From Candidatus Thorarchaeota archaeon (GTDB lineage Archaea; Asgardarchaeota; Thorarchaeia; Thorarchaeales; Thorarchaeaceae): a stretch of DNA of 64,000 nt. The DNA lies in assembly GCA_019057475.1 (NCBI GenBank), contig DXJO01000001.1, positions 1-64,000 of the forward strand. The letters are read 5' to 3'. Made by a program: the position numbers and the translations under genes. This document shows positions 1 to 64,000 of the stretch, piece by piece. The notes under the pieces were generated by a model, which saw only the letters and a list, made by a program, of their open reading frames with translations, did no database searches and was not told the origin of the DNA. How positions within the stretch are numbered: position 1 is the first letter of the stretch; every line of letters begins with the position of its first letter.

Positions 1-1
1 C

Positions 2-2071
2 TCCACGAGTGATAACCACTTGCCCTTCAATGTACACAGCCACATAGATGATCATTGGGTTGCCAACAGCTTCCTCAAGTACTGTTTTTGTGTTGACGTC
101 AGTATGCACATCTGCGATGACCGCCATTTTTTCGTCAGCATCGGACATTAGCGGGTCATCTGCTGGTCGTGACGCTATGTAATCCAGCGTATCACCGCTA
201 TTCTTTATGATGTGAATCTCGGTTTCATTCAATGACTGTCCACTCAGCTCCTTAATCGAGATCTCCTGCATAGATCTGAGAAAATCATGAAGCGTATCAA
301 GTCTGGAACTCGTTGTCCCGGTTAAGAGAGAACGTTGGTCCAGCCCTGACTTCATCATGGCGCAGAGTGAGGCAAGGCGAGCATAGAGTCTAGGCACAGG
401 TTCCACATAGCCTATGGGGGGTGGTGGCGGGATACCTGTTGTTTCCACAGTGTAGGACTGCTTCGCGTAGAGTATTGTGTCATGACGCAATTCAGTCCAT
501 GAGCCAAGTGCGGTCATAAGCTGCTTATCGACCCAAGCCTCACTCTGCATGAAAGCTGGATACGCCTCTCCAGGATCGGTCAAGAGAGGAAGCAGAGAAT
601 ACAGCCAGAGGTAGTACAGGTTCTTCGTCCACTCCTGCGCTGATATCTCGTCGGTGACATTCCAGAGCAGCTCCATCTGCTCAACGTAGTTGACATAGTG
701 CTTCTGATCATCAAGAAGATCCCACGCTCTTTCTGAACCAAGGGCTGCCATCACATCAAGCCCCTTGGGCATTAGACGAGGCTGGAACTGCGTTCCAACG
801 TATATGTATACGAGTTGACCTAGGATATAGCTGTCTGGGATGAACCTTTGACCCATGAACCTGAGGCCCTTGGTCTGGTTGAAGTCTTCCGTGTCGTTTA
901 GGAGCGATGAGAGTATCAACGGGTCTCTGAACGTAAGGGCTTCTTGAATGAATTCATGAAGAAGCACATCATTATCGAGTTCCTGCAACTCGACCTCTTC
1001 GCCGTAGATTTCATGAACCAATGACAGGTACTCTGATGGCAAGAGATCATCAGCTGATCCCACGAAGAACACGGTAGGCTGGTAGATTGCATCCCAAATC
1101 TCATATCCGACGGCCCCTCCAGGAAGACCCGATACTTCATCTTCGAGGGCAAGGGACAGCAAGATAGCCTGGGTGGTTTCGTTCAATCCACGGTCGTTTG
1201 GCATTGTATCACCATCGGGAATCAGGTGGAATGAAACTCTTCCGAACCACATCATGGCCTTGAAGTAGCGTCCCAGGAGGTCGGTACGAGTGTAGTGCCC
1301 ACGTGGAACATACTGGCTGAAATCTTCACGATACCCCATGAACCATTGGTCTGAGAACCCTTCGTGCGCTTCTATCAAAGCCAACACCTGATCAACGGCA
1401 TCCTGCACCTCTCCGTGGACGGTCGTCTGGTTGTCCAGAAGGCTAAGCGCCACAGAGAAGAACATCACGTTTCTCAGAGCCGCATCCTGCCATCTTCCTT
1501 CAGGTGCTTGGACGTATTGAACATATGACGAGTCCGCAAGTGATTCCGTCAGATTGCCTAGCAGGCTCCAAAATGAGTACGTTTCGGCTTCACGAAGTGC
1601 AAGGTCGTACAGAACGTGAAATGCGTGCAGAACGGCGTCTGATGAAACAAAGCTTGGCAGATCGTTGTCGTCATTGTCCGAGAGAATCTCATGTATCTGC
1701 TTGAATTCCGATTGGGGCACAGCCACAAACCCGTTGGTCTCGATGAACTGACGGTCGTCCGCAGTCAACGTCGGAAAGAGACCCAGGTTTGCGATGTTAG
1801 TGAGACCGGGAGAAATCGAGTACTGCGGAGCGTTGGGGGTGAATTCCTCATTGTACGGAATGAAGTCTGCGAAGTCATTCTCCACAGTTTCAGTGATTGT
1901 GAAGACTAGAGCATTCGGGTGCCCGACGGGACTCGCAGGATTCCAGACACCACCCAAAAAGCTCAGGGTCAACACAAGACTAGCTGCAAGTAGAGTGGCA
2001 CCCAGACCACCTGCAAACATCTTGCGCTTTGTCTGACCATCAATAGCACGGATAAGAAAGGCAGGATTCAT
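2..2071 (-). CDS. DUF3160-family protein with N-terminal membrane anchor (3' end runs off the window)
   Basis: Not in the ORF track. Hand translation from ATG 2071 gives MNPAFL..., a hydrophobic segment, then FVSSDAVLHAFHVLYDLALRE, KGLRFMGQRFIPDSYIL and IADVHTD..VLEEAVG.PMIIYVAV, motifs typical of DUF3160. Confidence 0.8.
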   Translation of the reverse strand, partial: MNPAFLIRAIDGQTKRKMFAGGLGATLLAASLVLTLSFLGGVWNPASPVGHPNALVFTITETVENDFADFIPYNEEFTPNAPQYSISPGLTNIANLGLFPTLTADDRQFIETNGFVAVPQSEFKQIHEILSDNDDNDLPSFVSSDAVLHAFHVLYDLALREAETYSFWSLLGNLTESLADSSYVQYVQAPEGRWQDAALRNVMFFSVALSLLDNQTTVHGEVQDAVDQVLALIEAHEGFSDQWFMGYREDFSQYVPRGHYTRTDLLGRYFKAMMWFGRVSFHLIPDGDTMPNDRGLNETTQAILLSLALEDEVSGLPGGAVGYEIWDAIYQPTVFFVGSADDLLPSEYLSLVHEIYGEEVELQELDNDVLLHEFIQEALTFRDPLILSSLLNDTEDFNQTKGLRFMGQRFIPDSYILGQLVYIYVGTQFQPRLMPKGLDVMAALGSERAWDLLDDQKHYVNYVEQMELLWNVTDEISAQEWTKNLYYLWLYSLLPLLTDPGEAYPAFMQSEAWVDKQLMTALGSWTELRHDTILYAKQSYTVETTGIPPPPPIGYVEPVPRLYARLASLCAMMKSGLDQRSLLTGTTSSRLDTLHDFLRSMQEISIKELSGQSLNETEIHIIKNSGDTLDYIASRPADDPLMSDADEKMAVIADVHTDVNTKTVLEEAVGNPMIIYVAVYIEGQVVITRG

Positions 2072-2238
2072 GTTCTCTTCAAGGAATCATTTGTACTTAA
2101 TACCACGAATTAGAACAGGCTGTACAGGAAGTAGAACAGGAATTGAATACCCAGTTCAGTCGGGACCAGTGCTCGATGCTTGCAAGGCAACAGATTAATT
2201 GAACAGGCGTTTCTGTGTTATATGGCACATAGCACCTC

Positions 2239-2260
2239 AGAGTTGGCGCGCGCCAACTCT
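2239..2260. repeat. Perfect 22-bp palindrome AGAGTTGGCGCGCGCCAACTCT
   Basis: Sequence equals its own reverse complement; intergenic. Confidence 0.9.
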
Positions 2261-2308
2261 CCACTTGGAAAGCTCGGCATCAATTAGAATACCCTAGTTC
2301 CTTGGAAC

Positions 2309-2473
2309 TTAGCCCTTCTCTCGATAGGACGCCTCGATCTCCTCAAAGCGGCGTCGCATTGCGTCCTTGACGAACTCTGGATATGTAGTGTATCCGAGGT
2401 TATGCTTCTTGTTAATCTCTTCAAATCTCCTGCGGAACCCCAAGGGGATCTTCAGATTGTCATATTCGGGCAT
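2309..2473 (-). CDS. Small ribbon-helix-helix (CopG/Arc-like) DNA-binding protein, 54 aa
   Basis: Hand translation MPEYDNLKIPLGFRRRFEEINKKHNLGYTTYPEFVKDAMRRRFEEIEASYREKG; beta-strand, helix, GY.T..EFVKDA.R helix pattern. Confidence 0.75.
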   Translation of the reverse strand: MPEYDNLKIPLGFRRRFEEINKKHNLGYTTYPEFVKDAMRRRFEEIEASYREKG

Positions 2474-2494
2474 GGTCTACGAGTGGCGTATCTA

Positions 2495-2562
2495 TGGATT
2501 ATGTCTTATAGAGCTTGGCTTATCCATGAGTGGATAAACATTTATTAGCTATTGGTGGATAA
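2495..2562. promoter_or_regulatory. Operator-like repeat cluster between divergent RHH genes
   Basis: TTATCCA-TGAG-TGGATAA palindrome at 2520-2537, extra TGGATAA at 2556-2562 and TGGATTA at 2495-2501, with AT-rich TATA-like boxes interleaved. Confidence 0.65.
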
Positions 2563-2572
2563 TATATGTACC

Positions 2573-2725
2573 ATGACCGAGTACAGAAACATCAAGATAC
2601 CAGTCCCGCTCGCCGATATCATTGATGGTCTAATCCAGGGTGGAGAATACTCCTCACGTGCCGAGTACGTGAAGGAGGCAATACGGAACGACCTGCGAAA
2701 GCGTGGACTTCTCGGAGGAAGCTAG
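2573..2725 (+). CDS. Small ribbon-helix-helix (CopG/Arc/MetJ-like) protein, 50 aa
   Basis: Hand translation MTEYRNIKIPVPLADIIDGLIQGGEYSSRAEYVKEAIRNDLRKRGLLGGS; classic IDxLV..G.Y.SRAE.V.EAIR signature. Confidence 0.85.
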   Translation: MTEYRNIKIPVPLADIIDGLIQGGEYSSRAEYVKEAIRNDLRKRGLLGGS

Positions 2726-2769
2726 ATGCATTTTGAACCGAGCGACATAGCAACTGGACGTGAGGCCCT

Positions 2770-3084
2770 TCAGGAGTTCCTTGTTCCAGAGAGGATCAGT
2801 GTCAACGCAATGGTCCAGAACAGGATTGCTTCTCGTCCATTATCTGTGAGTGCATACATCCCATCGTTGTTCAGATGGATCAATGTCAAGAGTTTGCTGA
2901 TATGATGCTGAAGATTCTCGCTGCTAGATATGCTCAATTTGCGTTTCAACTCAGCGAAACCATGTGCTCGTTCTCGCAGGAAGAATAGAATTCTGATCCT
3001 TGTATTATGAGAGATAGTTTCAAAGAGAGAAGCTTCAGACATACCATCATTAGCGTTCCCGTTGTCAGCATGCGAAGATGTCAT
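2770..3084 (-). pseudogene. ArsR-like winged-helix regulator, probably C-terminally truncated or chimeric
   Basis: LFETISHNTRIRIL...FAELKRKLSISSSENLQHHISKL...YALTDNGREA followed by an unrelated-looking tail. Confidence 0.6.
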
Positions 3085-3573
3085 GATTACCTGCCTACTG
3101 TCAAAACATGCACGCAGTCATATAATACCCCGTTACGGGACTACCTTAGAACAACTCGCTGGGATTTGAAAGAAGGTACTGTAGCCACACCCAACCCGCA
3201 AAACAGATTCAAAGCCTGTCTGAAGCGAGTTATCCTGATAGTAACACTATCATTCAGCCATAGTTATCTTATAGTGATCAGTATCCGTGTATGAATTCTG
3301 CATCACATCACCGAATGGAACTGTAGCGACTTCTACGTCCGCCATATCAGTGAATTTCGTCCAATACGGATCTGCAACCACATTAGGTAATCGGCAGAAA
3401 GATTATAAAAATACTTACCAAAAAAATTGAACGTTTAAATCGTCCATTATCTACTGACTTATATTGCTTCGCATTCACGCCGATGTATCATGAATGATGA
3501 TATGAAAGTCAAGGATGCCACTGTGGCAGTCATGATTTCCCTTGCTTATGCATCTGGATGAAGGTGAGAACAG

Positions 3574-3855
3574 ATGAAGTTTGAGGACTACACGAAACTG
3601 GGCGAGTTGTTGAAGGAGGCTAGGGCAATCCTGTTCAGTCATAAGATCCCTCCAAAGGCAAAGCCTCTTACCAGACACCGCCAAGCGGCTATCAAGGGAC
3701 TGGACAGCGCCAGACATCATGCTGACGAGATGCTTTACCTAGAACATCCAAGAGTGGCTGCTGGCGATGTGTTCTATTTCAACGAGCCACCACCAGATGT
3801 GATTGAGGCACGATGTCAACTGGCTGACTCCAATCAGGGAGAACACGACCCATGA
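3574..3855 (+). CDS. Hypothetical protein, 93 aa
   Basis: ATG start preceded by GGTGA RBS; protein-like composition; no family recognised. Confidence 0.55.
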   Translation: MKFEDYTKLGELLKEARAILFSHKIPPKAKPLTRHRQAAIKGLDSARHHADEMLYLEHPRVAAGDVFYFNEPPPDVIEARCQLADSNQGEHDP

Positions 3856-4336
3856 GCAGACTCGGGAAGAAGAGGGCAAGGAAGAGAACAAGGCCCACAG
3901 ATAGGGTCCCAGTGATGTCTGAGAGGTCATCTGGAGCTGCCATCCCACAGAGGCAGCCTCAGCTCAGAATAGACCTCATCACTACAGCGGCAGCTATTAT
4001 GTAGTTCATGGTGCCAAGCAGCAAAGCGGAGTCCTAGTTTCCTCATCTCGGGATTAAGAGCAAAAAGACGAAACGGCCGATTGAGCTTTTCGAGAAAATC
4101 AGGCATTGAAGGGTACTCGCGAAGAACTCAAGCAAAGGCGATGTATGCAGATCCTCGTGCATAAGTGAAATGCTAGTAGACAGTCTGTCGAATTCAAAGA
4201 ACTTCGGTGCGCCAAATTCATCGGTACATTTCAGGATGATTCTATCCAAACCTTTTCACTCCCGCCCTAAATCAAGGGCAAATCCTTTTTTTTAACCTGT
4301 CTTTGCTTCTCGAGAAGTTATACTTACAAATTCATA

Positions 4337-4876
4337 CTATTCTGTGTCAGCATAGAATCGTTCATCTCGGGGCATAGTTAGATACTCCCAAGAATCAGAC
4401 ACAATATGCCTTGTAAGGAAGACTATTTGACCTATATGAAACGAGTAGTGTGTTAGCTGCCACCCTATTGCTTCTAGGACAGAATAGCGTTTCTTCCTGA
4501 TGAACACGCTTTTCATTAGGTCATTAGGTGTCAGTCCGGAAAGTGCATCAAAAACACATGCCCAGCCATCCTCCCAAGTCTTCAACAGTTCGTCTTTGGA
4601 TGCTCTGAAAGTTTGGTCAAATTCACCGGGTCTGTCCCGGGAAGGTTTCTCCCCATCAGTTGTCAGAAAATCTGTCCATCTAGATTTCATATTTCCCGCA
4701 AGATGCCGAATCAATATCGCGATGCTATTAGATTCCTCATCCAGAAGAAGAAACAAATCCTCCTCATTTTTCACTTGGTTGAAAGCCCTCTCTGCCTTCA
4801 GCTTCAGATATCGAAAGCGTTTCATGACATAATCAAGGAAGTGCTGGCCAACCGAAACTGTGGAACTATCACTCAT
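4337..4876 (-). CDS. DinB/DUF1572-family protein
   Basis: NSIAILIRHLAGNMKSRWTDFLTTDGEKPSRDRPGEF and QLTHYSFHIGQIV motifs; likely start MSDSST (ORF track extends to 4939). Confidence 0.85.
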   Translation of the reverse strand: MSDSSTVSVGQHFLDYVMKRFRYLKLKAERAFNQVKNEEDLFLLLDEESNSIAILIRHLAGNMKSRWTDFLTTDGEKPSRDRPGEFDQTFRASKDELLKTWEDGWACVFDALSGLTPNDLMKSVFIRKKRYSVLEAIGWQLTHYSFHIGQIVFLTRHIVSDSWEYLTMPRDERFYADTE

Positions 4877-5813
4877 ATTGACAAGTTTACCATACACAAT
4901 AAAAAAAGTGTTTTCAAACTGGTGACTAGCTATAGCCAATGCCCTGTCATCCTTTTAGGAGTCTTCTAAACTCAAGAGTCTTCTCAATAGTGAACACGCC
5001 CGATACCAAGTCTGGGACTGCTTGAAACAATGACGAAAACCAAATATGAAGATTAACTTGACGGTGTGCAAAATTGCTGGAAAACATCTTCTTCGCACAA
5101 TACCTAGAATTGGTTCAAGGAGTTGAATCAGGAATGAGCAATTGCCGGGGAAATGGGAATGAGAGAAGGAGTCAGAAAAAGAAGTGCACAGTCTGGTCTC
5201 GCCAGAGTGAATAGGCTTCCTGTTTCATTGGGAACATGTGGCGACATCTGGTCATGCTCGAAACATCTCGATGAATTCATGCAACTGATGAAGAAGACAG
5301 CGAGGAAGGCGACAGCAAGTGCTTGACCCGTTCGACTGTCTCTGCTTCCTCGTCTATGCAGTCATTATCGCGATTGCGTGCTTTTCCTACGGATACAAGA
5401 GAGGCATCGAAGTCTTTTCGATGGAGGTCTACCAAATCTAACCATGCCGTCACGGAGGAATTTCAAGCCGCTATTGCATTTCATTCAGGGTCATGGAAGA
5501 AATAGTGACCTTCGAAAAGCTTAGTCTGTATCACGAATGGAATTTGGACTGGGCATTACTGGCCTGGTGGGGCTCCCAGAATATGAAAATGGAACGCTCA
5601 AGGTGTCTGGCCTCAGGAGAGCGGGCATTTGCAAACTCCAATCAGGGACCTCTCCGATGCCATAACGCAGGTTGTTGCGTATCCCCAGCCAACCTGAACG
5701 AGGATGGAGGTTCATAACTCTTGAACCCTGACCGGCTCTAGGTACCTGGTGAACCCTACCATTCTAGGCACCGACAGTATTAAAGCAGTCATTACGTGTT
5801 TCGAGTGGTGACC

Positions 5814-6407
5814 ATGCCAGACATCAAGGAGAGTTTCGTGAGGGCTACTCCATATGAGCGCAGGATTGAGCTGCCTTATTGTTGTGTTCCTGCGGTTCTC
5901 CAAATGGTGCTCGAACGACGCCGGTTGCCAGTTCCAGAACAGGAGTCGATTGGAAATGAGCTGGGGTTGATAGTCCCTGAGGACGCAGCCCGCCATTTCG
6001 GTTGGGTTCGGACAGGTCAAAAGCCACAATCGGGATGGGGAACACAGACAAGGCTGGAAGAATTTTCGATTCAGCGCTATTTCAATCGGCACCATCTACC
6101 ACTTCAGATCGTTCGTTATCTTCCAGGCGAGATCTCGAATCTGCAAGAAGCCTTGGTTAGTCACCTAGAACAGAATAATGATGTAGTCTTGGTCGTTGAT
6201 CAACGCAAGCTTGTGGAACAAGGTGATGAGGAGCATGTTGTTCTAGTGCAAGGCTTGGACGGGGAATCGGTGCTACTTGTTGATCCAGCCAAAACCCGTC
6301 CTGACCTCTGTACAGTATCATTAGTCCAACTGACCGAGGCCATCGTTGAAGTATGGTCGATATCAGGCAAAGAAATCTTGAAAAGCTCTAGTCAACAGAC
6401 TCCTTGA
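5814..6407 (+). CDS. Peptidase C39-like (papain-fold) protein
   Basis: YCCVPAVLQMVL (catalytic Cys), HVVLVQG (His) and LLVDPA (Asp) pattern. Confidence 0.65.
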   Translation: MPDIKESFVRATPYERRIELPYCCVPAVLQMVLERRRLPVPEQESIGNELGLIVPEDAARHFGWVRTGQKPQSGWGTQTRLEEFSIQRYFNRHHLPLQIVRYLPGEISNLQEALVSHLEQNNDVVLVVDQRKLVEQGDEEHVVLVQGLDGESVLLVDPAKTRPDLCTVSLVQLTEAIVEVWSISGKEILKSSSQQTP

Positions 6408-6663
6408 CATGCGAATTGAGTCGGAGTCCTGGGCATTCTCAATGCTGTGATTTCTACCCAGAGGAAGGGAACAGCCATGGACATGTGTTGGAGAGTACCA
6501 GTCCAAGTTTCGAGGATGAGGAACACTTGGAGGAGGGAGAGAGGGCCAGTCAGAAGGGCAGTGACCCAACACAACCATACGTAGCGGTGCCAGAAAGGGT
6601 CTGCGTAGACTCGAGGGACCCTGGCAACAGGCACTAGAATCATCAGACGAGAGTCCGAGTTTT

Positions 6664-7489
6664 TTGATTGCTATTGAGAAGCCCGAGCTATATCAACAGC
6701 CTAACAGACAATGGCACATGGCGAAGGTCTTTCTCAAACTGGCCTCGGGAGGCTTAGAGGGGGTTGCTCAAAGCACGCAGGTCCCATATAGTACCCACTC
6801 GCCCCTCTTCGTCGACATCAGACGATTCAACAATGTCAGAAGACTGTGCAAAGTTCCATCCATACCAGGGGAGCCAAAGAAGACGACTGTGGTTTCGACC
6901 ACACTTGATGAAGTGGCTGCAACAATCGGGAAGGCGGATGGACAGATTGAGGGAGAATACAGTGGTGCTACTCTCCAGCCAAGACTCCAAACGTTGATGA
7001 CTCCATGGATGAACGAGGGGTTCTTTGCCGATGTCGCGGTCTTGCTTGAAGGAGGAACTAAAGGACCGTTACCGCCAGTCGGATTTGATGATTTTGTACT
7101 TCATGCTGATATTCAATAATGGTGCGAAGGACTGGGTCCACAGAACACGTACTGGATGGGACAAATCGAAGAACATGGCAGATGAGGGCTTCTCTCCCGA
7201 ATGGCATCACTTCTTCCCGAAGAACGTTCTCAGAAGACATGGCTATGATGAGGACCTAATGAATGCCTTCTCCAATATCACAATGCTCACTGAAAAGCAG
7301 CGCGCCTTTAGAACAAATCCCAAGGAATATGAGGCAGAATAGGGGCTTCCGAAGCGCTATCTGAAGCAGCAGTTCATTTCAGGTGACGAATCATTCCTGA
7401 GCCCGAGGAAGTACAAAGGGTTTCTGGATGAACGGACCACAATGCTGGCTAGGGAAATGAATGAGTTTCTTCGAAAGCTACGCGGGTAG
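6664..7489 (+). pseudogene. Remnant of a GmrSD-like (DUF262/DUF1524) modification-dependent restriction gene
   Basis: EWHHFFPK...NAFSNITMLTE (HNH-like DUF1524 motif); frame continues past TAG 7340-7342 as GLPKRYLKQQFI...YKGFLDERTTMLAREMNEFL; upstream part frameshifted. Confidence 0.6.
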
Positions 7490-7889
7490 AGTGCAAAACA
7501 ATGTCGGTTGCGTCATCTTGAAGATGGTGGACGAAATAGAGGGATGCGCGGGGCTCTTTGATAGCTGATACTAAGGAAACGCAACCTTCAGGAGCGGGCA
7601 AGATTGTCCTGAGGATACCATGTGTACTGAAAAGCGTTCTCTTTACATTGAGTTTATCCACGGTATTGGGAGAACGGTCACAAGAAAATGGAGGGATTAT
7701 TTAGGTGACATATCCAGCCGGATTGGATTCTTCAGAACGAGAGATTGGAATCGTGATATTCCTAGCACTCTCTGTCGCTGGAAGTGATACGTCAGCAGTA
7801 AGACAGGAGAAAGAAGCCAGGTCTGTGGGAAGGATCCTTGGGTTTCTGCTGGGCCTTGCTTCGGAGGAGGATGCACTGGAGAATATTCC

Positions 7890-8182
7890 CGAAGAAACTC
7901 CCTTCTGAGCGAAGTATGTCAAACACTGAGGAGAATATGTCTTCTCCAAGATGAATAGCTGGAGTTTTCCCATTGAGGAACTCATCGGGAAAACCGAGAA
8001 GGGTCTTATGAGCGGCATTCTGCTTGATGTACACGCCTTCCGAGTTCAGAATAGCAATCGTGTCGTTTGAGCACGTGAAGATTTCCTCGTATAATGTTTC
8101 ATGAATCGTACCTTTGCCAGTCGACTTACCATTGTCAAGGTTCTTCTTTCGTTGGGCACCTCTCTCTTGGTTTGCCAGTCAT
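7890..8182 (-). pseudogene. PAS-domain sensor fragment
   Basis: LYEEIFTCSNDTIAILNSEGVYIKQNAAHKTLLGFPDEFLNGK is a PAS signature; out of frame with ATG 8182 and truncated. Confidence 0.6.
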
Positions 8183-8280
8183 AATATTCCTACACCATTG
8201 GATGACTATTGTAGAGTAAAATGTAATTATGGAATGAGCGCTTATTAGAGTTAGCCAGAGAACACAGACTGTAGGTCTGG

Positions 8281-8760
8281 CTAGGTAGGAATCCACTTCC
8301 TCACATTCTTCTTGTACTTAAGGAACTCGTCACCGAATCTCTCCTCTAGTTTCTTCTCCTCATAGTTTGCTAGTGTATTATAGAAGGCGAAGATGATTAA
8401 CCAAACACCAATTGACGCAAGAGAGAAAGTTGCTATGGCAAGGCCAAGATAGAAGAGATGGGTTCCAAGGTACATTGGGTGCCGGACTCGCCCAAAGATT
8501 CCTGTTGTCGCTAGACCTTCCCTATGGGCATCAAGGAGATCCTTATGAGATGCGTTCATGAAATACGCAGCCACTACAATGACTACAGCTCCCAATCCAA
8601 TAAATATCCAGAAAAAGGTCAAGTTCCAGAGAAATGTCGTGACTCGCAGAAGAAATGAGTCTAGAATCCACACCACCAAAAATACAATCATCAGAATCAT
8701 CTGATATCTGTGACTCCCTGACATCTCTCCTGTTAAGTGGTCATGACTATATCCAGGCAT
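8281..8760 (-). CDS. Isoprenylcysteine carboxyl methyltransferase / PEMT-family membrane protein
   Basis: L.TTGIFGRVRHPMYLG and EEKKLEERFGDEFLKYKKNVRKWIP motifs; several TM helices. Confidence 0.9.
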   Translation of the reverse strand: MPGYSHDHLTGEMSGSHRYQMILMIVFLVVWILDSFLLRVTTFLWNLTFFWIFIGLGAVVIVVAAYFMNASHKDLLDAHREGLATTGIFGRVRHPMYLGTHLFYLGLAIATFSLASIGVWLIIFAFYNTLANYEEKKLEERFGDEFLKYKKNVRKWIPT

Positions 8761-8925
8761 AATGAATCATCCTAACATAGCTGAGGTTGCTTTTGTGGTT
8801 GATGATTCATAATGATATTAATCAACAAAGCGGTCACAGCATCCACCATATCTTGGTCCAAGGAATACTCATATTAGCTGTCTCGGGTACAAGCGACAAT
8901 GCACCCACAATGATCATGGTTCAAC

Positions 8926-9295
8926 ATGCAAAGATGTTTCTCCAATGACTACGAAACTCTCTTTGGGTCGGCCCCTAACACTAGCATCATTGAGATATAC
9001 CTTGTAGCAGAATCAGAAACCGGTGGACGAATAGAGATACTGTTTGATGACTTTTATCTCTACGGAGACCCGACACCTGACGTGCACAGCGTGGTGCATT
9101 CTCCCAGCAGTCCCGAAGCTGATGATGCTGTTGAGGTTACGGCTATCGCCATCGATCCAAGCCTGGACACCGTTAGGCTTTACTACAGGGTTGATGAAGG
9201 GTCTTGGACCAATCTGGAGATGAGTTTAATAGTAGACGACAGCTATAACGCATCCATTCCTGGGCAGCCAGAGGATTCAGTGGTTGAATACATTT
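8926..9295 (+). pseudogene. Internal fragment of an extracellular Ig-like protein
   Basis: VEVTA.AID....VRLYYRVDEGSWTNLEM....YNASIPGQ...VVEY beta-sandwich motif; no N-terminus; breaks off at about 9295. Confidence 0.55.
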
Positions 9296-9320
9296 TCTTA
9301 AGTAAATGTTTTTGCCATCT

Positions 9321-10799
9321 TCATGGCCTCGCGCGCACACGCAGCGAGTCGAGTATCTTCTCGAACTCTGGGATCCTCAGCCCCGTCCTCGCGATCAGGA
9401 TATCGTAAACCCTCTGGATATGTCCCTCAGCCTCTCTCATCAACTCTACCGTCTCAGGTCGCATACCCATCTCCTCCGCCCCGCATGTGAGAGATACGGC
9501 GAAATCGGTGATCCTCCTGAGGACGGACAACACCTCGAAGTACTCGTAGTTTCGGACCTCACTCCCCGAGATCCTCTCATACGCTCTTAGGATAGTTTCT
9601 CTCAGGGATGGGTCCCAGAAGGTGCTGGCGAGGAGTATGCTCCAGGCGAGGTCGTCCCTGAGGTCCCCGACAGTGGCCGTCCCCCAGTCGATGACGACGG
9701 GGGAGCCGTCCACCCTGAGCATGATGTTCATCGGTCCAAAGTCCTTGTGGATGACCGAGGGCTTCTCCGGGGAAACACTCGACTTACGCTCATCCAGCCA
9801 TCTGATTAAGGGATCTAGCCAACCGATTCTGCTCTGCGCCGTCCTATCTTCATACCATTTGAGAACCTCGTCTATGTAGCCTATCGTGGTCGTACCCTCT
9901 CTGCCGGGGAACACCAGCGACACGTCCAGGCTGTGGAGGTCGACGAACAGCTTCATGAACATGCCCATGAGCTGCTCAAGCCTCTCCTCTGAGCCCACTC
10001 GGAGCTCATCCACCATGTTCCGCCCTTTGACCCGCTCCATGATGATGAAGGGCTTCCCCAAGTCGATCCCATCTGTATCAAGTTGGTAAACCTCCGGAAC
10101 CGGATAGCCGGCTTCAAGCAGTCTGCTAATCACCCTGAACTCATGGGCGGCCTTTTCTGCGGAGTTGAACCCGGGATAGAGCCTAATCACACGCTCTTCT
10201 CTGACTTGTCGCCCGTCTTCCTCGAACTCGATGATGAAGGTGTGGAGCTCGGTCTCCCACCCAGAGGTTATGTCCTCGACCTCAGAGATGGTTAGATTAA
10301 TTTTTTCAGGGTACTTCTGAATGTAGTAACTGGAAAGGCCTTCGGCGGTTAGGGTCAATTTACCTTTCTCTGATAGGATATCCTTTGATTCCTCTAGAGA
10401 TTTTTTCAATCTTTTCTCGCATTCTTTTTGGAGCCAAAGCCAACTGCGAAGGTACCATTCACTACTCCAAGTATCCATTTGTTCTTCAACCCATTTCACT
10501 GGTCCGACAGCCTTACGTCTTCTCAAATTTTCTATAACTGGCAAATGGTGCAGCCAAACAGGGCTATGGCAGAACATTATAAGAGCTGAACAGGGAAATT
10601 CTTCACATTCGGAACAGGCTTTGTTGTTTCTCTGTTCAACGCAACATTTGTAAACATTACACCTTTCATGATGCCCTGAAGAGTCACATCCTCCACAGTC
10701 ACATCCGCAGCCATGACAGCTCTTGTAAATTAGATAATCTATGCAAGCCCCACAATACAGACCGCAGGGCGCGGCAAGCTTGTTTTCTTCAACTTTCAA
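9321..10799 (-). CDS. Fusion of a DUF3795-like Cys-rich domain and an aminoglycoside-phosphotransferase (APH/choline kinase)-like domain
   Basis: APCGLYCGAC...CCVEQ...CSECEEFPC N-terminus; PVPEVY, IIMERVKG, IHKDFGPMNI, VIDWG kinase motifs. Confidence 0.8.
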   Translation of the reverse strand: MKVEENKLAAPCGLYCGACIDYLIYKSCHGCGCDCGGCDSSGHHERCNVYKCCVEQRNNKACSECEEFPCSALIMFCHSPVWLHHLPVIENLRRRKAVGPVKWVEEQMDTWSSEWYLRSWLWLQKECEKRLKKSLEESKDILSEKGKLTLTAEGLSSYYIQKYPEKINLTISEVEDITSGWETELHTFIIEFEEDGRQVREERVIRLYPGFNSAEKAAHEFRVISRLLEAGYPVPEVYQLDTDGIDLGKPFIIMERVKGRNMVDELRVGSEERLEQLMGMFMKLFVDLHSLDVSLVFPGREGTTTIGYIDEVLKWYEDRTAQSRIGWLDPLIRWLDERKSSVSPEKPSVIHKDFGPMNIMLRVDGSPVVIDWGTATVGDLRDDLAWSILLASTFWDPSLRETILRAYERISGSEVRNYEYFEVLSVLRRITDFAVSLTCGAEEMGMRPETVELMREAEGHIQRVYDILIARTGLRIPEFEKILDSLRVRARP

Positions 10800-10892
10800 T
10801 ATCGTTCTCCCTCGTGCGAGGTCATATTAGTTCCTCCAATATGACGCGCGCGCAAGTCTAATAAAAGATAATCATACATTAATAAGATTAAA

Positions 10893-11300
10893 ATGGTAAA
10901 AACTGAGTATTTCATCGATCCCGATAAGGCACCAAAGTTTACTCAGATAGAAGGATTGGAGACCACAATCCTCACCGGGCTATATGGGGAGAGTATGATG
11001 ATGGTCTTCAATGCAACCCTACCAGGTCATGAGGTTCCGATCCACAGCCACCCCAACGAGCAGGTCGGCGTAGTATATAACGGGGAAGCCATCCTAAGGA
11101 TTGGCGAAGAGGAGAGACACGTGAAAAAGGGAGACCTTTACTGCATACCAGCAGATGTGCCTCATGGCGATACTGTAATCGGTGACGAATCTTTCGTGAT
11201 GCTAGATATCTTCTACCCGGTAAGGGAAGATTTTATCGCTAGAGTTGCGCGCACGCCCATCGAGGAGGTCTTCTCCTTCGAGGATGAAGAAATAAAATAG
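10893..11300 (+). CDS. Cupin-domain protein
   Basis: PIHSHPNEQVG and IPADVPHG metal-binding motifs; DIFYPVREDF. Confidence 0.9.
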   Translation: MVKTEYFIDPDKAPKFTQIEGLETTILTGLYGESMMMVFNATLPGHEVPIHSHPNEQVGVVYNGEAILRIGEEERHVKKGDLYCIPADVPHGDTVIGDESFVMLDIFYPVREDFIARVARTPIEEVFSFEDEEIK

Positions 11301-11338
11301 CTTATCTTACTACACAGTAGGATGGAGCGCATTCGATG

Positions 11339-11630
11339 TTATATTAGTTCTCCAAGTATAGATATCATGCTCAATACTTTAGATAGGATGTCCGTATAGG
11401 TTATTATGCCTACGAGTTTCTCCTTCTTCATGACTGGTATCTTCCTGACCCGCTTCTCCGCCATGATTTTAACCACCTCAGCCAAGCTCGCGGACTCGCA
11501 TATCGTCATCACCGGGCTAGTCATGATTTGCCTTGCTGCAATGGTTTCCGGGGATAGACAAGGCTCAACTACCCTCCTGAGGACATCGCGTTCGGATATC
11601 ACACCGACCGACTTCTCGTCCGTTGAATCA
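11339..11630 (-). pseudogene. CBS-domain protein, 5' truncated
   Basis: GVISERDVLRRV...IMTSPVMTI...VRKIPVMKKEKLVGIITYTDIL; first half of the CBS pair is missing. Confidence 0.7.
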
Positions 11631-11686
11631 ACTTGAGCCCCTTACTGGCATTCTGCATTCATTGGTCCGGAGTGGGTCATTAGGCT

Positions 11687-13000
11687 CTACCTGGTTATGT
11701 CAAGCTGCATAAGTTTCATGCATGTTTCAGTCCGTTCCTCAACTATCCTCGCACGATGCGAATTTCTGAAACGGAGCTTAACCTCATCTGTATACAGCTC
11801 GGACCTCTTTCCTCTATACTCACCGAACACGTATCCAATCTTCTCTAGCTCCACAACGCCGTATAGCAATGACAGGCCAACTAGGAGAACAACGAAGCTC
11901 CTGTCGGTAGCGTCCATGGTCCGGGTTATCTTACTAGGAAGCACAAGAATCGTCCCGCCTACATCTTGGGCTAGCTCACAGAAATCGTACATGTTCTTAT
12001 CCGCGGACACAAGATTCACGCTCACACCCCGTTCGTGAGCGAATTTCTCCAGTTCATCGACGATCAGATGGTCAACATCTTCCTTGTCCTTGGGGAGATC
12101 TACTCGGCGCGTTTCCTCGTGTGTTGGCCGCTTCATGAATTTGGTCAGTTCGGACTTGGCCATCTTGGCAACCCTTGTTTCGAGAGTGTTCTGACCAACG
12201 AACTCATTAATCAAGGAGCCCAAATTGCGGGAATTGTAGTAATCCCGCGCATCATGGATTTCTCGTGATTTGTACTTCCGTTTGATCTTATCCTGAATCT
12301 CCTTCACAACTGGGAAGGCAGTAACACAGACTACATCTTTCGGTGGTATACTAAGCTGTGTTTCCAGTTTCGCAAGGTAAGAGGGAAAACCATTGTAGTG
12401 CATATTTGAATCAAGCGAGAGAACGGCTTTTCGTACTCCACTAGTGAAGTCGGGGGACTTGCAGAGTTTCTTTGTCAACAGATTGTGGAATCTATCTCTG
12501 TTCTGATAGTCTATGAAACCACAGAAGCACAGACATCTTCGGAGGTCCGAGTAAGTCGGATGATCCCATCCGCGGTAACCATTAGCATCGCGCTTCTCTC
12601 CGTAGTCCATCGAGTCTGTTAGCATCGTGACTTTCCCATCCCGAATGCTCAGTTCGAGAAGGTCAACACCAAATAACGGTGCCTTCACTCTGATCCGCTC
12701 GCCGCGCCTATAGGCCTGATTGAGAACAATCATCACACAGTCCCTTGACAAGAGCATATCGGTGAGCTTGCTTTCGGACTCAAATTCAACAGTAGCGCTC
12801 TGGACTTCATTTGTGACTAGGTCAATGAGTTTCTGGATCCTTTCTGGAATCATCAGATAGGGCTTAGCTACTCCCTCAACTGTTTCGATTGCATGGTAGT
12901 AGACGTGGTCAAGACCTTGGTCTTTCAGAGCGAGTAGACTGCCGACCACAAGTGCTTTTCGTCCGCCTGTGATATCTACCGCGACTTCTTTGGAGCCGCA
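11687..13000 (-). CDS. CARF-domain plus PIN-domain protein, N-terminus apparently truncated
   Basis: VAVDITGGRKAL (CARF motif); LSLDSN, DVDHLIVDE, LVSADKNM (PIN acidic motifs); the ORF-track N-terminal ~50 aa is antisense to the neighbouring gene. Confidence 0.65.
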   Translation of the reverse strand, partial: CGSKEVAVDITGGRKALVVGSLLALKDQGLDHVYYHAIETVEGVAKPYLMIPERIQKLIDLVTNEVQSATVEFESESKLTDMLLSRDCVMIVLNQAYRRGERIRVKAPLFGVDLLELSIRDGKVTMLTDSMDYGEKRDANGYRGWDHPTYSDLRRCLCFCGFIDYQNRDRFHNLLTKKLCKSPDFTSGVRKAVLSLDSNMHYNGFPSYLAKLETQLSIPPKDVVCVTAFPVVKEIQDKIKRKYKSREIHDARDYYNSRNLGSLINEFVGQNTLETRVAKMAKSELTKFMKRPTHEETRRVDLPKDKEDVDHLIVDELEKFAHERGVSVNLVSADKNMYDFCELAQDVGGTILVLPSKITRTMDATDRSFVVLLVGLSLLYGVVELEKIGYVFGEYRGKRSELYTDEVKLRFRNSHRARIVEERTETCMKLMQLDITR

Positions 13001-13033
13001 CAGGAGGGATTCAGAGATGATACTGCGGCCTTT

Positions 13034-13930
13034 GTGGTTCCGCCTGGGGACCTGAAGTTCGTGCTGTGGGCACTGGAAAAACTGGTTCAAGGCGACGGTA
13101 ATGCATTCATTTACTTGGTGATGGCAGCTGCGGTTTGCCGTGAGAAACCCCCAGCCTTTCATTTGGACACGGTTGGGGTTGATAAGAGCGCTCTCAGCGT
13201 CATCTTCAAGGTTTCGGAAACAATGGCCGAGGCTCTTTCACAGGCAGGTGTCTTCGTGGAGGGGGAAGTGCCGCATTACTACGATGTCGCACACATGTGT
13301 CTGAGGAACAAAGAAGTCATCAGCATGGGATACTTGTATCTCACGGATAGGCGTCTGATATGTGTGGGAGGACTGCAGGGTCCATTAACCCACGACTCCA
13401 CAGCGTACAGAATCCTCTACGATGACCGAAAGTCCCAGCCCTACTTGGGATCACTGGACTACATCTACCTAGACAAGATTCGGGGTATTCGTTCAGACTA
13501 TGGCCTCCTGAAGAAACAGGTCAGCGTTGAGTACCATACGAAGTACATTAAGGAGAAGGGACGCACGCTCTACGGCCCTCTCTTCTTTAAGATGGACCTT
13601 GCCACCAAGACCAGTGTCTAGGAGGGGCCCGTCGATGTACTCATTCAGATTACAGAGCCCATGGACACACGGAAAGTGCGACAAGAAGAACTGCTGAGAA
13701 GGATTGAGCGTTTAATAAAGTAGCAACAATGCCTGTATAGTCCAGTGATTCCCTTTCTTTTGTCAATGCTGACAGACCAACAGATGTTTGACCTGGACGA
13801 GCTGAACCAGCAGTGGTACGAGTATGATGAATACTGGTCAGAAGTCCAACAAACGACTCCAAAGGTTGACAAGCTGATAGCTGAGTTCAATGAAAAGGTG
13901 GGCCTAGTCTAGACCAAGAACATCTGGTGA
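13034..13930 (+). pseudogene. Fragmentary protein with PH/GRAM-like segment, interrupted by in-frame TAG codons
   Basis: GYLYLTDRRLI motif; same frame stays open apart from TAG at 13619, 13721 and 13910 until TGA at 13928. Confidence 0.5.
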
Positions 13931-13948
13931 GTGTTGCTCAAGGGGCTC

Positions 13949-13965
13949 TTCTCACATGATGAGAT
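13949..13965. promoter_or_regulatory. TTCTCA-N5-TGAGA operator-like site upstream of the wHTH regulator
   Basis: Same arms and spacing as the site at 14771-14787. Confidence 0.5.
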
Positions 13966-14020
13966 AAGAAAGATACCAAGCGGAACTGTTATACTCCACT
14001 GTGAGATTCTACTCTAGGTA

Positions 14021-14701
14021 GTGCTGGCCATGCGACGCGATGAACCCCAGAAGCAATGCGAGAGTCAGGATGTTCTGACCTTCAAGCCCGCACCTGTCAA
14101 GATAGTTCAGAACAGCTGTGGAATTGAGTTGCTCGGAGACCCCAATTACTACCTTGTTGTTAAGGTTCTTCGCGAGGGTCCGATGACCGTTCGAGAGATT
14201 GAAAAGGCGTATAACAAGGCGGCGGCGAAGAGCGATAACTACGAGCCTAAGTCTGACAAGACAATCTATCGGTACTTGAAGAACCTGGAGATTGGAGGTC
14301 TCGTAGTCCCTGCTGGCAAGAGAGTCGTATTTGACAAGACCGCCACTGAAACGCTCTTCTCACGTACCGCGCGCATCTTCCTCACGCAGGACGAACCTTC
14401 ATCGTGGTGGAAATCGGACAAGGGGCGGCAGTTTGCACAGCAGATGGCAAGAGTTCTAAAACCGCTTCATGGCAATAAGGAGCCTTCCATCAAGTGCCTG
14501 ACTAACTTCTTCATTCAATTTGAAAAGGCAAAGGAAGCCGAGATTGCCAGACTTGTGGCAGAGGGTGATGAGGAATCACTGGAACATCTTACGTCAGGCG
14601 AGTGGAAGGATGCAGTGAAAGCTATAGATAGTTTGAAGATCATCAGCATACTCTTGAGCCGACCAGACCTTGTTGAGGATCTTCGAAAGTGCTTCGAATG
14701 A
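14021..14701 (+). CDS. ArsR-like winged-helix transcriptional regulator
   Basis: VVKVLREGPMTVREI...KSDKTIYRYLKNLEIGGLV...TETLFSRTARIF. Confidence 0.8.
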   Translation: MLAMRRDEPQKQCESQDVLTFKPAPVKIVQNSCGIELLGDPNYYLVVKVLREGPMTVREIEKAYNKAAAKSDNYEPKSDKTIYRYLKNLEIGGLVVPAGKRVVFDKTATETLFSRTARIFLTQDEPSSWWKSDKGRQFAQQMARVLKPLHGNKEPSIKCLTNFFIQFEKAKEAEIARLVAEGDEESLEHLTSGEWKDAVKAIDSLKIISILLSRPDLVEDLRKCFE

Positions 14702-14760
14702 TAACACTCTACTAGGATGGCTTGGTAGTTCTCTTAGTCCGATAGCCTTATATTAGGGCA

Positions 14761-14799
14761 TGAGATTACGTTCTCAATAACTGAGAAAATTGATTCTCA
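14761..14799. promoter_or_regulatory. Tandem TGAGA/TTCTCA inverted-repeat operator array just downstream of a TATA-like box
   Basis: TGAGA 14761, TTCTCA 14771, TGAGAA 14782, TTCTCA 14794; CCTTATATT about 10 bp upstream. Confidence 0.6.
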
Positions 14800-14982
14800 A
14801 GAGGCTAAAGGTGAGCCGTAGCTATGCGTGTAGGATTACACATAGGAACGTTTGACTGGCTGGGAAGTCCTATCAATATTGGTGAAACGGTAGCTGAGAT
14901 GGAGGTCTTTGGGGATGAAATCATACCGGTTGTATCCAAGTTCTGAATTCAGCTCAGACATAGCACGGGCGGTAGAACAATC

Positions 14983-15924
14983 ATGAAAGTTGTCTATAGA
15001 CATTACGAACCTAATCAGGGATTGGAAGAAATGCAGGCCAAGATCTATACTGAGCTCTCCGGGCTTCCCGCGACAGCAGAACAGATCAGAGAGCGAAATA
15101 TCAGAAGAGATCCAAGAACAACACGTTATGTCCTGACGGAAAAAGGCGAACCATTGGCATACATCACAGCAAGGGATGCCGGTAGCCATGTGGGCAGGAC
15201 CTACATGGGTTATCCGTGGGCTCTGCCTAGTTGCCCAATTGAAGCGCAGGAGAGAATATTCAATGACCTTTTGGATTACTTGATGAAGCGGAAAGAAACT
15301 CAGGAAATCGCTACAACTGTTGTCTTGGCCTCTAAAAATGCGCAGAATCATTTCGACTACTTCCGGAGGAAAGGCTTCGCAGTGAAGGAGAATTTCTTCC
15401 GATACTCCAAGGACTTCGACGCAACGGAAACCAGCAAGTGGGAGATGACGGATGAAGTCAGGTCTTTTACCAGCCGCTTGGTCACTAATGAGGATGTCAA
15501 CCAGCTGATTGAATTATGTTTGGCTGACCCTTTCCTAGGAGGTTTCTTGTCTTCCGAGGAAGCGGTGAGGGCGTATATCGAGCAAAGAGCTCTCAAAGAT
15601 GGACATGCCATGTTGGTTCTCAATGAAGGTCAGGTTGTTGCTGCAGGAGCGCTTGCCAAGGCTCAACCAGATGGATTCTATCTCGATGGGGATGAAGAGC
15701 GAATCATGATGAGATTCTCAGTGACACGGCCGGGATATCCTCAAGCGTGGAGGAGGCTGCTAATTGGACTAGCAAAGGAATGCCTAGCTGCTGGATGGGC
15801 TGACATACCATTGAGAGTTACATCTTTTCTCTTTTCAGGAAATGGAACTGCAGCGAATCTAGCACAAGTTACACCAGGTCTTGAGATAATCGAGGTAATT
15901 ATGACTCTTGGGAAAGGAGATTAG
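14983..15924 (+). CDS. Tandem GNAT-like fold protein
   Basis: 313-aa ORF; alternating alpha/beta pattern with FRRKGF and VVAAG motifs; family inferred. Confidence 0.5.
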   Translation: MKVVYRHYEPNQGLEEMQAKIYTELSGLPATAEQIRERNIRRDPRTTRYVLTEKGEPLAYITARDAGSHVGRTYMGYPWALPSCPIEAQERIFNDLLDYLMKRKETQEIATTVVLASKNAQNHFDYFRRKGFAVKENFFRYSKDFDATETSKWEMTDEVRSFTSRLVTNEDVNQLIELCLADPFLGGFLSSEEAVRAYIEQRALKDGHAMLVLNEGQVVAAGALAKAQPDGFYLDGDEERIMMRFSVTRPGYPQAWRRLLIGLAKECLAAGWADIPLRVTSFLFSGNGTAANLAQVTPGLEIIEVIMTLGKGD

Positions 15925-16017
15925 GGGATTGAACTTGCGAGTAAGGAAGTCAACTAATGCACTAGAAGTAACCAGTCAAGGATTTGGCTTGAGATGACAT
16001 CGGAAAGGTTGGATACC

Positions 16018-16584
16018 ATGAATGATAGCAATGGAATGCGAGTGCTAGGAATCGTTGGAAGTCCTCGGCGTGGCGGCAACACCGACATTCTAATTGATGA
16101 AGTTCTCGCAGGCGCGGAGGAGGTTGGTGCTCTTGTCGAGAAAGTGTTTCTGAATGAGGTGAATATGGCTTTTTGCCAGGGCTGCGAAACCTGTCAACAA
16201 ACAGGAGAGTGCGTTCAACAGGATGACATGCAAATGATATTCCATAAAATGTCACAGAGTCATGTTTTGGTAATTGGTTCACCAGTTTATTACAATGGAC
16301 CTACTGGTCAGTCCAAGGTGTTCATTGACAGATGGTACGGTGCGAAGAAGGGCACTTTCGCTGGGCAGAGCGTGATTCTTGTTGTGCCATTCGCAGCAGC
16401 AAACGCAAGTGTTGCATCTCATACTGTGGGAATCCTCAACTCCGCTGTAAACGGATCGAAATTGAAGCTTTTTGAAACGTTAATTGTGCCCGGTGTTTGG
16501 GATTCGGGTGCGGTACGGAAACACGTCAACATACTGGCAAAAGGTCGTCGTGCAGGAAGGGAGGCGATTGAGAAACTTGGCTAG
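16018..16584 (+). CDS. Flavodoxin family (iron-sulfur flavoprotein / NADPH-dependent FMN reductase)
   Basis: GSPRRGGNT, CQGCETC....C, GSPVYY, FIDR. Confidence 0.9.
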   Translation: MNDSNGMRVLGIVGSPRRGGNTDILIDEVLAGAEEVGALVEKVFLNEVNMAFCQGCETCQQTGECVQQDDMQMIFHKMSQSHVLVIGSPVYYNGPTGQSKVFIDRWYGAKKGTFAGQSVILVVPFAAANASVASHTVGILNSAVNGSKLKLFETLIVPGVWDSGAVRKHVNILAKGRRAGREAIEKLG

Positions 16585-16588
16585 AGAG

Positions 16589-17644
16589 ATGATGGATATG
16601 AAAAATGTTGATGAAAGAAGTATGACAATTCGAACTCGTAAACTTGGAAAAAGTGGTATAGAAGTTAGTGCAATTGGATTAGGTTGCTGGGCTATAGGTG
16701 GGCCTCTTTGGTACCTAAGAGACGGTGAGCGTCTTCCCTTGAGCTGGGGTAAGGTTGATGATAAAGAATCTATCCGAACCATCCATCGAGCACTTGATCT
16801 GGGAATAACCCTTTTTGATACAGCTGATGCATATGGTTGTGGTCACAGTGAGCGAATTCTGGGTCAAGCTCTGGAAGGTAGACGAGAGGATGTAATCATT
16901 GCTACTAAATTCGGTTCGATATTTGATGAAACAACTAAGACTTGGCTTGGTCACTCTCATCCTAATGGGATTATTACACAAGAATTCCTCCGAAAAGCCT
17001 GTGAAGCCAGTCTGAAACGCCTCAATACAGACTATATTGATTTGTATCAGCTCCATTGGAAAGATTATGATGCTGACCTAGCGACTGGTTTGTTACCCGT
17101 TTTAGAAGATTTAGTTAGTGAAGGGAAAATTCGTTATTACGGATGGAGTACACCCGATTCAAAACGATTACAGGGATTTGTTGAGGGTTCCCATTGTACA
17201 GCAATTCAGTATAACTATAACATACTCGAACGAAATCCAAACATGCTGGCTCTTTGTGAAAAGCTCAACCAAGCCAGTATTGCACGGGGACCATTCGCTA
17301 TGGGACTTCTTACTGGGAAGTACAGTAAGGAATCGAAGATAGCTAAAGACGATTTGCGTCATAGCTGGTGGAACTTGCAGGATGGACGCCAAGCAAAACA
17401 GCTAGAAATGTTAGAAGCAATCCGCGAAATAATCACTTACAATGGTCGTACAATGGTTCAAGCTGCCCTAGGTTGGCTCTTAGCACTTAGTCATCATGTT
17501 ATCCCCATTCCAGGTTTTAAAACTATGAAGCAGGTAGAAGAGAATATAGAAACGCTCCAGTTTGGTCCCTTGACAAAGGAGCAAATGCATGAAATTGATC
17601 AGATTCTGGAAAATTATTCTTATGATTTAGTCCTACCGGATTAG
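16589..17644 (+). CDS. Aldo-keto reductase
   Basis: LGKSGIEVSAIGLGCW, FDTADAYGCGHSE, SLKRLNTDYIDLYQLH, IPIPG. Confidence 0.95.
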   Translation: MMDMKNVDERSMTIRTRKLGKSGIEVSAIGLGCWAIGGPLWYLRDGERLPLSWGKVDDKESIRTIHRALDLGITLFDTADAYGCGHSERILGQALEGRREDVIIATKFGSIFDETTKTWLGHSHPNGIITQEFLRKACEASLKRLNTDYIDLYQLHWKDYDADLATGLLPVLEDLVSEGKIRYYGWSTPDSKRLQGFVEGSHCTAIQYNYNILERNPNMLALCEKLNQASIARGPFAMGLLTGKYSKESKIAKDDLRHSWWNLQDGRQAKQLEMLEAIREIITYNGRTMVQAALGWLLALSHHVIPIPGFKTMKQVEENIETLQFGPLTKEQMHEIDQILENYSYDLVLPD

Positions 17645-17678
17645 AAGGTTGATATCAATTTCAAATGAGTGAAGAAAA

Positions 17679-17929
17679 ATGAAAACTGTGGAACTTGGCA
17701 AAACCGGCCTAAAGGTTTCTAGGATAGGAATGGGCAGCACTCAGGATTTGGTATGCCTACGAAGGAGCAGGCCCGGATACAGGGTCGGTCGTTCTCTCTG
17801 GCACGCTTTGATTGGCCCGGTAGTCCACGGAATGCGGGCCCGAAATTGGGCCCCTACCGGCTGCTTATATGGGAGCTCATCAAGGAGAACTACGACTTCT
17901 TCAAGGGGGAAATCGGGCAGGACGTGTAA
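17679..17929 (+). pseudogene. Chimeric remnant: AKR N-terminus, LLM N-terminus and AKR C-terminus
   Basis: MKTVELGKTGLKVSRIGMG; FDWPGSPRNAGPKL; PYRLLIWELIKENYDFFK, each matching part of a neighbouring intact gene. Confidence 0.7.
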
Positions 17930-17932
17930 AGA

Positions 17933-18868
17933 GTGAAAGTGGGGTTCCAACTACCATACTTCGACTGGCCCGGGGCACCGGAAACCACCGCACCGAAGCT
18001 GAGGGAGATAGCAAAGGCCGTGGAAACCGCGGGGTTCAGTAGCTTCTGGGTGATGGACCACCTCTTCCAGCTCGGAGGAGCTTTTGGGGAGAAGACCGCG
18101 CCACTACCTGAAGCCTACAGCACTCTGAGCTACGTGGCAGGACTCACGAAGAGGATCAAACTCGGCGTTCTAGTCACCAACAACATTCTCCGGTATCCCA
18201 GTATGCTCGTGAAGATGGTAACTACGCTGGACGTGCTGTCAGGGGGCAGGATGTACCTCGGCATCGGACCGGGCGGAATGGTGGAGCGCGAGATCGTGGG
18301 ATACGGCATCCCCCGCCCACCGCTTAAGGAGCGGATCTCAAGGCTCGAGGAGACCCTCCGGATATTCAAGCACATGTGGAGCGATGACAGGAGCCCGTTC
18401 AGGGGCAGGTACTACCAGCTAGAGGAGCCCATCTGCAGCCCCCAGCCAATCAGCATGCCACACCCTCCGATACTCATAGGCATGTGGAAGGGAGGATCTA
18501 GGATGCTCAGGATATCAGCCAAGTACGCGGACGCGGTGAACCTACAGTTCGGGTCGCCCCTACCAGAGTTCCAAGACTGGATGCATGAGAAGTACGAGGA
18601 ACGAAGGACATTCATCCCTGACACGCTGGGAAAGCTTAGGCGCCTATGCGAGGAGCACGGGAGGGACTACGACAGCATAGAGAAGACCATCCTCGGGACA
18701 GTGAGGATAGCGCCCGATGCCATGACGGCGGAGGATGTGTTGGACATCTGTGTGGAGCTAGGTGAGCTCGGCATCGAGCAGGTGATACTGAACATGCCTA
18801 ACGGCCATGAGATCAAGCCCATCGAGACCATCGGGAAGGAGATCATCCCACGTGTGAGTAATCTATAA
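17933..18868 (+). CDS. Luciferase-like (LLM) flavin/F420-dependent oxidoreductase
   Basis: GFSSFWVMDHLFQ, TLDVLSGGR.YLGIG, PHPPILIG; visibly GC-richer than its neighbours. Confidence 0.92.
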   Translation: MKVGFQLPYFDWPGAPETTAPKLREIAKAVETAGFSSFWVMDHLFQLGGAFGEKTAPLPEAYSTLSYVAGLTKRIKLGVLVTNNILRYPSMLVKMVTTLDVLSGGRMYLGIGPGGMVEREIVGYGIPRPPLKERISRLEETLRIFKHMWSDDRSPFRGRYYQLEEPICSPQPISMPHPPILIGMWKGGSRMLRISAKYADAVNLQFGSPLPEFQDWMHEKYEERRTFIPDTLGKLRRLCEEHGRDYDSIEKTILGTVRIAPDAMTAEDVLDICVELGELGIEQVILNMPNGHEIKPIETIGKEIIPRVSNL

Positions 18869-18886
18869 GGTATGACAGGTGCTACT

Positions 18887-18979
18887 ATGCCTATTGAATT
18901 ACAGATAACGGAATCCGATTGGCCAAACACAGACAACCTTGGTGAGAAACTGGCAGAGATAGCAAGAACGGCGGATTAG
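18887..18979 (+). pseudogene. LLM oxidoreductase N-terminal fragment
   Basis: MPIELQITESDWPNTDNLGEKLAEIARTAD resembles the N-terminus of the upstream LLM protein. Confidence 0.55.
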
Positions 18980-18998
18980 TTTGGAAGTGTTGGATTTC

Positions 18999-19592
18999 AT
19001 GAATGAAAGCAATCACAAACGGGTGCTAGGAATCGTCGGAAGCCCGCGGCGTGGAGGACATACGGAAATTCTAGTTGATGAAGTACTTGCTGGTGCTGCA
19101 AGAGCAGGCGCAGTCACGGAGAAGGTCATCCTGAGCGAGCTAGATATTCTGCCTTGCAAAGCCTTCGATGCGTGCAAGGGTGGGAAGGATTGTGTACAGC
19201 AAGACGATATGGCGGAGCTCTTGGTGAAGATGGACCAGAGTCAAGTATGGGTCTTGGGCACACCTATCTACTGGTGGGGCCCAACAGCGCAGTTCAAGGC
19301 GTTCCTTGATAGGTGGTATGGAGCTAATCACGCAAGATTTCAAGGGCGTTCAGTCATCTTGATCATACCATTTGGGGGTGGGAATGAGGGATATGCAAGT
19401 CATGTCTTGGGGATGCTCAATGATGTCATTGGCTATCTGGGACTGAAGCATATTGCGACTGTGCTTGCGCCGGGTGTACATAAAAGCGGAGCAGTACGCC
19501 AGCATCCTAAAAAACTGGCTGCCGCTCGTCGAGCAGGTCAGGAAGCTGCCGCAGGACTTGGCCCTCGCATGCGAGTTGAGAGGCGTCATTAA
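18999..19592 (+). CDS. Flavodoxin family protein (paralog of 16018-16584)
   Basis: GSPRRGGHT, CKAFDAC (second Cys replaced by Phe), GTPIYW, FLDR. Confidence 0.9.
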   Translation: MNESNHKRVLGIVGSPRRGGHTEILVDEVLAGAARAGAVTEKVILSELDILPCKAFDACKGGKDCVQQDDMAELLVKMDQSQVWVLGTPIYWWGPTAQFKAFLDRWYGANHARFQGRSVILIIPFGGGNEGYASHVLGMLNDVIGYLGLKHIATVLAPGVHKSGAVRQHPKKLAAARRAGQEAAAGLGPRMRVERRH

Positions 19593-20635
19593 TGATGAAG
19601 ACCATGAAGCTTGGCAGGACAAACCTGGTGATTTCCAGGATAGGAGTGGGAGGCATTCCAATTACTCGCCTCTCCGAAAGCAAAGCCGTAGAAGTATTGC
19701 GGCGCTGTTTCGATCTTGGCGTTACATTTGTCGATACGGCCAACGCTTACGGATCCAGCGAAGAGCGCATTGGGAAGGCGATTACTGGATATCGAAACAA
19801 AGTGGTCATCGCCACAAAGACCGGGGGCCGGAGCAAAACCACGGCCTTGGAACATCTGGAGTTGAGCCTTCAACGTCTGCAGACGGATTACATTGACCTG
19901 TGGCAGCTTCACAACCTTAGCACCTTCAAGGTGTACAAACGGGTTCTGCGATCAGGTGGGGCAATGGAAGCGGCTCAGGAAGCCTTGAAGACAGGGAAGA
20001 TTCGGCACATTGGCATGAGCAGCCATTCATTGGATGTGGCGCTGCATGCAGTTCCTTCAGGCAATTTCGAAACAATCCAATTCCCGTTCAACTTCGTAAA
20101 TACCGAAGCAGCAGACGAGCTGATTCCTTTATGCCAAGAACATGATATCGGCTTTATAGCCATGAAACCTTTCGCGGGTGGCCAATTGAGCGATGCCGAC
20201 TTAGTCATCAAATATCTGCTGCAGTTCGATGGTGTTGTGCCAGATCCGGGGGTCAAGGAGTGCAGAGAGATTGAAGAGATCGTGGACATAGTCAACGGGT
20301 CATGGAAGCTTACGCCGCGGGAAAATGGGAAGATAGAGGAAATTCGTTTCAAGCTGGGTAGACGGTTCTGCCAGTGGTGTGGTTACTGTCAACCTTGCCC
20401 TCAGGATATTGACATCCCGCACTTGATGAACACCCGGAACATTCGAAGCTATGGAGAAGGCTTCTTCAAACGCGTTGCGCGTGCAGTGGAAGCTGGTAGA
20501 AACTGTGTCGAATGCGGTGAATGCGAGGAGAAATGTCCCTATCATCTGCCAATTCGTGAAACGATTGCAGAGAATATTGAATTCTTCGACAGACTCATGC
20601 AAGAGGTGGAACGACCTTGGGAAGAGGCAAATTGA
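19592..20635 (+). CDS. Aldo-keto reductase with C-terminal 4Fe-4S dicluster
   Basis: DTANAYG, TDYIDLWQLHN; CQWCGYCQPCP and CVECGECEEKCP. Confidence 0.95.
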   Translation: MMKTMKLGRTNLVISRIGVGGIPITRLSESKAVEVLRRCFDLGVTFVDTANAYGSSEERIGKAITGYRNKVVIATKTGGRSKTTALEHLELSLQRLQTDYIDLWQLHNLSTFKVYKRVLRSGGAMEAAQEALKTGKIRHIGMSSHSLDVALHAVPSGNFETIQFPFNFVNTEAADELIPLCQEHDIGFIAMKPFAGGQLSDADLVIKYLLQFDGVVPDPGVKECREIEEIVDIVNGSWKLTPRENGKIEEIRFKLGRRFCQWCGYCQPCPQDIDIPHLMNTRNIRSYGEGFFKRVARAVEAGRNCVECGECEEKCPYHLPIRETIAENIEFFDRLMQEVERPWEEAN

Positions 20636-20759
20636 CCGGGAATGAGCTCGCACGCCACTTTGATGTTTGCCGCCAACTTCAAGCAGCGTTCCCCATGGCT
20701 CGCCAGTACCTAGAGTGCTCTCGCGAGAACACATCTCTCGGCTTCCTTGGAGGGCCTCT

Positions 20760-21989
20760 CTATCTCTTCCTATAGAACACGACTCTTAACATCCACTCAT
20801 GCGCGATACTCTCTCTCAACCCATCAGGAATGTTGTTATCCATAGCATTCATAATTACCTTCTCGATTGCCCCATGTTCATTGCTTCGTATGAACTCGAT
20901 TTCCTGAGCCTTCCGCGCGAACTCACCCAGTTTGTGTCTCAGGGATTCGTCATCACTGGACATAAGGCTCAACCATTCTGGCGGGATTTTGTCAGTCACA
21001 ACCATGTGAATCAAATCCTCAAGATTCGCTAGACGGTCCTTCAAGGTCCCCAACTCTGATGTGCTCTCATTCATTCGCCGCCCACAACTCATGCAGACCC
21101 TTGCCAATGCGTCATTATTCTCCTTGCAGTGGGGGCACTCACGAAGAGTCATCATAGGTTCAAACGTGCCGTTATCTTCCAAACCATATGCTTTGGACCG
21201 TAGTTCTCTCTCAACATCGACCTGACTTAGATGGATGTAGACGGATTCCATCATACTCCCCGGTCTCCAACCAGCGAACTTACGCAGATGTTCTCCTCTG
21301 ATTCCCAGTTTCACCAACTCGGTCAATCTGGAGTGCCTGAACATATGGCAAGTCTTTCGTTTTTTGAGACCGGCCCGTGATACAATCTTCTTCACGACTT
21401 GGAAGAGACCCGTGTAAGACAGTGTTGATAGTTCACCCTTCAGAGTGACCCAGGTCGATCCTTCTCCTGTGGGATGTGCCTCAATCCACGCCTTAAGTGA
21501 AGGAACAGAACGATACAACAAGAGTTCGCGAACGCCAGTCTTGCCTGTCACTGTGATGTGTGCTGTCTTATCTTCGTTGAATCGCACATCTTCGATTTTC
21601 ATGGATAACAGTTCCGATGCCCGCGCCGCCGACTCGTATAAAACGCGAACAACGGCTCTGTCTCTCGTCTCATATGCCGATGCGAATATCAATTCTAATT
21701 CCTTTGCCGTGAACAGGTCTTTGACAGTAACACCCTCGACCTTGGGCAGGGCAACCTTATCGAGTTCATCAGTCGGAAGACTCAACCATTTTAGCACTCG
21801 TCTGGCGGCCTTCTTTTCATTGCGAACCGTCTGCGGGCTGACCTCCTGCATCCGGTCCCGTAGCCATTTCGGTGTGAGACCCATTGGTGGCGGAAGTCGT
21901 GATAGCATAGCGCGTAGATTCCTAAGAGTACTCGGTTTGACGTGGGACATTGTGACCAAGAAACGTTTGTAATCCTTATGTAGAACCAT
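20760..21989 (-). CDS. Tyrosine recombinase/integrase with C-terminal zinc ribbon
   Basis: Full catalytic set: YESAARASEL (R), GKTG (K), HMFRHSR (HxxR), AGW, SVYIH (Y); CPHC..CMSC ribbon; GGTGA RBS before ATG 21989. Confidence 0.95.
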   Translation of the reverse strand: MVLHKDYKRFLVTMSHVKPSTLRNLRAMLSRLPPPMGLTPKWLRDRMQEVSPQTVRNEKKAARRVLKWLSLPTDELDKVALPKVEGVTVKDLFTAKELELIFASAYETRDRAVVRVLYESAARASELLSMKIEDVRFNEDKTAHITVTGKTGVRELLLYRSVPSLKAWIEAHPTGEGSTWVTLKGELSTLSYTGLFQVVKKIVSRAGLKKRKTCHMFRHSRLTELVKLGIRGEHLRKFAGWRPGSMMESVYIHLSQVDVERELRSKAYGLEDNGTFEPMMTLRECPHCKENNDALARVCMSCGRRMNESTSELGTLKDRLANLEDLIHMVVTDKIPPEWLSLMSSDDESLRHKLGEFARKAQEIEFIRSNEHGAIEKVIMNAMDNNIPDGLRESIAHEWMLRVVFYRKR

Positions 21990-22038
21990 AGTTTCACCTG
22001 CAATTACCACACAGAAATCGCAGATAAGACTTATGTTG

Positions 22039-22347
22039 CTATCCTAATGAGTCTCGAAGACTCATCGACATCTTTTGCTCAAGATGTTCTTTGAAACAAG
22101 CTAGACCATAGACAAGCCCTGCAATCGTCTTAGCACTCTCAACCTTGCGGCCATCGACGAACGATGGAACCGCATTCACCGGCTCGTAGCCGTTCTCCGA
22201 CCATTCGACGTTCTTCTTCGAAGACCCGTAGTAACCTATCTCTGGAAATTCGCCGTTATTTATCGTGTCAGCGAGTGTGCCAAGCACATCATCAATGAGT
22301 GACATTACTTCTGGTGTGGTTGCTGAATTGCTTCCTTTTTTCATCAC
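22039..22347 (-). pseudogene. top6A: DNA topoisomerase VI subunit A, 5' fragment only (102 aa)
   Basis: Directly downstream of top6B; SAKTIAGLVYGL..FKEHLEQKMSMSLRD matches the Top6A/Spo11 region preceding the (T/S)LR(D/E)xYY catalytic motif, then SLG-stop. Confidence 0.75.
22047..22065. other. Putative att site: ATGAGT-CTCGAAG-ACTCAT (6-bp inverted arms, 7-bp spacer)
   Basis: Palindrome coincides with the point where top6A similarity ends, about 60 bp upstream of the integrase start. Confidence 0.7.
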
Positions 22348-22359
22348 TTGAAGACCCTC

Positions 22360-23964
22360 CTAGTTTCCAAGAAGATTGACCAGAGAAACCTCTTGATCTG
22401 TCGCCATGCCCAGCGTTTCTGCTATGAATTCATAGTAGCCAACTAATCTGCTCTCTCGCCTTTCTTGCTGATGCACCCTTCGTTTCCGCCTAACGCCTTC
22501 GCCAAGTTTTCTCAAACAATCCTTGAGTCCGAGGTCAATCTCCCGACGAACCACGTCGATATCTCCGATGAACTCCTTACCCACCGTCTTGTAAGGGATC
22601 TTGGTGGAGCAAATGTGTACAAAGAAGGCGAGAGGGTCATCCTGACGAAGACCATAATTCTTGAGATTAAGCTCCCTAATGACTTGGCTAGATACATCGG
22701 TGCGTTCGTCGTACAACAACGGAATGCGGTTTGCAAATCTGTACAGTCTTATGGCTGGTGTTAGTTCACCACCGTAGGCAGCGCCGATTTCCACAATGAA
22801 TGGATGTCCTTCATAGACACTGGGCGGTCTCTGTCGTACTACAACGAACTCCGGCTTGAGCCTTCTAATCCCCGCCTCCAGCACATCGAGGCCTGCAGGT
22901 GAAAGCGACTTGCTGGAGGGAGCTAGAAAACCGCCGTATGCCTCGAGTTTTTTCATCATGTGAACAAGATTCTCATTGCTTAATGCCTTGGGCGCGGCTG
23001 CTGGGTCCAAACCAGCTGAAGCTAGGAATTTCTCAGCTGTTGATTCGCCCATTCTCTGGAAAGAGCCCCTTAGGAATGACTTGAGCGTGCTCCTGCGCGA
23101 CTCCTTTATCATTCTCTTGAGCATCTCAACGTCTATCCCTCTTGGATGCGGCTTCGCCTCCTTTGGCTGTTGTGGCAGCGTTTCTATGATTCGAGTCAGT
23201 TGAAGTGACTCTCCGTCGGGGTTATCGAAGCGCATAGATGCGTATGGAACGATCATGCTTGTCTGCAAGAAGTACTCCGTAATGCGCCGTTTGCTACGGA
23301 ACCAATCCCCTTGCAGATAAAATTCGATGGTAGTACCATGTTCTCTTGGATCCTTTGGCTGTTGCTCTTCATGAACCAATATTGGTTCGTTATTCTCAAT
23401 GTCCAGCCTCATCACGATTTTGTGCTTGCTTTCTTCTCCGATGCGTCCGGTTGTTATCTTGATTGGTCTTTGAGTTGTAATTTGACCATAGAGAAGAGCA
23501 AGGCTGCCACCGAGACCGAAGGTGCCTCGACTCTGCTTTAGAGTGAACCTAGTTGAAGTGAGCATCCTGCCCAGGAGTCGAGGGGCGTCTTCTCTCCTGA
23601 TTCCTGATCCGTTATCTTGGATGCGGAGTCCAAAAACCTGCGGGCCTCTTAGAATATCCTCTGCTTCTGAGGAATCCGTTTTCAAATGCTGCAATGACAC
23701 GTGCACTTCGGGTAGCACTTCCGTGCCTTCGCAGGCATCTAGACTATTTTCAACGAGCTCTCTAACAGAAACATAGAGCGATCTTGCGGGGTTGTCGAAA
23801 CCAGCTATCGTTCGATTCCTGTAGAACCATGCTGATACTGATAATTCTACGACGTCCGAGTCTGAGTGGCGCAATGACTGCAATATGGAGGCTCCTGTAT
23901 TTTCTACAGGACGTCTTCGGTGAAATCGGGCTATGAAGCGTGGTATTATCCATACGACATTCAA
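22360..23964 (-). CDS. top6B: DNA topoisomerase VI subunit B
   Basis: VRELVENSLDACE, DNGSGI, QSRGTFGLG, RFANRIPLLYD, STKIPYKTVGKE; true start may be somewhat downstream. Confidence 0.97.
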   Translation of the reverse strand: MNVVWIIPRFIARFHRRRPVENTGASILQSLRHSDSDVVELSVSAWFYRNRTIAGFDNPARSLYVSVRELVENSLDACEGTEVLPEVHVSLQHLKTDSSEAEDILRGPQVFGLRIQDNGSGIRREDAPRLLGRMLTSTRFTLKQSRGTFGLGGSLALLYGQITTQRPIKITTGRIGEESKHKIVMRLDIENNEPILVHEEQQPKDPREHGTTIEFYLQGDWFRSKRRITEYFLQTSMIVPYASMRFDNPDGESLQLTRIIETLPQQPKEAKPHPRGIDVEMLKRMIKESRRSTLKSFLRGSFQRMGESTAEKFLASAGLDPAAAPKALSNENLVHMMKKLEAYGGFLAPSSKSLSPAGLDVLEAGIRRLKPEFVVVRQRPPSVYEGHPFIVEIGAAYGGELTPAIRLYRFANRIPLLYDERTDVSSQVIRELNLKNYGLRQDDPLAFFVHICSTKIPYKTVGKEFIGDIDVVRREIDLGLKDCLRKLGEGVRRKRRVHQQERRESRLVGYYEFIAETLGMATDQEVSLVNLLGN

Positions 23965-24869
23965 TTAGAATTGTGGGACAATGAAGAAGCCAAACAGTAG
24001 AAGTGCTGCAAGCGCTACTGTTAGTGCGGCCCACACCGCTGTATTCCACATCTTGACTGTGGCCCCATCGAATGGTTGTATGGGGATCATATTGAAGGCA
24101 CCAAGCATCGCGTTGAGGATGAGTCCGTAGCGAAGCACGGATAGCATGAGATTAGTCACAGGGTCTATTACTGGAACCCCAACTGCTGCCACTAGCAGCA
24201 GCATTCCGATTGCAATTCCTGCGGCGATGATGAAATTCGTTAGTGGACCCGCCAGGTTTACCTTTCCATCTTCCTCCAAGCTCTTGGCCCTACTAGTTGC
24301 TACAACTCCTGTTCCAAAGATTGGGAATGACCAGAGGATTGCCAACGCTGATAGGAGGTAACCCTGCTGAGTCATGCGGAATTCACTCCATTGTCCATAG
24401 TGCTGAGCGACAAATTTGTGGGCCATCTCGTGTGCCATGAAGGACACCAAGAAGATGCAAATCGTGATTGTAGGGTACCACCAGAAACCAACGCTGACGA
24501 AGTAGATCAATCGCGGAATAGCATTGAATATGCCGCTTGGATATCCCATCATTGAAATGCCAACTAGCACAACTAGGATGGAAGCAATCGCCAAGTCCCT
24601 CTTCTCAGTGGAGGAGAACCTCGCACGGCCGGTTGGTCGCCTTATTGTGCGTCTTTGACTGGAACGTTCATGCACAGGCCGCAGCACTTCCTCCTCAGTG
24701 TACTGTTCACTGAACGAATCAGCAACCTTCCGCCTCGCGTGGTCGCGGGCCTTTTCCATAGCTGGACAACCGTGGCTCTCCGGTAATCTGTGGTCTGCAC
24801 AAAAGACGCAATTGCAATACGGACATGTGAAAGCGAGGTCGTCCTTCCCGCAGAGTGAGCAGTTCACCA
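23965..24869 (-). CDS. AN1-type zinc finger fused to an M50/site-2-protease-like membrane metalloprotease
   Basis: CSLC...FTCPYCNCVFCADHRLPESHGC; HEMAH and NMIPIQPFDG; multiple TM helices. Confidence 0.88.
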
Positions 24870-25028
24870 TTCTAGATACACCATGAAGCTGTCGAGTTTC
24901 GTTGTACTCGCGGTAAGGCAAGTTCTTTGTGTTAATATTCGTATTCCTAGTGGACATTGGAAGCCGTCCGCTTGATTACCTGTCACAGCTGGAAAACATT
25001 CTATGCTTCGTAACGCTTATATACCAAA

Positions 25029-25070
25029 TGGTCCCTAGTAACTACAGTACTAGTTGGTCCCTAGCGGACC
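25029..25070. promoter_or_regulatory. Repeat/palindrome cluster immediately downstream of the TATA box of hsp20-cdc48
   Basis: TGGTCCCTAG direct repeat (25029, 25055); AACTA-N6-TAGTT; GGTCC-N5-GGACC; CTTATATA at 25016-25023. Confidence 0.5.
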
Positions 25071-25161
25071 TGCTGGCATACATGCACAGAATGGAGCCCC
25101 AAAGGTGACTCTTAGGGCGGCAAAGCACCGCCCGGGGCTTCAAAAAAAGAGGCTTGTAACC

Positions 25162-25602
25162 ATGATTGAAGATGATTTCGATAAGATAGTACGCCATATG
25201 TTCGAGAGCTTTTTCTCCCGCTCAAGGGGTTTGAGCGAAGAGGGAAGCACAACCACGAGGTTTCAATTCGAATCAATAGGTGTACCCAGCCTTGGCACCA
25301 ACTCGGGAACTGCCGAAACGGAGCCCAAGGTTGAAACGGTCGATCTCGGTGACACCTGCATATTCGTTGTTGAAAACGCATCCGCGAGCCAAGCCCCACT
25401 GGTACGAGTTGAAGGTAGAGAGTTGTTAGTGGAGTTCGGAACCGAACAAGGGAAACAGATGAAGATTGAGCTTCCTTATGCTGTCGATGTTGAGAAGTCG
25501 AGCTTCTCTCACCGCAACGGAATCACTGAGATTAGCATTGTCCGTGCGGTAGATGAGAGTAGTAGTTCTGATACAAATGAACGATACCTGAGAAGTTTGT
25601 AG
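25162..25602 (+). CDS. Hsp20/alpha-crystallin-like small heat-shock protein
   Basis: IELPYAVDVEKSSFSHRNGITEI motif; position upstream of cdc48 as in many archaea. Confidence 0.8.
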   Translation: MIEDDFDKIVRHMFESFFSRSRGLSEEGSTTTRFQFESIGVPSLGTNSGTAETEPKVETVDLGDTCIFVVENASASQAPLVRVEGRELLVEFGTEQGKQMKIELPYAVDVEKSSFSHRNGITEISIVRAVDESSSSDTNERYLRSL

Positions 25603-25620
25603 GAATGGAGTGTAGCTAAG

Positions 25621-27807
25621 TTGACAAAAGAAATAATTAAACTCAAAGTGGCCGCTGCAATGCCGAAAGATCAAGGCCGCAGCATAGTCCGGCTAAATTC
25701 AGATGTACGGAATCGGTTGGGCGTCAGGTCAGGCGACTTTGTTTTGCTGAAGGGCGAGAAGGAAACTGTCGCTGTGTGTTGGCCTGGATTACAGGAAGAC
25801 GAAGTGCTTAACATGGTCAGAATGGACGGACTGATCAGAAGCAACGCTGGTGTTAAGCTGGGTGAAGCTATCGAAGTTAGCCCCTTCAATGTACCGGAGG
25901 CTACTCGCGTTGTACTAGCCCCAAGCCAGCCGGTACGATTTCAGAAAGGCTTCGAGCAATACGTGAAACAGCAAATCACAAACAAGCCAATCACAAGAGG
26001 CGATATACTGGTGGTTGCGTCAATCGGACAAGGGCTACAATTTGTGGCAACTGCTGTTTCTCCAAGCAAGCATGTGCGAGTTACTTCCACAACTACTGTG
26101 GAGGTTCTCACGAAGCCAGCCAAGCCGGAGGATGTCAATGTGCCTGCCGTGAATTACGAGGACATTGGAGGTCTGGGCAAGGAGCTTCAGAAAATTCGAG
26201 AGATGATTGAGCTCCCAATGAAGTCACCGGAGCTCTTCAAGCGTCTCGGAATCTCGCCACCGAAGGGAGTGCTTCTCCATGGTCCTCCAGGGACTGGCAA
26301 GACGTTGATAGCCCAAGCTGTCGCGAATGAATCGGGTGCGAACTTTAAGGTCATCAACGGCCCCGAGATTATGTCCAAGTTCTATGGTGAATCGGAACAG
26401 AAGATGCGCGACCTCTTTGAGGAAGCTGAAAAGAATGCGCCAAGCATAATCTTCATCGATGAACTGGATAGCATTGCCCCCAAGCGCGCAGAGGTGACTG
26501 GTGAGGTTGAGCGCAGAGTAGTTGCTCAGCTTCTCGCTCTGATGGATGGTCTTGCAGGTCGGGGCCAAGTTATTGTCATAGGCGCCACGAATAGAGTTGA
26601 TGATATCGACGAGGCGCTCAGGAGACCTGGACGATTCGATAGGGAAATTGAGATTGGGGTCCCTGACAAGAAGGGTAGACTTGAGATTCTCCAAATACAT
26701 ACGAGGTCTATGCCTTTGGAAGAGGGTCTTGACTTGGAGAAGCTGGCCGCAATTACACATGGGTTTGTTGGCGCTGACCTCTCAGCGTTGGCGCGTGAAG
26801 CGGCGATGCAGGCTTTGAAACGAGCGTTACCTCATGTGGACCCGGAAACAGGTGACATCCCCCCGGATATTCTCAACGACCTCTTCGTCACCCAGATTGA
26901 CTTTGACACAGCAGTTGCTGATGTTTCGCCCTCTGCATTGAGAGAATTGCTTGTAGAGCGGCCAAATGTACTTTGGACGGATGTGGGCGGCCTTGAGAAG
27001 GTCAAAGGACAACTCAGAGAGGCTATTGAGGCTCCACTCAAGCATCCAGAGGTCTTTGAGGAGATGGGCATTCGATCACCAAAGGGAGTGCTATTGTTTG
27101 GCCCACCGGGAACCGGCAAGACACTCCTGGCAAAGGCAGTAGCTACTGAGAGTGAAGCCAACTTTATCTCAGTCCGCGGCCCTGAGATCTTCAACAAGTA
27201 CGTTGGCGAGTCCGAAAAAGCCATTCGTGACATCTTCAAGAAAGCTCGTCAAACGGCGCCGTGTATTCTGTTCTTTGATGAAATAGATGCAATCATGAGT
27301 GCCAGAGGAATGCGAGATGATACCGGAGTTAGCCAGAGAATCGTGAACCAGTTCCTCGCGGAACTTGACGGTATGCACACCCTGCGAAACGTTCTAGTCA
27401 TCGGCGCAACGAATCGTGCGGATATCTTGGACCCCGCGGTTCTGCGTCCAGGTAGATTCGATGCGATTGTGTTCGTTCCCCCACCCGATAAGGCAGCACT
27501 CATCGAGATTCTGAAGGTCCATACAAAGAGTATGCCTCTTGCTGATGATGTGGACTTGGAGAAGATAGCTAGCATGGCCGAGGGGTTCTCGGGTGCAGAC
27601 ATCGAGGGATTGACTCGAGAAGCCGCCATGGCTGCAGTCAGAGACGATTGGAAGGCAAAGCCGGTTGCGATGAAACACTTTGAAGCGGCAATGCAAGAGG
27701 TTCGACCAAGCATCTCTTCTGGTGATATCAAACGATACCACTCGATTGCTGAACAGGTGTTCCGAAGGCAACCTCACAGGGATGAAACTGCTGCTGCATA
27801 CATTTAG
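25621..27807 (+). CDS. cdc48: CDC48/VCP/p97-family AAA+ ATPase
   Basis: N-domain DQGRSIVRL; two AAA modules, GPPGTGKT / IIFIDE / RPGRFD and GPPGTGKT / LFFDE / RPGRFD. Confidence 0.98.
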   Translation: MTKEIIKLKVAAAMPKDQGRSIVRLNSDVRNRLGVRSGDFVLLKGEKETVAVCWPGLQEDEVLNMVRMDGLIRSNAGVKLGEAIEVSPFNVPEATRVVLAPSQPVRFQKGFEQYVKQQITNKPITRGDILVVASIGQGLQFVATAVSPSKHVRVTSTTTVEVLTKPAKPEDVNVPAVNYEDIGGLGKELQKIREMIELPMKSPELFKRLGISPPKGVLLHGPPGTGKTLIAQAVANESGANFKVINGPEIMSKFYGESEQKMRDLFEEAEKNAPSIIFIDELDSIAPKRAEVTGEVERRVVAQLLALMDGLAGRGQVIVIGATNRVDDIDEALRRPGRFDREIEIGVPDKKGRLEILQIHTRSMPLEEGLDLEKLAAITHGFVGADLSALAREAAMQALKRALPHVDPETGDIPPDILNDLFVTQIDFDTAVADVSPSALRELLVERPNVLWTDVGGLEKVKGQLREAIEAPLKHPEVFEEMGIRSPKGVLLFGPPGTGKTLLAKAVATESEANFISVRGPEIFNKYVGESEKAIRDIFKKARQTAPCILFFDEIDAIMSARGMRDDTGVSQRIVNQFLAELDGMHTLRNVLVIGATNRADILDPAVLRPGRFDAIVFVPPPDKAALIEILKVHTKSMPLADDVDLEKIASMAEGFSGADIEGLTREAAMAAVRDDWKAKPVAMKHFEAAMQEVRPSISSGDIKRYHSIAEQVFRRQPHRDETAAAYI

Positions 27808-28035
27808 AGTACCGACTTAGGTGTGAGCGATTTGTCTTGCACCCTTAGTCACTTTCTTTTCAATCAGGCAACACCGTGAAGCTTGAACATCAAAGTGAGT
27901 ATTCACGCTTGATGTTCGATTGTCAGATCAGCGCGTAGGGTCCGTCAAGCCGCCCGTGAAATACAGTCACGATAGCCTTTTGAGCCGCAGAGAGGAGCTC
28001 TCCTAGAATCCCAAGAACACAGGTGAACTAAGCGC

Positions 28036-28884
28036 ATGAGCGATTTCTATCCGGTTACTCCGATTGTGGTCATAACTAACACTAGCTACGCTGCTCAAGC
28101 TGGTGTTCTAGGCGAGAAGTGGGCTGTTCGAGTCATCAGGGGCCATAAGATTATCGCTGAGAAGCCAATTAACGAACTCGTACTGGACAGCATAGTTGGC
28201 ATGATATACGGCCACATTAGAATAGAAGGTCTTGGTAGGCACGCTGTGGCGCAAACCGCAGGGCGTCTTATGCAGTTCTCTCGCAGATATCAGCAGTCCG
28301 GCGTATGTCCGAATTATGCGGACCCTAAGCTGGTCTATGGCGATCAAGTGGAAACATCCCCCACAGCATATGCAGAGCCTGAAACAACTGCAGCAGAACC
28401 CAAGATAGAGGTCACGCCTGTGGAGGAGCTGCCGAAAATACCGGCCTTTAAGATAGGCAAGGCCTGGACTGCTACTATCGAGGCGCACTCCGTCATGATT
28501 ACGCGAATGGCAGCGTATGGGGCATCCTTGCCTGAGGGGCATCTTGAATTGATGTTCGAGCAAGCCGCAAGTGACTTGGTTAATTTTTGGTTTGCTCAGG
28601 GTGAAGCCTCTGGACTGATTTCCCGATTCGCTGCAATGATACAAAGCTGCTCTAGAGAGAGCACTATGTCCGAGTCAACAAAAAGCAAGATCATCATGGA
28701 AACTGGGAACTGCGCACTGTTGGAGAGTGCTGGAAACCTCAATAAAGTTGGGATCACTTTTCCGTCAGGATTCCCCTGCAAGTTTCACGAGGAAGTCGCA
28801 AAGCAGGTTTCTGCAAGGACCAAGACTAGGATATCCATTAACACAACTTCTAGCGGATGCACGGTCACAATCGCCCCCTCTTGA
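28036..28884 (+). CDS. Two-domain hypothetical protein with Cys-containing C-terminal V4R/MetOD-like domain
   Basis: 282 aa; Pro/Thr/Glu linker; C-terminal IIMETGNC...FPCKFHE...SGCTVTI pattern. Confidence 0.55.
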   Translation: MSDFYPVTPIVVITNTSYAAQAGVLGEKWAVRVIRGHKIIAEKPINELVLDSIVGMIYGHIRIEGLGRHAVAQTAGRLMQFSRRYQQSGVCPNYADPKLVYGDQVETSPTAYAEPETTAAEPKIEVTPVEELPKIPAFKIGKAWTATIEAHSVMITRMAAYGASLPEGHLELMFEQAASDLVNFWFAQGEASGLISRFAAMIQSCSRESTMSESTKSKIIMETGNCALLESAGNLNKVGITFPSGFPCKFHEEVAKQVSARTKTRISINTTSSGCTVTIAPS

Positions 28885-28987
28885 ATCAGAGTTGGTTCTA
28901 ACCCAATAATCTTAAAACAATCCGACTGAATCAATTATCATAGACGAGACCGCGCGGCTGTTGTCTCGATTTGGGAGAATAAACAAC

Positions 28988-29269
28988 ATGTCATATCTTA
29001 CGTGGCGTGAACACATACGCTCAGGACCGGTGTGTCTTGGAGTAATTGTCGTGATTGTGGGTGCAGTTATTGCTTTGCTACCCTCCATCAATGAAGCATA
29101 TGATTTCCTAGCACCTAATACTGTCCTTGCAGGCGGGTTAATCGCCGTTCTTGGACTTGTCTGCATAGTGTGCGGTTTCTTCTTCACCAAGAAGAAGCGC
29201 GACTCAGTGCTCACACCAGTAGACACGCGTGTAGATGATACACCCCCCCCACCTCCACCGCCAGACTAA
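28988..29269 (+). CDS. Small two-TM membrane protein with C-terminal polyproline (P7)
   Basis: Two hydrophobic helices, KKKR stop-transfer, tail VDDTPPPPPPPD encoded with mixed Pro codons. Confidence 0.75.
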   Translation: MSYLTWREHIRSGPVCLGVIVVIVGAVIALLPSINEAYDFLAPNTVLAGGLIAVLGLVCIVCGFFFTKKKRDSVLTPVDTRVDDTPPPPPPPD

Positions 29270-29501
29270 ACGACTCCTGAAACCTGAATTGTTCAGCCGG
29301 GGGCCCCCCGGAACATCAGAAAGCATGTTCCATGGGCTCCTGACATTCTTCTTCTTGACTAGTAGCCCTGATGTACAGTCCTCCCGAGGTGAGTTCAGCG
29401 TGCAAATCGCCAGCTTCAATCAGTGGTGGTTGACCCCGCAAACGCTTATACGTAACAAAGTCAGGTCAAGATAGAGAGGACCAAAGGACGGTACCAGTTC
29501 T

Positions 29502-29792
29502 ATGATAATCCTTGAATATCGTGATAGTAAATTCCACGAAGCATCTGGACCATCAGTGTCAGGTATTTCCTTGAAGGTTGATGAAGCCCAGAAGAAACTC
29601 ATACTGATTGTCCCAGCTGGGGTCAGTATGATTCAACGCAGGGCAGCTGAGCGAAACGCTCGTGGCATTTCGAAGATTGGATTCCAAACCAAGACCAAGG
29701 GTGGTGTTGGTCGCGGGTTTGAGATGATGTTCGAAGGCCATGGCGGAGGATTACCAGATCGGCTTAAGCATTCTCCCAGAGAGGTTTACTAA
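29502..29792 (+). CDS. Small protein, possibly a divergent single gelsolin-like domain
   Basis: LKVDEAQKKLILIVPAGVSMIQRRAAERNARGI aligns by eye with CVVDDSSKSIYLWKGSQANIRRKFIGARVATNL of the gelsolin ORF; TATA-like CTTATA at about 29445. Confidence 0.55.
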   Translation: MIILEYRDSKFHEASGPSVSGISLKVDEAQKKLILIVPAGVSMIQRRAAERNARGISKIGFQTKTKGGVGRGFEMMFEGHGGGLPDRLKHSPREVY

Positions 29793-29885
29793 CTCTACCA
29801 TACTCAGCGGCCGATAGACATCTGTCTGACGCAGCGAGAAGAAAGAGTCAGTAGTCATAGGTACATAGGAGGAGTGTGAACACCC

Positions 29886-31664
29886 ATGTCGAATGATGAT
29901 ATCAAGCGCATAATTGAAGAAGCTACCAAGGAAACCCTAAGGGAGTCCTTTACCGAAGCAGGCCAAAAATACATCAAAGCTGCTGGAGCCTTGGAACAGA
30001 GAGGCGATTTTTCAGGAGCGGAAAAGCTCTATCAACAGGCGGCTGCTACATTCTCCAAGGCAGCAGAAAAATACAGGGCATCAAAGAGCTTCAAGAATGC
30101 TGCACTGAACATGACTTCCGCTGGAGACATGTTGTCGGATATTGGTCAATCAATCCAGGCCATAGCTGCATATTCGCAGGCAGCAGATGATCTCTATGCT
30201 GCTGCGAGCGAGCATCTGATGTGGGGCGAAGATACCGAAACCAAGAAGGGCGCCACCTTGGCGATGGCGGGCTCCATGATCTATATCATGATAGGCAAAG
30301 AAGCCGATGGTTTCCATCGGGCTAGGACATTTTTGGCTGAGAATGCCTCCAAGATGATGTTCCCGGCTGTCGTTCGCCTTAGCCAGATTCCTCAGATGCT
30401 GGAGAGTGCAATCCAGTCCGTGGATGTTAATGCGTTTGCAGATGCAGAAAATGCAGTTGTTACAGAGCTGAAAACTGCGCTGGCCAGTTCTGGTGCTCAG
30501 GAATTCTCGAAGTACGTCGACAAGGGTCTCGACATGGTTAGGGAGATACTCCGTGGGAATCTCAAGGTTCCAAAGATCATCACGCAACTGGACCTTCCAG
30601 TTGACATGACATTTGTTGAACAGTTTCCACTTCGCGTCATCATCCAGAATGTTGGTGACGGAGCTGCCACAAAACTGAGAGCAGAGTGGCACATTGATGA
30701 AGGCCTCGACCACATATCAGGTGATAAAGCCACGACCATATCTTCACTGCCACCTGGCGAATCAGCCACATTTGAAATCAATGCGAAATCCTCTCAAGAA
30801 CTCATGGGCGTCAAAGAGTACTCGATTCTGGTTCGTGGCTCATACATGGACGAGCTCAATACGGAGTACACGCTTCAAGCCGGTCCTGGAACTCTAGTTC
30901 TGAAAGATTTTAAAATGAGTGAGAAGATTGTACGCGATTTGGATGTGACCGAAGCCAGGGTGGACATTCTGGGTTCGACTATCGATGAGTCTCCTCTCGA
31001 CAAGGCTCCGATGCATAGAATCGTCGGAAGCCTCGCAAACTCTCTGAAACAAGTTCGGGCGGACGTTGATGAGAAGGATCTTGATACAGCGAAGGCGCGA
31101 CTCGGAGTCGTTAATCAGATGGTAGATGCGATGGACGCAATCCTCGGAGATGAAGTCATGATGGAGGCGCTGGCTAAGACTCGGAACTACGAGAAGAAGG
31201 TCTATACGAAGTCCGTTCTAGGACCCATTTGCGATAGTGTAATTTCAGCAATCGCTGAACAGGAGCGTAAGATGGAATCTGAGGCTTCTTCGATAAAGGC
31301 CGAATCGACCATTGAAGACGAGAAGAAGAAGCATATCGTGAACACACTCACAGAACTCAAGGTGAAGACTTCTGAAATTATCAGAGACCTCGATACGATT
31401 TACTCTCAGATGCCAAGTGAAGCGACCACAGATATGCCTGATGAAGCTGCAAGAAGAACCAGACTCAGGAGCGCGCTGGAATCAGCGAGGACCAAGACAG
31501 TCGGTGTGGAATCAAATCTTGGCAATGTTGTGAAAGATGAAGCCTTTGCAGTGGGACCGACCTCAGATGTCCCAACCAAGGCCGAGCTCACGTTGGTTGT
31601 TCTGAGGTCTCTCAGGAACAGCATAACTCAGATGATGGATGAGAAGAAAGCCGGGCTAGAGTAG
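29886..31664 (+). CDS. Alpha-SNAP/TPR-like solenoid plus Ig-like (CARDB/BatD-like) domain plus coiled-coil protein
   Basis: Repeated AxxxYxxAA helices; LRVIIQNVGDGAA...LPPGESATFEI beta-sandwich; long heptad-rich C-terminus; GGAGG RBS. Confidence 0.7.
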   Translation: MSNDDIKRIIEEATKETLRESFTEAGQKYIKAAGALEQRGDFSGAEKLYQQAAATFSKAAEKYRASKSFKNAALNMTSAGDMLSDIGQSIQAIAAYSQAADDLYAAASEHLMWGEDTETKKGATLAMAGSMIYIMIGKEADGFHRARTFLAENASKMMFPAVVRLSQIPQMLESAIQSVDVNAFADAENAVVTELKTALASSGAQEFSKYVDKGLDMVREILRGNLKVPKIITQLDLPVDMTFVEQFPLRVIIQNVGDGAATKLRAEWHIDEGLDHISGDKATTISSLPPGESATFEINAKSSQELMGVKEYSILVRGSYMDELNTEYTLQAGPGTLVLKDFKMSEKIVRDLDVTEARVDILGSTIDESPLDKAPMHRIVGSLANSLKQVRADVDEKDLDTAKARLGVVNQMVDAMDAILGDEVMMEALAKTRNYEKKVYTKSVLGPICDSVISAIAEQERKMESEASSIKAESTIEDEKKKHIVNTLTELKVKTSEIIRDLDTIYSQMPSEATTDMPDEAARRTRLRSALESARTKTVGVESNLGNVVKDEAFAVGPTSDVPTKAELTLVVLRSLRNSITQMMDEKKAGLE

Positions 31665-31672
31665 TTCACGCT

Positions 31673-32872
31673 CTACCTTTTTTCCATGAATGCTTCCAGC
31701 CTGTCCATTGCCTCTGTAATAATCTCGGGAGGCGGAAGGTAAACACTCCTGAAATGACTAGCTCCGTATATTGGGCAGAAACCTGAACCTGGCACAAAAA
31801 CCACCCCTGTTTCGTTTAGGATATCAAGGACGAATTCCATGTCGTTCTTCCATCTGTTCCTGAGATCGATTTTAGGCATGATATAGAAAGCAGCATCAGG
31901 TATTGTTGTAGAGATTGAATCAATGGAGTTGAGCCGAGCGGCAATGAGGTCTCGACGGCCTCTCAATTTTCGCATTAATCCCTTAAGATGACTTCCGTCG
32001 CTTCTGAGAGCCGCAGCAGTAGCCATCTGAGCAGGAGCATTTGCACAGATTCTGATTCTGGCTTGCCGGACCATTGCATCTCTCAAAGGCTCCAACTCTC
32101 CGTCATTATCGTGGAAATACACGTATCCAACTCTCCAGCCAGGTGCAAGATACACCTTGCTCACACCATTGAATCCAACAACTGGGACATCACCAGCGGC
32201 TTTGACCATTGGGGTCTGATCCTTGTCGAAAGTAAGCTGATCATAGATTTCATCCGAGATGAGAGGAAGATTGTGCTCTCCTGCAATGCTAGCTATCTCT
32301 TTCAGCACCTTGTGGTCATAGACGGCACCGGCCGGGTTGTTGGGGTTTATGACAAGTATCCCAACTGTCTTCTCATTGATCTTGCTCCTCAGGTCATCCA
32401 CGTCAGGGTTCCAGCCCTCCTCCTCAACCGTCCGATAAGTGATGGGAACACCTCCGAAGTAGCCCATGTATGCTATGTATGGGGGATATGCAGGGCCGGG
32501 GATTAAGAACTCTGAGCCATTGCTCACCAAGGCTCCGGCAAGGAACTGAATTGCCTCGGAAACTCCGTTTGTAACGAGCACCCTTGACGGGTCGATGTCA
32601 ATGCCATTCACTCTCTTCTCTTTTTCAGCGGCTGCTTGTTTGAGTTCATCGAGCCCCTCTGAAGGGGCATAGCCATTAGTTCCATCTCGAAGAGCCTTGT
32701 AGAACGCGTCAATCATGAACTCGGGAGTCTTCCAGTCGTACTTGATTGGGTCTCCAATATTCAAGTAGAGCGCAGTTTGACGCTTTGCTTTCTCATATCT
32801 CCTCGCAGCCACAACGATGTCGCGAATGGCATACCTGAGATTTGCTGCTCGGTCTGTAATTGCAAGATTCAT
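31673..32872 (-). CDS. PLP-dependent class I/II aminotransferase (AlaA/alanine aminotransferase-like)
   Basis: LNIGDP, INPNNPAG, ISDEIY, GVSKVYLAPGWRVG. Confidence 0.93.
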   Translation of the reverse strand: MNLAITDRAANLRYAIRDIVVAARRYEKAKRQTALYLNIGDPIKYDWKTPEFMIDAFYKALRDGTNGYAPSEGLDELKQAAAEKEKRVNGIDIDPSRVLVTNGVSEAIQFLAGALVSNGSEFLIPGPAYPPYIAYMGYFGGVPITYRTVEEEGWNPDVDDLRSKINEKTVGILVINPNNPAGAVYDHKVLKEIASIAGEHNLPLISDEIYDQLTFDKDQTPMVKAAGDVPVVGFNGVSKVYLAPGWRVGYVYFHDNDGELEPLRDAMVRQARIRICANAPAQMATAAALRSDGSHLKGLMRKLRGRRDLIAARLNSIDSISTTIPDAAFYIMPKIDLRNRWKNDMEFVLDILNETGVVFVPGSGFCPIYGASHFRSVYLPPPEIITEAMDRLEAFMEKR

Positions 32873-32927
32873 GAGTGAGCCCTGTGTGGGCCACAAATTG
32901 AGGTGCGTATTATTGTTTATGGAACCA

Positions 32928-33317
32928 CTAATTGCTCAGCAGTGTACCAACTTCGCGAGCGTATTTCCTCATCTGGGTTACTGCTAACCCCATTGAGGTG
33001 AGGTCCTTTGCAGCGCCCATGAGGAGAAAGTTACCTGCATGAGAGAGAACAACAAACCCTCCCTTTCCACGGATCACGACCTCGTAAAGCTCGTCAAGGC
33101 CCAGCTTGTCGGCAGCCATCTCTCCTGTCATGAGCAAAGCAGCACTTACGGCTGCCATCAAGTCCGGATCTGCGTCTGATTCTTCTGTTGCAAAATAGGC
33201 TAACTTGACTCCCTGTTTGCTCACTACGGCAATGGCATCGAGGTCGGCGTAATTAGTCAGGCCCATTAGAAGCTCTACAAGCTCCCTTTCCTTCTGGGGG
33301 TCGATCTGTGATGACAT
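32928..33317 (-). CDS. Roadblock/LC7 domain protein
   Basis: AIAVVSKQG...DLMAAVSAALL..GE.AA..LG...VVIRGKGGFVVL...SMGL pattern. Confidence 0.9.
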   Translation of the reverse strand: MSSQIDPQKERELVELLMGLTNYADLDAIAVVSKQGVKLAYFATEESDADPDLMAAVSAALLMTGEMAADKLGLDELYEVVIRGKGGFVVLSHAGNFLLMGAAKDLTSMGLAVTQMRKYAREVGTLLSN

Positions 33318-33349
33318 TCTCAATACTCCTTGTGTTTACGGGTCGATGC

Positions 33350-34258
33350 TCATTTTGCAACGAGCTTGCTCTTCTTCTTGCCCGCTTTCGACTTGGTCTT
33401 CGCGGCCTCTGGCTTCTTATCTTCGACCTCAGTACGGAAGAATGTGATGAGGTCACTAAGCCTTTCCTTCATCTCTGCCTTGATTGGACTTAGGATAGCG
33501 TCAGGTGTGCCTTTCAAAAGCTCAATGCCCAACACCTTTCCGTTCTTCACAATCACACGTGGAATGAAACCCTCTGCCATAAATGTGCCTTCAGGCGGGT
33601 CCGCCACTTTCTCAAAACGTCTCTCTACCTTCTCCTGTCCGAAAACTGAGATTTTGTGTTCCGCTACCGTGAACAATGTGTTGTACACGATTAGTAGCTC
33701 TCTCTGATAACCTTCCGGAGGTGCAACAGTTTCAAGCTCCTTTATCATCTCATTAATCTGAGCTTGATTGATTGATGATGCGGCAGCACTTGTTGGCTGT
33801 GATCTAGCCGCTGCGGCTGGGACCGGAGGGGGTCTTGTTGGTTTTAGCGCAGGTGGTTTGGGGGGTGGTGCAGTTGGAGTCGTTGTGGTTTCTCCTGCTG
33901 AGGGTTGAGTCCTTTCCACCTTTGGCGTAGGAGGTCTAGGTGGAGGTGCCTTGTCTCCTGGCTTTAGCACCTTTATTGCAGCAGTTGTGCCGTCAAGGGC
34001 AGTAAAGAATGTAGGGGGTTCTTCGCCTTCATCCACTGGGCGCACCTTGAAGTTGAAACCATACTCAGACCTGAGGTTTGTGGCAACTCTCGCGCCGATG
34101 AACTTCCTCCTGATATTCGCCTGACTTCCTTTCCACAGGTAAATGCTCTTCGACGAATCATCCACGACGCATAACACTTTTGTAGAATCTAAGGTCTCTT
34201 TTGTGAGCTCAAGTTCTTGTAGAGTGCCATCCTCGAAGACTTCGTAGCCTGTAACCAT
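33350..34258 (-). CDS. Gelsolin-domain protein with proline-rich linker and C-terminal domain (Asgard one-domain gelsolin type)
   Basis: LDSTKVLCVVDD...IYLWKGSQANIRRKFIGAR...VDEGEEPPTF gelsolin signature; PPEGYQRELLIV C-terminal domain. Confidence 0.85.
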   Translation of the reverse strand: MVTGYEVFEDGTLQELELTKETLDSTKVLCVVDDSSKSIYLWKGSQANIRRKFIGARVATNLRSEYGFNFKVRPVDEGEEPPTFFTALDGTTAAIKVLKPGDKAPPPRPPTPKVERTQPSAGETTTTPTAPPPKPPALKPTRPPPVPAAAARSQPTSAAASSINQAQINEMIKELETVAPPEGYQRELLIVYNTLFTVAEHKISVFGQEKVERRFEKVADPPEGTFMAEGFIPRVIVKNGKVLGIELLKGTPDAILSPIKAEMKERLSDLITFFRTEVEDKKPEAAKTKSKAGKKKSKLVAK

Positions 34259-34273
34259 GATGGATCACGACGC

Positions 34274-34356
34274 TGCTATTTTTCCCCTGACCGCCAGGAT
34301 GCATCTTCTCTCGCGAGGGTGAAGACTTGTAGCGGAGTGAGTCAGGAGTCTCAGCA
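34274..34356 (-). ncRNA. Structured 5' leader (long irregular hairpin with GCGA tetraloop) upstream of the gelsolin gene
   Basis: Nested pairings UGCUG/UAGCA, CUCCUGAC/GUCAGGGG, CGCUA/UGGCG, UCUU/AAGA, CUC-GCGA-GAG. Confidence 0.5.
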
Positions 34357-34505
34357 TTTTGCATATCACAGTTTGTGGTATAATACTGTTGTGTGTTTGT
34401 GTGCAGTAAATTCCGGTGCCCGGGGTTGATTCAATAGCACAGCTGATTTCCCAAGATACCTTCTATGCAGCGAATGAAGCCTTATGAATCACATCAACGA
34501 AATCG

Positions 34506-35570
34506 CTAGTCAGTCTTGAGAAGTGATGCCGAGCTTGGTTCGAAAGTAAACCAGACTCCCGAACTCTCGTTCTCTTTCAGCATCCGTACCAGGTCCTCGT
34601 CTTGTGTTATCGAGGTGACTTTGCGGTCTCCAAATTGCAGAATGATTTTATGCATCCCTCCTAATGGGATGATTGAAACCACTTCGACAGCGAGCGCATT
34701 TGGTCGCTCTCCAAGGCCAATTCTGATATCCTCCGGCTTAACAGAGAAGACAACATCCGAACCACTCTGGCTAGTTCCGCTCACCTGGAATCTCCAACCA
34801 TTGGCGTGGATTAGAATCTCGCCTTCCGTGCTCTTCACAACTTCTCCTGCGAAAATGTTTCCTCCTCCGACAAAGCGTGCAACAAACTCATTCTTCGGGC
34901 GATTGTACAGCTCCTCTGGAGCCCCGACCTGGCTAACAACTCCATTGTCAAGTACAGCTACCCTATCCGAGATAGCAAAGGCTTCGGATTGACTGTGTGT
35001 CACATAGAGGGTGGTAACGCCAAGTTCTTTCTGTATTTTTCTAATCTCGAACTGCAGGGTTTCTCGCAATTGGGGATCTAGAGAAGAGAGCGGCTCGTCT
35101 AGGAGAAGCAGTTGTGGCTCCTTGGCCAGCGCTCGAGCAAGTGCAACGCGCTGTGCCTCTCCACCGCTTATTTCACGGGTTCTTCGGAAGAGGAGATTAC
35201 GGATGCCAAGTAGGTCTGACAACGCTTCAACGCGATTGATTGTCTTCTCCCTACTCCACCCAGAAACCTCCAATCCAAAAGCTATGTTCTGGTATACTGA
35301 CATGTGGGGGAAAAGCGCAACTGATTGGAGCACCATCCCAATTCCTCTATCACGCGGCGGGACATCTAGTATGTTCGCGCCATCAAATGTGAGCGTTCCA
35401 TGATTCGGGGTTATGAACCCCGCAACCATCCTGAGTGTGGTAGTCTTTCCGGAGCCGCTCGGGCCCAAAAGAGCCAGTAGCTCGCCATCTTCAAGCGTCA
35501 AATCAATGGGTCCAATGTGCGTACCATCTGCAAACTCCCTTGCCAATCCACTTAGTACAACACGAACCAT
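34506..35570 (-). CDS. thiQ: ABC transporter ATP-binding subunit (thiamine/Fe3+ family)
   Basis: GPSGSGKT, ISGGEAQR, LLLDEP, YVTH; operon context. Confidence 0.85.
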   Translation of the reverse strand: MVRVVLSGLAREFADGTHIGPIDLTLEDGELLALLGPSGSGKTTTLRMVAGFITPNHGTLTFDGANILDVPPRDRGIGMVLQSVALFPHMSVYQNIAFGLEVSGWSREKTINRVEALSDLLGIRNLLFRRTREISGGEAQRVALARALAKEPQLLLLDEPLSSLDPQLRETLQFEIRKIQKELGVTTLYVTHSQSEAFAISDRVAVLDNGVVSQVGAPEELYNRPKNEFVARFVGGGNIFAGEVVKSTEGEILIHANGWRFQVSGTSQSGSDVVFSVKPEDIRIGLGERPNALAVEVVSIIPLGGMHKIILQFGDRKVTSITQDEDLVRMLKENESSGVWFTFEPSSASLLKTD

Positions 35571-37210
35571 CAGATTGCCCCCTTAAACGCACTCTCAGAT
35601 GCTCTCTGTATCACAAGAAAGGCAATGAAGCACACAACCAACAGCAGGAGTGATGCTGCACCGGCCTCCACGAACTTCCTAACTCCAAGGTTCTCGTAGA
35701 TTGCCACCGCCAATGTTACGTTCTGTTCTCTCTTTAGGAATAGAGTCGCTGACATCTCGCCGATTGCCATAGCAAACGCAAAGGCGGCACCCACAAGTAT
35801 CCCCGGCGCCAGTAGTGGTAATTCAACAAAGAAGAGCTTCTGCAATCTGTTCGCCCCCAAGGAGTCTGCTTGCTCTAGAAGAGATGGGTCAATACCTCTC
35901 AGAGAGTTCTCTATCGCTCGAGCCGTGAATGGCACTCCGATGAGTGTCTGTGCTATGATAATCAAAGGCCACGGATTTGCGGCCCAGCCAGTTGGAACTG
36001 CTATGAGACGTAACAATCCATATGCTATTGTAATTGATGAAACTCCCAAAGGCAACAGTATCATTACTGACGTCGAATTTGATAGCAGACCACTCCTTGA
36101 CCTAAGAGAGTATGCTAATGGAATGCCCATGACCACCGAGAAGAGAGTTGCCAAGGTTGCATAGAAGAGAGAGTTGGTTAGAGGCAGAAGTCCTCCCTCA
36201 ACCTCCAGTAGGTGCAAGAAGCCTTTGAGAGTGTACTGCCCAGTCACTGGGTCGAATACTGCGGAATCTATAACCGCAATCATAGGACCTACCACAATCA
36301 CACCAATCAGAAGAGCGTACAGGATTCCGGTCAATAAACCGGGCGCTGACAGTTCTGTAATGGGGATTGTTTTGATGAATGAGGTCTGTCCAGCATCTCT
36401 CTTGTCTGATCGAATGGCTGCGGTGTATGCTATGGCTAGCGCCATTAAAATTAGGATTTGAATCACTGCAATCGAGCTTGTCATGCCAAAATCAAATGAA
36501 CTGAAAGCATAGTAGATTAGAACCTCCAAGGTCATGTAGCGTCCTTGTCCAAGAGCAAGTACTATCGGAAACGACATGAAACAGAAGAGGAACGTGAGGA
36601 TTGCAGCGCTTAGGAGTGAGGGCATTATGTGCGGAAGAACGATTCTACGAAGACTCTGAATGCTTGAGGCTCCCAGCAACTCAGCTGTATCCTCAATATC
36701 GGGGTCCAATCTCTCAAGAGCTGCAGAAACCAAGAGAATCACAAGAGGTATGTTGTAGAATGCATGCGCCAAGACGATTCCGGGCACACCTGCTGCGAAG
36801 TTCACGACCGACTCAGTTGAGCCTGTCAACGCCATGGCGACTGAATCCACAAATCCATACGAGCCGAACATTCTGAGGAAACCTACAACCACGACAATCG
36901 GGGGGAGTATGAATGGTAGGATTACTGCCGCCCGCACAGCTTGTTTTCCTTTGAACTCAAGACGTGCGAGTAAGAAAGCTCCCGGAAGACCCAGAACGAC
37001 TGCGAGAATTGTGCTCGCAGCCGCTTGGAGAAATGTGAACCACAGCGTTGCGTGTGTGACTTGTGAACTCATAACCTCTTGAAATGAAGACCCAGGGCCG
37101 ACCACTAGCCCCAGAATCAGTACGCCGAGTACGGGGTAAACCAAGAAACCCATTAGCAACAGAAGCGGGAGCGCCATTATCACATATGTTGCCGTTGAGC
37201 CGTTTCTCAT
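35570..37210 (-). CDS. thiP: ABC transporter permease, duplicated (ThiP/FbpB type)
   Basis: Two EAA-like loops (EDTAELLGAS, EQADSLGAN); LAHAFYNIP. Confidence 0.85.
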   Translation of the reverse strand: MRNGSTATYVIMALPLLLLMGFLVYPVLGVLILGLVVGPGSSFQEVMSSQVTHATLWFTFLQAAASTILAVVLGLPGAFLLARLEFKGKQAVRAAVILPFILPPIVVVVGFLRMFGSYGFVDSVAMALTGSTESVVNFAAGVPGIVLAHAFYNIPLVILLVSAALERLDPDIEDTAELLGASSIQSLRRIVLPHIMPSLLSAAILTFLFCFMSFPIVLALGQGRYMTLEVLIYYAFSSFDFGMTSSIAVIQILILMALAIAYTAAIRSDKRDAGQTSFIKTIPITELSAPGLLTGILYALLIGVIVVGPMIAVIDSAVFDPVTGQYTLKGFLHLLEVEGGLLPLTNSLFYATLATLFSVVMGIPLAYSLRSRSGLLSNSTSVMILLPLGVSSITIAYGLLRLIAVPTGWAANPWPLIIIAQTLIGVPFTARAIENSLRGIDPSLLEQADSLGANRLQKLFFVELPLLAPGILVGAAFAFAMAIGEMSATLFLKREQNVTLAVAIYENLGVRKFVEAGAASLLLLVVCFIAFLVIQRASESAFKGAI

Positions 37211-37224
37211 GTGCGAGTTTCCGC

Positions 37225-38349
37225 CTATCCTCTTATGATATCGTTCCACTCTGATTTCCAAGATGCAAGATTTTCCGCTATTTCAGTTTGGTTAAGCAGT
37301 TCGTTTAGGAGGATGACCTCATCTGGTTTCAGAGCGTAATCAAACGCGGAATCCAGCTCGACGTTCATATTGGCTGGAAACATCCATTGGTTGAGAGCGA
37401 CGTACATCTGCACGGCTGGCGACAGGCAGTATTCGATGAAGAGCTTCGCGAGTTCAGGGTTAGGCCCATTCTTCACAAGTCCCATGCCCTCAACTTGCAT
37501 CCACGCGTAGTGCTCTCCGTTGTAGTAGATGGGCGCAGTGCCAACATCCGGCTCCGTTTGGGTGTAGTAGGCTGAATACGCAGGATCCGTTCCGTAGCTG
37601 ACCATCATGTGTTTTGTCGGGTCAGTGTACCAGCGTGCCCACGCCTCTGACCAGCCCGGTTGTATATCGATGTCATTCTTGACGTCTGACCACCAATCTG
37701 TCCAATCTGTGCCAAGCAGCTTCTCATGGACTGCTATCTCCGTTAAGAGGAAGGCAAGTCCGGGGCTGCTTAGGTACGGGTCTTCTGTAACCAATGCGCG
37801 AGCCATTGCAGGGCGGGCCAGATCCGCGAAGGTGAGATTCGCCAATTCCGGGTGTGTTGTTGTATTCATATCTGCCATGGAGTAGATGATTGTCACAAGT
37901 CCGAAATCGAAAGGTACGACATAGTGCTCAGGATCAAGTGCTGAAACTATGGAGTCATCAATCAATGATAAGTTGATGGGCGTGTAAGGCGCCAAGACGC
38001 TCTTCGCCGCCTCTTCTAGAATCAGTATGTTGTCGATACCTATGACCACATCAGCGATTGGGTTCGCTGATTCCGCCTCCAGAATGGCAACTAGTGTGTT
38101 GGCGTCATCCGCACGTCTATCTATAACAACATCAACGCCGTACTTTTCCTCGAACGGGCCAAAGAAATCCGTGTCATTATTGTCCCCCCAATCCATGAAA
38201 CTCCCGTATGTGTAGACAGTCAGGGTCCTCTGTTGAAACGGGTTGAACATGATTGCGGCGGCAGCTGCTATGATGATGACCACAACGACCGCAGCGGCTG
38301 TGATTACTTTTTTCGGGTCGCGTCTGGAGGGGTACTCAGTCATTTCCAT
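37225..38349 (-). CDS. thiB: Thiamine ABC transporter substrate-binding protein
   Basis: LTVYTYGSF, ADVVIGIDN, SSPGLAFL, SYGTDPAY, QVEG, QWMFPA. Confidence 0.88.
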   Translation of the reverse strand: MEMTEYPSRRDPKKVITAAAVVVVIIIAAAAAIMFNPFQQRTLTVYTYGSFMDWGDNNDTDFFGPFEEKYGVDVVIDRRADDANTLVAILEAESANPIADVVIGIDNILILEEAAKSVLAPYTPINLSLIDDSIVSALDPEHYVVPFDFGLVTIIYSMADMNTTTHPELANLTFADLARPAMARALVTEDPYLSSPGLAFLLTEIAVHEKLLGTDWTDWWSDVKNDIDIQPGWSEAWARWYTDPTKHMMVSYGTDPAYSAYYTQTEPDVGTAPIYYNGEHYAWMQVEGMGLVKNGPNPELAKLFIEYCLSPAVQMYVALNQWMFPANMNVELDSAFDYALKPDEVILLNELLNQTEIAENLASWKSEWNDIIRG

Positions 38350-38355
38350 CGCCTT

Positions 38356-38383
38356 TATATTGCTGTTATACAACTGCGTTATA
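38356..38383. promoter_or_regulatory. Candidate ThiR operator: two overlapping degenerate TATAAC-N3-GTTATA palindromes
   Basis: TATATT-GCT-GTTATA (38356-38370) and TACAAC-TGC-GTTATA (38369-38383) in the divergent thiB/thiR gap. Confidence 0.55.
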
Positions 38384-38424
38384 GAACGCTACCCAGATAA
38401 ATAGTTTCTCTTGAGGTTGAAACC

Positions 38425-39351
38425 GTGAGACCCCCCTGTGAGATGGTGCAGAGAGAGTTCCTTCCGTCTGTGAGGACACAGTTAGCAAGAGAGCTTAGCC
38501 AGAGAGGCCTCTCTCAAAGTGAGATTGCACGGAGAATGAGCATCACACAAGCGGCTGTGAGCAAATACCTGAGCCAACCTAAGGCGAAGAGTGCACCCAT
38601 TGATGAGGTTTCATCATTGGCCTGCAAGTTGGCTGAGATGGCACTGTCAGACGAATTCTCAGCCGCTGATAAGATTAAGGCGATTTGTTCCACGTGTATG
38701 TTGCTACGAATTGGTTCTCATATTTGTGAAAGTCACAAAAAGCGATTCAATGAGCTGAAAGAGATCGATTGTCAGATTTGTGCTGAGCTGCTGGGAGGGA
38801 CTGAACCTAGGTTCTCAGGACGAGCGCGTGTTATTGGCGACATGGCAGCTGCAGTTCTTGTGATAGAACAAGTGACCGGGTTTGATCGAATCATGCCTCA
38901 AGTGCGAGCGAACATAGTTGCGTGTGATGAAACCGCAAAATCGATTGATGATGTTGCAGGCGTGCCAGGAAGGATAACGATGGTGGGAGGACGGGCGCGC
39001 GTTCTTTCTGGACCTCGATTTGGAACATCTGCTCACACCGCAGAGCTGCTTCTGTGGGCGAAGAGTTCTTGGGCAAGGGTGCGGGCTTGCCTGTGTGTGA
39101 GTGGAAATGAAAACGTAGTTCAGGCTGCCGAGTCTAACGGGTTCAAGGTTCTCAGACTCAAGAGTCCTGCAGTTGATCCAAAGCGTATCTCAAGCGCAGC
39201 CACTCGTCTTGTCAAGGCACAGAAGCGAGTTCCGCGATTGCCAGCGCTCCATGTTCCCGGCGGCGTTGGTGTTGAGCCTATCCTCTATCTATTCGGAAAG
39301 GATGCGATTTCTCTTGCTAATCATTGCGTTGATCTTATTGAGGCTCTCTAG
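38425..39351 (+). CDS. thiR: HTH plus ThiN-like domain thiamine regulator (ThiR type)
   Basis: MRPPCE...LPSVR, SQSEIARRMSITQAAVSKYL HTH; PQVRANI, VAGVPGRI, GGVGVEPILYLFG; divergent from thiBPQ. Confidence 0.8.
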   Translation: MRPPCEMVQREFLPSVRTQLARELSQRGLSQSEIARRMSITQAAVSKYLSQPKAKSAPIDEVSSLACKLAEMALSDEFSAADKIKAICSTCMLLRIGSHICESHKKRFNELKEIDCQICAELLGGTEPRFSGRARVIGDMAAAVLVIEQVTGFDRIMPQVRANIVACDETAKSIDDVAGVPGRITMVGGRARVLSGPRFGTSAHTAELLLWAKSSWARVRACLCVSGNENVVQAAESNGFKVLRLKSPAVDPKRISSAATRLVKAQKRVPRLPALHVPGGVGVEPILYLFGKDAISLANHCVDLIEAL

Positions 39352-39445
39352 GGTAGATTGATGATTCACATTCAAACCTGTGTTACACAGCCTTATTTTG
39401 CGACTCCAGCACTGGAGCCTTGTACACTTCCAAGGGAGTTCATCA

Positions 39446-40294
39446 ATGCTAACTATCCGACAGGGCGGCATGCGCGATTGCAAAGATCTCCTAGACGTAT
39501 TCATGAGCACACATTGGACTAAGAAATACACCACTGTTGAGCAAGTGAAGTCAGCCCATCGAGGGATTGCCTTCCAAAAATGGGGCTGGCTAGTAGCTGA
39601 AGTGAAAGACCGTGTTGTTGGTGAAGTTCTATTCCGTGTTGAGAAGAATCCCGTGGTTGGACGGATTGGCATCATAACTGACATAGGAGTCGATGTACGG
39701 TATCAGAAGAAAGGGATTGGTACGAAGCTGGTGGCAGCTGCCGAGAGCGCACTCAAAGACAAGAAGGCTAGTCGTTTGGTTGCTACTTCGCCTCCAGATG
39801 TTTACAACTTCTGGATGAAGATGAAATGGTTCGCAAGGGGTTCTTTGATGGATATTGAGGCTTCGCCCTCGAAGATACCTATCAAGAATACAACAAAAGT
39901 TCGCACGATGTGTCTTGAGAATGTCACGAAGCTCCCGAAGTCAATGCTGTTTTCCAATGTAGCATATCCCGGTTTGCTTGCAGAAACCGCAAGCGCAGTC
40001 GTTGATGGTGGACGACGGGGTGAGCTTTTCGAGTTCTATTCTGAGGACGCTCTCGTCGGCGTGGGCGTCTGCGCAGACTACGGGGACAGGACAGCCATGT
40101 TTGTGGCAGACATCACTGTGAGTGGGGCGCAGTACTTTGATGTTATCATATCTCGAATTGCTAGAGTAGCCCTTCAGTTGAAGGCGCGAACTGTTACATC
40201 GACAATCCCAAGCGACAAGGTCCAATCCTATGGGGGCCGCACTCATTGGTCTTCTCGCCTTGCTAGAAACATCCCAATCACGAAACTAATCTGA
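39446..40294 (+). CDS. GNAT-family acetyltransferase
   Basis: IGVDVRYQKKGIGTKLV acetyl-CoA motif. Confidence 0.8.
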   Translation: MLTIRQGGMRDCKDLLDVFMSTHWTKKYTTVEQVKSAHRGIAFQKWGWLVAEVKDRVVGEVLFRVEKNPVVGRIGIITDIGVDVRYQKKGIGTKLVAAAESALKDKKASRLVATSPPDVYNFWMKMKWFARGSLMDIEASPSKIPIKNTTKVRTMCLENVTKLPKSMLFSNVAYPGLLAETASAVVDGGRRGELFEFYSEDALVGVGVCADYGDRTAMFVADITVSGAQYFDVIISRIARVALQLKARTVTSTIPSDKVQSYGGRTHWSSRLARNIPITKLI

Positions 40295-41857
40295 TTCGTC
40301 TATCACAAATGGAATTGTCCAGTTTGCAAAGATAAGCGCAATACCAATTGCCCAGATACTGCTCAGATTGAAATGCCACACCATCAATGGATATGTTGTC
40401 ACACCAAGAGCGAGAAATACCACTGCAATCACGATAATGAAGATCAAGTCCACGATTAGGACTGGCTTGATTGGTTGACCATTCTTCTTACGCAGTATAG
40501 GTATGAAAGCAGCAATTCCAAGGAGAAGAAGCAAACTACCAATCTCCTCAATCCGGATTGAAGCAAAACCGAATTTCTTCTCGACCTCTCCTTTCTCTCC
40601 TTCATCGGTGGTGATGACAACCTTAACATCGTGCTCGAACTTTGTGTAATTGCCCACATCAATGAGGAAAGTGTTCTGGCCGGCTGTTACTGTGATGCTC
40701 ACGAGACCAGCAACTTCATCTCCATCAACATAAACAGTCATATTGACTGTGTCCCAAGTCGTGGTGATGTTCACCGTGAACTCAGTAAGACCCACAACCA
40801 TCTGCTCTGAGCCAATGAATTCTACAATAGGCACACCGTGATTGTCTACAACAAGAGCCAACAAGGTTTCGTATTTGTGTCCCAACTGATCATAGGCCTT
40901 GAACGTGAAGTTGTGCTCTCCCTCTGAGTAACCAGTTGTATTGAGGTAGAAGGCTGACCTTCCCGCGGGAACCGTGATATTTGCTACATCGGGGGCTATT
41001 ATGTCATCAACAAGTACTGAAAATGTTACATTTTCGAAAGGAGTTTCCACAACAACCTCGACCTCAGCATTTCCTGAAATCGCGTCATAGTGTGCAAGAC
41101 CTCTCACAAAGAAGAATACATAGTCGAGGAAGTAATAGCTTCTTGTTATCGAAACCTCAAGCCCTTCTTCGGTGTATATCGCAATCCCAATATCGAAGAT
41201 GCCGTTTTCGTAGCGACTACAATTGATAGTCAGGTTCCTCAGTCCCACGGAAACCAGGGTTTGATTGTATTCCTGTGTTATCTCATCATTGACAGTGACG
41301 TTAACAAAGACTTGAGAATAGTCTGACGAGACGTTGACTAACAGGTCTGAAAGGCCCGTAAGCGTAGAATCCGCTTCCGGCCCTATCAATTCAAGAGTCG
41401 GTGGGCCATGGTTATCGACGGTGAACACCAATGTGTAGCTCTCTCTATCTGGTGGCGTAAAGGTTTCATTCTCAAACAGCATGGTGAAGTTTAGTTTCCC
41501 CTCAGACAAGATTGTCGTGTTTACCGTGATGTTGTTTAATCCGGTGCCTATGAGGGTCTGATTGTAGTCAGCATGGATCTCTCCCTCTATGAATAGGGTG
41601 AGATTTAATGGACCATTGACAGAGGTGATATTGACTGTCATATTGAACGTACCAGACACGGTGCTTTGGTTTGCTATGTTTGAGAGAGTAATGGAGATAT
41701 TCTTTGATTCAAAGCCCGCCCTAATCATTGACTGTGATGAGAATCCAATTCCAGTTAGACCTTCAGTGTCCGACTCTGCCAAAGGCTGCATTCGGATTGA
41801 TCCAACGATCAATGCTGATATAATTATGAGCGCTAGTAGTGTACTTGTCTTTCTCAT
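40286..41857 (-). CDS. Cell-surface protein with signal peptide, about four Ig-like repeats and three C-terminal TM helices
   Basis: Repeated V..DNHG.P, NTT..SEG motifs; many N-x-S/T sequons. Confidence 0.75.
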   Translation of the reverse strand: MRKTSTLLALIIISALIVGSIRMQPLAESDTEGLTGIGFSSQSMIRAGFESKNISITLSNIANQSTVSGTFNMTVNITSVNGPLNLTLFIEGEIHADYNQTLIGTGLNNITVNTTILSEGKLNFTMLFENETFTPPDRESYTLVFTVDNHGPPTLELIGPEADSTLTGLSDLLVNVSSDYSQVFVNVTVNDEITQEYNQTLVSVGLRNLTINCSRYENGIFDIGIAIYTEEGLEVSITRSYYFLDYVFFFVRGLAHYDAISGNAEVEVVVETPFENVTFSVLVDDIIAPDVANITVPAGRSAFYLNTTGYSEGEHNFTFKAYDQLGHKYETLLALVVDNHGVPIVEFIGSEQMVVGLTEFTVNITTTWDTVNMTVYVDGDEVAGLVSITVTAGQNTFLIDVGNYTKFEHDVKVVITTDEGEKGEVEKKFGFASIRIEEIGSLLLLLGIAAFIPILRKKNGQPIKPVLIVDLIFIIVIAVVFLALGVTTYPLMVWHFNLSSIWAIGIALIFANWTIPFVIDESD

Positions 41858-42013
41858 CGTAGAGCCTTCCTGACAAACAGTGACCTGAAGTCGGGCCGTT
41901 GGGCCAGAGTTCTGAGTCCGTTTTTAAAGATAGCGCCAGTTTCATAGTCGTACAACTATATTGTTATAGGGCACTAGTCACGGAATTTATCGAACTCAAC
42001 CGTGGTGTAGCAG

Positions 42014-44416
42014 ATGACTGTTGGCAACGATGAAGCAGCTTCCATAGATGTATGGTCGCATTCCAAGAAGCTCTCTTCAAGAGTGAAGAAGCTGCGGGGA
42101 CAATTCTACTCCTTTGATGAACGAACTGAAACGAACGAGCCTTACGCGTTCTCAACAGGGACTCCCTGGGACCACGTGTACTCATTCCATGATTGGGCAA
42201 ACGAGCCAGCCTTCTACATATTTCGGGCATCTATTAGGGAATCCCTCAGCGCTATGGCAGTTGACCTCGAACTACCCGATGATTTCTGGGATCACACACT
42301 GCCAATGCGCAGAGCTATTGTGTTCCATGAAGCAATGACGCACTACATGCCCACTCTCATCCTCGATGGTGAGATGATAGTAGGCTTTCATTTCAATACG
42401 GCTCTCTCAAGGGCATTGAATAAGAGAGAGGCGAAAAAACGGAATAAGGAGATGAATAAGTGGTTCAAGAAGGCCAGCCGTCTCAACGAGTTCGGCGTGG
42501 GGACTGCAAGTGCCACTCCTGGACACATCATTCCCAACTACGCGAAGGTCCTTCGAGTGGGTTTCCGTGGTTTGGTGGATGAGTACGAGAATATACTGAA
42601 ACAGCCAATCTCCTCTGAACACAGGGAGTTCGTTAAGGCACTTATTCTAACATGCAAAACGGCACGTGCTGTCAACCGGAGATATGCCAAGGAATCTCAA
42701 AAATTAGCTGGGGTCGAGTCCGATTCGCTGCGCAAGGAGGAGCTTGAGGAGATCGCACGCATCTGCAACAAAGTACCTTGGGAGCCTGCGGAGACCTTCT
42801 GGGAAGCTTTGCAGTCACTATGGACAACCCACATGCTCGTGATGGCCGCGGAATCTTATCCTGGTGCAGGACTCTCACATGGCAGATGGGACCAGTACAT
42901 GTATCCCTACTACCGTGCAACCATCGAATCCGGAGAGATGACTCGCGAAGAGGCCAAGGAGCTAATGGAGTGCTACTGGATAAAGCACAACTATGTGTAT
43001 GACTTCCAAGGAAGCCTCGGAATTAACCAAGGAATCAACTCTGGTTTCGGACAGCTAATAACTCTGAGTGGTTGTGGACCGAATGGCGAAGATATGACAA
43101 ATGACTTGACCTGGCTTGCTCTTGAGGTAATCGATGAGATGAATCTTCTCGAGCCCAAACCTAACATCCGCTTGCACAAGAATACTCCACAGGAGTTCCT
43201 TCTGCGCGTCGCTGAGATGGTCGCAAAGGCTCAGGGTTCACCGTTCCTCATGAACTTCGATGAACACAGCATTGAAGGAATGGTCTGGCAAGGGGTACCA
43301 CGAGAAGAGGCTTGGGATTACGGTATTGTTGGCTGTCTTGAGAACACAATGCAAGGGAACGATCGATCTGGAACTGTGGACGTAAACATCAACCTTGCCA
43401 AGGCTGTTGAGCTTGCGCTGAATAATGGCAAGGATGTTGCTACGGGAAAGCAGGTGGGTCCCAAGACTGGTGATCCATTGAAGTTTACATCTTTTGAAGA
43501 CTTCATGGCAGCAGTGAAGAAACAGCTGGCCCACACAGTCAAACTTCTGATTGACTGCGGCAACATGGCTGATACGCTTCGGGCGAAGTATCAGCCAGTT
43601 CCATATCTGAGTGCTCTCATGGATGGCTGTGCCGCGCGCGGGAGGGATGTAAACCAAGGTGGAACGGACTGGAACTTCATAACATTGGAAGGAATGGGCA
43701 TCGCTACTTTGACAGACTCAGTCGCTGCAGTCAAGAAGATGGTCTATGAAGATAAACGTCTAACGATGGAGCATCTACTCAAGGCACTTGAGGCTAATTT
43801 TGAAGGCTTTGAGGAAACACGGCAACTCTTGAAGTCGAAGGCTCCTAGATTCGGCAATGATGATGACTACGCAGACTCGATTGCACAAGAGCTTACAACG
43901 TTTTGGGCTGAAGAAACCTTCAAGCGCAGTAATCCCTATACTGGTCGGAGATACCGTGCTGGCTATCTTAGCTGGAACTACTACATCCCTCTTGCTCCTT
44001 TGACTGCCGCTACTCCGGATGGGCGTCGCCGAGGCGAATTTCTCTCTGGTGGCGTTGGCGCCGTTCAGGGGATGGACACGAGGGGTCCCACCGCATCAAT
44101 ACAATCTGTGGGCAAGCTAGGTCTCGAAGTGGTTCCGAATGGTGCATCTCATACAATTACAATCAGTCCCTCCATGGTCCAAACCCGCGAGCATATTGAA
44201 AAGCTGGCTGCGCTCCTAAGAGCGTACAACGAAGTAGGTGGCACAGCGCTGCAAATCAACGTTATCGATGCAGAAACTCTTAGGGATGCACAGAAGAACC
44301 CTGACCAGTATTCAAATCTGCTAATCCGCGTGACTGGATACAATGCTTTCTTCACTCAAATAGGACGAGAGCTTCAAGCGGAAATCATTGCGAGAACGGA
44401 GCATACTGTGCAATGA
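42014..44416 (+). CDS. Glycyl-radical enzyme (PFL-like superfamily, substrate unknown)
   Basis: VGCLE active-site loop; LIRVTGYNAFF glycyl-radical motif; ATPDGRRRGEFLS. Confidence 0.93.
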   Translation: MTVGNDEAASIDVWSHSKKLSSRVKKLRGQFYSFDERTETNEPYAFSTGTPWDHVYSFHDWANEPAFYIFRASIRESLSAMAVDLELPDDFWDHTLPMRRAIVFHEAMTHYMPTLILDGEMIVGFHFNTALSRALNKREAKKRNKEMNKWFKKASRLNEFGVGTASATPGHIIPNYAKVLRVGFRGLVDEYENILKQPISSEHREFVKALILTCKTARAVNRRYAKESQKLAGVESDSLRKEELEEIARICNKVPWEPAETFWEALQSLWTTHMLVMAAESYPGAGLSHGRWDQYMYPYYRATIESGEMTREEAKELMECYWIKHNYVYDFQGSLGINQGINSGFGQLITLSGCGPNGEDMTNDLTWLALEVIDEMNLLEPKPNIRLHKNTPQEFLLRVAEMVAKAQGSPFLMNFDEHSIEGMVWQGVPREEAWDYGIVGCLENTMQGNDRSGTVDVNINLAKAVELALNNGKDVATGKQVGPKTGDPLKFTSFEDFMAAVKKQLAHTVKLLIDCGNMADTLRAKYQPVPYLSALMDGCAARGRDVNQGGTDWNFITLEGMGIATLTDSVAAVKKMVYEDKRLTMEHLLKALEANFEGFEETRQLLKSKAPRFGNDDDYADSIAQELTTFWAEETFKRSNPYTGRRYRAGYLSWNYYIPLAPLTAATPDGRRRGEFLSGGVGAVQGMDTRGPTASIQSVGKLGLEVVPNGASHTITISPSMVQTREHIEKLAALLRAYNEVGGTALQINVIDAETLRDAQKNPDQYSNLLIRVTGYNAFFTQIGRELQAEIIARTEHTVQ

Positions 44417-45396
44417 CTACAACAAGTGGTATCATTACCAATATCCAAAGATGCTCCACGGAGGACGGTCCAGGTATTAGGACAACTGTCTTCATGAAGG
44501 GCTGTCCCCTTCGCTGTAGCTGGTGTCACAATATCGAAACAATCAATGCTGAACCGCAGATTGTCTGGTATGCTTCGAAGTGCATCGGGGATGAAGCGTG
44601 TATCGAAGCTTGCTTGCAGGAGGTTCTACAGCTCACACCTGAAGGTATGCAGATTAGCCGCGCGAATTGCATTGCGTGTGGAAGTTGTGTGAGTGCTTGC
44701 CCCACGGGCGCGATTAAACTAATGGGCGAAACTTGGGATGCCACTGCATTAGTTGAGGAGCTCATCCGTGACAAAACGTTCTTTGAAACCTCTGGCGGCG
44801 GTGTAACGATATCCGGAGGGGAACCCGCTTACCAGGCTGACTTCGTCACAGAAATAGCTTCAGGTCTAAGAGAGAAAGGCATCCATGTTGCCTTGGATAC
44901 CTGCGGATACTGCAGCGAGAATGTGATGGAGAAAATGCTTGAACATGTTGACATGGTGCTGTACGATCTGAAGCAAATGGATCCAGCGAAGCATGAGGAG
45001 TACACCGGTGTACCATTGGAAAAAGTACTGCAAAACGCTCGCCAAGTAGCATCAAGCGGAAAAACCATGTGGGTTCGAACTCCCGTCATTCCTGGTCACA
45101 CTGAAAGCACAGATAATATCCGTGCCATCGCAGATTTCATTGTCAAGGAGTTGCCCAATGCAGAACGATACGATCTTCTCGCGTTCAACAAGATGTGCCT
45201 TGACAAGTACGCACTGTTTGGCCTTGAGTACCCCTTGAAGGATTATGACCTAATGAGCGAGGACGCAATGAGCAAGCTCTGTTCAATCGCTACAGATCGG
45301 GGTGTGTCGAACGTACACTGGTCCGGAATGACAAAGCATGAGTCCGGTAAGAAATCGATGACTATTCCAAACAAGGAGGTCAATCGCTGTGGTTGA
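44413..45396 (+). CDS. Glycyl-radical activating enzyme (radical SAM, ferredoxin insert)
   Basis: DGPGIRTTVFMKGCPLRCSWCHN; CIACGSCVSACP; GGVTISGGEP; ATGA overlap with the GRE gene. Confidence 0.95.
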   Translation: MTTTSGIITNIQRCSTEDGPGIRTTVFMKGCPLRCSWCHNIETINAEPQIVWYASKCIGDEACIEACLQEVLQLTPEGMQISRANCIACGSCVSACPTGAIKLMGETWDATALVEELIRDKTFFETSGGGVTISGGEPAYQADFVTEIASGLREKGIHVALDTCGYCSENVMEKMLEHVDMVLYDLKQMDPAKHEEYTGVPLEKVLQNARQVASSGKTMWVRTPVIPGHTESTDNIRAIADFIVKELPNAERYDLLAFNKMCLDKYALFGLEYPLKDYDLMSEDAMSKLCSIATDRGVSNVHWSGMTKHESGKKSMTIPNKEVNRCG

Positions 45397-46216
45397 AATA
45401 CTGTCCGAAGAGCTAGTTGAAACATTGAAACCTCTTTTGAACCCCAAGTTTATGGCGACCAAAGATAACACTGGCGAGCCCAATATTGCTCTAGTCCTGT
45501 CGTGGACTATATACTCCGACGGTAAGAGGCTCGTTTACGGCGAGTTCATGAATAATAAGACTAGAAAAAATCTTGAGGCCGGCAATAATGAGATTGGACT
45601 TCTAGTGATGAATACTGACCTTGATAATTGGATGATTCGGGCTGATTTCGAGTCGTATCACAGGAATGACGAAATCTACGAGTTCATGGTAATGACGCCG
45701 CTCTTCAAATACAATCAGTATACAAGTGCACGTTCGGTTGGCGTGGCACACCCTCTATGGTCCAGTCCCAACTATAGATTCTCAAAGCCGTCAGTCTTGT
45801 CGTCATACGTCAAGGCGAAGCTAGCCGCTAGAAAGATTCCGACAGCTAAGACCGATGAAGGCAACATGCCTAGGAATGTCATGGAGCGTTTCAGCCGGAT
45901 GGTAGCAGTAAAGGCGATTGCATTTGTGGAGGATGATGGCTATCTCTCGTTGTTCCCTTCATTTGGCATTGTCCCGGTATCTTCGAATCGACTTGTTGTG
46001 CATAGAAGCGAGGAGAAACGAAGGGGATTTGAACTCAAGGATGATCAACGAGTAGCAGTATCACTCGCTACACTTGAACCGGCAGCATTTCAAGTGAAGG
46101 GTACGTTTAGAGTGATTAGTGATAGCGTTGGCGTTATTGATCTAGACCGAGTTTATGCCTGTTCACTTCCTCGACCGGGCGTGAGGGTGGATCTTCCAAT
46201 GTTAGAGCGGGTTTAG
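45389..46216 (+). CDS. Tandem FMN-binding split-barrel (pyridoxamine 5'-phosphate oxidase-like) protein
   Basis: KFMATKDNTGEPNIA...NKTRKNLEAG; second repeat VKAIAFVEDDG...AFQVKG. Confidence 0.7.
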   Translation: MVEILSEELVETLKPLLNPKFMATKDNTGEPNIALVLSWTIYSDGKRLVYGEFMNNKTRKNLEAGNNEIGLLVMNTDLDNWMIRADFESYHRNDEIYEFMVMTPLFKYNQYTSARSVGVAHPLWSSPNYRFSKPSVLSSYVKAKLAARKIPTAKTDEGNMPRNVMERFSRMVAVKAIAFVEDDGYLSLFPSFGIVPVSSNRLVVHRSEEKRRGFELKDDQRVAVSLATLEPAAFQVKGTFRVISDSVGVIDLDRVYACSLPRPGVRVDLPMLERV

Positions 46217-46292
46217 CTACTTGACATGAGAGCTTCGTCACACAGCAATCCTTTTTTGTCTGGCCAAATGGCACGCGAGCGGAGGTTCTCTC

Positions 46293-46826
46293 ATGAAGCC
46301 AACTCAGTTGGAGTCCAAGGATGGCAGAATAATAACCACACGCCATGCCAATCCAAAAGACGCAAGAGACCTTCATAGTGGCTTTCGGCAGGTAGTCGAG
46401 GAGGGGTTGTGGCTACCTACCCTTGCACCCAACGCGTCTGTTGATGATTGGGTGACCTGGATTCAGCGCACTCATCATTGCAGAGAGGTTCTGCTAGTTG
46501 CGCATGTGGATGGTTTGTATGCCGGGCACCTGACGCTTCAGCCAGAAGAGTGGACCGCATCGCAGCACGTTGCTAAGTTGGGAATCATAGTTCTCAGCGA
46601 TTTCCGGAGTATAGGTGTGGGTCGGGCGCTAATGCTCGAAGCGGAAACTGCCGCTGTCAAAAGGGCCTTTGAGAAAATTGTTCTAAGCACCTTCGAGAGT
46701 AATTCGATGGCTTTGTCACTCTACGAGTCACTCGGTTATCGAATTGTGGGGCGAAGAGCGCGTCATTTCAGGATGCCGAAAGGCTTTATCGATGAAGTGC
46801 TTATGGAAAAGGCGTTAGACGTCTAA
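46293..46826 (+). CDS. GNAT-family acetyltransferase
   Basis: FRSIGVGRALM, SNSMALSLYESLGY. Confidence 0.9.
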   Translation: MKPTQLESKDGRIITTRHANPKDARDLHSGFRQVVEEGLWLPTLAPNASVDDWVTWIQRTHHCREVLLVAHVDGLYAGHLTLQPEEWTASQHVAKLGIIVLSDFRSIGVGRALMLEAETAAVKRAFEKIVLSTFESNSMALSLYESLGYRIVGRRARHFRMPKGFIDEVLMEKALDV

Positions 46827-46852
46827 TTTGACGTTTTGAGGATGCCGTACCT

Positions 46853-47362
46853 ATGTGGCAGCAGATTGTCGAGCGTTTCAATGATATGCCTCTCAGGCTG
46901 AAAGTTGCAAGAGCGTTGATTTGTCACGGTTTCCACATCGAAGCCCCGGGAGTTATCAAATGCATGGACGTGCGAATACCTCTCAAGGCGATAGGTGACG
47001 CGCTAGATGTGGACCGGCGAACCGTTCGCGCAACAACTGAGGATGTCTGCAATGACGAGGCCATCTTCAAGTTCTTCTCCCTAATTCGTCCAGCAGGAGC
47101 ATCGCTTGAGAAGGTGGCGAAGCTTCTGGGATACGGGGTCGTGACAATCTACGTAGAGAGTCCTGAGGACCCCGGTATTCTATCACAGGTTACCTCAACC
47201 ATATCGGGTCATGGTGTTTCGATACGCCAAGTGCTAGCTGAGGATGCTGCCATTTGCGAAGAAGCCTGTTTGAAGGTCGTGACTGAAGAGCCAATGAAAG
47301 GGGCCGCGATAGAGGCGCTGGCTTCCATACCAGGAGTCAACCGCGTGATTATCGAAAGATAG
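46853..47362 (+). CDS. Archaeal ACT-domain regulator of amino-acid metabolism
   Basis: IGDALDVDRRTV HTH; PGILSQVTSTISGHGVSIRQV ACT domain. Confidence 0.85.
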   Translation: MWQQIVERFNDMPLRLKVARALICHGFHIEAPGVIKCMDVRIPLKAIGDALDVDRRTVRATTEDVCNDEAIFKFFSLIRPAGASLEKVAKLLGYGVVTIYVESPEDPGILSQVTSTISGHGVSIRQVLAEDAAICEEACLKVVTEEPMKGAAIEALASIPGVNRVIIER

Positions 47363-47434
47363 TCGGTCACTCAACATCCGATTTGGGAAAGATGAAAAGG
47401 CATATGACGCGCTCCACGGAGAGCGTCTAGTCCC

Positions 47435-48721
47435 ATGGAATCTGTTAGATCTGAAACCGATGCACAGCAGGAGAAAACGGTTTCCTCCAGCAGCATGAGG
47501 CAGGTTTTAGCGCTCGCGCTGTCCTTGAGCATTCTACAGATTGGTTTTGGCATCATCATGCCCATCTTCCCATTCTACATCATCGAGCTAGGAGTGGGCG
47601 CAACCGAGTTGGGAATACTTGCGGCCTCCTTTGCAATAGCAAGGATTGTGCTGGCTGGCCCGTTAGGACGGCTATCGGATAAGGTTGGCAGGAAACCGGT
47701 TTTGACATTTGCGCTCGTGGGTTTTGCTGCAGCTAATGTCATCTATGCATTTGCTGATACAATTCTTGTGATGATTGCAGCACGAGTGCTTGAGGGTGCA
47801 GTTTCCGCAGGCTTCTTTCCGGCGGCCAATGCCTACGTTTCAGACGTCACGACGGTTGAGAACAGAGGAAAGGCAATGGGCTATCTCAGTATGGGTAGCA
47901 ATGTTGGTTTTGTCGTGGGCCCGACTGTTGGAGGTATCATGGCTCAATTCTTGGGCTTCAGGCTTCCTTTCATAGTAGCTGCTGGTGCTACGCTTTTCAC
48001 TTTGCTCCTTATCCTAGTGCTAATACATGAGCCGGATCGTCAGGTTGCGACACGTGAACTGGATACGAGAAAGGCGCCATCACTTCGCGAAGTATTTAGC
48101 TTCAATCGAAAGGCATACAGTGTTCTTGGATTTGCCATGTTTGCAACCATGTTTTCGATTGGTATCCTCGAGGTCGCATTCATGATAGACGCGGTTGTAA
48201 GGCTCGGAATCACACCCATCGAGATAGGCGCATTCTTTGGGATCATGGGTATGGTCATGATTATTGGAAGCGCAGTCTTTGGTTCGATATCAGACAGCGT
48301 TGGAAGAACACCCCTGATCGTGGTCGGCTCGTTTATTGGCACAATTGCGATGTTCATATTTGCACTTGCTTCTTCGTTCTTCGATCTCGCCATCGCTGGC
48401 TTGGTCCTGGGAATCGGCTTTTCAATGAGAGGTCCTTCCATTCAAGCTCTTATTGCCGACCTCACACATCCTCGTTCCTACGGGGCTGTCATGGGTGCAT
48501 ATGGCGCGGTAAGCAACAGCGCCTATGTTGTTGGCCCCTTGCTTGGAGGTTATCTCTACGACCAGCTAGGTACTTCAGTAGTGAGTCTAATTATTGGCGC
48601 ATGGGTAGCGACTGCTGGTGGAGTCGCTGCGTGGGTAGGGCTTCCTATGAGCACAAAGCCTGTTTGTGAGGCAGTTCAAACAGAATCCTCCACAGAGAAG
48701 GGTTCACAGATTTCTGACTGA
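47435..48721 (+). CDS. MFS transporter
   Basis: GRLSDKVGRK and GSISDSVGRT motif A; about 12 TM helices. Confidence 0.93.
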   Translation: MESVRSETDAQQEKTVSSSSMRQVLALALSLSILQIGFGIIMPIFPFYIIELGVGATELGILAASFAIARIVLAGPLGRLSDKVGRKPVLTFALVGFAAANVIYAFADTILVMIAARVLEGAVSAGFFPAANAYVSDVTTVENRGKAMGYLSMGSNVGFVVGPTVGGIMAQFLGFRLPFIVAAGATLFTLLLILVLIHEPDRQVATRELDTRKAPSLREVFSFNRKAYSVLGFAMFATMFSIGILEVAFMIDAVVRLGITPIEIGAFFGIMGMVMIIGSAVFGSISDSVGRTPLIVVGSFIGTIAMFIFALASSFFDLAIAGLVLGIGFSMRGPSIQALIADLTHPRSYGAVMGAYGAVSNSAYVVGPLLGGYLYDQLGTSVVSLIIGAWVATAGGVAAWVGLPMSTKPVCEAVQTESSTEKGSQISD

Positions 48722-48727
48722 TGACGT

Positions 48728-49567
48728 CTACACAATCTCGGCGGCAACATAGGCTACTACGCTGCTCTTGTCACCAGTGACGTCCCCCGAGTTTGTGTAC
48801 TTGATGAGTCTGAACGATGTTGCACCAATCTCTTTTGCGAACACCATGGCGGCAGCCACCGGCCCCGCGCCACAAATGCTCAATCTGTGTTTCTTGACAA
48901 ACCCGAAGAAGCCTTCGGGGTCCATATATTCCAAGTATTCCATGGCTTGGTTGTCCTTCTTCCGCGCGGTGTCCGCTGATTCAAAGTGAGTGAAGTCCGT
49001 ACTAGCAATCACAAGGATGTCCATCTCATCAGCAAGCTTTGCTACTGTCTTACCAATGGACTCACAGACTTGATATGACTGGTCGCTGATGCATATCGGT
49101 ACGAAGCTCAATCCCTCCCCAAGCGTGTACTGCAGAAATGGTAGCTGAACCTCGATTGAATGTTCTCTGTTATGCGCAATGCAGTCCACTGAAGCTATGG
49201 GGTTCTCGTCCACAATCGCTGGGCCAAGTTCGGTATCATATTTGACCACACCCAGCGGCGTCTGCCAATCCTCTGCGCAAACAGCAAGCCTATCTCCAAT
49301 GCCAGTATGATTTGGACCAAAGATCACAATGTGGTCTGGTCTTCCATCATCGAAGAGCCTAAGGTATGAATGAGCTGCAGGCATCCCAGAGTACATGTAC
49401 CCTGCGTGCGGTGCAATCAGCGCCTTTATGCTCCTTGATGTGCCAGGCTCGCCCTCAGGCGCTCTGCCTGGGCCAAGTTCTCCTAGAAAGCAGTTCTTGA
49501 GCCTCTGAACCAGAACGGCTTCATGTCCTTCATAGAATGATCCAGCAACAACCGGCAGTCGAACCAT
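48728..49567 (-). CDS. amrB: MEMO1-family protein (AmmeMemoRadiSam protein B)
   Basis: RLPVVAGSFY, PHAGYMYSG, GPNHTG, EHSIEVQLPFLQ, STDFTH, ICG. Confidence 0.93.
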   Translation of the reverse strand: MVRLPVVAGSFYEGHEAVLVQRLKNCFLGELGPGRAPEGEPGTSRSIKALIAPHAGYMYSGMPAAHSYLRLFDDGRPDHIVIFGPNHTGIGDRLAVCAEDWQTPLGVVKYDTELGPAIVDENPIASVDCIAHNREHSIEVQLPFLQYTLGEGLSFVPICISDQSYQVCESIGKTVAKLADEMDILVIASTDFTHFESADTARKKDNQAMEYLEYMDPEGFFGFVKKHRLSICGAGPVAAAMVFAKEIGATSFRLIKYTNSGDVTGDKSSVVAYVAAEIV

Positions 49568-49659
49568 TGGCTATCCCATCAACCCCTTCTAGCTTGGCTT
49601 GAGAAAAGCTTTTGGTATTCCTGCAAATTATGAAATATGCCTTCGCCTCAATGGGCATT

Positions 49660-50961
49660 CTATTTTTCTCGAATGATGTTCACTAGATTGTCAGGACTCA
49701 CTTGCTGAGTTTCCTTAGTACGCATGTTTCTCAAGCTTACTTCTCCTTTTTCTTGGTCTCGAGCTCCGACAATCACAACGAAACGTGCATTCTTGGCGTC
49801 TGCTTGCTCCAGCAGTTTCTTGAGAGGCCTCTCCATAAGATCCACCTCACACGATATGCCTACCCTAACTAATTCATTTCGGAGTTTCATTGCGTATTTG
49901 ACCATTGGCTGCTTGATTGGAGCAATGAAAACATCAAGCTGAAACGCGAGTATCTTGCCCAATCCTCTGAATAGTAGTACATCCACTATCCTGTCGATGC
50001 CTAAGGAAATCCCAGTCGCAGCAGTGGATTGACCTCCGAATCGTTCGATGAGCGCGTCATATCGACCGCCTCCTGCAATCGAGCCTATGCTGGGTTTGCC
50101 AAGATACCTGGCTTCAAAGACCGCCCCGGTGTAATAATCAAGGCCTCTTGCTAGGGACATATCGAATTCGGTGAGCTTGCCAACGCCACTCTCATCAAAG
50201 ATTTCCGCCATTTGTATGAGTTCATCAACACCTTCAATTCCAATTTCAGAACCCTCTAGCAATTCTCGGAATTCATCAAGCGTGTTGAGTCCGATGCCTC
50301 TGAGTTTGATTGCGTCTAACAGGAATTCACTTTCTTCCTCGCCAATCCCTCTTGCCTTCAACTCGTCGACCACGCCATTTCTTCCAATCTTGTCGAGTTT
50401 GTCAATGGCTCGGAAGCATTCATGAGCCAGACTGTCTTTAACACCTGCTCTCTCTGTGAGTCCCTTGAGGACTTTCCTGTTGTTAATTTTCATCACGTAG
50501 TTGTCCTCAATGGTTCGCCTCGCGAACTCAAGAGCAACAAGAACTACTTCCGCATCAGCAGCTGGACTAGCTGAGCCAATTACGTCCACATCGGCTTGCA
50601 TGAACTCTCTGTATCGACTCGCTTGCGGTCTGTCATACCTCCAAGCCTTGCCCACAGCATATCGCTTGAATGGCTTGGGCAAATGGGGGTTTGATGCGAC
50701 GATGCGCGCGAGAGGAACAGTGAGGTCAAATCTGAGGCCTACCTCCCGCTTTCCCTTATCCAGAAACTTGAATGTTTCAGCCTCAATCTCTTCGCCTCCC
50801 TTGGCGGAAAGCGTTTCCCATAGCTCCATCACTGGAGAATCAAGGGGTTCGTAGCCGTACAGACGGAAGACATCAACTGCTGTTCTGATAAGAAAGTCTC
50901 GGACCCTCATGTTGGGCCCCATAATATCTCGCATGCCTCGAACTGTTCTTAACTCACTCAC
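49660..50961 (-). CDS. hisS: Histidyl-tRNA synthetase
   Basis: RGMRD, LRFDLTVP, RYREFMQADVD, LARGLDYYTG, GGGRYD; GGAGG before GTG 50961. Confidence 0.97.
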   Translation of the reverse strand: MSELRTVRGMRDIMGPNMRVRDFLIRTAVDVFRLYGYEPLDSPVMELWETLSAKGGEEIEAETFKFLDKGKREVGLRFDLTVPLARIVASNPHLPKPFKRYAVGKAWRYDRPQASRYREFMQADVDVIGSASPAADAEVVLVALEFARRTIEDNYVMKINNRKVLKGLTERAGVKDSLAHECFRAIDKLDKIGRNGVVDELKARGIGEEESEFLLDAIKLRGIGLNTLDEFRELLEGSEIGIEGVDELIQMAEIFDESGVGKLTEFDMSLARGLDYYTGAVFEARYLGKPSIGSIAGGGRYDALIERFGGQSTAATGISLGIDRIVDVLLFRGLGKILAFQLDVFIAPIKQPMVKYAMKLRNELVRVGISCEVDLMERPLKKLLEQADAKNARFVVIVGARDQEKGEVSLRNMRTKETQQVSPDNLVNIIREK

Positions 50962-50992
50962 TCTGAAACCTCCCGGATATTCGAACGGCAAC

Positions 50993-51069
50993 GTGACGAG
51001 ATGGCCGGAAGGACTACGGCGTCCCTAAAGAAATAGATGAACTTGGCCACCAGCATTCATCATTGTCAC
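50993..51069 (-). ncRNA. Structured leader upstream of hisS
   Basis: Nested stems GUGAC/GUCAC, GGUGGCC/GGCCAUC, AGGGAC/GUCCUU; AUGAUGA box; TTTAAA promoter box upstream. Confidence 0.45.
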
Positions 51070-51187
51070 CAACACGGGCATTGAGCTAATGCGGTTTAAA
51101 TCTTGCGCTAGGCAATAGGGATAATGCCCGACCACAACAGCAGTAGGTACACGGAAGTGCAAAGAAAAAGGGCGGTTGAGGCAGGAT

Positions 51188-51856
51188 TCAATCCAGCCTC
51201 GTGCTCTTCAACAGTGTGCGAAGTGGAATATCTGCATGCTCACCAGTTGGAAGGGATCTCCTGACAGTCATCGGGAGGTTTCCTGCTTTGAGCTCATGTT
51301 CGGCAAGAGCGAATAGGCCGCTTGGCGCAGTCTTTATGTTGACAAGAATCGGTGCACCCATTGAGATCTGCAGAGCACGTGCACCAATGATTCTGGCCTT
51401 CTCAAATCTCGTGAGCCACTTGGGTCCGAATGGAATTCCCATCTTCACCCTCTCTCGGTCCAGCCCCGTTTCCAATGACATTCTCTTTTCGACACGAACG
51501 ATTTGCTCAGCAGGCGGAAGTTCGTGTTTATCTGGATCTGGTTCCGCTGCCTTCTTTCTCTTGGCCTTTTTCGCCTTTCCTGTTATATCTACGGCTCCTG
51601 ACGCGATGGCTTCTGCCAAAGTCTTCGACCCGGTTATGTATGTTTCAGCTTTCTTAACACTAATGCCTGGTACAGCTGAGGCAAGATCTTCAGCCTTCGA
51701 TTTAGATAGCTTCTCCAATGAATCGAAACCCGCCGCCACCATCTTTTCTGCAGTCTTGGGTCCTATACCAGGTATGTTGACCAAAATTACAGCTGGATTA
51801 ATCGGCTCTTGTGTCTCTGTTTCATCTGTCTTTTCGGGTTCGGGGCCTTTTGACAT
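51188..51856 (-). CDS. rpoK: RNA polymerase subunit Rpo6/K with N-terminal helix-hairpin-helix extension
   Basis: [22 protein letters not shown]...[10 protein letters not shown]; N-terminal [11 protein letters not shown] and [10 protein letters not shown] HhH motifs. Confidence 0.92.
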
Positions 51857-51892
51857 GTTCAACACCGGTTAGAGTATCTCGCTTAACTGCTT

Positions 51893-53527
51893 CTATTCGT
51901 CGTCGAAGTCCTCGCCGCCAGGTCCTCCTGGGCCGCCCATGCCGCCCATTCCCTTGCTGGCTATGACATCGTCGATTTTCAAAATCATCTGTGCCGCCTC
52001 GGAGGCTGACATGACGATCTGTTTGCTGACAAGCGCTGGTTCGATAATGCGAGTTTGTTTCATGTCCCGCACCTTTCCTTTGGTGATATCCACACCATAG
52101 GTTGACTTGCCTTCGGTATGAGCAGACCTGAGGCTGACGAGAATGTCGATTGGATCAAGTCCTGCGTTCTCTGCAAGGGTAACTGGAATCACCTCTGCAG
52201 CATCAGCGAATGCGTTGACCGCATACTGCTCTCGTCCTTCAAGTGACGACGCGTATTTGCGCAATCGCGTTGCTATTGCACTCGCAAGCGCACCACCACC
52301 ATATGTAATCTTGGGATGGATGACTATATCGCGCACGACGTACAATGCATCGTTTAGCGCACGATCAACTTCATCAACTACGTGACTGGTTCCTCCGCGT
52401 ACCATCAGTGTGGCGACAGAGCTCTTAGCGGTTCCCTCAATAAAGAGCATCTTATCTTCGCCTACAAACCTCTGTTCCACAACCTTTGCTTTGCCAAGAT
52501 CGGCCTTTGTGAGGTTCTGGACTTTGGATACGATTACTGCTCCAGTAGCCTTGTGAAGGCGCTCGACATCCGACTTCTTGATTCTGCGCACCGCAAGAAT
52601 GCCATTCTTTGCAAGATAATGCTGTGCCACATCATCAATGCCCTTCTGGGCAATTACAACGTTCGCTCCTGATTCCACTATCTTATCGACCATGCTCTTA
52701 AGCATGCGTTGCTCTTCGTCGAGGAAGTTCTGCATTGCAGTGGGATCAGTTATCTGAATCTTTGCATCGAATTCTGTTTTGGTGACTTCGAGTGCTGATT
52801 CTATGAGCGCTATCTTGGCTTGCTCAATCTTCTTCGGCATACCCGGATGAACTATTTCCTTGTCCAGGACTAGACCCTTGACCAGTTCCGTTTCATCAGC
52901 TGGCATTCCCTGTTGCTTCTGACGGGGCAAGTTATCCATGTCGATATCTTCACCCTCAGCTAGATCCTTGCTTACAAGGAGAATCGCATCGACCACAATC
53001 TTGGCGAGCCAGTCGCGTGAAGCGGATACAAACTTGCTTGACATGGCAACCTTCGCCGCATCAATGAGCGTTTTCCTATAATCTGAGCTGGATGGATCTA
53101 CTGTTACAGATTCTTCTTCAATGACATCGATTGCCATCTTAGCGGCTTTCCTATAACCACTGATTATGGTTGTCGGATGGATGTTTTGGTCCAAGAGTCC
53201 CTCAGCTTTCTTGAGCAATTCACCAGTTAAAACGGCGGCTGTGGTTGTGCCGTCGCCAACCTCCTGGTCTACGGTCTTGCTGACTTCGATAACCATCTTG
53301 GCGGCCGGGTGTGCCACGTCCATCTCCTTCAGAATGGTCGCTCCGTCATTGGTCACGGTGATGTCCCCGAAGGAATCAACTAGCATCTTATCCATGCCCT
53401 TGGGCCCTAGCGCTGATTTGACTGCCTCACCAATCACAATTGCAGCCATGATGTTGTTTCTCTGAGCATCACGCCCACGTGTTCTCTCAGTATCTTCTCT
53501 GAGGACAATTATCGGTTGCTGACTCAT
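51893..53527 (-). CDS. ths: Thermosome (group II chaperonin) subunit
   Basis: LGPKGMDKML, TNDGATIL, GDGTTT, GGMGG tail. Confidence 0.98.
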   Translation of the reverse strand: MSQQPIIVLREDTERTRGRDAQRNNIMAAIVIGEAVKSALGPKGMDKMLVDSFGDITVTNDGATILKEMDVAHPAAKMVIEVSKTVDQEVGDGTTTAAVLTGELLKKAEGLLDQNIHPTTIISGYRKAAKMAIDVIEEESVTVDPSSSDYRKTLIDAAKVAMSSKFVSASRDWLAKIVVDAILLVSKDLAEGEDIDMDNLPRQKQQGMPADETELVKGLVLDKEIVHPGMPKKIEQAKIALIESALEVTKTEFDAKIQITDPTAMQNFLDEEQRMLKSMVDKIVESGANVVIAQKGIDDVAQHYLAKNGILAVRRIKKSDVERLHKATGAVIVSKVQNLTKADLGKAKVVEQRFVGEDKMLFIEGTAKSSVATLMVRGGTSHVVDEVDRALNDALYVVRDIVIHPKITYGGGALASAIATRLRKYASSLEGREQYAVNAFADAAEVIPVTLAENAGLDPIDILVSLRSAHTEGKSTYGVDITKGKVRDMKQTRIIEPALVSKQIVMSASEAAQMILKIDDVIASKGMGGMGGPGGPGGEDFDDE

Positions 53528-53702
53528 TATCTACATCCTCCACCTAGTCCGCATCCTAATTGGACTAGCCAGATAAAACTGTACATGCACTTCGTCTTCT
53601 GAATTGCATTTAAGCGTTGTCTTCCGTCCATCAGGCGATACGCCGTGCCGCAACTATGGAGGGATAAAAAGGTTGTCAGAAACACAGGTGTAGAGCATTC
53701 TT

Positions 53703-54620
53703 TCACTCATCAAGGATGGGTCTTCGAAGCACGATGTTATCTCCCTTCTTGGCTCCTATTGCTTGAGAAATATGCGGGCACTTGCCTTTGAGAATGTAGT
53801 AGGTTTCCACATTGGTTTCTCGCTGAATCTCCGGAAATGTTTCAATGTTGGCTTGTCCCTTGGAGAACACCAAATCGCTTGAATCAACCATCTTGAGAAA
53901 CTCCTTGCTGACCCACCGCCTTGGCACTCCGTGTGCCCACGCTCCGGTATTCGTGATGTCAGCCAATTTCTCAATTTCAGTTCCTCTAACATCCTCCTCT
54001 GTTGCGTCGTTGATCATCGGTCCGCCTTTCACCACGTAAGTCACTCTCCACTCGAGCTTCACAAGAAGACGTAGCAATGGAATGTCAAACAGGTTCTCGC
54101 CAGCGTTATCAGCAATAAAAAGAAGGTTTCCCTTTCTGGTGACAAGAGTCTGCCACAGATGACGAGAGTCATCCAAATCGAAACCCTCATCCATTACTTG
54201 AGTGAACGTTTCCTCTAGCTCGGAGAGATTTGCTTCATGACCCGCAGTATTGAAGTCAATCACGTTTCCTGCGATGGATGCAGCAAGTGCTGCTCTCAGT
54301 CTTTCGTAGCCAGAGAATCCAAGCACAATTCCCTCTACTGCAGGTAGCGCCTTCTTGGCTGCTTCAATGCTCTGAGCTTTCAACTCGCGGTAAGGATCTT
54401 TCACACCACTGATTTCGTAGATCTCTCGATAGAGCTCGATAGATAGAGTTGCAGGATCTGTCTTCTTCTTGAAGCCAGTTGCCAGCCGGGAATACGCCAA
54501 TGCGAATAGCTTGAAACGATCATTTTCATTGTCTGTCAGTAGTGGAATCAGGGTACTCAGGCTGTGTATTATGCAGGCCGAACACTCTGGAACTAGCGGA
54601 ACCTCAATCCTGTGTGTCAT
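53703..54620 (-). CDS. ARMT1-like / DUF89 damage-control phosphatase
   Basis: PECSAC, GNVIDF, DNAGE, PMINDAT, KGQANIE, KC. Confidence 0.9.
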   Translation of the reverse strand: MTHRIEVPLVPECSACIIHSLSTLIPLLTDNENDRFKLFALAYSRLATGFKKKTDPATLSIELYREIYEISGVKDPYRELKAQSIEAAKKALPAVEGIVLGFSGYERLRAALAASIAGNVIDFNTAGHEANLSELEETFTQVMDEGFDLDDSRHLWQTLVTRKGNLLFIADNAGENLFDIPLLRLLVKLEWRVTYVVKGGPMINDATEEDVRGTEIEKLADITNTGAWAHGVPRRWVSKEFLKMVDSSDLVFSKGQANIETFPEIQRETNVETYYILKGKCPHISQAIGAKKGDNIVLRRPILDE

Positions 54621-55131
54621 GAACCGCTACTTCCTCTGTATTACTGACATGCTTCTTAATCATGAGATAGGCATCTTCTCCATCTCTGTAATATCCTTTC
54701 AAGACCCGCTTTATATCATATCCAAGCTTCTCGTAGATTTTGGTGGCTGCCTCATTGGCCTTTCTAACTTCAAGGAAGAACTCAGTGGCACCATATGATG
54801 CCATGCCTTCCATGCCGGCCTCAATCAGCTTGGTTCCCACACCATGGTGTCTACATTCGTCTGCAACAGCTATTGAAACAATATGTCCTTTCTTGACTGG
54901 AAATCGTCCGAAGCTTGAGATGCCTCTCTCAATTCTGCATATGATGTATCCGACAATACGACCCTCCTCGATAGCAACGAGGAATCCCTTTGGTGCGTGG
55001 TAATGAAGGCCTAGAAAGAATTGGTCAGGGTAATTTTCAGGAAGACTCGCGCGATTGATGGCAATAACTGCCTTCATATCTGAGGGCTCAAACTGCCGAA
55101 TGTACTGCGGTTGAAATCCTCCCTCGGTCAT
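54604..55131 (-). CDS. ard1: N-terminal acetyltransferase Ard1/RimI family
   Basis: INRASLPENY, KGHIVSIAV, FLEVRKAN, YYRDGEDAYLM. Confidence 0.88.
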   Translation of the reverse strand: MTEGGFQPQYIRQFEPSDMKAVIAINRASLPENYPDQFFLGLHYHAPKGFLVAIEEGRIVGYIICRIERGISSFGRFPVKKGHIVSIAVADECRHHGVGTKLIEAGMEGMASYGATEFFLEVRKANEAATKIYEKLGYDIKRVLKGYYRDGEDAYLMIKKHVSNTEEVAVHDTQD

Positions 55132-55261
55132 GATTACAATCACGTTTGCCAGTTATATTATTGGTCACAGACATTCAGTCTTCTTTTATCACTTATGCAG
55201 CAGACGATTTCTGACACGAGATACAAATGCCTTATTTGGCATCAGCATACAGTTTGATATA

Positions 55262-55831
55262 ATGAGTGTCATTCTCATTGGAGGCTCGCCTGGTACAGGG
55301 AAGACAAAGGTTGCCTCCATTCTCGGAGCAAAGCTTAACGTTGAGGTCATCTCACTGACCACCCTAGCGGATAAGGCAGGATGTGTGTCAATGAAAGATA
55401 TGGTCCGAGACACTGGCATCATTAACGAGGATTGCCTTGTTGATGCGATAATCAAGGAAGTGGAAGAGAAGCGGAGGAGGGTGGTCCTCGAGGGCCACTA
55501 CATCGACCTCGTTCCCAGCGGCTCCGTTGAGATTATCTTCATCCTTCGCGCACATCCTGCTGTTCTTCGCGAACGCCTAACAAAACGTGGGTACACCGAA
55601 TCGAAGGTCAATGAGAATGTCGAAGCCGAGGTAATCGGTGTTTGCCAACTGGATGCTCTGGATTCATTTGGTGAAGAGAAGGTTATCGAGATTGATACTA
55701 GTCATAAACACCCCTCAGATTCCGTTGATACAATACTCGAACTGATGAAGAATCCTACTCGAGGGAACCGAATAGACTGGATGCAGCAGTTGGAGCAAGA
55801 AGGGCGGCTAGATGATTTCCTAAGAGACTAA
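55262..55831 (+). CDS. Adenylate kinase, AK6/Fap7 type
   Basis: GSPGTGKT, LEGH, LRERLTKRGY.ESKVNENVEAE. Confidence 0.9.
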   Translation: MSVILIGGSPGTGKTKVASILGAKLNVEVISLTTLADKAGCVSMKDMVRDTGIINEDCLVDAIIKEVEEKRRRVVLEGHYIDLVPSGSVEIIFILRAHPAVLRERLTKRGYTESKVNENVEAEVIGVCQLDALDSFGEEKVIEIDTSHKHPSDSVDTILELMKNPTRGNRIDWMQQLEQEGRLDDFLRD

Positions 55832-55841
55832 ACGCCATGAG

Positions 55842-56456
55842 TTACTCCTTCTCACGCATGGCGATGGAGAACAAAGCAACAATGGCGATTATGAACATGG
55901 TGACAGGTACGCCTGTTGCCAAAACCTGACCTTCCAAATTCGGGTCAACTGTTACTGCGAAGCTCACCAAGAAGTACACCATTGCTCCAGACATTACCAT
56001 CATCATTGCTGGGATAATCGATATGTAGGGTGCCCGTGGATCATTGTAAGCTATAACTCCTGATATGATCAGCAAGATGCCTGCCAGGACTGGGAACAGA
56101 AAGAACAGATTTCCCGTAAGCACAACGACTTCAAGGTAAGTGTCAAAGCCTACTTCAGGAGGATGCACCATGACGGGCACAAACTCAGTCCATATCGCGA
56201 GCAACCCAGAGATTACGAGGATTGTCGTGGGCCACTTGTAGTGCAGCACACCTAGCTCCCTTTTCCGAAGCTGCTTTTTCAGCTTTCGGGCTTTCTTAAT
56301 CCTCTCTTCCTCTTTCTTCTTCTCAACCTCTTTTTCTTTTCGGGTTAGTCCATCCTCTACATCCTCTTCTGACTCTTCGAAGACCGCATCTACAATCTCT
56401 TCGGCCATGTCTTCGGGGTCATTCGAGTTTTGACCTGGATGGTTGCTTTCAGTCAT
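55842..56456 (-). CDS. Membrane protein with acidic-then-basic N-terminus and four TM helices
   Basis: Composition and hydrophobicity only. Confidence 0.7.
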   Translation of the reverse strand: MTESNHPGQNSNDPEDMAEEIVDAVFEESEEDVEDGLTRKEKEVEKKKEEERIKKARKLKKQLRKRELGVLHYKWPTTILVISGLLAIWTEFVPVMVHPPEVGFDTYLEVVVLTGNLFFLFPVLAGILLIISGVIAYNDPRAPYISIIPAMMMVMSGAMVYFLVSFAVTVDPNLEGQVLATGVPVTMFIIAIVALFSIAMREKE

Positions 56457-56521
56457 AGCGCTTCTTATCAACCTGTTTCTGAGCCTTATTTAAGCATCAG
56501 CATCTACGAACTCTTGCATTA

Positions 56522-58342
56522 TCATTCCATTCGTGGAGAAGATTCAATACGTTTGACCAGAGGATCATTCATAATATCATTCGCTTTCTCTCCCAATTTC
56601 AAGCTTCCAAGGGCTTGACATAGGTCCTCTGGTTTGGTACTGGTTTCATACCCTTGTAGAGCATCCCTGACTGCAAGAAACAAGGTCTTAGGTTTCCTAA
56701 GGTACAATTCGTAAACCAGCGCGTCAGCAATCGACTCCAAGCAGGTCACGCTTCTCACTTGATGGTCTGGTATCCTGCCAGTGTGTAGATTTTGAAGGGT
56801 GTCGAAGATTAGTGCATAAGGTCCTAGATCGTCTGGGAACTTCATTGGCATGTCATCGATGATCCCGGTGTTGAGACATGTAGTGAGTTGTGAGTAATTT
56901 GTCAGGTAGCGTGTGCAAACATACCTAGCAAGTCTTGAGTTCAAGATCATCCCGATGGCTCTGGCGTTAAGACCCACATCAACGAGTCCTATTCTTACTG
57001 CCCCTCCTCCGTGCAAGACCCCTTCCGGTTTCATGACACACCTTGGGTAAGGATAGTTCTTGGTCGCAATGAGGAACTCGTTTTCGAAGGAGTCCATTAA
57101 TGCAGGGTTATCATCGAACCAGTCATCAGCGTAGATGATATGGTCGAAGTCCAGACGATAGCGTTTGACGCTACGCCCTTTTGTTGCATATGGCACTCGG
57201 AATCTCTGACCCTTCTTCGCGCTCACGTGTTGTGATGGAATATCACGCCCTCTTGAGGCAGTCAAGATACTTCGTTTGGCTCCATCGAAAATTTTCAGGT
57301 AGATGTCGTCGAAATAGAGTGGGAAAATTCTGCAGGATGCCAGTATCTCCCAAGGCACATCATAAATTCCCTCCACTCCTTTCCTCTTGGATACAACCTT
57401 TACGTCATGTTTGCCTTTATCTCGACCAGCCTTGCAGAAGATGCTCACCATTTCCAACGTAACGTCAGCGAACGGATTGCCCTCGTCGACAATCTCCCAC
57501 AGCTGCATATCTTTCAGTATGAAGTCGCGGATCTTTGAGAACTGTCCCACTCTAAGGATGCTGTTTGGCAAAAGGAAACCAAGCTGTCCCCCTTTCTTCA
57601 TTAACATCCTTGATCTGACTACGAAGAGGGCTGCAACATTCCAACTGCCAGACCGTCCCCTGTTCACATCTGTGTCGTAGCTTGATTGAATGATTCTCCT
57701 CTCCTCATCTGAGAGGATATTTCCGTAAGGCGGATTGCCAATAATGAGGTCGAATCCAGCGTTTTTGTCTTGGAAGGTCTCAGGGAACTCCTTGGGCCAA
57801 TGGAACGGTCGAAGATGAGCGACGGGGTCGTATTCTTGATGAAGTGTCACTTCTCGAATACAGCCAACAAGACTGTTCCCTCTCTTGACCTGCCCAGTAA
57901 GGTCAATCACTGCTTGTTTTCGAGAGTCATCCTTGGCATCGTTTGCCCATTTGGAAAGAGAGCGTTGGCAGTGTGTAACCGGGTCCTTGAGGAGATCGAC
58001 GCCAAAGAGATTGTTCATCACAATCTCTTCACGGAGTTTGACTGGCGAGGCGACGTCGTTTAGCATTTGTCGAGTGTTCTCCAACCAGTTTGCGGCTGCA
58101 AGTAGGAATACTCCTTCGCCCACAGCTGGATCTAATACCTGAATCCGGCCTAGGGTCCCGAGGATGTGCTTCTTTTCTATGCGGTTGAGTTCTGCAGCAT
58201 TGCTGGATTGGCTTGCATCGAATCCTGTTCTTTCGCTGAGCCAGCGAATCAATGAATTGCTCGCTATGTACTCTGCCACACGGTGCGGAGTATAGAAAGA
58301 ACCGGTTCGCTTGTTCGATTCTCTCTGTTGTCCGGACTGCAC
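56522..58342 (-). CDS. Amino-DNA methyltransferase (Eco57I/TaqI-like, gamma class) with C-terminal TRD
   Basis: GSFYTP, VLDPAVGEGVFL, FDLIIGNPPYG, ILNSRL. Confidence 0.9.
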   Translation of the reverse strand: MQSGQQRESNKRTGSFYTPHRVAEYIASNSLIRWLSERTGFDASQSSNAAELNRIEKKHILGTLGRIQVLDPAVGEGVFLLAAANWLENTRQMLNDVASPVKLREEIVMNNLFGVDLLKDPVTHCQRSLSKWANDAKDDSRKQAVIDLTGQVKRGNSLVGCIREVTLHQEYDPVAHLRPFHWPKEFPETFQDKNAGFDLIIGNPPYGNILSDEERRIIQSSYDTDVNRGRSGSWNVAALFVVRSRMLMKKGGQLGFLLPNSILRVGQFSKIRDFILKDMQLWEIVDEGNPFADVTLEMVSIFCKAGRDKGKHDVKVVSKRKGVEGIYDVPWEILASCRIFPLYFDDIYLKIFDGAKRSILTASRGRDIPSQHVSAKKGQRFRVPYATKGRSVKRYRLDFDHIIYADDWFDDNPALMDSFENEFLIATKNYPYPRCVMKPEGVLHGGGAVRIGLVDVGLNARAIGMILNSRLARYVCTRYLTNYSQLTTCLNTGIIDDMPMKFPDDLGPYALIFDTLQNLHTGRIPDHQVRSVTCLESIADALVYELYLRKPKTLFLAVRDALQGYETSTKPEDLCQALGSLKLGEKANDIMNDPLVKRIESSPRME

Positions 58343-58446
58343 TCTATCTGTCAGCTCCCGTCAAATGGAACTGCAAGTAGGGCATTTGAATCTATAGAAA
58401 AAAGAATCAGTAGGGGGACTTAGAGGTCCACCCTATCTTGATAGAT

Positions 58447-59325
58447 CTATCCAACCTTCTGACCGCAGTTGGAGCAGAACTTGGCGCCTTCCAACTTAGT
58501 CCCGCAGCCCGAGCAGAACTTAGCTCCTGCAGGTGTGGATGCACTGCCACCGCCGCCCTGGCCGCCTTGAGCGCCCATCGCTCCCATGAAGCCCATGCCG
58601 GCTCCAAATCCAGCACCAGGACTCTTTCCTAGTGATTCGGCTGCGCTTTTCATGGTTTCTGAGCCCATGACCTGCGCTCCACCAACACCACCGGTCTTCA
58701 ACCAGAAGAGTCTCTCGCGGTACTTCTCAGTTGTATCAAGACCTTCAAACTTCAGGTCAACAAGTTCAAGGCCTAGCCTCTCGAAGGCCATCCTCACCTT
58801 TGTCTTGACCTTTAGCGAGGTCTCATCAAGCTGTGTGAACACCGTCTGCAGATCGAAGTGTGCGAATTCATCAATAATTCTCTCGTTCATAAATGAGCGG
58901 AGATAGTCATTGATCTTCTTCGTGCTGTAAGCGTTCTGATTACCCACGACTTCGTTGGTAAAGATCTTGTGTTCCTTTACACGGAACCAGAAGTTCCCGT
59001 GGAACATAAGAGGTGCAAGGTCAGATGTCTGCCCTCTCCCTCCGTATTTTCCTTGGAACTGTGATCGTGAGATGAAGATGCAGGTTGCTTGAAAAACATC
59101 ACCCTTTATCTTCTTCTGAAGCCATCCCACAAGACTTGGCATGCTACTTGTCGTAAGCTTGTGGCGGCCTGCAAGGAAAGTGTCTAATGCCTTTCCATCT
59201 CTATAGAAAATCGCGGCTTGGTTCTCCTGGACGATTAGCTGGGAGCCCCATCTTATTCTGTTGTCAGGATAACGCCAAACTAGTTGATCTGGTCCTGCGT
59301 TAGTCCACTCTATCGCATCTGCCAT
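58447..59325 (-). CDS. SPFH (band 7) domain protein with C-terminal double zinc ribbon
   Basis: LVWRYP...GSQLIVQENQAAIFYRDGKALD..GRHKLTT; GAGMG; KFCSGCG..AKFCSNCG. Confidence 0.88.
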   Translation of the reverse strand: MADAIEWTNAGPDQLVWRYPDNRIRWGSQLIVQENQAAIFYRDGKALDTFLAGRHKLTTSSMPSLVGWLQKKIKGDVFQATCIFISRSQFQGKYGGRGQTSDLAPLMFHGNFWFRVKEHKIFTNEVVGNQNAYSTKKINDYLRSFMNERIIDEFAHFDLQTVFTQLDETSLKVKTKVRMAFERLGLELVDLKFEGLDTTEKYRERLFWLKTGGVGGAQVMGSETMKSAAESLGKSPGAGFGAGMGFMGAMGAQGGQGGGGSASTPAGAKFCSGCGTKLEGAKFCSNCGQKVG

Positions 59326-59506
59326 GCTAAATACACCCGTAACTAAATCGAGTTCTAGCTGAATAGCGTTTCTAATATGTTTTAAACATTGACATGGTCT
59401 CTCTCGCGACTCATCTTGGAAAGGGTATCTTCAACCACCCTGCATTTCTTTTTGCCTAGTGAGCTTAGTTCTTAACGATACATGAATAGGATTGCCAAGT
59501 GAGTCA

Positions 59507-59962
59507 ATGTTGTCTGATGATGAGTTGACAAGTGATGAAGCGGAACCAACTGCGGATTCTGAGAAGAGTCAGAAGCCCATGCGGAGAAACTTCAATCCGA
59601 TGCCATTTTACTTTAGGACTGCAATAATGATTCTCATCAGTTATTTCGTATTCTACGCTTTTGGATACTCGTTGCTGATTATGTTCATGCTGCTCATAGA
59701 GGTCAATCTTCTGCGAAGAACTTGGGAGATTCTCTCGAGCTACAGCTATGGATTCGTAAGGAAAGCAGCATACTTCAATGCAGGCCAGTCCATAGTCTAC
59801 CTCATTATCTTGGCAATCAATGGCTTTACAATAACCCAGAGCGGTGTGCCTTTCATCTTGCCCGAAATCGAGGGACTGACACTCATTTGCCCTCTGTTGA
59901 TTATGGCAGCTCTATTTGGTACTACAAATATCCTGCAAATGTATGTCCCTGACTTGAAGTGA
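59507..59962 (+). CDS. Hypothetical membrane protein
   Basis: Four hydrophobic segments. Confidence 0.6.
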   Translation: MLSDDELTSDEAEPTADSEKSQKPMRRNFNPMPFYFRTAIMILISYFVFYAFGYSLLIMFMLLIEVNLLRRTWEILSSYSYGFVRKAAYFNAGQSIVYLIILAINGFTITQSGVPFILPEIEGLTLICPLLIMAALFGTTNILQMYVPDLK

Positions 59963-59968
59963 GTAACA

Positions 59969-60724
59969 TCAAACATCTAGAATCATGAGGTCTTCGCCGA
60001 TAATTACTTCTGCGTTGGAGCGTCGACCAACAGTTGCCAACACGCTCTTTTTGTTCGCGACAACTTCCGGTGTGAGATGTGTGAGTATAACCTTGTGAGG
60101 ATCAGCTTCCTCGACGATGGCCATCAATTCGGATGGACTTGTATGAACTCCTTCGGGATGTTTTCCATCTAACCAGTTCAGTTCATGAATGAGCAAGTCC
60201 GTTCCCTTCGCCAACTCAATTACATCTCTGCAGGGACCTGTGTCGCCGGTGTAGACAACGGATTTCCCCTCGTGTTCAATCCTGTAGGCTCTGGTGTCCA
60301 TTGAACCATGAGTCGTGATGCTCGTGGATATCGCAACAGGCCCGAGGTAAACAGTTTCTCTCTCTTCCAGTTCTATCAACTCGATTCGTATCTTATCTCT
60401 GAGATAGGGGAATGCAACTTCGAAAACTCCACAAGCCCATTCTCTCATTGCAGGCGGACCAAACAACCTCAATGTCTTTTGATAACCAGACAACCATAGA
60501 GTTTGACAGAGGGGGATGAAGTCAGAGCAGTGGTCAATGTGGAAGTGCGTGATAAACACCGCATCGATGCTGTTGACATCAACCTGAGTTTGCGTCAGTC
60601 GATGTAGCGTGCCAGATCCGACATCGAAGAGAATCGTCTGATTCCCCACTTCCACAAGAATTCCTGATTGCACTCTATCCGGGTCCGGAAGCGAAGTACC
60701 CGATCCTAAGAGCGTGACTCTCAT
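59969..60724 (-). CDS. Metallo-beta-lactamase fold hydrolase, RNase Z/BN-like
   Basis: LLGSGT, THFHIDH, YTGDT, LIHE, HT, LTH. Confidence 0.88.
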   Translation of the reverse strand: MRVTLLGSGTSLPDPDRVQSGILVEVGNQTILFDVGSGTLHRLTQTQVDVNSIDAVFITHFHIDHCSDFIPLCQTLWLSGYQKTLRLFGPPAMREWACGVFEVAFPYLRDKIRIELIELEERETVYLGPVAISTSITTHGSMDTRAYRIEHEGKSVVYTGDTGPCRDVIELAKGTDLLIHELNWLDGKHPEGVHTSPSELMAIVEEADPHKVILTHLTPEVVANKKSVLATVGRRSNAEVIIGEDLMILDV

Positions 60725-61070
60725 GCAAATCAGAATGGTGCAACTTGCATCAAGCCTATCAGTCTTCCCATTGGTTGCCGTTGCCCGAAACTTGTACAAT
60801 CGGGGACATCAAGGTCCTTGACTGATGCTCGGTTCCTGATTCATTGAGGTCTGCTCTGCAGATCCTACTGAATCTGCGACAAGTTTCACGTCCTCTCCAC
60901 AGGCGTTTTCTGTTTCCGTCCAACTGGCGGCGACCAAATTGCATGCACGCTCTAGCCATCAGCATGGAACATCCACACCACTCAATCCTGAGCAGCATGT
61001 TACAAACACCTACGAAATATCTGGGATTGTACAAGCTCTTGGCAGCTGTTGCATACCTCTGTTTCGCATT

Positions 61071-61442
61071 CTACATTGCGCGTGGCTTGGACTCCTTGGG
61101 TTTCAAGACATACTGCATTGTGTTGACGAGAAGGTTCAATTCCCGAATTATTCTAACGCCGTCGAGTCGCTGTGCGCTTAACTTGTTCTTCAGCTCACGG
61201 CATCCTACATCCTTCATGAAACGAAGCATGGGAACGGAATCGACGTTCATTGATCCACTCTGTACTGCCTGCCAAAGCCTGTCTATCTCGCTGCTAAGTT
61301 CGGCCTGATGCTTGAGCATCACAGGACGTGCTTCGTTAATTCTCACATCTTCGATTATTCTTGATGCCTTACTCTTCAGAGAGTTCAACGCAGCTTCCTG
61401 ATGGTGGTCTTTTGTATCATCTAGGCCGGATCTTCGTAACAC
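61071..61442 (-). CDS. Hypothetical helical protein
   Basis: 123-aa ORF with TATA-like TTAAATA upstream; no family recognised. Confidence 0.5.
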   Translation of the reverse strand: MLRRSGLDDTKDHHQEAALNSLKSKASRIIEDVRINEARPVMLKHQAELSSEIDRLWQAVQSGSMNVDSVPMLRFMKDVGCRELKNKLSAQRLDGVRIIRELNLLVNTMQYVLKPKESKPRAM

Positions 61443-61657
61443 TCTGTTACACCAACGAATCGCTTCTCAGAGAGCTATTTAACTCCCAACAATACGTTGG
61501 GGGATTATCGACGGATTTGAACAGAGTTTGACGAACTACTCCCGTCCCACAGTGTACCAATGCGCATTTTCTTATTCACGTGGTCATGATTTCATCTTAG
61601 TATACCCTAGCAAGCGTTTTAACGAAATATATCGAGGTGGCTTCGAAGTGCACCCAT

Positions 61658-64000
61658 ATGCTGCGCATTGGGAGGAAAGCAATTCTAATTACATTTACAC
61701 TTAGCATGTTACTACTTGTGTTCGTAGTGACTCCTGCTTCAGCGATTTATGTTTCAGCGACGCAGGAAATCCACTCACAAAGTCTTGACATAACTGATGA
61801 GAACAAAGGATACGTTTACAGCAGTTATCCACCATTTGGAACGCGTGACGCACTCTGGCTAGATATCAACCAAGATGTTGGCCTGAATGTGTACCAATAC
61901 CATAGTATTGGTTGGACTGACTCCGTTGGATTTGTGAATGGTCCTGCTGAAACAGAGTTTTCCTTTTATGGTCAGAATAGCCGCAAACCTGGTTGGTTGG
62001 CCAATAGGTCATATCTTCCAGTCTTCACAGAGTCTGTTAATACAACGAATGACGACCTAGAATTAACAGTGGACCAGAAGCGTGTTGTGTTTCCGCTAGG
62101 GCTTGGTCAGCAGAGTTCAATCATCTTGGAGCCGTACCTATATCACAGCGGCACACTCATGCTGTCAACCGAGGAGTTCATTCACATCACCATAGCCTCT
62201 AGAACGGATTCCGTTTCAATGAATGTGATAGTGTACGATCCAGAGGGACACAATTTGGGATCATTGGCCCTCAATGGAGGGAACGTGGGAGTTCTCCCAT
62301 TCCGACCATCTGGTCCGGGAATGTATACAATCAGGCTATACCCCACTACTAGTGTAGAAGGACTCCTAGCGGCTGAAATCCTGCCCGTGGCTGTTACTCC
62401 ACAGACGATTTAGTATGGCGAAGTCGTGGAGGTGTACTCTCTGGAAGTGAGTTCATTGTGGAAGGCGGTTCTGGATCCATAGTAATTACAGAGAAGGCTC
62501 CCACCACTCGTACATACAAGTTCAGTTCCAACTCAACCCATGCTGGCAAGATACAGTATTCACTAAACTATCCGGAGTTCTTCTGGCCGGTGCATACGCC
62601 CTTCAATCCAGAACTGAGGGTCACTAGCGATGCTTTTGTAGGGGACTACGCCGTTGCGAGATATCAAACCATGCTGGGGGGCAATATTGGACAGTATTAC
62701 TACCAGTCGTTCCAAGGCGAGTCTTACTATCTAACAGTCATCGGGATGGACGAGGTTGTCTATTTGATATACAATGAGGAGATGAGCTTAGGCCAACTGC
62801 CGCTGAACGAAGCCTTCTACCTTGAGAACAACCGTCTCAACCCCCAGACAGTGGCGTATCAGCTATCGCTTGACGAAGATGCCATTTTGAAAGTCAACTC
62901 GACAGAGAACGTAGGCAACTATGGCTGGAACCTCTTCACTGTGCTCGATGATATGATGTACCGGTCACTCCAAGTGACTGATGGTCATTCGTTTCATAAT
63001 GCTCCCAGTTACTGCCTTCCGGCCGGTGAGTACGTGGTCGTTGGCACTGGGAACTTGCCATCAAACGGCTACTACCAATTCACTCTGGGCCCGGTTTTTG
63101 ACGACCTCAGTACATTGGAGGTTTCTGTTGGCCGTGCTGTGGGCGTTCGGTTCGATGTAAGTGCCATTGACTGGTACCGCACCAACATATCGCTGCTGAC
63201 TCAGGACAATATCACTGTGTCAGCTGACTATGACTTCTACAACACCTATGGTCTGCTTGTATCCGGCTATAGCCTGCTTCTTGGCAACAGAGAGGTTGGA
63301 GGACATTAGATGGCGTTTGGTGCCAACCACACAACGAGGACTTTCTCCAGTCTTGCAGATGGTTTCCTAGTGGTTGTAATCAGCCCCTACGAAGTTAAGA
63401 ACAACACTCCAGGTCCCGGAAATCTGTACCATGACTACACTGTTGAGTACGGAATAGAGTTCGAGGACTACTCGTCAGATATCTTCAACGTAACTTCTTC
63501 AATCGCAGTAGATGCGACATCAGCATCCTATAACTTCACCCTTGGTGACCCTGGTGATGCGTCCGAAGTCTATGGACTCTCCATAGCTTGTGAAGAGGGC
63601 GTCTGGTACAATGTTTCGGTAATAGTCAGTGATGTCAGTTCTTGGTATGCTCTTGCATACCAGAACTATGAGGGTTGGACACAGTATTTGGACTGGCCAA
63701 GTCTAAGCGATCGACTCGTTGGCTCAACAGGAAGCGAGGCAGCCTTCCAAATGGGGGCAATCAGCAATGAGATTTTCCTATCGTTCACCGCGACAAGGGT
63801 ACTTGCTGGTGAGGGGAGTTTCTACGTGGAGATCACCCCACTTGTAAGCAATCAGCTTGAAGAGTTCATCCTCGAATACCAAGGAGTTCCACCTGTGACA
63901 ATCGATTGGGTTCTACTAGGTGGCGGCATCGGCGTTGTCGCTGTGGTCATTGTTGGACGTCTTCTAATCGCCAAGAAGAAGGGCAAAAGCCTCTACTCAC
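61658..64000 (+). pseudogene. Large secreted/surface beta-rich protein with C-terminal TM anchor, disrupted by two TAG stops and one frameshift
   Basis: Signal peptide; TAG 62411; frame change near 62430; TAG 63307; frame then open to WVLLGGGIGVVAVVIV...KKKGK at the window end. Confidence 0.7.

Follow-up and report, generated by a model that had tools for sequence, protein, structure and literature searches.

The stretch of DNA analysed here (the window, 64,000 nucleotides) comprises positions 1 to 64,000 of contig C47 in a 56-contig Candidatus Thorarchaeota MAG that is 96% complete, and its minus strand carries top6B, a short top6A-like ORF and a tyrosine integrase (Table 1). The genome holds three top6B-top6A operons in total; two are intact, and in the third top6B is whole and top6A is split. 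The third top6B spans 534 aa as its longest ORF and 507 aa in the JGI gene call.

Table 1. Features of the split top6A locus. Positions refer to the window unless contig C12 is given.
Feature	Position	Strand	Evidence or remark
top6B of the third Topo VI operon, intact	22360..23964	-	Pfam Topo-VIb_trans E=2.7e-51 and HATPase_c (GHKL ATPase domain)
top6A 5' fragment, 102-aa ORF	22039..22347	-	BLASTP against the intact orthologue of G005
top6A 3' half	C12:6569-7480		303-codon open frame with TOPRIM domain, starts ...TSLRDFYYMHK
Palindrome ATGAGTCT-CGA-AGACTCAT, 8-bp arms, 3-nt spacer	22047..22065	.	hybrid attL
att core of attL, GAGTCTTCGAGACT	22050..22063	-	flank overlap with relatives, junction sequences, genome-wide core search
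P' arm of the element, core to integrase start	21990..22049	-	GGTGA lies 5 nt ahead of the ATG at 21989; oligo-T run absent
Tyrosine integrase, Xer-like, intact ORF	20760..22010 (GTG) or 20760..21989 (ATG)	-	PF00589 E=1.9e-21
Island cargo, running off the contig start	1..20759	.	Pfam, PADLOC

An initial annotation of this DNA had described top6B as followed by a top6A-like ORF that stops three codons past MSLRD, and this is borne out by comparison with an intact 381-aa orthologue from a genome of the same genus (G005), to residues 1-99 of which the ORF is identical at 91/99 positions (92%, E=6e-66, BLASTP). Residues 1-99 of the ORF are native (22051-22347), and the last three, S-L-G, are encoded with the stop codon by the inserted DNA (22039-22050), giving a C-terminus that reads ...MSMSLRD-SLG-stop. 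Pfam returns no match for the 102-aa fragment because most of the short TP6A_N profile is absent from it. The initial annotation had regarded a lack of Top6A similarity by HMM as grounds for abandoning its reading; this is formally the case for Pfam and is superseded by the BLASTP match to the orthologue.

The remainder of the gene is found on contig C12, where an open frame matches residues 96-381 of the intact orthologue at 98%, the N- and C-terminal fragments overlapping by SLRD. The intact orthologue aligns to Top6A of M. mazei (2Q2E, E=1.3e-18) with SLRDFYY placed on TLRELYY, and it contains the 5Y-CAP catalytic-tyrosine motif (R-D/E-x-aromatic-Y), which in the host genome is divided between the two contigs. 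By the established Top6A/Spo11 motif, the F-Y-Y directly after the point of interruption holds the catalytic tyrosine.

The interrupted gene is a divergent third Thorarchaeal copy of top6A. A Top6A family search of the genome, a check already proposed in the initial annotation, gave full-length copies on two contigs, C21 (381 aa) and C39 (713 aa), and no third-paralogue top6A besides the split copy. The third copy is 74-98% identical across the family and has a TOPRIM motif of the form DxS instead of DxD, the sequence being D-M-S in the host genome and in all 11 orthologues aligned; the metal-binding Glu (VEKE) is kept, and the other two paralogues have DGD and DSD. Extra Top6A/B pairs in Asgard archaea, including a third copy in Thorarchaeia, are described in a 2025 paper (PMC12680538), and the split gene belongs to one such extra pair. 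The passages of it covered here mention neither a mobile-element insertion nor the DxS variant of TOPRIM, both of which are found at this locus, and literature searches turned up no mention of top6A serving as an integration target.

The attachment core and its junctions

The uninterrupted 381-aa third top6A is present in three genomes of the same genus (G004, G005 and G006), which together with the ENA contig L080 provide the empty site, and the flanks of the split gene are colinear with the same-genus genomes and 87-94% identical to them over kilobases. On contig C30 of G005 (locus L029), the stretch of C47 from 26000 down to 22050 aligns colinearly with positions 4345-8295, and C12 from 6619 on does so with 8282-13663, the two flanks overlapping by exactly 14 bp (8282-8295). 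This 14-bp core, which encodes (M)SLRD, is identical in attL, in attR (C12:6619-6632) and in the empty attB of the relatives; the relatives have a single copy of it, and the host genome has it at each of the two junctions. A core that is the same at attL and attR, together with close relatives in which the site is empty, marks a site-specific integration. The comparison with uninterrupted relatives, suggested at the outset, thus agrees with the initial annotation that attL is one end of an element targeting the active-site codons of Top6A, and the second core, followed in frame by the tyrosine motif and the TOPRIM half, exists as expected there, its location being C12 instead of the DNA left of the window.

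At attL the order is top6A codons 1-99, core, P' arm and integrase; at attR it is P arm, core and top6A codons 100-381. On C12 the core is preceded by 16 in-frame foreign codons (DTDNFSSGEQTYSTTL), which follow a TGA and include no ATG, GTG or TTG; the first ATG of the frame lies after YY. A Top6A-like N-terminal domain is absent upstream of this core on C12, where the neighbouring ORFs encode membrane proteins and an Nmad3-domain protein. The idea in the initial annotation that the far end of the element might supply a replacement 5' half therefore fails, since that end contributes no more than 16 foreign codons, with neither a start codon nor such a domain.

The palindrome ATGAGTCTCGAAGACTCAT that drew attention to the site is present at 22047-22065, and its subdivision has to be revised: in place of a 6-7-6 core, the arms are arranged as 8-3-8 and the segment of identity is 14 bp long. 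The section of the palindrome inside the core is AGTCT-TCG-AGACT, and arms of the full 8 bp are peculiar to the hybrid attL; in attB the arrangement is 5-3-5. Comparable palindromes number 14 in the window and about 7 in shuffles, so the palindrome alone is no evidence of a recombination site; it gains significance because it coincides with a junction defined by comparison with relatives. The first 8 nt of the P' arm (CATTAGGA) are similar to the P' arms of related sites, and the remainder diverges.

The MAG and the JGI assembly each place attL and attR on two contigs, and none of the assemblies examined closes the island, so the direct orientation of the two cores and a single continuous insertion between them are what we infer from the junctions. 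JGI sample 3300032107 is an independent assembly, apparently of the same population, and reproduces the contexts of attL and attR at 99.97-100% identity: attL and the integrase lie inside a 260-kb contig that reaches 28 kb past C47:1, attR lies at the start of a 191-kb contig that is 100% identical to C12 over 11.1 kb, and an 8.4-kb contig reaches 2.2 kb past C12:1. In addition, C12:1204-4928 is found at 100% in the Logan run SRR1964815. The JGI contigs, like those of the MAG, break inside the element, and contig-end linking identifies C14 as a repeat hub that matches the ends of C10, C12, C4, C36 and C39. Repeats that break the assembly near both junctions, in a MAG of 56 contigs, could raise the suspicion of an assembly or binning artefact with a chimeric join at about 22045. 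With both junctions recovered by the independent assembly, the same junction types present in other datasets, and a repeat common to the join of only 14-21 nt, below the k-mer sizes that assemblers normally use, an artefact can practically be discounted.

The integrase

The integrase begins 28 nt (GTG) or 49 nt (ATG) past the stop codon of the top6A fragment. The ATG at 21989, which is preceded by GGTGA, is the likelier start, the resulting 409-aa product being exactly that of the JGI gene call. The protein is a tyrosine recombinase with a Phage_integrase (PF00589) score above the curated cut-off, its best solved relative being XerA of P. abyssi (4A8E, E=2.9e-10) and its match in PHROGs the phrog_1 integrase (E=1.3e-26). 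Its catalytic residues are R130, K157, H222, R225, W248 and Y258, of which R130 and H222/R225 were placed by the alignment with XerA and K157, W248 and Y258 assigned by motif position; the C-terminal part comprises a zinc ribbon (residues 291-312) and a tail some 100 aa long. An integrase with all catalytic residues about 60 bp further on along the same strand had been noted from the outset, and the full set is indeed present 60 nt after the core if the ATG is used. The core precedes the integrase start by 39-60 nt and falls outside the ORF, which is whole; this is not the arrangement of the SSV-type (type I, suicidal) integrases.

The nearest integrase relatives in the family genomes are 44-48% identical. 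The sole close relative is a JGI protein at 92% identity. Its similarity is confined to an internal stretch of 771 bp (96.5%), and it has a different N-terminus, a defence-island context and no such core nearby; the integrase of the host genome is thus a mosaic. The tie between this integrase and the core rests on their adjacency in one genome, and at another attL junction (L081) there is no integrase within 5 kb. We nevertheless consider that this integrase presumably catalysed the insertion. Transcription from the top6B promoter, as the initial annotation suggested, could reach the integrase gene, which follows the top6A fragment by 28-49 nt in the same direction, the interval being free of oligo-T runs. 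No tRNA gene was found near the integrase, near its paralogues or on C12.

The accessory island

Beyond the integrase, accessory DNA that is absent from the relatives extends for 27.7 kb from attL and, on the other side, for 8.8 kb from attR, so that at least about 36 kb is visible at the two junctions together. The same-genus genomes give short, scattered matches only to window positions 1-20759 and to C12:1-4758. The cargo within the window includes two flavodoxin-like/aldo-keto-reductase units and a luciferase-like monooxygenase with redox functions, a wHTH gene, CARF-PIN, a cupin, an APH kinase, PEMT, a relic of an OLD/Gabija-like ATPase, a C39-like peptidase, a DinB-like gene and DUF3160. 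The first 5.7 kb beyond C47:1 add HEPN_AbiV, a Holliday-junction-endonuclease-like gene, HD, CBS and an ABC transporter, again absent from the relatives.

Pfam and PHROGs gave no virion, packaging, replication or conjugation genes in the visible part of the island. Of those of its ORFs that were run against PHROGs, the integrase alone had an annotated match, two others matching families of unknown function, and a search of IMG/VR gave no match to the P arm with core or the core with P' arm. The visible island, the middle of which is unseen, thus has no virion or packaging hallmark genes of a provirus. No excisionase candidate was identified for the element, and neither an excised circle nor an empty site from the same population was seen in the static assemblies.

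Recurrence of the site

The P arm and core (…CAGACTTATTCTAyAACTCTTAC-GAGTCTTCGAGAC) recur, followed each time by a conserved P'-type arm. Four such modules lie elsewhere in the host genome (C9:3839, C10:505, C33:3759 and C51:31047), and others in a same-genus Candidatus Thorarchaeota MAG and on two JGI contigs; among 86 family genomes, the P arm with core was found only in the host genome (5 copies) and in G001 (1 copy). The core itself is exact in this genus only and is lost in other genera by synonymous changes. Five further assemblies contain the same junctions. Junctions of the attL type, at the identical position and in the order top6B, top6A-N, same core and conserved P'-type arm, are found in ENA ERZ25073595, ENA ERZ25074855 and NCBI GCA_004376425.1, and JGI 3300037246 has a junction of the attR type, that is P arm, core and top6A-C. 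These junction contigs, joining top6A-N to a P'-type arm and a P arm to top6A-C, identify the modules as attP-type sites and the top6A sequence as their attB.

Public protein clusters show the same polymorphism. The 90%-identity cluster of intact orthologues also holds 105-aa proteins ending MSMSLRD-SLDGEL or MSMSLRD-LLDGEL and a 279-aa protein starting MHKVKRV, and two split halves, P0139 (98/98) and P0133 (279/279), agree with the intact protein P0128 at every residue. With an identical protein both intact and split within one lineage, the occupied and empty alleles must differ by very recent events, and, taken with the same junctions elsewhere, this makes the top6A site a recurrent and recently used attB.

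The orphan modules of the host genome are less readily accommodated. Two of them (C9 and C51) border directly on conserved chromosome, beside a repeat of about 190 bp that is present in multiple copies, and the element family therefore has further modes of insertion or rearrangement. The modules were considered as attR sites in a repeated attB, a reading rejected on the grounds that every copy of the post-core sequence also has the P arm to its left. Those on C33 and C10 are possibly junctions of a tandem array at top6A, which is a poor fit for C9 and C51, both abutting conserved chromosome. The module of about 110 bp was also considered as an RNA gene, for which there was no Rfam match and a predicted fold no better than shuffles (z=-0.65), and it is treated as a DNA site.

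Integrase-driven inversions have been described in Thermococcales, in work cited by PMC6563490. An analogous chromosomal rearrangement, in which the integrase recombined the top6A site with a resident attP-type module and left the two gene halves distant or inverted, would account for junctions on separate contigs and draws on the four additional modules, two of them beside conserved chromosome. The element-side DNA at both junctions is, however, accessory throughout its visible length, and the same types of attL and attR appear in other samples, as ordinary integration predicts; we consider such a rearrangement very unlikely, and favour attL and attR as the two flanks of what is probably one continuous insertion.

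Consequences for the third Topo VI

It is very probable, on the combined evidence of junctions, relatives and recurrence, that a site-specific integrative element with a Xer-like tyrosine integrase at one end has inserted into the coding sequence of the third Top6A paralogue. In the mechanism that we propose, attP of the element recombined with the identical 14-bp sequence of top6A, encoding S-L-R-D just before F-Y-Y. The 5' piece ends after three foreign codons and the 3' piece is left without a start before the catalytic tyrosine, which keeps the gene off for as long as the site is occupied. The top6A sequence is the regular attB of a mosaic element family in the genus, and not the scene of a one-off accident. 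The occupied gene is non-functional because its 5' piece gains a stop codon and its 3' side has no start codon, with the first ATG lying after YY.

The split gene shows no sign of decay. Neither half has a frameshift or stop, top6B is whole, and dN/dS between the halves and the relatives is 0.04-0.15, compared with 0.02-0.10 among the intact relatives; with dN/dS unchanged, the insertion is therefore either recent or reversible. The initial annotation had offered a switch or a replacement as the full set of options, and in doing so left out a plain knock-out of the third top6A, which is the most likely outcome. Loss of this top6A is probably tolerated because the two other Topo VI operons are intact.

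A knock-out need not be permanent. The core is identical at both ends, and precise excision would therefore restore top6A; the element may still be able to excise. The island could alternatively be a fixed relic, immobile, with the split top6A a young pseudogene heading for decay. The relic of the OLD/Gabija-like ATPase within the island would suit this, as would the lack of an excisionase and of replication, conjugation or virion genes in its visible part, an absence that says nothing of the unseen middle. An intact integrase ORF, two intact cores and gene halves with no frameshift or stop and unchanged dN/dS nevertheless argue the other way, and we regard a fixed relic as unlikely.

At the other extreme the element could act as a reversible genetic switch, conditional excision rebuilding a working third Topo VI in the manner of the nifD, skin and Listeria comK elements. 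Exact copies of the core would make excision scarless, the target is highly conserved (74-98% identity across the family), its halves and top6B are undamaged with low dN/dS, occupied and empty alleles of an identical protein coexist in public data, and the integrase appears positioned for expression by read-through of the operon. All of these features are, however, equally expected of a recently integrated selfish element, and the static assemblies contain no direct evidence of excision or regulation. The elements at the site are moreover a mosaic of differing cargos, some with no adjacent integrase, and occupancy is a minority state, the host genome being the only one occupied among the family genomes that have the third paralogue. 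A switch is on balance decidedly improbable. We likewise give little credence to the related proposals that the TOPRIM-altered third Topo VI is specifically what the element turns off and on, or that it is targeted because its product acts against elements.

The insertion also has practical value. Occupied and empty alleles constitute a natural knock-out and wild-type pair for the role of the TOPRIM-altered extra Topo VI of Thorarchaeia, and the defined 14-bp att site and candidate integrase belong to an Asgard lineage with almost no genetic tools.

Comparison with known systems

The integrase resembles the pNOB8-type (type II) archaeal integrases and XerA in remaining intact upon integration and in its Xer-like catalytic domain, and differs from them in its added zinc ribbon and tail of about 100 aa and in having no tRNA target; its identity to any characterised integrase is low. 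The SSV-type 'suicidal' integrases, whose int gene contains the att site and is split upon integration (PMC7253208), are likewise archaeal tyrosine integrases of integrative elements, but at the locus described here it is the host gene that is split while int stays intact.

Several well-studied elements interrupt host genes. The Anabaena nifD element with XisA and the skin element in sigK of B. subtilis undergo programmed excision in bacterial hosts. Adaptive excision is also reported for the Listeria comK prophage (PMC7397523) and for phiSa3 in hlb of S. aureus (PMC6597384). Like the top6A element, these lie inside a coding sequence, have exact repeats that permit scarless restoration, carry a recombinase at the element end and coexist as occupied and empty alleles. 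For the bacterial systems excision and regulation have been demonstrated, whereas the top6A element is known from static assemblies only, and its host is an archaeon with two intact paralogous operons, which questions the need for a switch. The locus nonetheless offers a concrete test case for whether gene-interrupting 'switch' elements occur in archaea; if it were one, the element would reversibly turn off, in an Asgard archaeon, a DNA-cleaving activity related to Spo11.

The closest counterparts are the integrated mobile genetic elements (iMGEs) of archaea that reside in protein-coding genes, with which the top6A element shares a tyrosine recombinase, a short att repeat, recognition through an empty site in a close relative and a mosaic cargo that includes defence genes (PMC6563490; review PMC8371274); tandem insertions are also known among these elements (PMC6563490; PMC8371274). 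In Thaumarchaeota 14 of 68 elements are in protein-coding genes, all of them in the 3'-distal region (Krupovic et al. 2019, PMC6563490), and the legend to Figure 2C of that study refers to the original stop codon of the host gene and a second one brought by the inserted element. The top6A site, in contrast, lies at codons 96-100 of 381, within the catalytic motif, and the lost part is not replaced. Archaeal elements in protein-coding genes were therefore already known, the described cases lying at the 3' end and sparing the gene; what is new is an element family that uses the active-site codons of the Topo VI A subunit, the Spo11 homologue, as its regular attB, and switches the gene off.

Integrase and attP-type modules

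The Xer-like tyrosine integrase of the island is a mosaic, in which only an internal 771 bp (window 21009-21779) is 96.5% identical to the integrase on JGI contig Ga0451374_29369, a protein whose N-terminus is unlike that of the window integrase and whose gene is neighbored by FokI-like, NYN, OLD-like and MmeI-like genes. At its C-terminal end (window 20760-21140) the enzyme has a zinc ribbon, CPHC...CMSC at residues 292-309, and a tail that continues for ~100 aa past the catalytic domain. The zinc ribbon is also found in P0003, a homologue at 42% identity.

The MAG contains four orphan attP-type modules, each consisting of P arm, core and P' arm and none with an adjoining integrase. Conserved chromosome lies ~42 nt away from the modules on C9 and C51. 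In relatives the C9 site is empty and has the sequence CCATACCGTTCATTGTAAG, which shows homology to the distal P' arm. Throughout the genus, each genome has many copies of a ~190 bp repeat, spread over numerous contigs; the repeat is not present at the orthologous site of the same-genus genome G005, and is therefore probably a small mobile repeat. Another repeat, of ~70 bp, occurs on many contigs, both in the MAG and in same-genus genomes, and frequently at contig ends.

Features of the island, modules, repeats and topoisomerase VI operons (C, MAG contigs; L105, JGI contig from sample 3300032107 carrying the attL context)
Feature	Location	Remark
top6B-top6A operon	C21:163389-166533	outside window
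top6B-top6A operon	C39:39101-43470	outside window
top6B of third operon	window 22360-23964	
CARF-PIN gene	window 11687-13162	PADLOC CARF_PIN, E=3.7e-21
151-aa ORF	window 6664-7119	match confined to C-terminal part of OLD/Gabija/AriA-type ATPases
HEPN_AbiV and Holliday-junction-endonuclease-like genes	L105:15349-16299	directly past MAG contig start (C47:1)
Orphan attP-type module	C9:3839	
Orphan attP-type module	C10:505	(-) strand
Orphan attP-type module	C33:3759	
Orphan attP-type module	C51:31047	
~190 bp repeat, example copies	C9:3894-4086; C51:31103-31295	
~70 bp repeat	window 7768-7837	

Island cargo

The CARF-PIN gene has a second copy, 90% identical, at C40:46253-47643, and an 89% match in the same-genus genome G006. 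The 151-aa ORF is probably the relic of a defence gene. Between DUF3160 and a DinB-like gene, ~2.3 kb (window 2072-4336) hold no ORF of at least 120 aa on either strand. The HEPN_AbiV and Holliday-junction-endonuclease-like genes lie within 5.7 kb of L105 that are absent from the MAG.

Topoisomerase VI paralogues

Three top6B-top6A operons are present in the MAG, and a third Thorarchaeial copy is among the findings reported in PMC12680538. The Top6A encoded on C39 is 713 aa long, of which ~330 aa form a Lys-rich N-terminal extension; by eye, this extension resembles repeated, GVG-containing segments of the helix-hairpin-helix type. In the third Top6A paralogue the TOPRIM DxD is replaced by D-M-S in all 12 aligned sequences (the 3' half at C12:6569-7480 and its orthologues L018-L028), and despite this replacement the protein is 74-98% conserved across genera. 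Metal binding or activity of this paralogue may differ from that of canonical Topo VI.

Follow-up and report, generated by a model that had tools for sequence, protein, structure and literature searches.

A soluble protein family of Asgard archaea that joins a TPR-clan helical head, an internal Ig-like domain and a coiled-coil rod

A gene in the window, a stretch of 64,000 nucleotides of Candidatus Thorarchaeota archaeon DNA, was found to encode a soluble protein of 592 residues in which a head of helical hairpins is followed by an Ig-like beta-sandwich and a long helical C-terminal part. Because every match of the three modules is to a binding or structural fold and no enzymatic family was found, we favour, with moderate confidence, the reading of this protein as a cytosolic, non-enzymatic scaffold or adaptor of three modules, conserved across most Asgard lineages and usually present in a single copy. 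The scaffold role is inferred from what such folds do in other proteins. The head is a TPR-clan solenoid, with SNAP as its nearest solved shape. The neighbouring Cdc48 gene is best read as part of a gene order kept throughout Thorarchaeota rather than as a functional partner.

A soluble protein of three modules

The gene and the parts of its product are as follows.

29886..31664, plus strand: whole gene, encoding the 592-aa soluble TPR-Ig-coiled-coil protein (open reading frame and translation, 214 homologues, one copy in its own genome)
29886..30569, plus strand: residues 1-228, head of 11 helices in hairpins, TPR clan, closed by a SNAP-like cap at its C-terminal end (model, structure and profile searches)
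30570..30911, plus strand: residues 229-342, Ig-like beta-sandwich of the CARDB/TRAP-beta type (structure search, Pfam on relatives, invariant columns)
30912..31151, plus strand: residues 343-422, antiparallel three-helix bundle (structure search, a/d hydrophobic pattern)
31152..31664, plus strand: residues 423-592 and the stop codon, long antiparallel coiled-coil rod made of an 86-residue helix and two return helices (secondary structure)

The open reading frame is a real gene, and its start codon is correct because the N-terminus is collinear in the alignment with every orthologue from residue 1. To judge from the sequences, the gene is under selection, since the homologue search returned 214 homologues and the Thorarchaeota orthologues are 44-52% identical end to end. 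In the full-length AlphaFold2 model, which was built with 32 homologues and reached a mean pLDDT of 85.5, residues 1-228 form 11 helices, residues 231-340 eight strands and residues 344-591 six helices, the longest of 86 residues. The pTM of this model was low, at 0.48, probably because it is uncertain how the domains pack against one another.

An earlier note, made from the letters of the window, had described a solenoid like that of alpha-SNAP fused to an Ig domain and a coiled coil, about 2 kb from cdc48. The open reading frame, the four quoted motifs (beginning at residues 24, 45, 59 and 92) and the three-part build were all confirmed by the translation, the motif positions and the AlphaFold2 model. 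The note had also described the protein as free of a signal peptide and of transmembrane segments, and this was borne out: the Kyte-Doolittle mean in 19-residue windows peaks at 1.17 over the whole protein, and therefore no membrane segment or signal peptide is present in its 592 residues. The protein is acidic along its whole length, with a pI between 4.5 and 5.2 for the individual domains. A search of NCBIfam with the 592-aa protein gave no match, and no enzymatic or nucleotide-binding family was found in Pfam or NCBIfam for the protein and its relatives.

A TPR-clan head with a SNAP-like shape

Modelled alone, the head gave a pLDDT of 93.8 and a pTM of 0.89. The model was compared with all 48,161 PDB representatives by an exhaustive VIA-align search, a tool that itself cautions that Z values below about 13 are common for helical repeats. 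The top match was gamma-SNAP (2ifu; Z 12.6, rmsd 3.5, 139 residues aligned), in a superposition that spans residues 50-220 of the model on residues 123-275 of the chain and includes the C-terminal bundle of SNAP. Sec17 reached a Z of 11.3 and was followed by designed repeats (Z 11.1 and 10.7) and by the TPR-like domain of Gemin5 (10.4). The MIT domains also superpose on the first three helices of the head (katanin p60, Z 10.0, rmsd 1.6, 67 aligned), which we read as a general resemblance within the TPR clan, not as a specific relationship to MIT domains. With Foldseek, a check that the earlier note had proposed, the first 12 matches were all Sec17 or alpha-SNAP chains (E 1e-4 to 5e-4); over the full domain, however, the same matches have a TM of only 0.24-0.37 and an rmsd of 12-14 A, and therefore the overall curvature of the head differs from that of Sec17 and alpha-SNAP. 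That SNAPs come first in two independent structure searches is an observation that counts against the scaffold view, in that a specific relationship to SNAPs may exist. The earlier note had named best matches to generic bacterial TPR proteins, together with a lack of CDC48 interaction, as what would speak against its own reading. This was borne out in part: only such proteins, together with NB-ARC or Rgg proteins, were returned when the shape of the head was searched in the ESM Atlas, all with a TM below 0.5.

The sequence comparisons point more clearly to the TPR clan. A profile of the head that took in distant relatives gave E-values of 5e-7 and 6e-6 for consensus TPR proteins and 2e-4 for the TPR of OGT, against 0.011-0.017 for Sec17 and gamma-SNAP, so that in residues ~27-100 the likeness to the TPR consensus is stronger than to any SNAP. 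The tandem helix-turn-helix repeats fit the TPR consensus, and the model shows 11 antiparallel helices, as expected for the clan (CL0020). In Pfam, TPR_12 was matched by 14 of 32 orthologues and TPR_8 by 11.

The SNAP family model PF14938 gave 16.0 bits on the 592-aa protein itself, below its cut-off of 25 and over residues 23-101 only; the match is thus neither above the cut-off nor collinear over most of the domain. Matches at E<=0.05 were obtained for 24/32 Thorarchaeota orthologues, a single one of which passed the cut-off (33 bits). Each of these matches covers about 80 residues, and the positions in the profile vary (7-83, 22-104, 28-83 and 70-143); in sequence terms, such shifting registers are the pattern expected of likeness at the level of repeats. 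In the wider family, SNAP was matched by 7/35 members. Furthermore, 4 of 14 control genomes also contain PF14938 matches (Bacillus, with Bacillus subtilis included, Deinococcus, Bacteroides and Methanosarcina), and an ordinary TPR protein elsewhere in the same genome scores 41 bits.

Two functional hallmarks of SNAPs, a free C-terminal tail and SNARE substrates in the same organism, were looked for and not found. For alpha-SNAP to stimulate NSF, its last 10 residues and Leu294 are required (PMC2139964). The target has no such free C-terminal tail with a penultimate leucine, as its chain continues past residue 228 through a conserved K-x-P-K linker, in which P229 is invariant, into the Ig domain. 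The 96.4%-complete genome likewise gave no SNARE or synaptobrevin domain. As for the N-terminal hydrophobic membrane-insertion loop of SNAPs, the turn that joins helices 1 and 2 of the head (residues 19-21) has a single phenylalanine nearby (F22) and no hydrophobic cluster, a comparison in which the position equivalent to that of SNAP is tentative.

The head is a TPR-clan solenoid that has SNAP as its nearest solved shape and no established membership of the SNAP family, because its sequence favours TPR, the registers shift and both SNAP hallmarks fail. What stands of the SNAP-like head of the earlier note is the top rank of SNAPs among solved structures; the likeness itself proved unspecific.

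An extracytoplasmic type of Ig domain in the cytosol

In structure, the second module was most like the lumenal TRAP-beta domain (Z 14.7, rmsd 1.9, 113 aligned). The macroglobulin MG domains of C3 and alpha-2-macroglobulin came next, some 2.5 Z lower (Z ~12), and a CARDB domain of Pyrococcus reached 9.7. Although CARDB (PF07705) remained below its threshold on the 592-aa protein itself (17.8 vs 22.7 bits), 16 of 35 diverse family members matched it in Pfam (best E 3e-6), along with TRAP_beta in 10/35 and DUF11 in 9/35. The beta-sandwich, the family-model matches in relatives and a strand motif of the N-x-G...A kind together characterise a CARDB-type Ig domain. This motif, N255-x-G257-x-G259-x-A261, and D322 are among the few positions that are nearly invariant across the family.

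TRAP-beta is described as transmembrane, and Asgard TRAP-beta proteins bear signal peptides (PMC11417166). As the hydropathy profile of the target shows no signal peptide or anchor and its Ig domain lies inside a soluble chain, it does not behave as an orthologue of TRAP-beta (PF05753), which is anchored in the membrane and works at the Sec translocon. Since there is no signal peptide or transmembrane segment, the Ig domain works in the cytosol, and a normally extracytoplasmic fold is hence used inside the cell.

A conserved core and a variable rod

The three-helix bundle that follows the Ig domain was matched by a designed three-helix bundle (Z 11.9, rmsd 2.0, 82 aligned) and by the lever-arm extension of myosin VI, and the C-terminal helices show a/d hydrophobic spacing. 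For the rod, the PDB matches were generic coiled coils (EzrA, CT398, EnvC and Smc5/6, Z ~10-11), and a language-model search with the C-terminal 250 residues gave no usable match. Syntaxin-type matches were seen in the rod, namely Pfam Syntaxin in 2 members (best 6.8e-4) and the Habc domain of syntaxin-1A at E 0.12; these are weak and not significant, and coiled coils give such matches by composition.

The rod is the most variable region of the family, whose spread in length (422-700 aa) is concentrated at the C-terminal end. The conserved core consists of the head, the Ig domain and the first bundle, and the residues conserved across the family are A73, L103, A187, L199, P229, N255, G257, G259 and D322.

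An exhaustive HMMER search over 1.84 billion representatives at E<=1e-3 returned only 67 proteins, a few of which are long multi-TPR proteins that match the first hairpins alone and align with residues 30-100 of the head. Every named member is from Asgard archaea (Thor-, Baldr-, Wukong-, Hod-, Kari- and Heimdallarchaeota or other Asgard labels). When 301 Asgard genomes were searched, 206 of them held a match at E<=1e-10. Of the 30 family-level groups into which the phylum was divided, 15 have strong full-length matches, almost always with a single copy in each genome, and several groups of the Heimdall/Hod type are among the strong ones; one group (f9) showed weak matches only (E about 1e-12), and six groups (f3, f7, f12, f13, f17 and f20) gave no match in the 301-genome search. 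The family is uncharacterised, usually single-copy and present in most Asgard lineages. As far as the searches reach, the combination of such a head with a cytosolic CARDB domain and a rod appears to be specific to Asgard archaea. Literature searches for an Asgard SNAP or Sec17 found no paper that describes one, nor one that describes this protein, and SNAP, Sec17 and NSF are absent from the main text of the structure-based surveys of Asgard proteins that were consulted.

Its own genome carries one copy of the gene; paralogues that are shorter and only remotely related lie beyond the window.

Contig C47, about 88-91 kb: shorter SNAP-like/Ig paralogues, in open reading frames of 245 aa and 430 aa (hhalign)

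By hhalign, these paralogues are remotely like the target in the head (probability 87%, E 4e-6) and in the Ig domain (probability 91%, E 1e-6).

Gene order around the target

Two neighbouring genes are listed here as context only.

25621..27807, plus strand: Cdc48, with an N domain and two AAA domains (translation); not shown to belong to the feature
29502..29792, plus strand: 96-aa gene directly upstream, ending 93 bp before the start of the target; no significant Pfam family

The distance given in the earlier note holds, as the Cdc48 gene ends 2,079 bp upstream of the target on the same strand, with three small open reading frames in between. Apart from this Cdc48, the genome has one further Cdc48_N gene. 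Among the Thorarchaeota loci with enough flanking sequence, Cdc48 was found near the target in 36/37, Hsp20 in 34/36, an aminotransferase in 43/48, a 282-aa gene in 41/42 and a small membrane protein in 53/58, and a homologue of the 96-aa gene lies ~385 bp upstream of the target start in 59/61. The entire stretch is collinear in Thorarchaeota. The median distance between the target and Cdc48 in this lineage is 6.7 kb, because other Thorarchaeota genomes have a GH38 mannosidase in between.

A conserved neighbourhood with Cdc48 outside Thorarchaeota was considered and rejected: Cdc48 lies within ~10 kb in 0/20 loci of nine other Asgard family-level groups (f4, f5, f8, f10, f14, f15, f16, f22 and f27), and it is likewise absent as a neighbour at one Baldrarchaeia locus and at locus L007. 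In one Heimdall-like contig, Cdc48 lies 6.5 kb from the target behind seven genes of mixed orientation, an observation that counts against the scaffold view.

The direct neighbours depend on the lineage and include LSM, PadR/S26e/Roadblock, a TrmB-like protein of 650-760 aa and archaemetzincin. The only tight unit, made up of the target, archaemetzincin (M54) and a 295-aa protein, was seen in Baldr, f8 and f15, and no operon partner common to all lineages was found among the loci compared. Some genes recur nearby, namely those for gelsolin-like proteins (f1, f22 and the Heimdall-like contig), Roadblock (f1, f4 and f16) and aminotransferase (f1, f4 and f22). We read the recurrence of gelsolin-like and Roadblock genes as residual synteny, because a metabolic gene, the aminotransferase, recurs in the same way. 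It is nonetheless a separate observation that both recur near the target in three family-level groups each, and this could mean a real functional link.

The closeness of Cdc48 is best read as a gene order conserved throughout Thorarchaeota, rather than as a functional pairing. The neighbours are lineage-specific and the collinear Thorarchaeota stretch also includes the aminotransferase and the GH38 mannosidase; inherited synteny is therefore indicated. The protein itself matched no Pfam family of known Cdc48/p97-binding domains (UBX, SHP, VIM, VBM, PUB and PUL) at E<=0.1, and such domains are not among the commonest Pfam families of 32 and 35 relatives. Complex prediction for the Cdc48 N domain with the full protein gave 0.00 in both runs, a value that decides neither for nor against binding. 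Of the Cdc48 adaptor proposed in the earlier note, the gene order is what was left: it is well kept in Thorarchaeota and does not extend to the other Asgard families.

Discussion

The folds of the modules, the solubility of the protein, the range of the family and the pattern of gene order are direct results. On these, the following way of working may be proposed. The TPR-clan hairpin stack with its small helical cap would most likely bind a protein or a peptide in a groove or on one of its faces. The Ig domain, of the CARDB/TRAP-beta type, may serve as a second, intracellular protein-binding module, and the three-helix bundle with the antiparallel coiled-coil rod could act as a spacer or as an element of self-association.

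Three other readings were weighed against the scaffold or adaptor. The protein might be a true SNAP/Sec17 homologue that has diverged very far and brings the Cdc48 encoded nearby, a relative of NSF, to a helical-bundle substrate, either its own rod or an undetected SNARE-like protein. The lead of SNAPs in the VIA-align and Foldseek searches, with the gamma-SNAP superposition reaching into the C-terminal bundle, the frequent PF14938 matches among Thorarchaeota orthologues, the collinear Cdc48 gene and the weak syntaxin-type matches of the rod would all agree with this. However, the lead over unrelated repeats is ~1.5 Z and lies below the caution level of ~13 for helical repeats, the low TM and high rmsd apply to the full domain, and PF14938 matches in inconsistent registers, in control genomes and in an ordinary TPR protein, while reaching just a fifth of the wider family (7/35). 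The head also lacks a free C-terminus, and Cdc48 is not within 10 kb in the 20 loci of the other nine families. Moreover, a search of the genome, which is 96.4% complete, gave no SNARE (PF05739) or Synaptobrevin (PF00957) match with E<=0.01; very diverged SNARE-like proteins could escape it. We therefore regard this diverged Cdc48 adaptor as quite unlikely. The bolder form of the idea, that the family is the archaeal sister group to the SNAPs and that its SNAP-like head serves to dock an unfoldase of the Cdc48/NSF type onto helical-bundle substrates, seems to us decidedly improbable; if it were true, the SNAP-NSF principle of eukaryotic membrane fusion would be older than SNAREs and eukaryotes.

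A part in an Asgard actin or membrane module, as partner of an upstream two-TM, polyproline-tailed protein and the 96-aa gelsolin-like protein or of nearby gelsolin and Roadblock genes, is also unlikely. The two upstream genes do recur in Thorarchaeota (the 96-aa gene and the small membrane protein counted above), relatives of the 96-aa and 302-aa gelsolin-like genes are separated from the target by two or three gene positions in f22 and by no more than 5 kb in the Heimdall-like contig, and Roadblock is found within four genes in f1, f4 and f16. The gelsolin fold of the 96-aa protein is putative, however, with nothing significant in Pfam; the aminotransferase kept in the same neighbourhoods fits residual synteny, and most other families are without neighbours of the gelsolin or Roadblock type. 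Gelsolin and Roadblock genes are numerous in Asgard genomes. The earlier note had further suggested a proto-tethering factor, that is, a small relative of the large tethering subunits with a solenoid and Ig domains (TRAPPC8/11/13-like). The order of solenoid and Ig domain is indeed common to the target and the large TRAPP subunits, TRAPPC13_C is matched in 3/35 members (E 0.019), and a language-model feature search pointed to the eukaryotic clusters of TRAPPC11 (Gryzun/Foie-gras, 0.79) and TRAPPC8 (0.78). Language-model scores below 0.9 are leads only, since shuffled proteins reach 0.8 in one third of cases; no TRAPP chain appears in the top 50 of any structure search, and a sequence comparison of the 282-aa upstream gene with the TRAPPC3 crystallised from Thorarchaeota gave no match. 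A sub-threshold lead is what this proposal came down to, and we consider it highly improbable.

The scaffold or adaptor of three modules hence remains the reading that we favour. True SNAP homology, if proven, would bear on the origin of the machinery that recycles vesicle fusion. On present evidence, the protein is a TPR-clan scaffold rather than a demonstrated ancestor of the SNAPs, and its value is that it gives pull-down and structural studies a well-defined object: a cytosolic, single-copy family that most Asgard lineages have, Hodarchaeales and Heimdallarchaeota among them.

Among known systems, the SNAP family (alpha- and gamma-SNAP and yeast Sec17; PF14938; PDB 2ifu, 1qqe and 9cru) shares with the target the Ala/Tyr-rich antiparallel hairpins closed by a small helical bundle. 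SNAPs have about 290 residues and 14 helices, according to their chain lengths; the head is smaller, with 228 and 11. The target differs further by its additional Ig domain and rod, by the lack of a free C-terminal tail and by another curvature (TM 0.24-0.37), and no SNAREs were detected in its genome. The contig C47 paralogues are distantly like the target in head and Ig domain, but they are separate, shorter and without a rod. The 245-aa open reading frame among them scores above the cut-off of PF14938 (27.4 bits), and the register of that match is consistent with its alpha-SNAP alignment; neither holds for the target. The beta-sandwich of the Ig domain is the same as that of the TRAP-beta (SSR2) lumenal domain, CARDB, DUF11 and MG domains, with a common N-x-G-x-G-x-A motif; TRAP-beta and its Asgard homologues have signal peptides and are described as transmembrane (PMC11417166), in contrast to the target, which has neither feature. 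With generic TPR proteins (CL0020: TPR_12 and TPR_8; CTPR; OGT), residues ~27-100 share the consensus motif. Recognisable TPR sequence is confined to the first two or three hairpins, whereas the remainder forms a family-specific helical cap with motifs of its own. By analogy, the protein would work most like a TPR adaptor, rather than as a demonstrated SNAP, TRAP-beta or known Cdc48 cofactor.

Conserved arrangements around the target family in Asgard genomes

Among the Asgard relatives of the target (the target family), a single operon-like arrangement was found. It comprises, in this order and all on one strand, the target-family gene, an archaemetzincin (Peptidase_M54) gene and a gene for a 295-300-aa protein without family assignment. 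This unit was observed in Baldrarchaeia (locus L003) and in the family-level groups f15 (L085) and f8 (L095). At L003, 0 bp separate the target-family gene from the archaemetzincin gene. A gene encoding a 650-760-aa TrmB-type protein lies upstream of the target-family gene in two further family-level groups, f22 and f27, and its product combines an N-terminal TrmB-type winged helix with a long apolipoprotein-like helical region.

L003:8001-10824, one strand: target-family member, archaemetzincin and 295-300-aa protein, Baldrarchaeia
L088:13667-15949, minus strand: 650-760-aa TrmB-type protein gene
L090:6744-8684, plus strand: 650-760-aa TrmB-type protein gene

Gene neighbourhood of the target in the window

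23965-24957, minus strand: fusion of an AN1 zinc finger with an M50 site-2-type protease
25054-25602, plus strand: weak Hsp20-like gene, preceding Cdc48
27808-28035: interval between Cdc48 and the 282-aa protein gene, lacking GH38 alpha-mannosidase (compared with L001:3074-5563 and L002:3153-5678)
28036-28884, plus strand: 282-aa protein gene, present in 41 of 42 Thorarchaeota loci
32928-33323, minus strand: Roadblock/LC7 gene (Pfam E 4.6e-12; PDB 7f8m E 2e-7)
33350-34258, minus strand: 302-aa protein gene, weak gelsolin match

In other Thorarchaeota genomes a GH38 alpha-mannosidase gene is located between Cdc48 and the 282-aa gene. Because the window lacks it, Cdc48 lies 2 kb from the target here rather than about 4.5-5 kb. 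Hsp20 and Cdc48 occur together in 34 of 36 Thorarchaeota loci, and the Hsp20-like gene is divergently oriented to the AN1/M50 protease gene. The 282-aa protein, for which a V4R-like fold is proposed, gave no sequence match in Pfam, NCBIfam or PDB, including to the crystallised Thorarchaeota TRAPPC3. On the other side of the target, the gelsolin-like 302-aa gene is immediately upstream of the Roadblock/LC7 gene. Roadblock relatives recur near the target family in groups f4 and f16, and gelsolin-like relatives in f22 and on one Heimdall-like contig.

Paralogues in the same genome and comparison with SNAP

Two shorter paralogues form a convergent pair outside the window, at about 88.1-91.5 kb of contig C47 (locus L075). 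Both are remote relatives of the target, with hhalign values of 87% for the head and 91% for the Ig domain.

L075:38-1330, plus strand: 430-aa ORF, SNAP-like head and CARDB-like domain
L075:1336-2073, minus strand: 245-aa ORF, above the Pfam SNAP cut-off
L077:1183-2046, minus strand, contig C45: canonical TPR protein, 287 aa (TPR_12 E 3e-25)
L077:2098-2799, minus strand, contig C45: small Ras/Arf-like GTPase gene, 233 aa

The 287-aa TPR gene, with the GTPase gene immediately upstream on the same strand, encodes a protein scoring 41 bits on the SNAP model (PF14938), and it is a useful control showing the low specificity of this model. At 27.4 bits, the 245-aa ORF exceeds the cut-off of the same model; the match spans profile positions 103-206, and its register is consistent with the alpha-SNAP alignment of this ORF.
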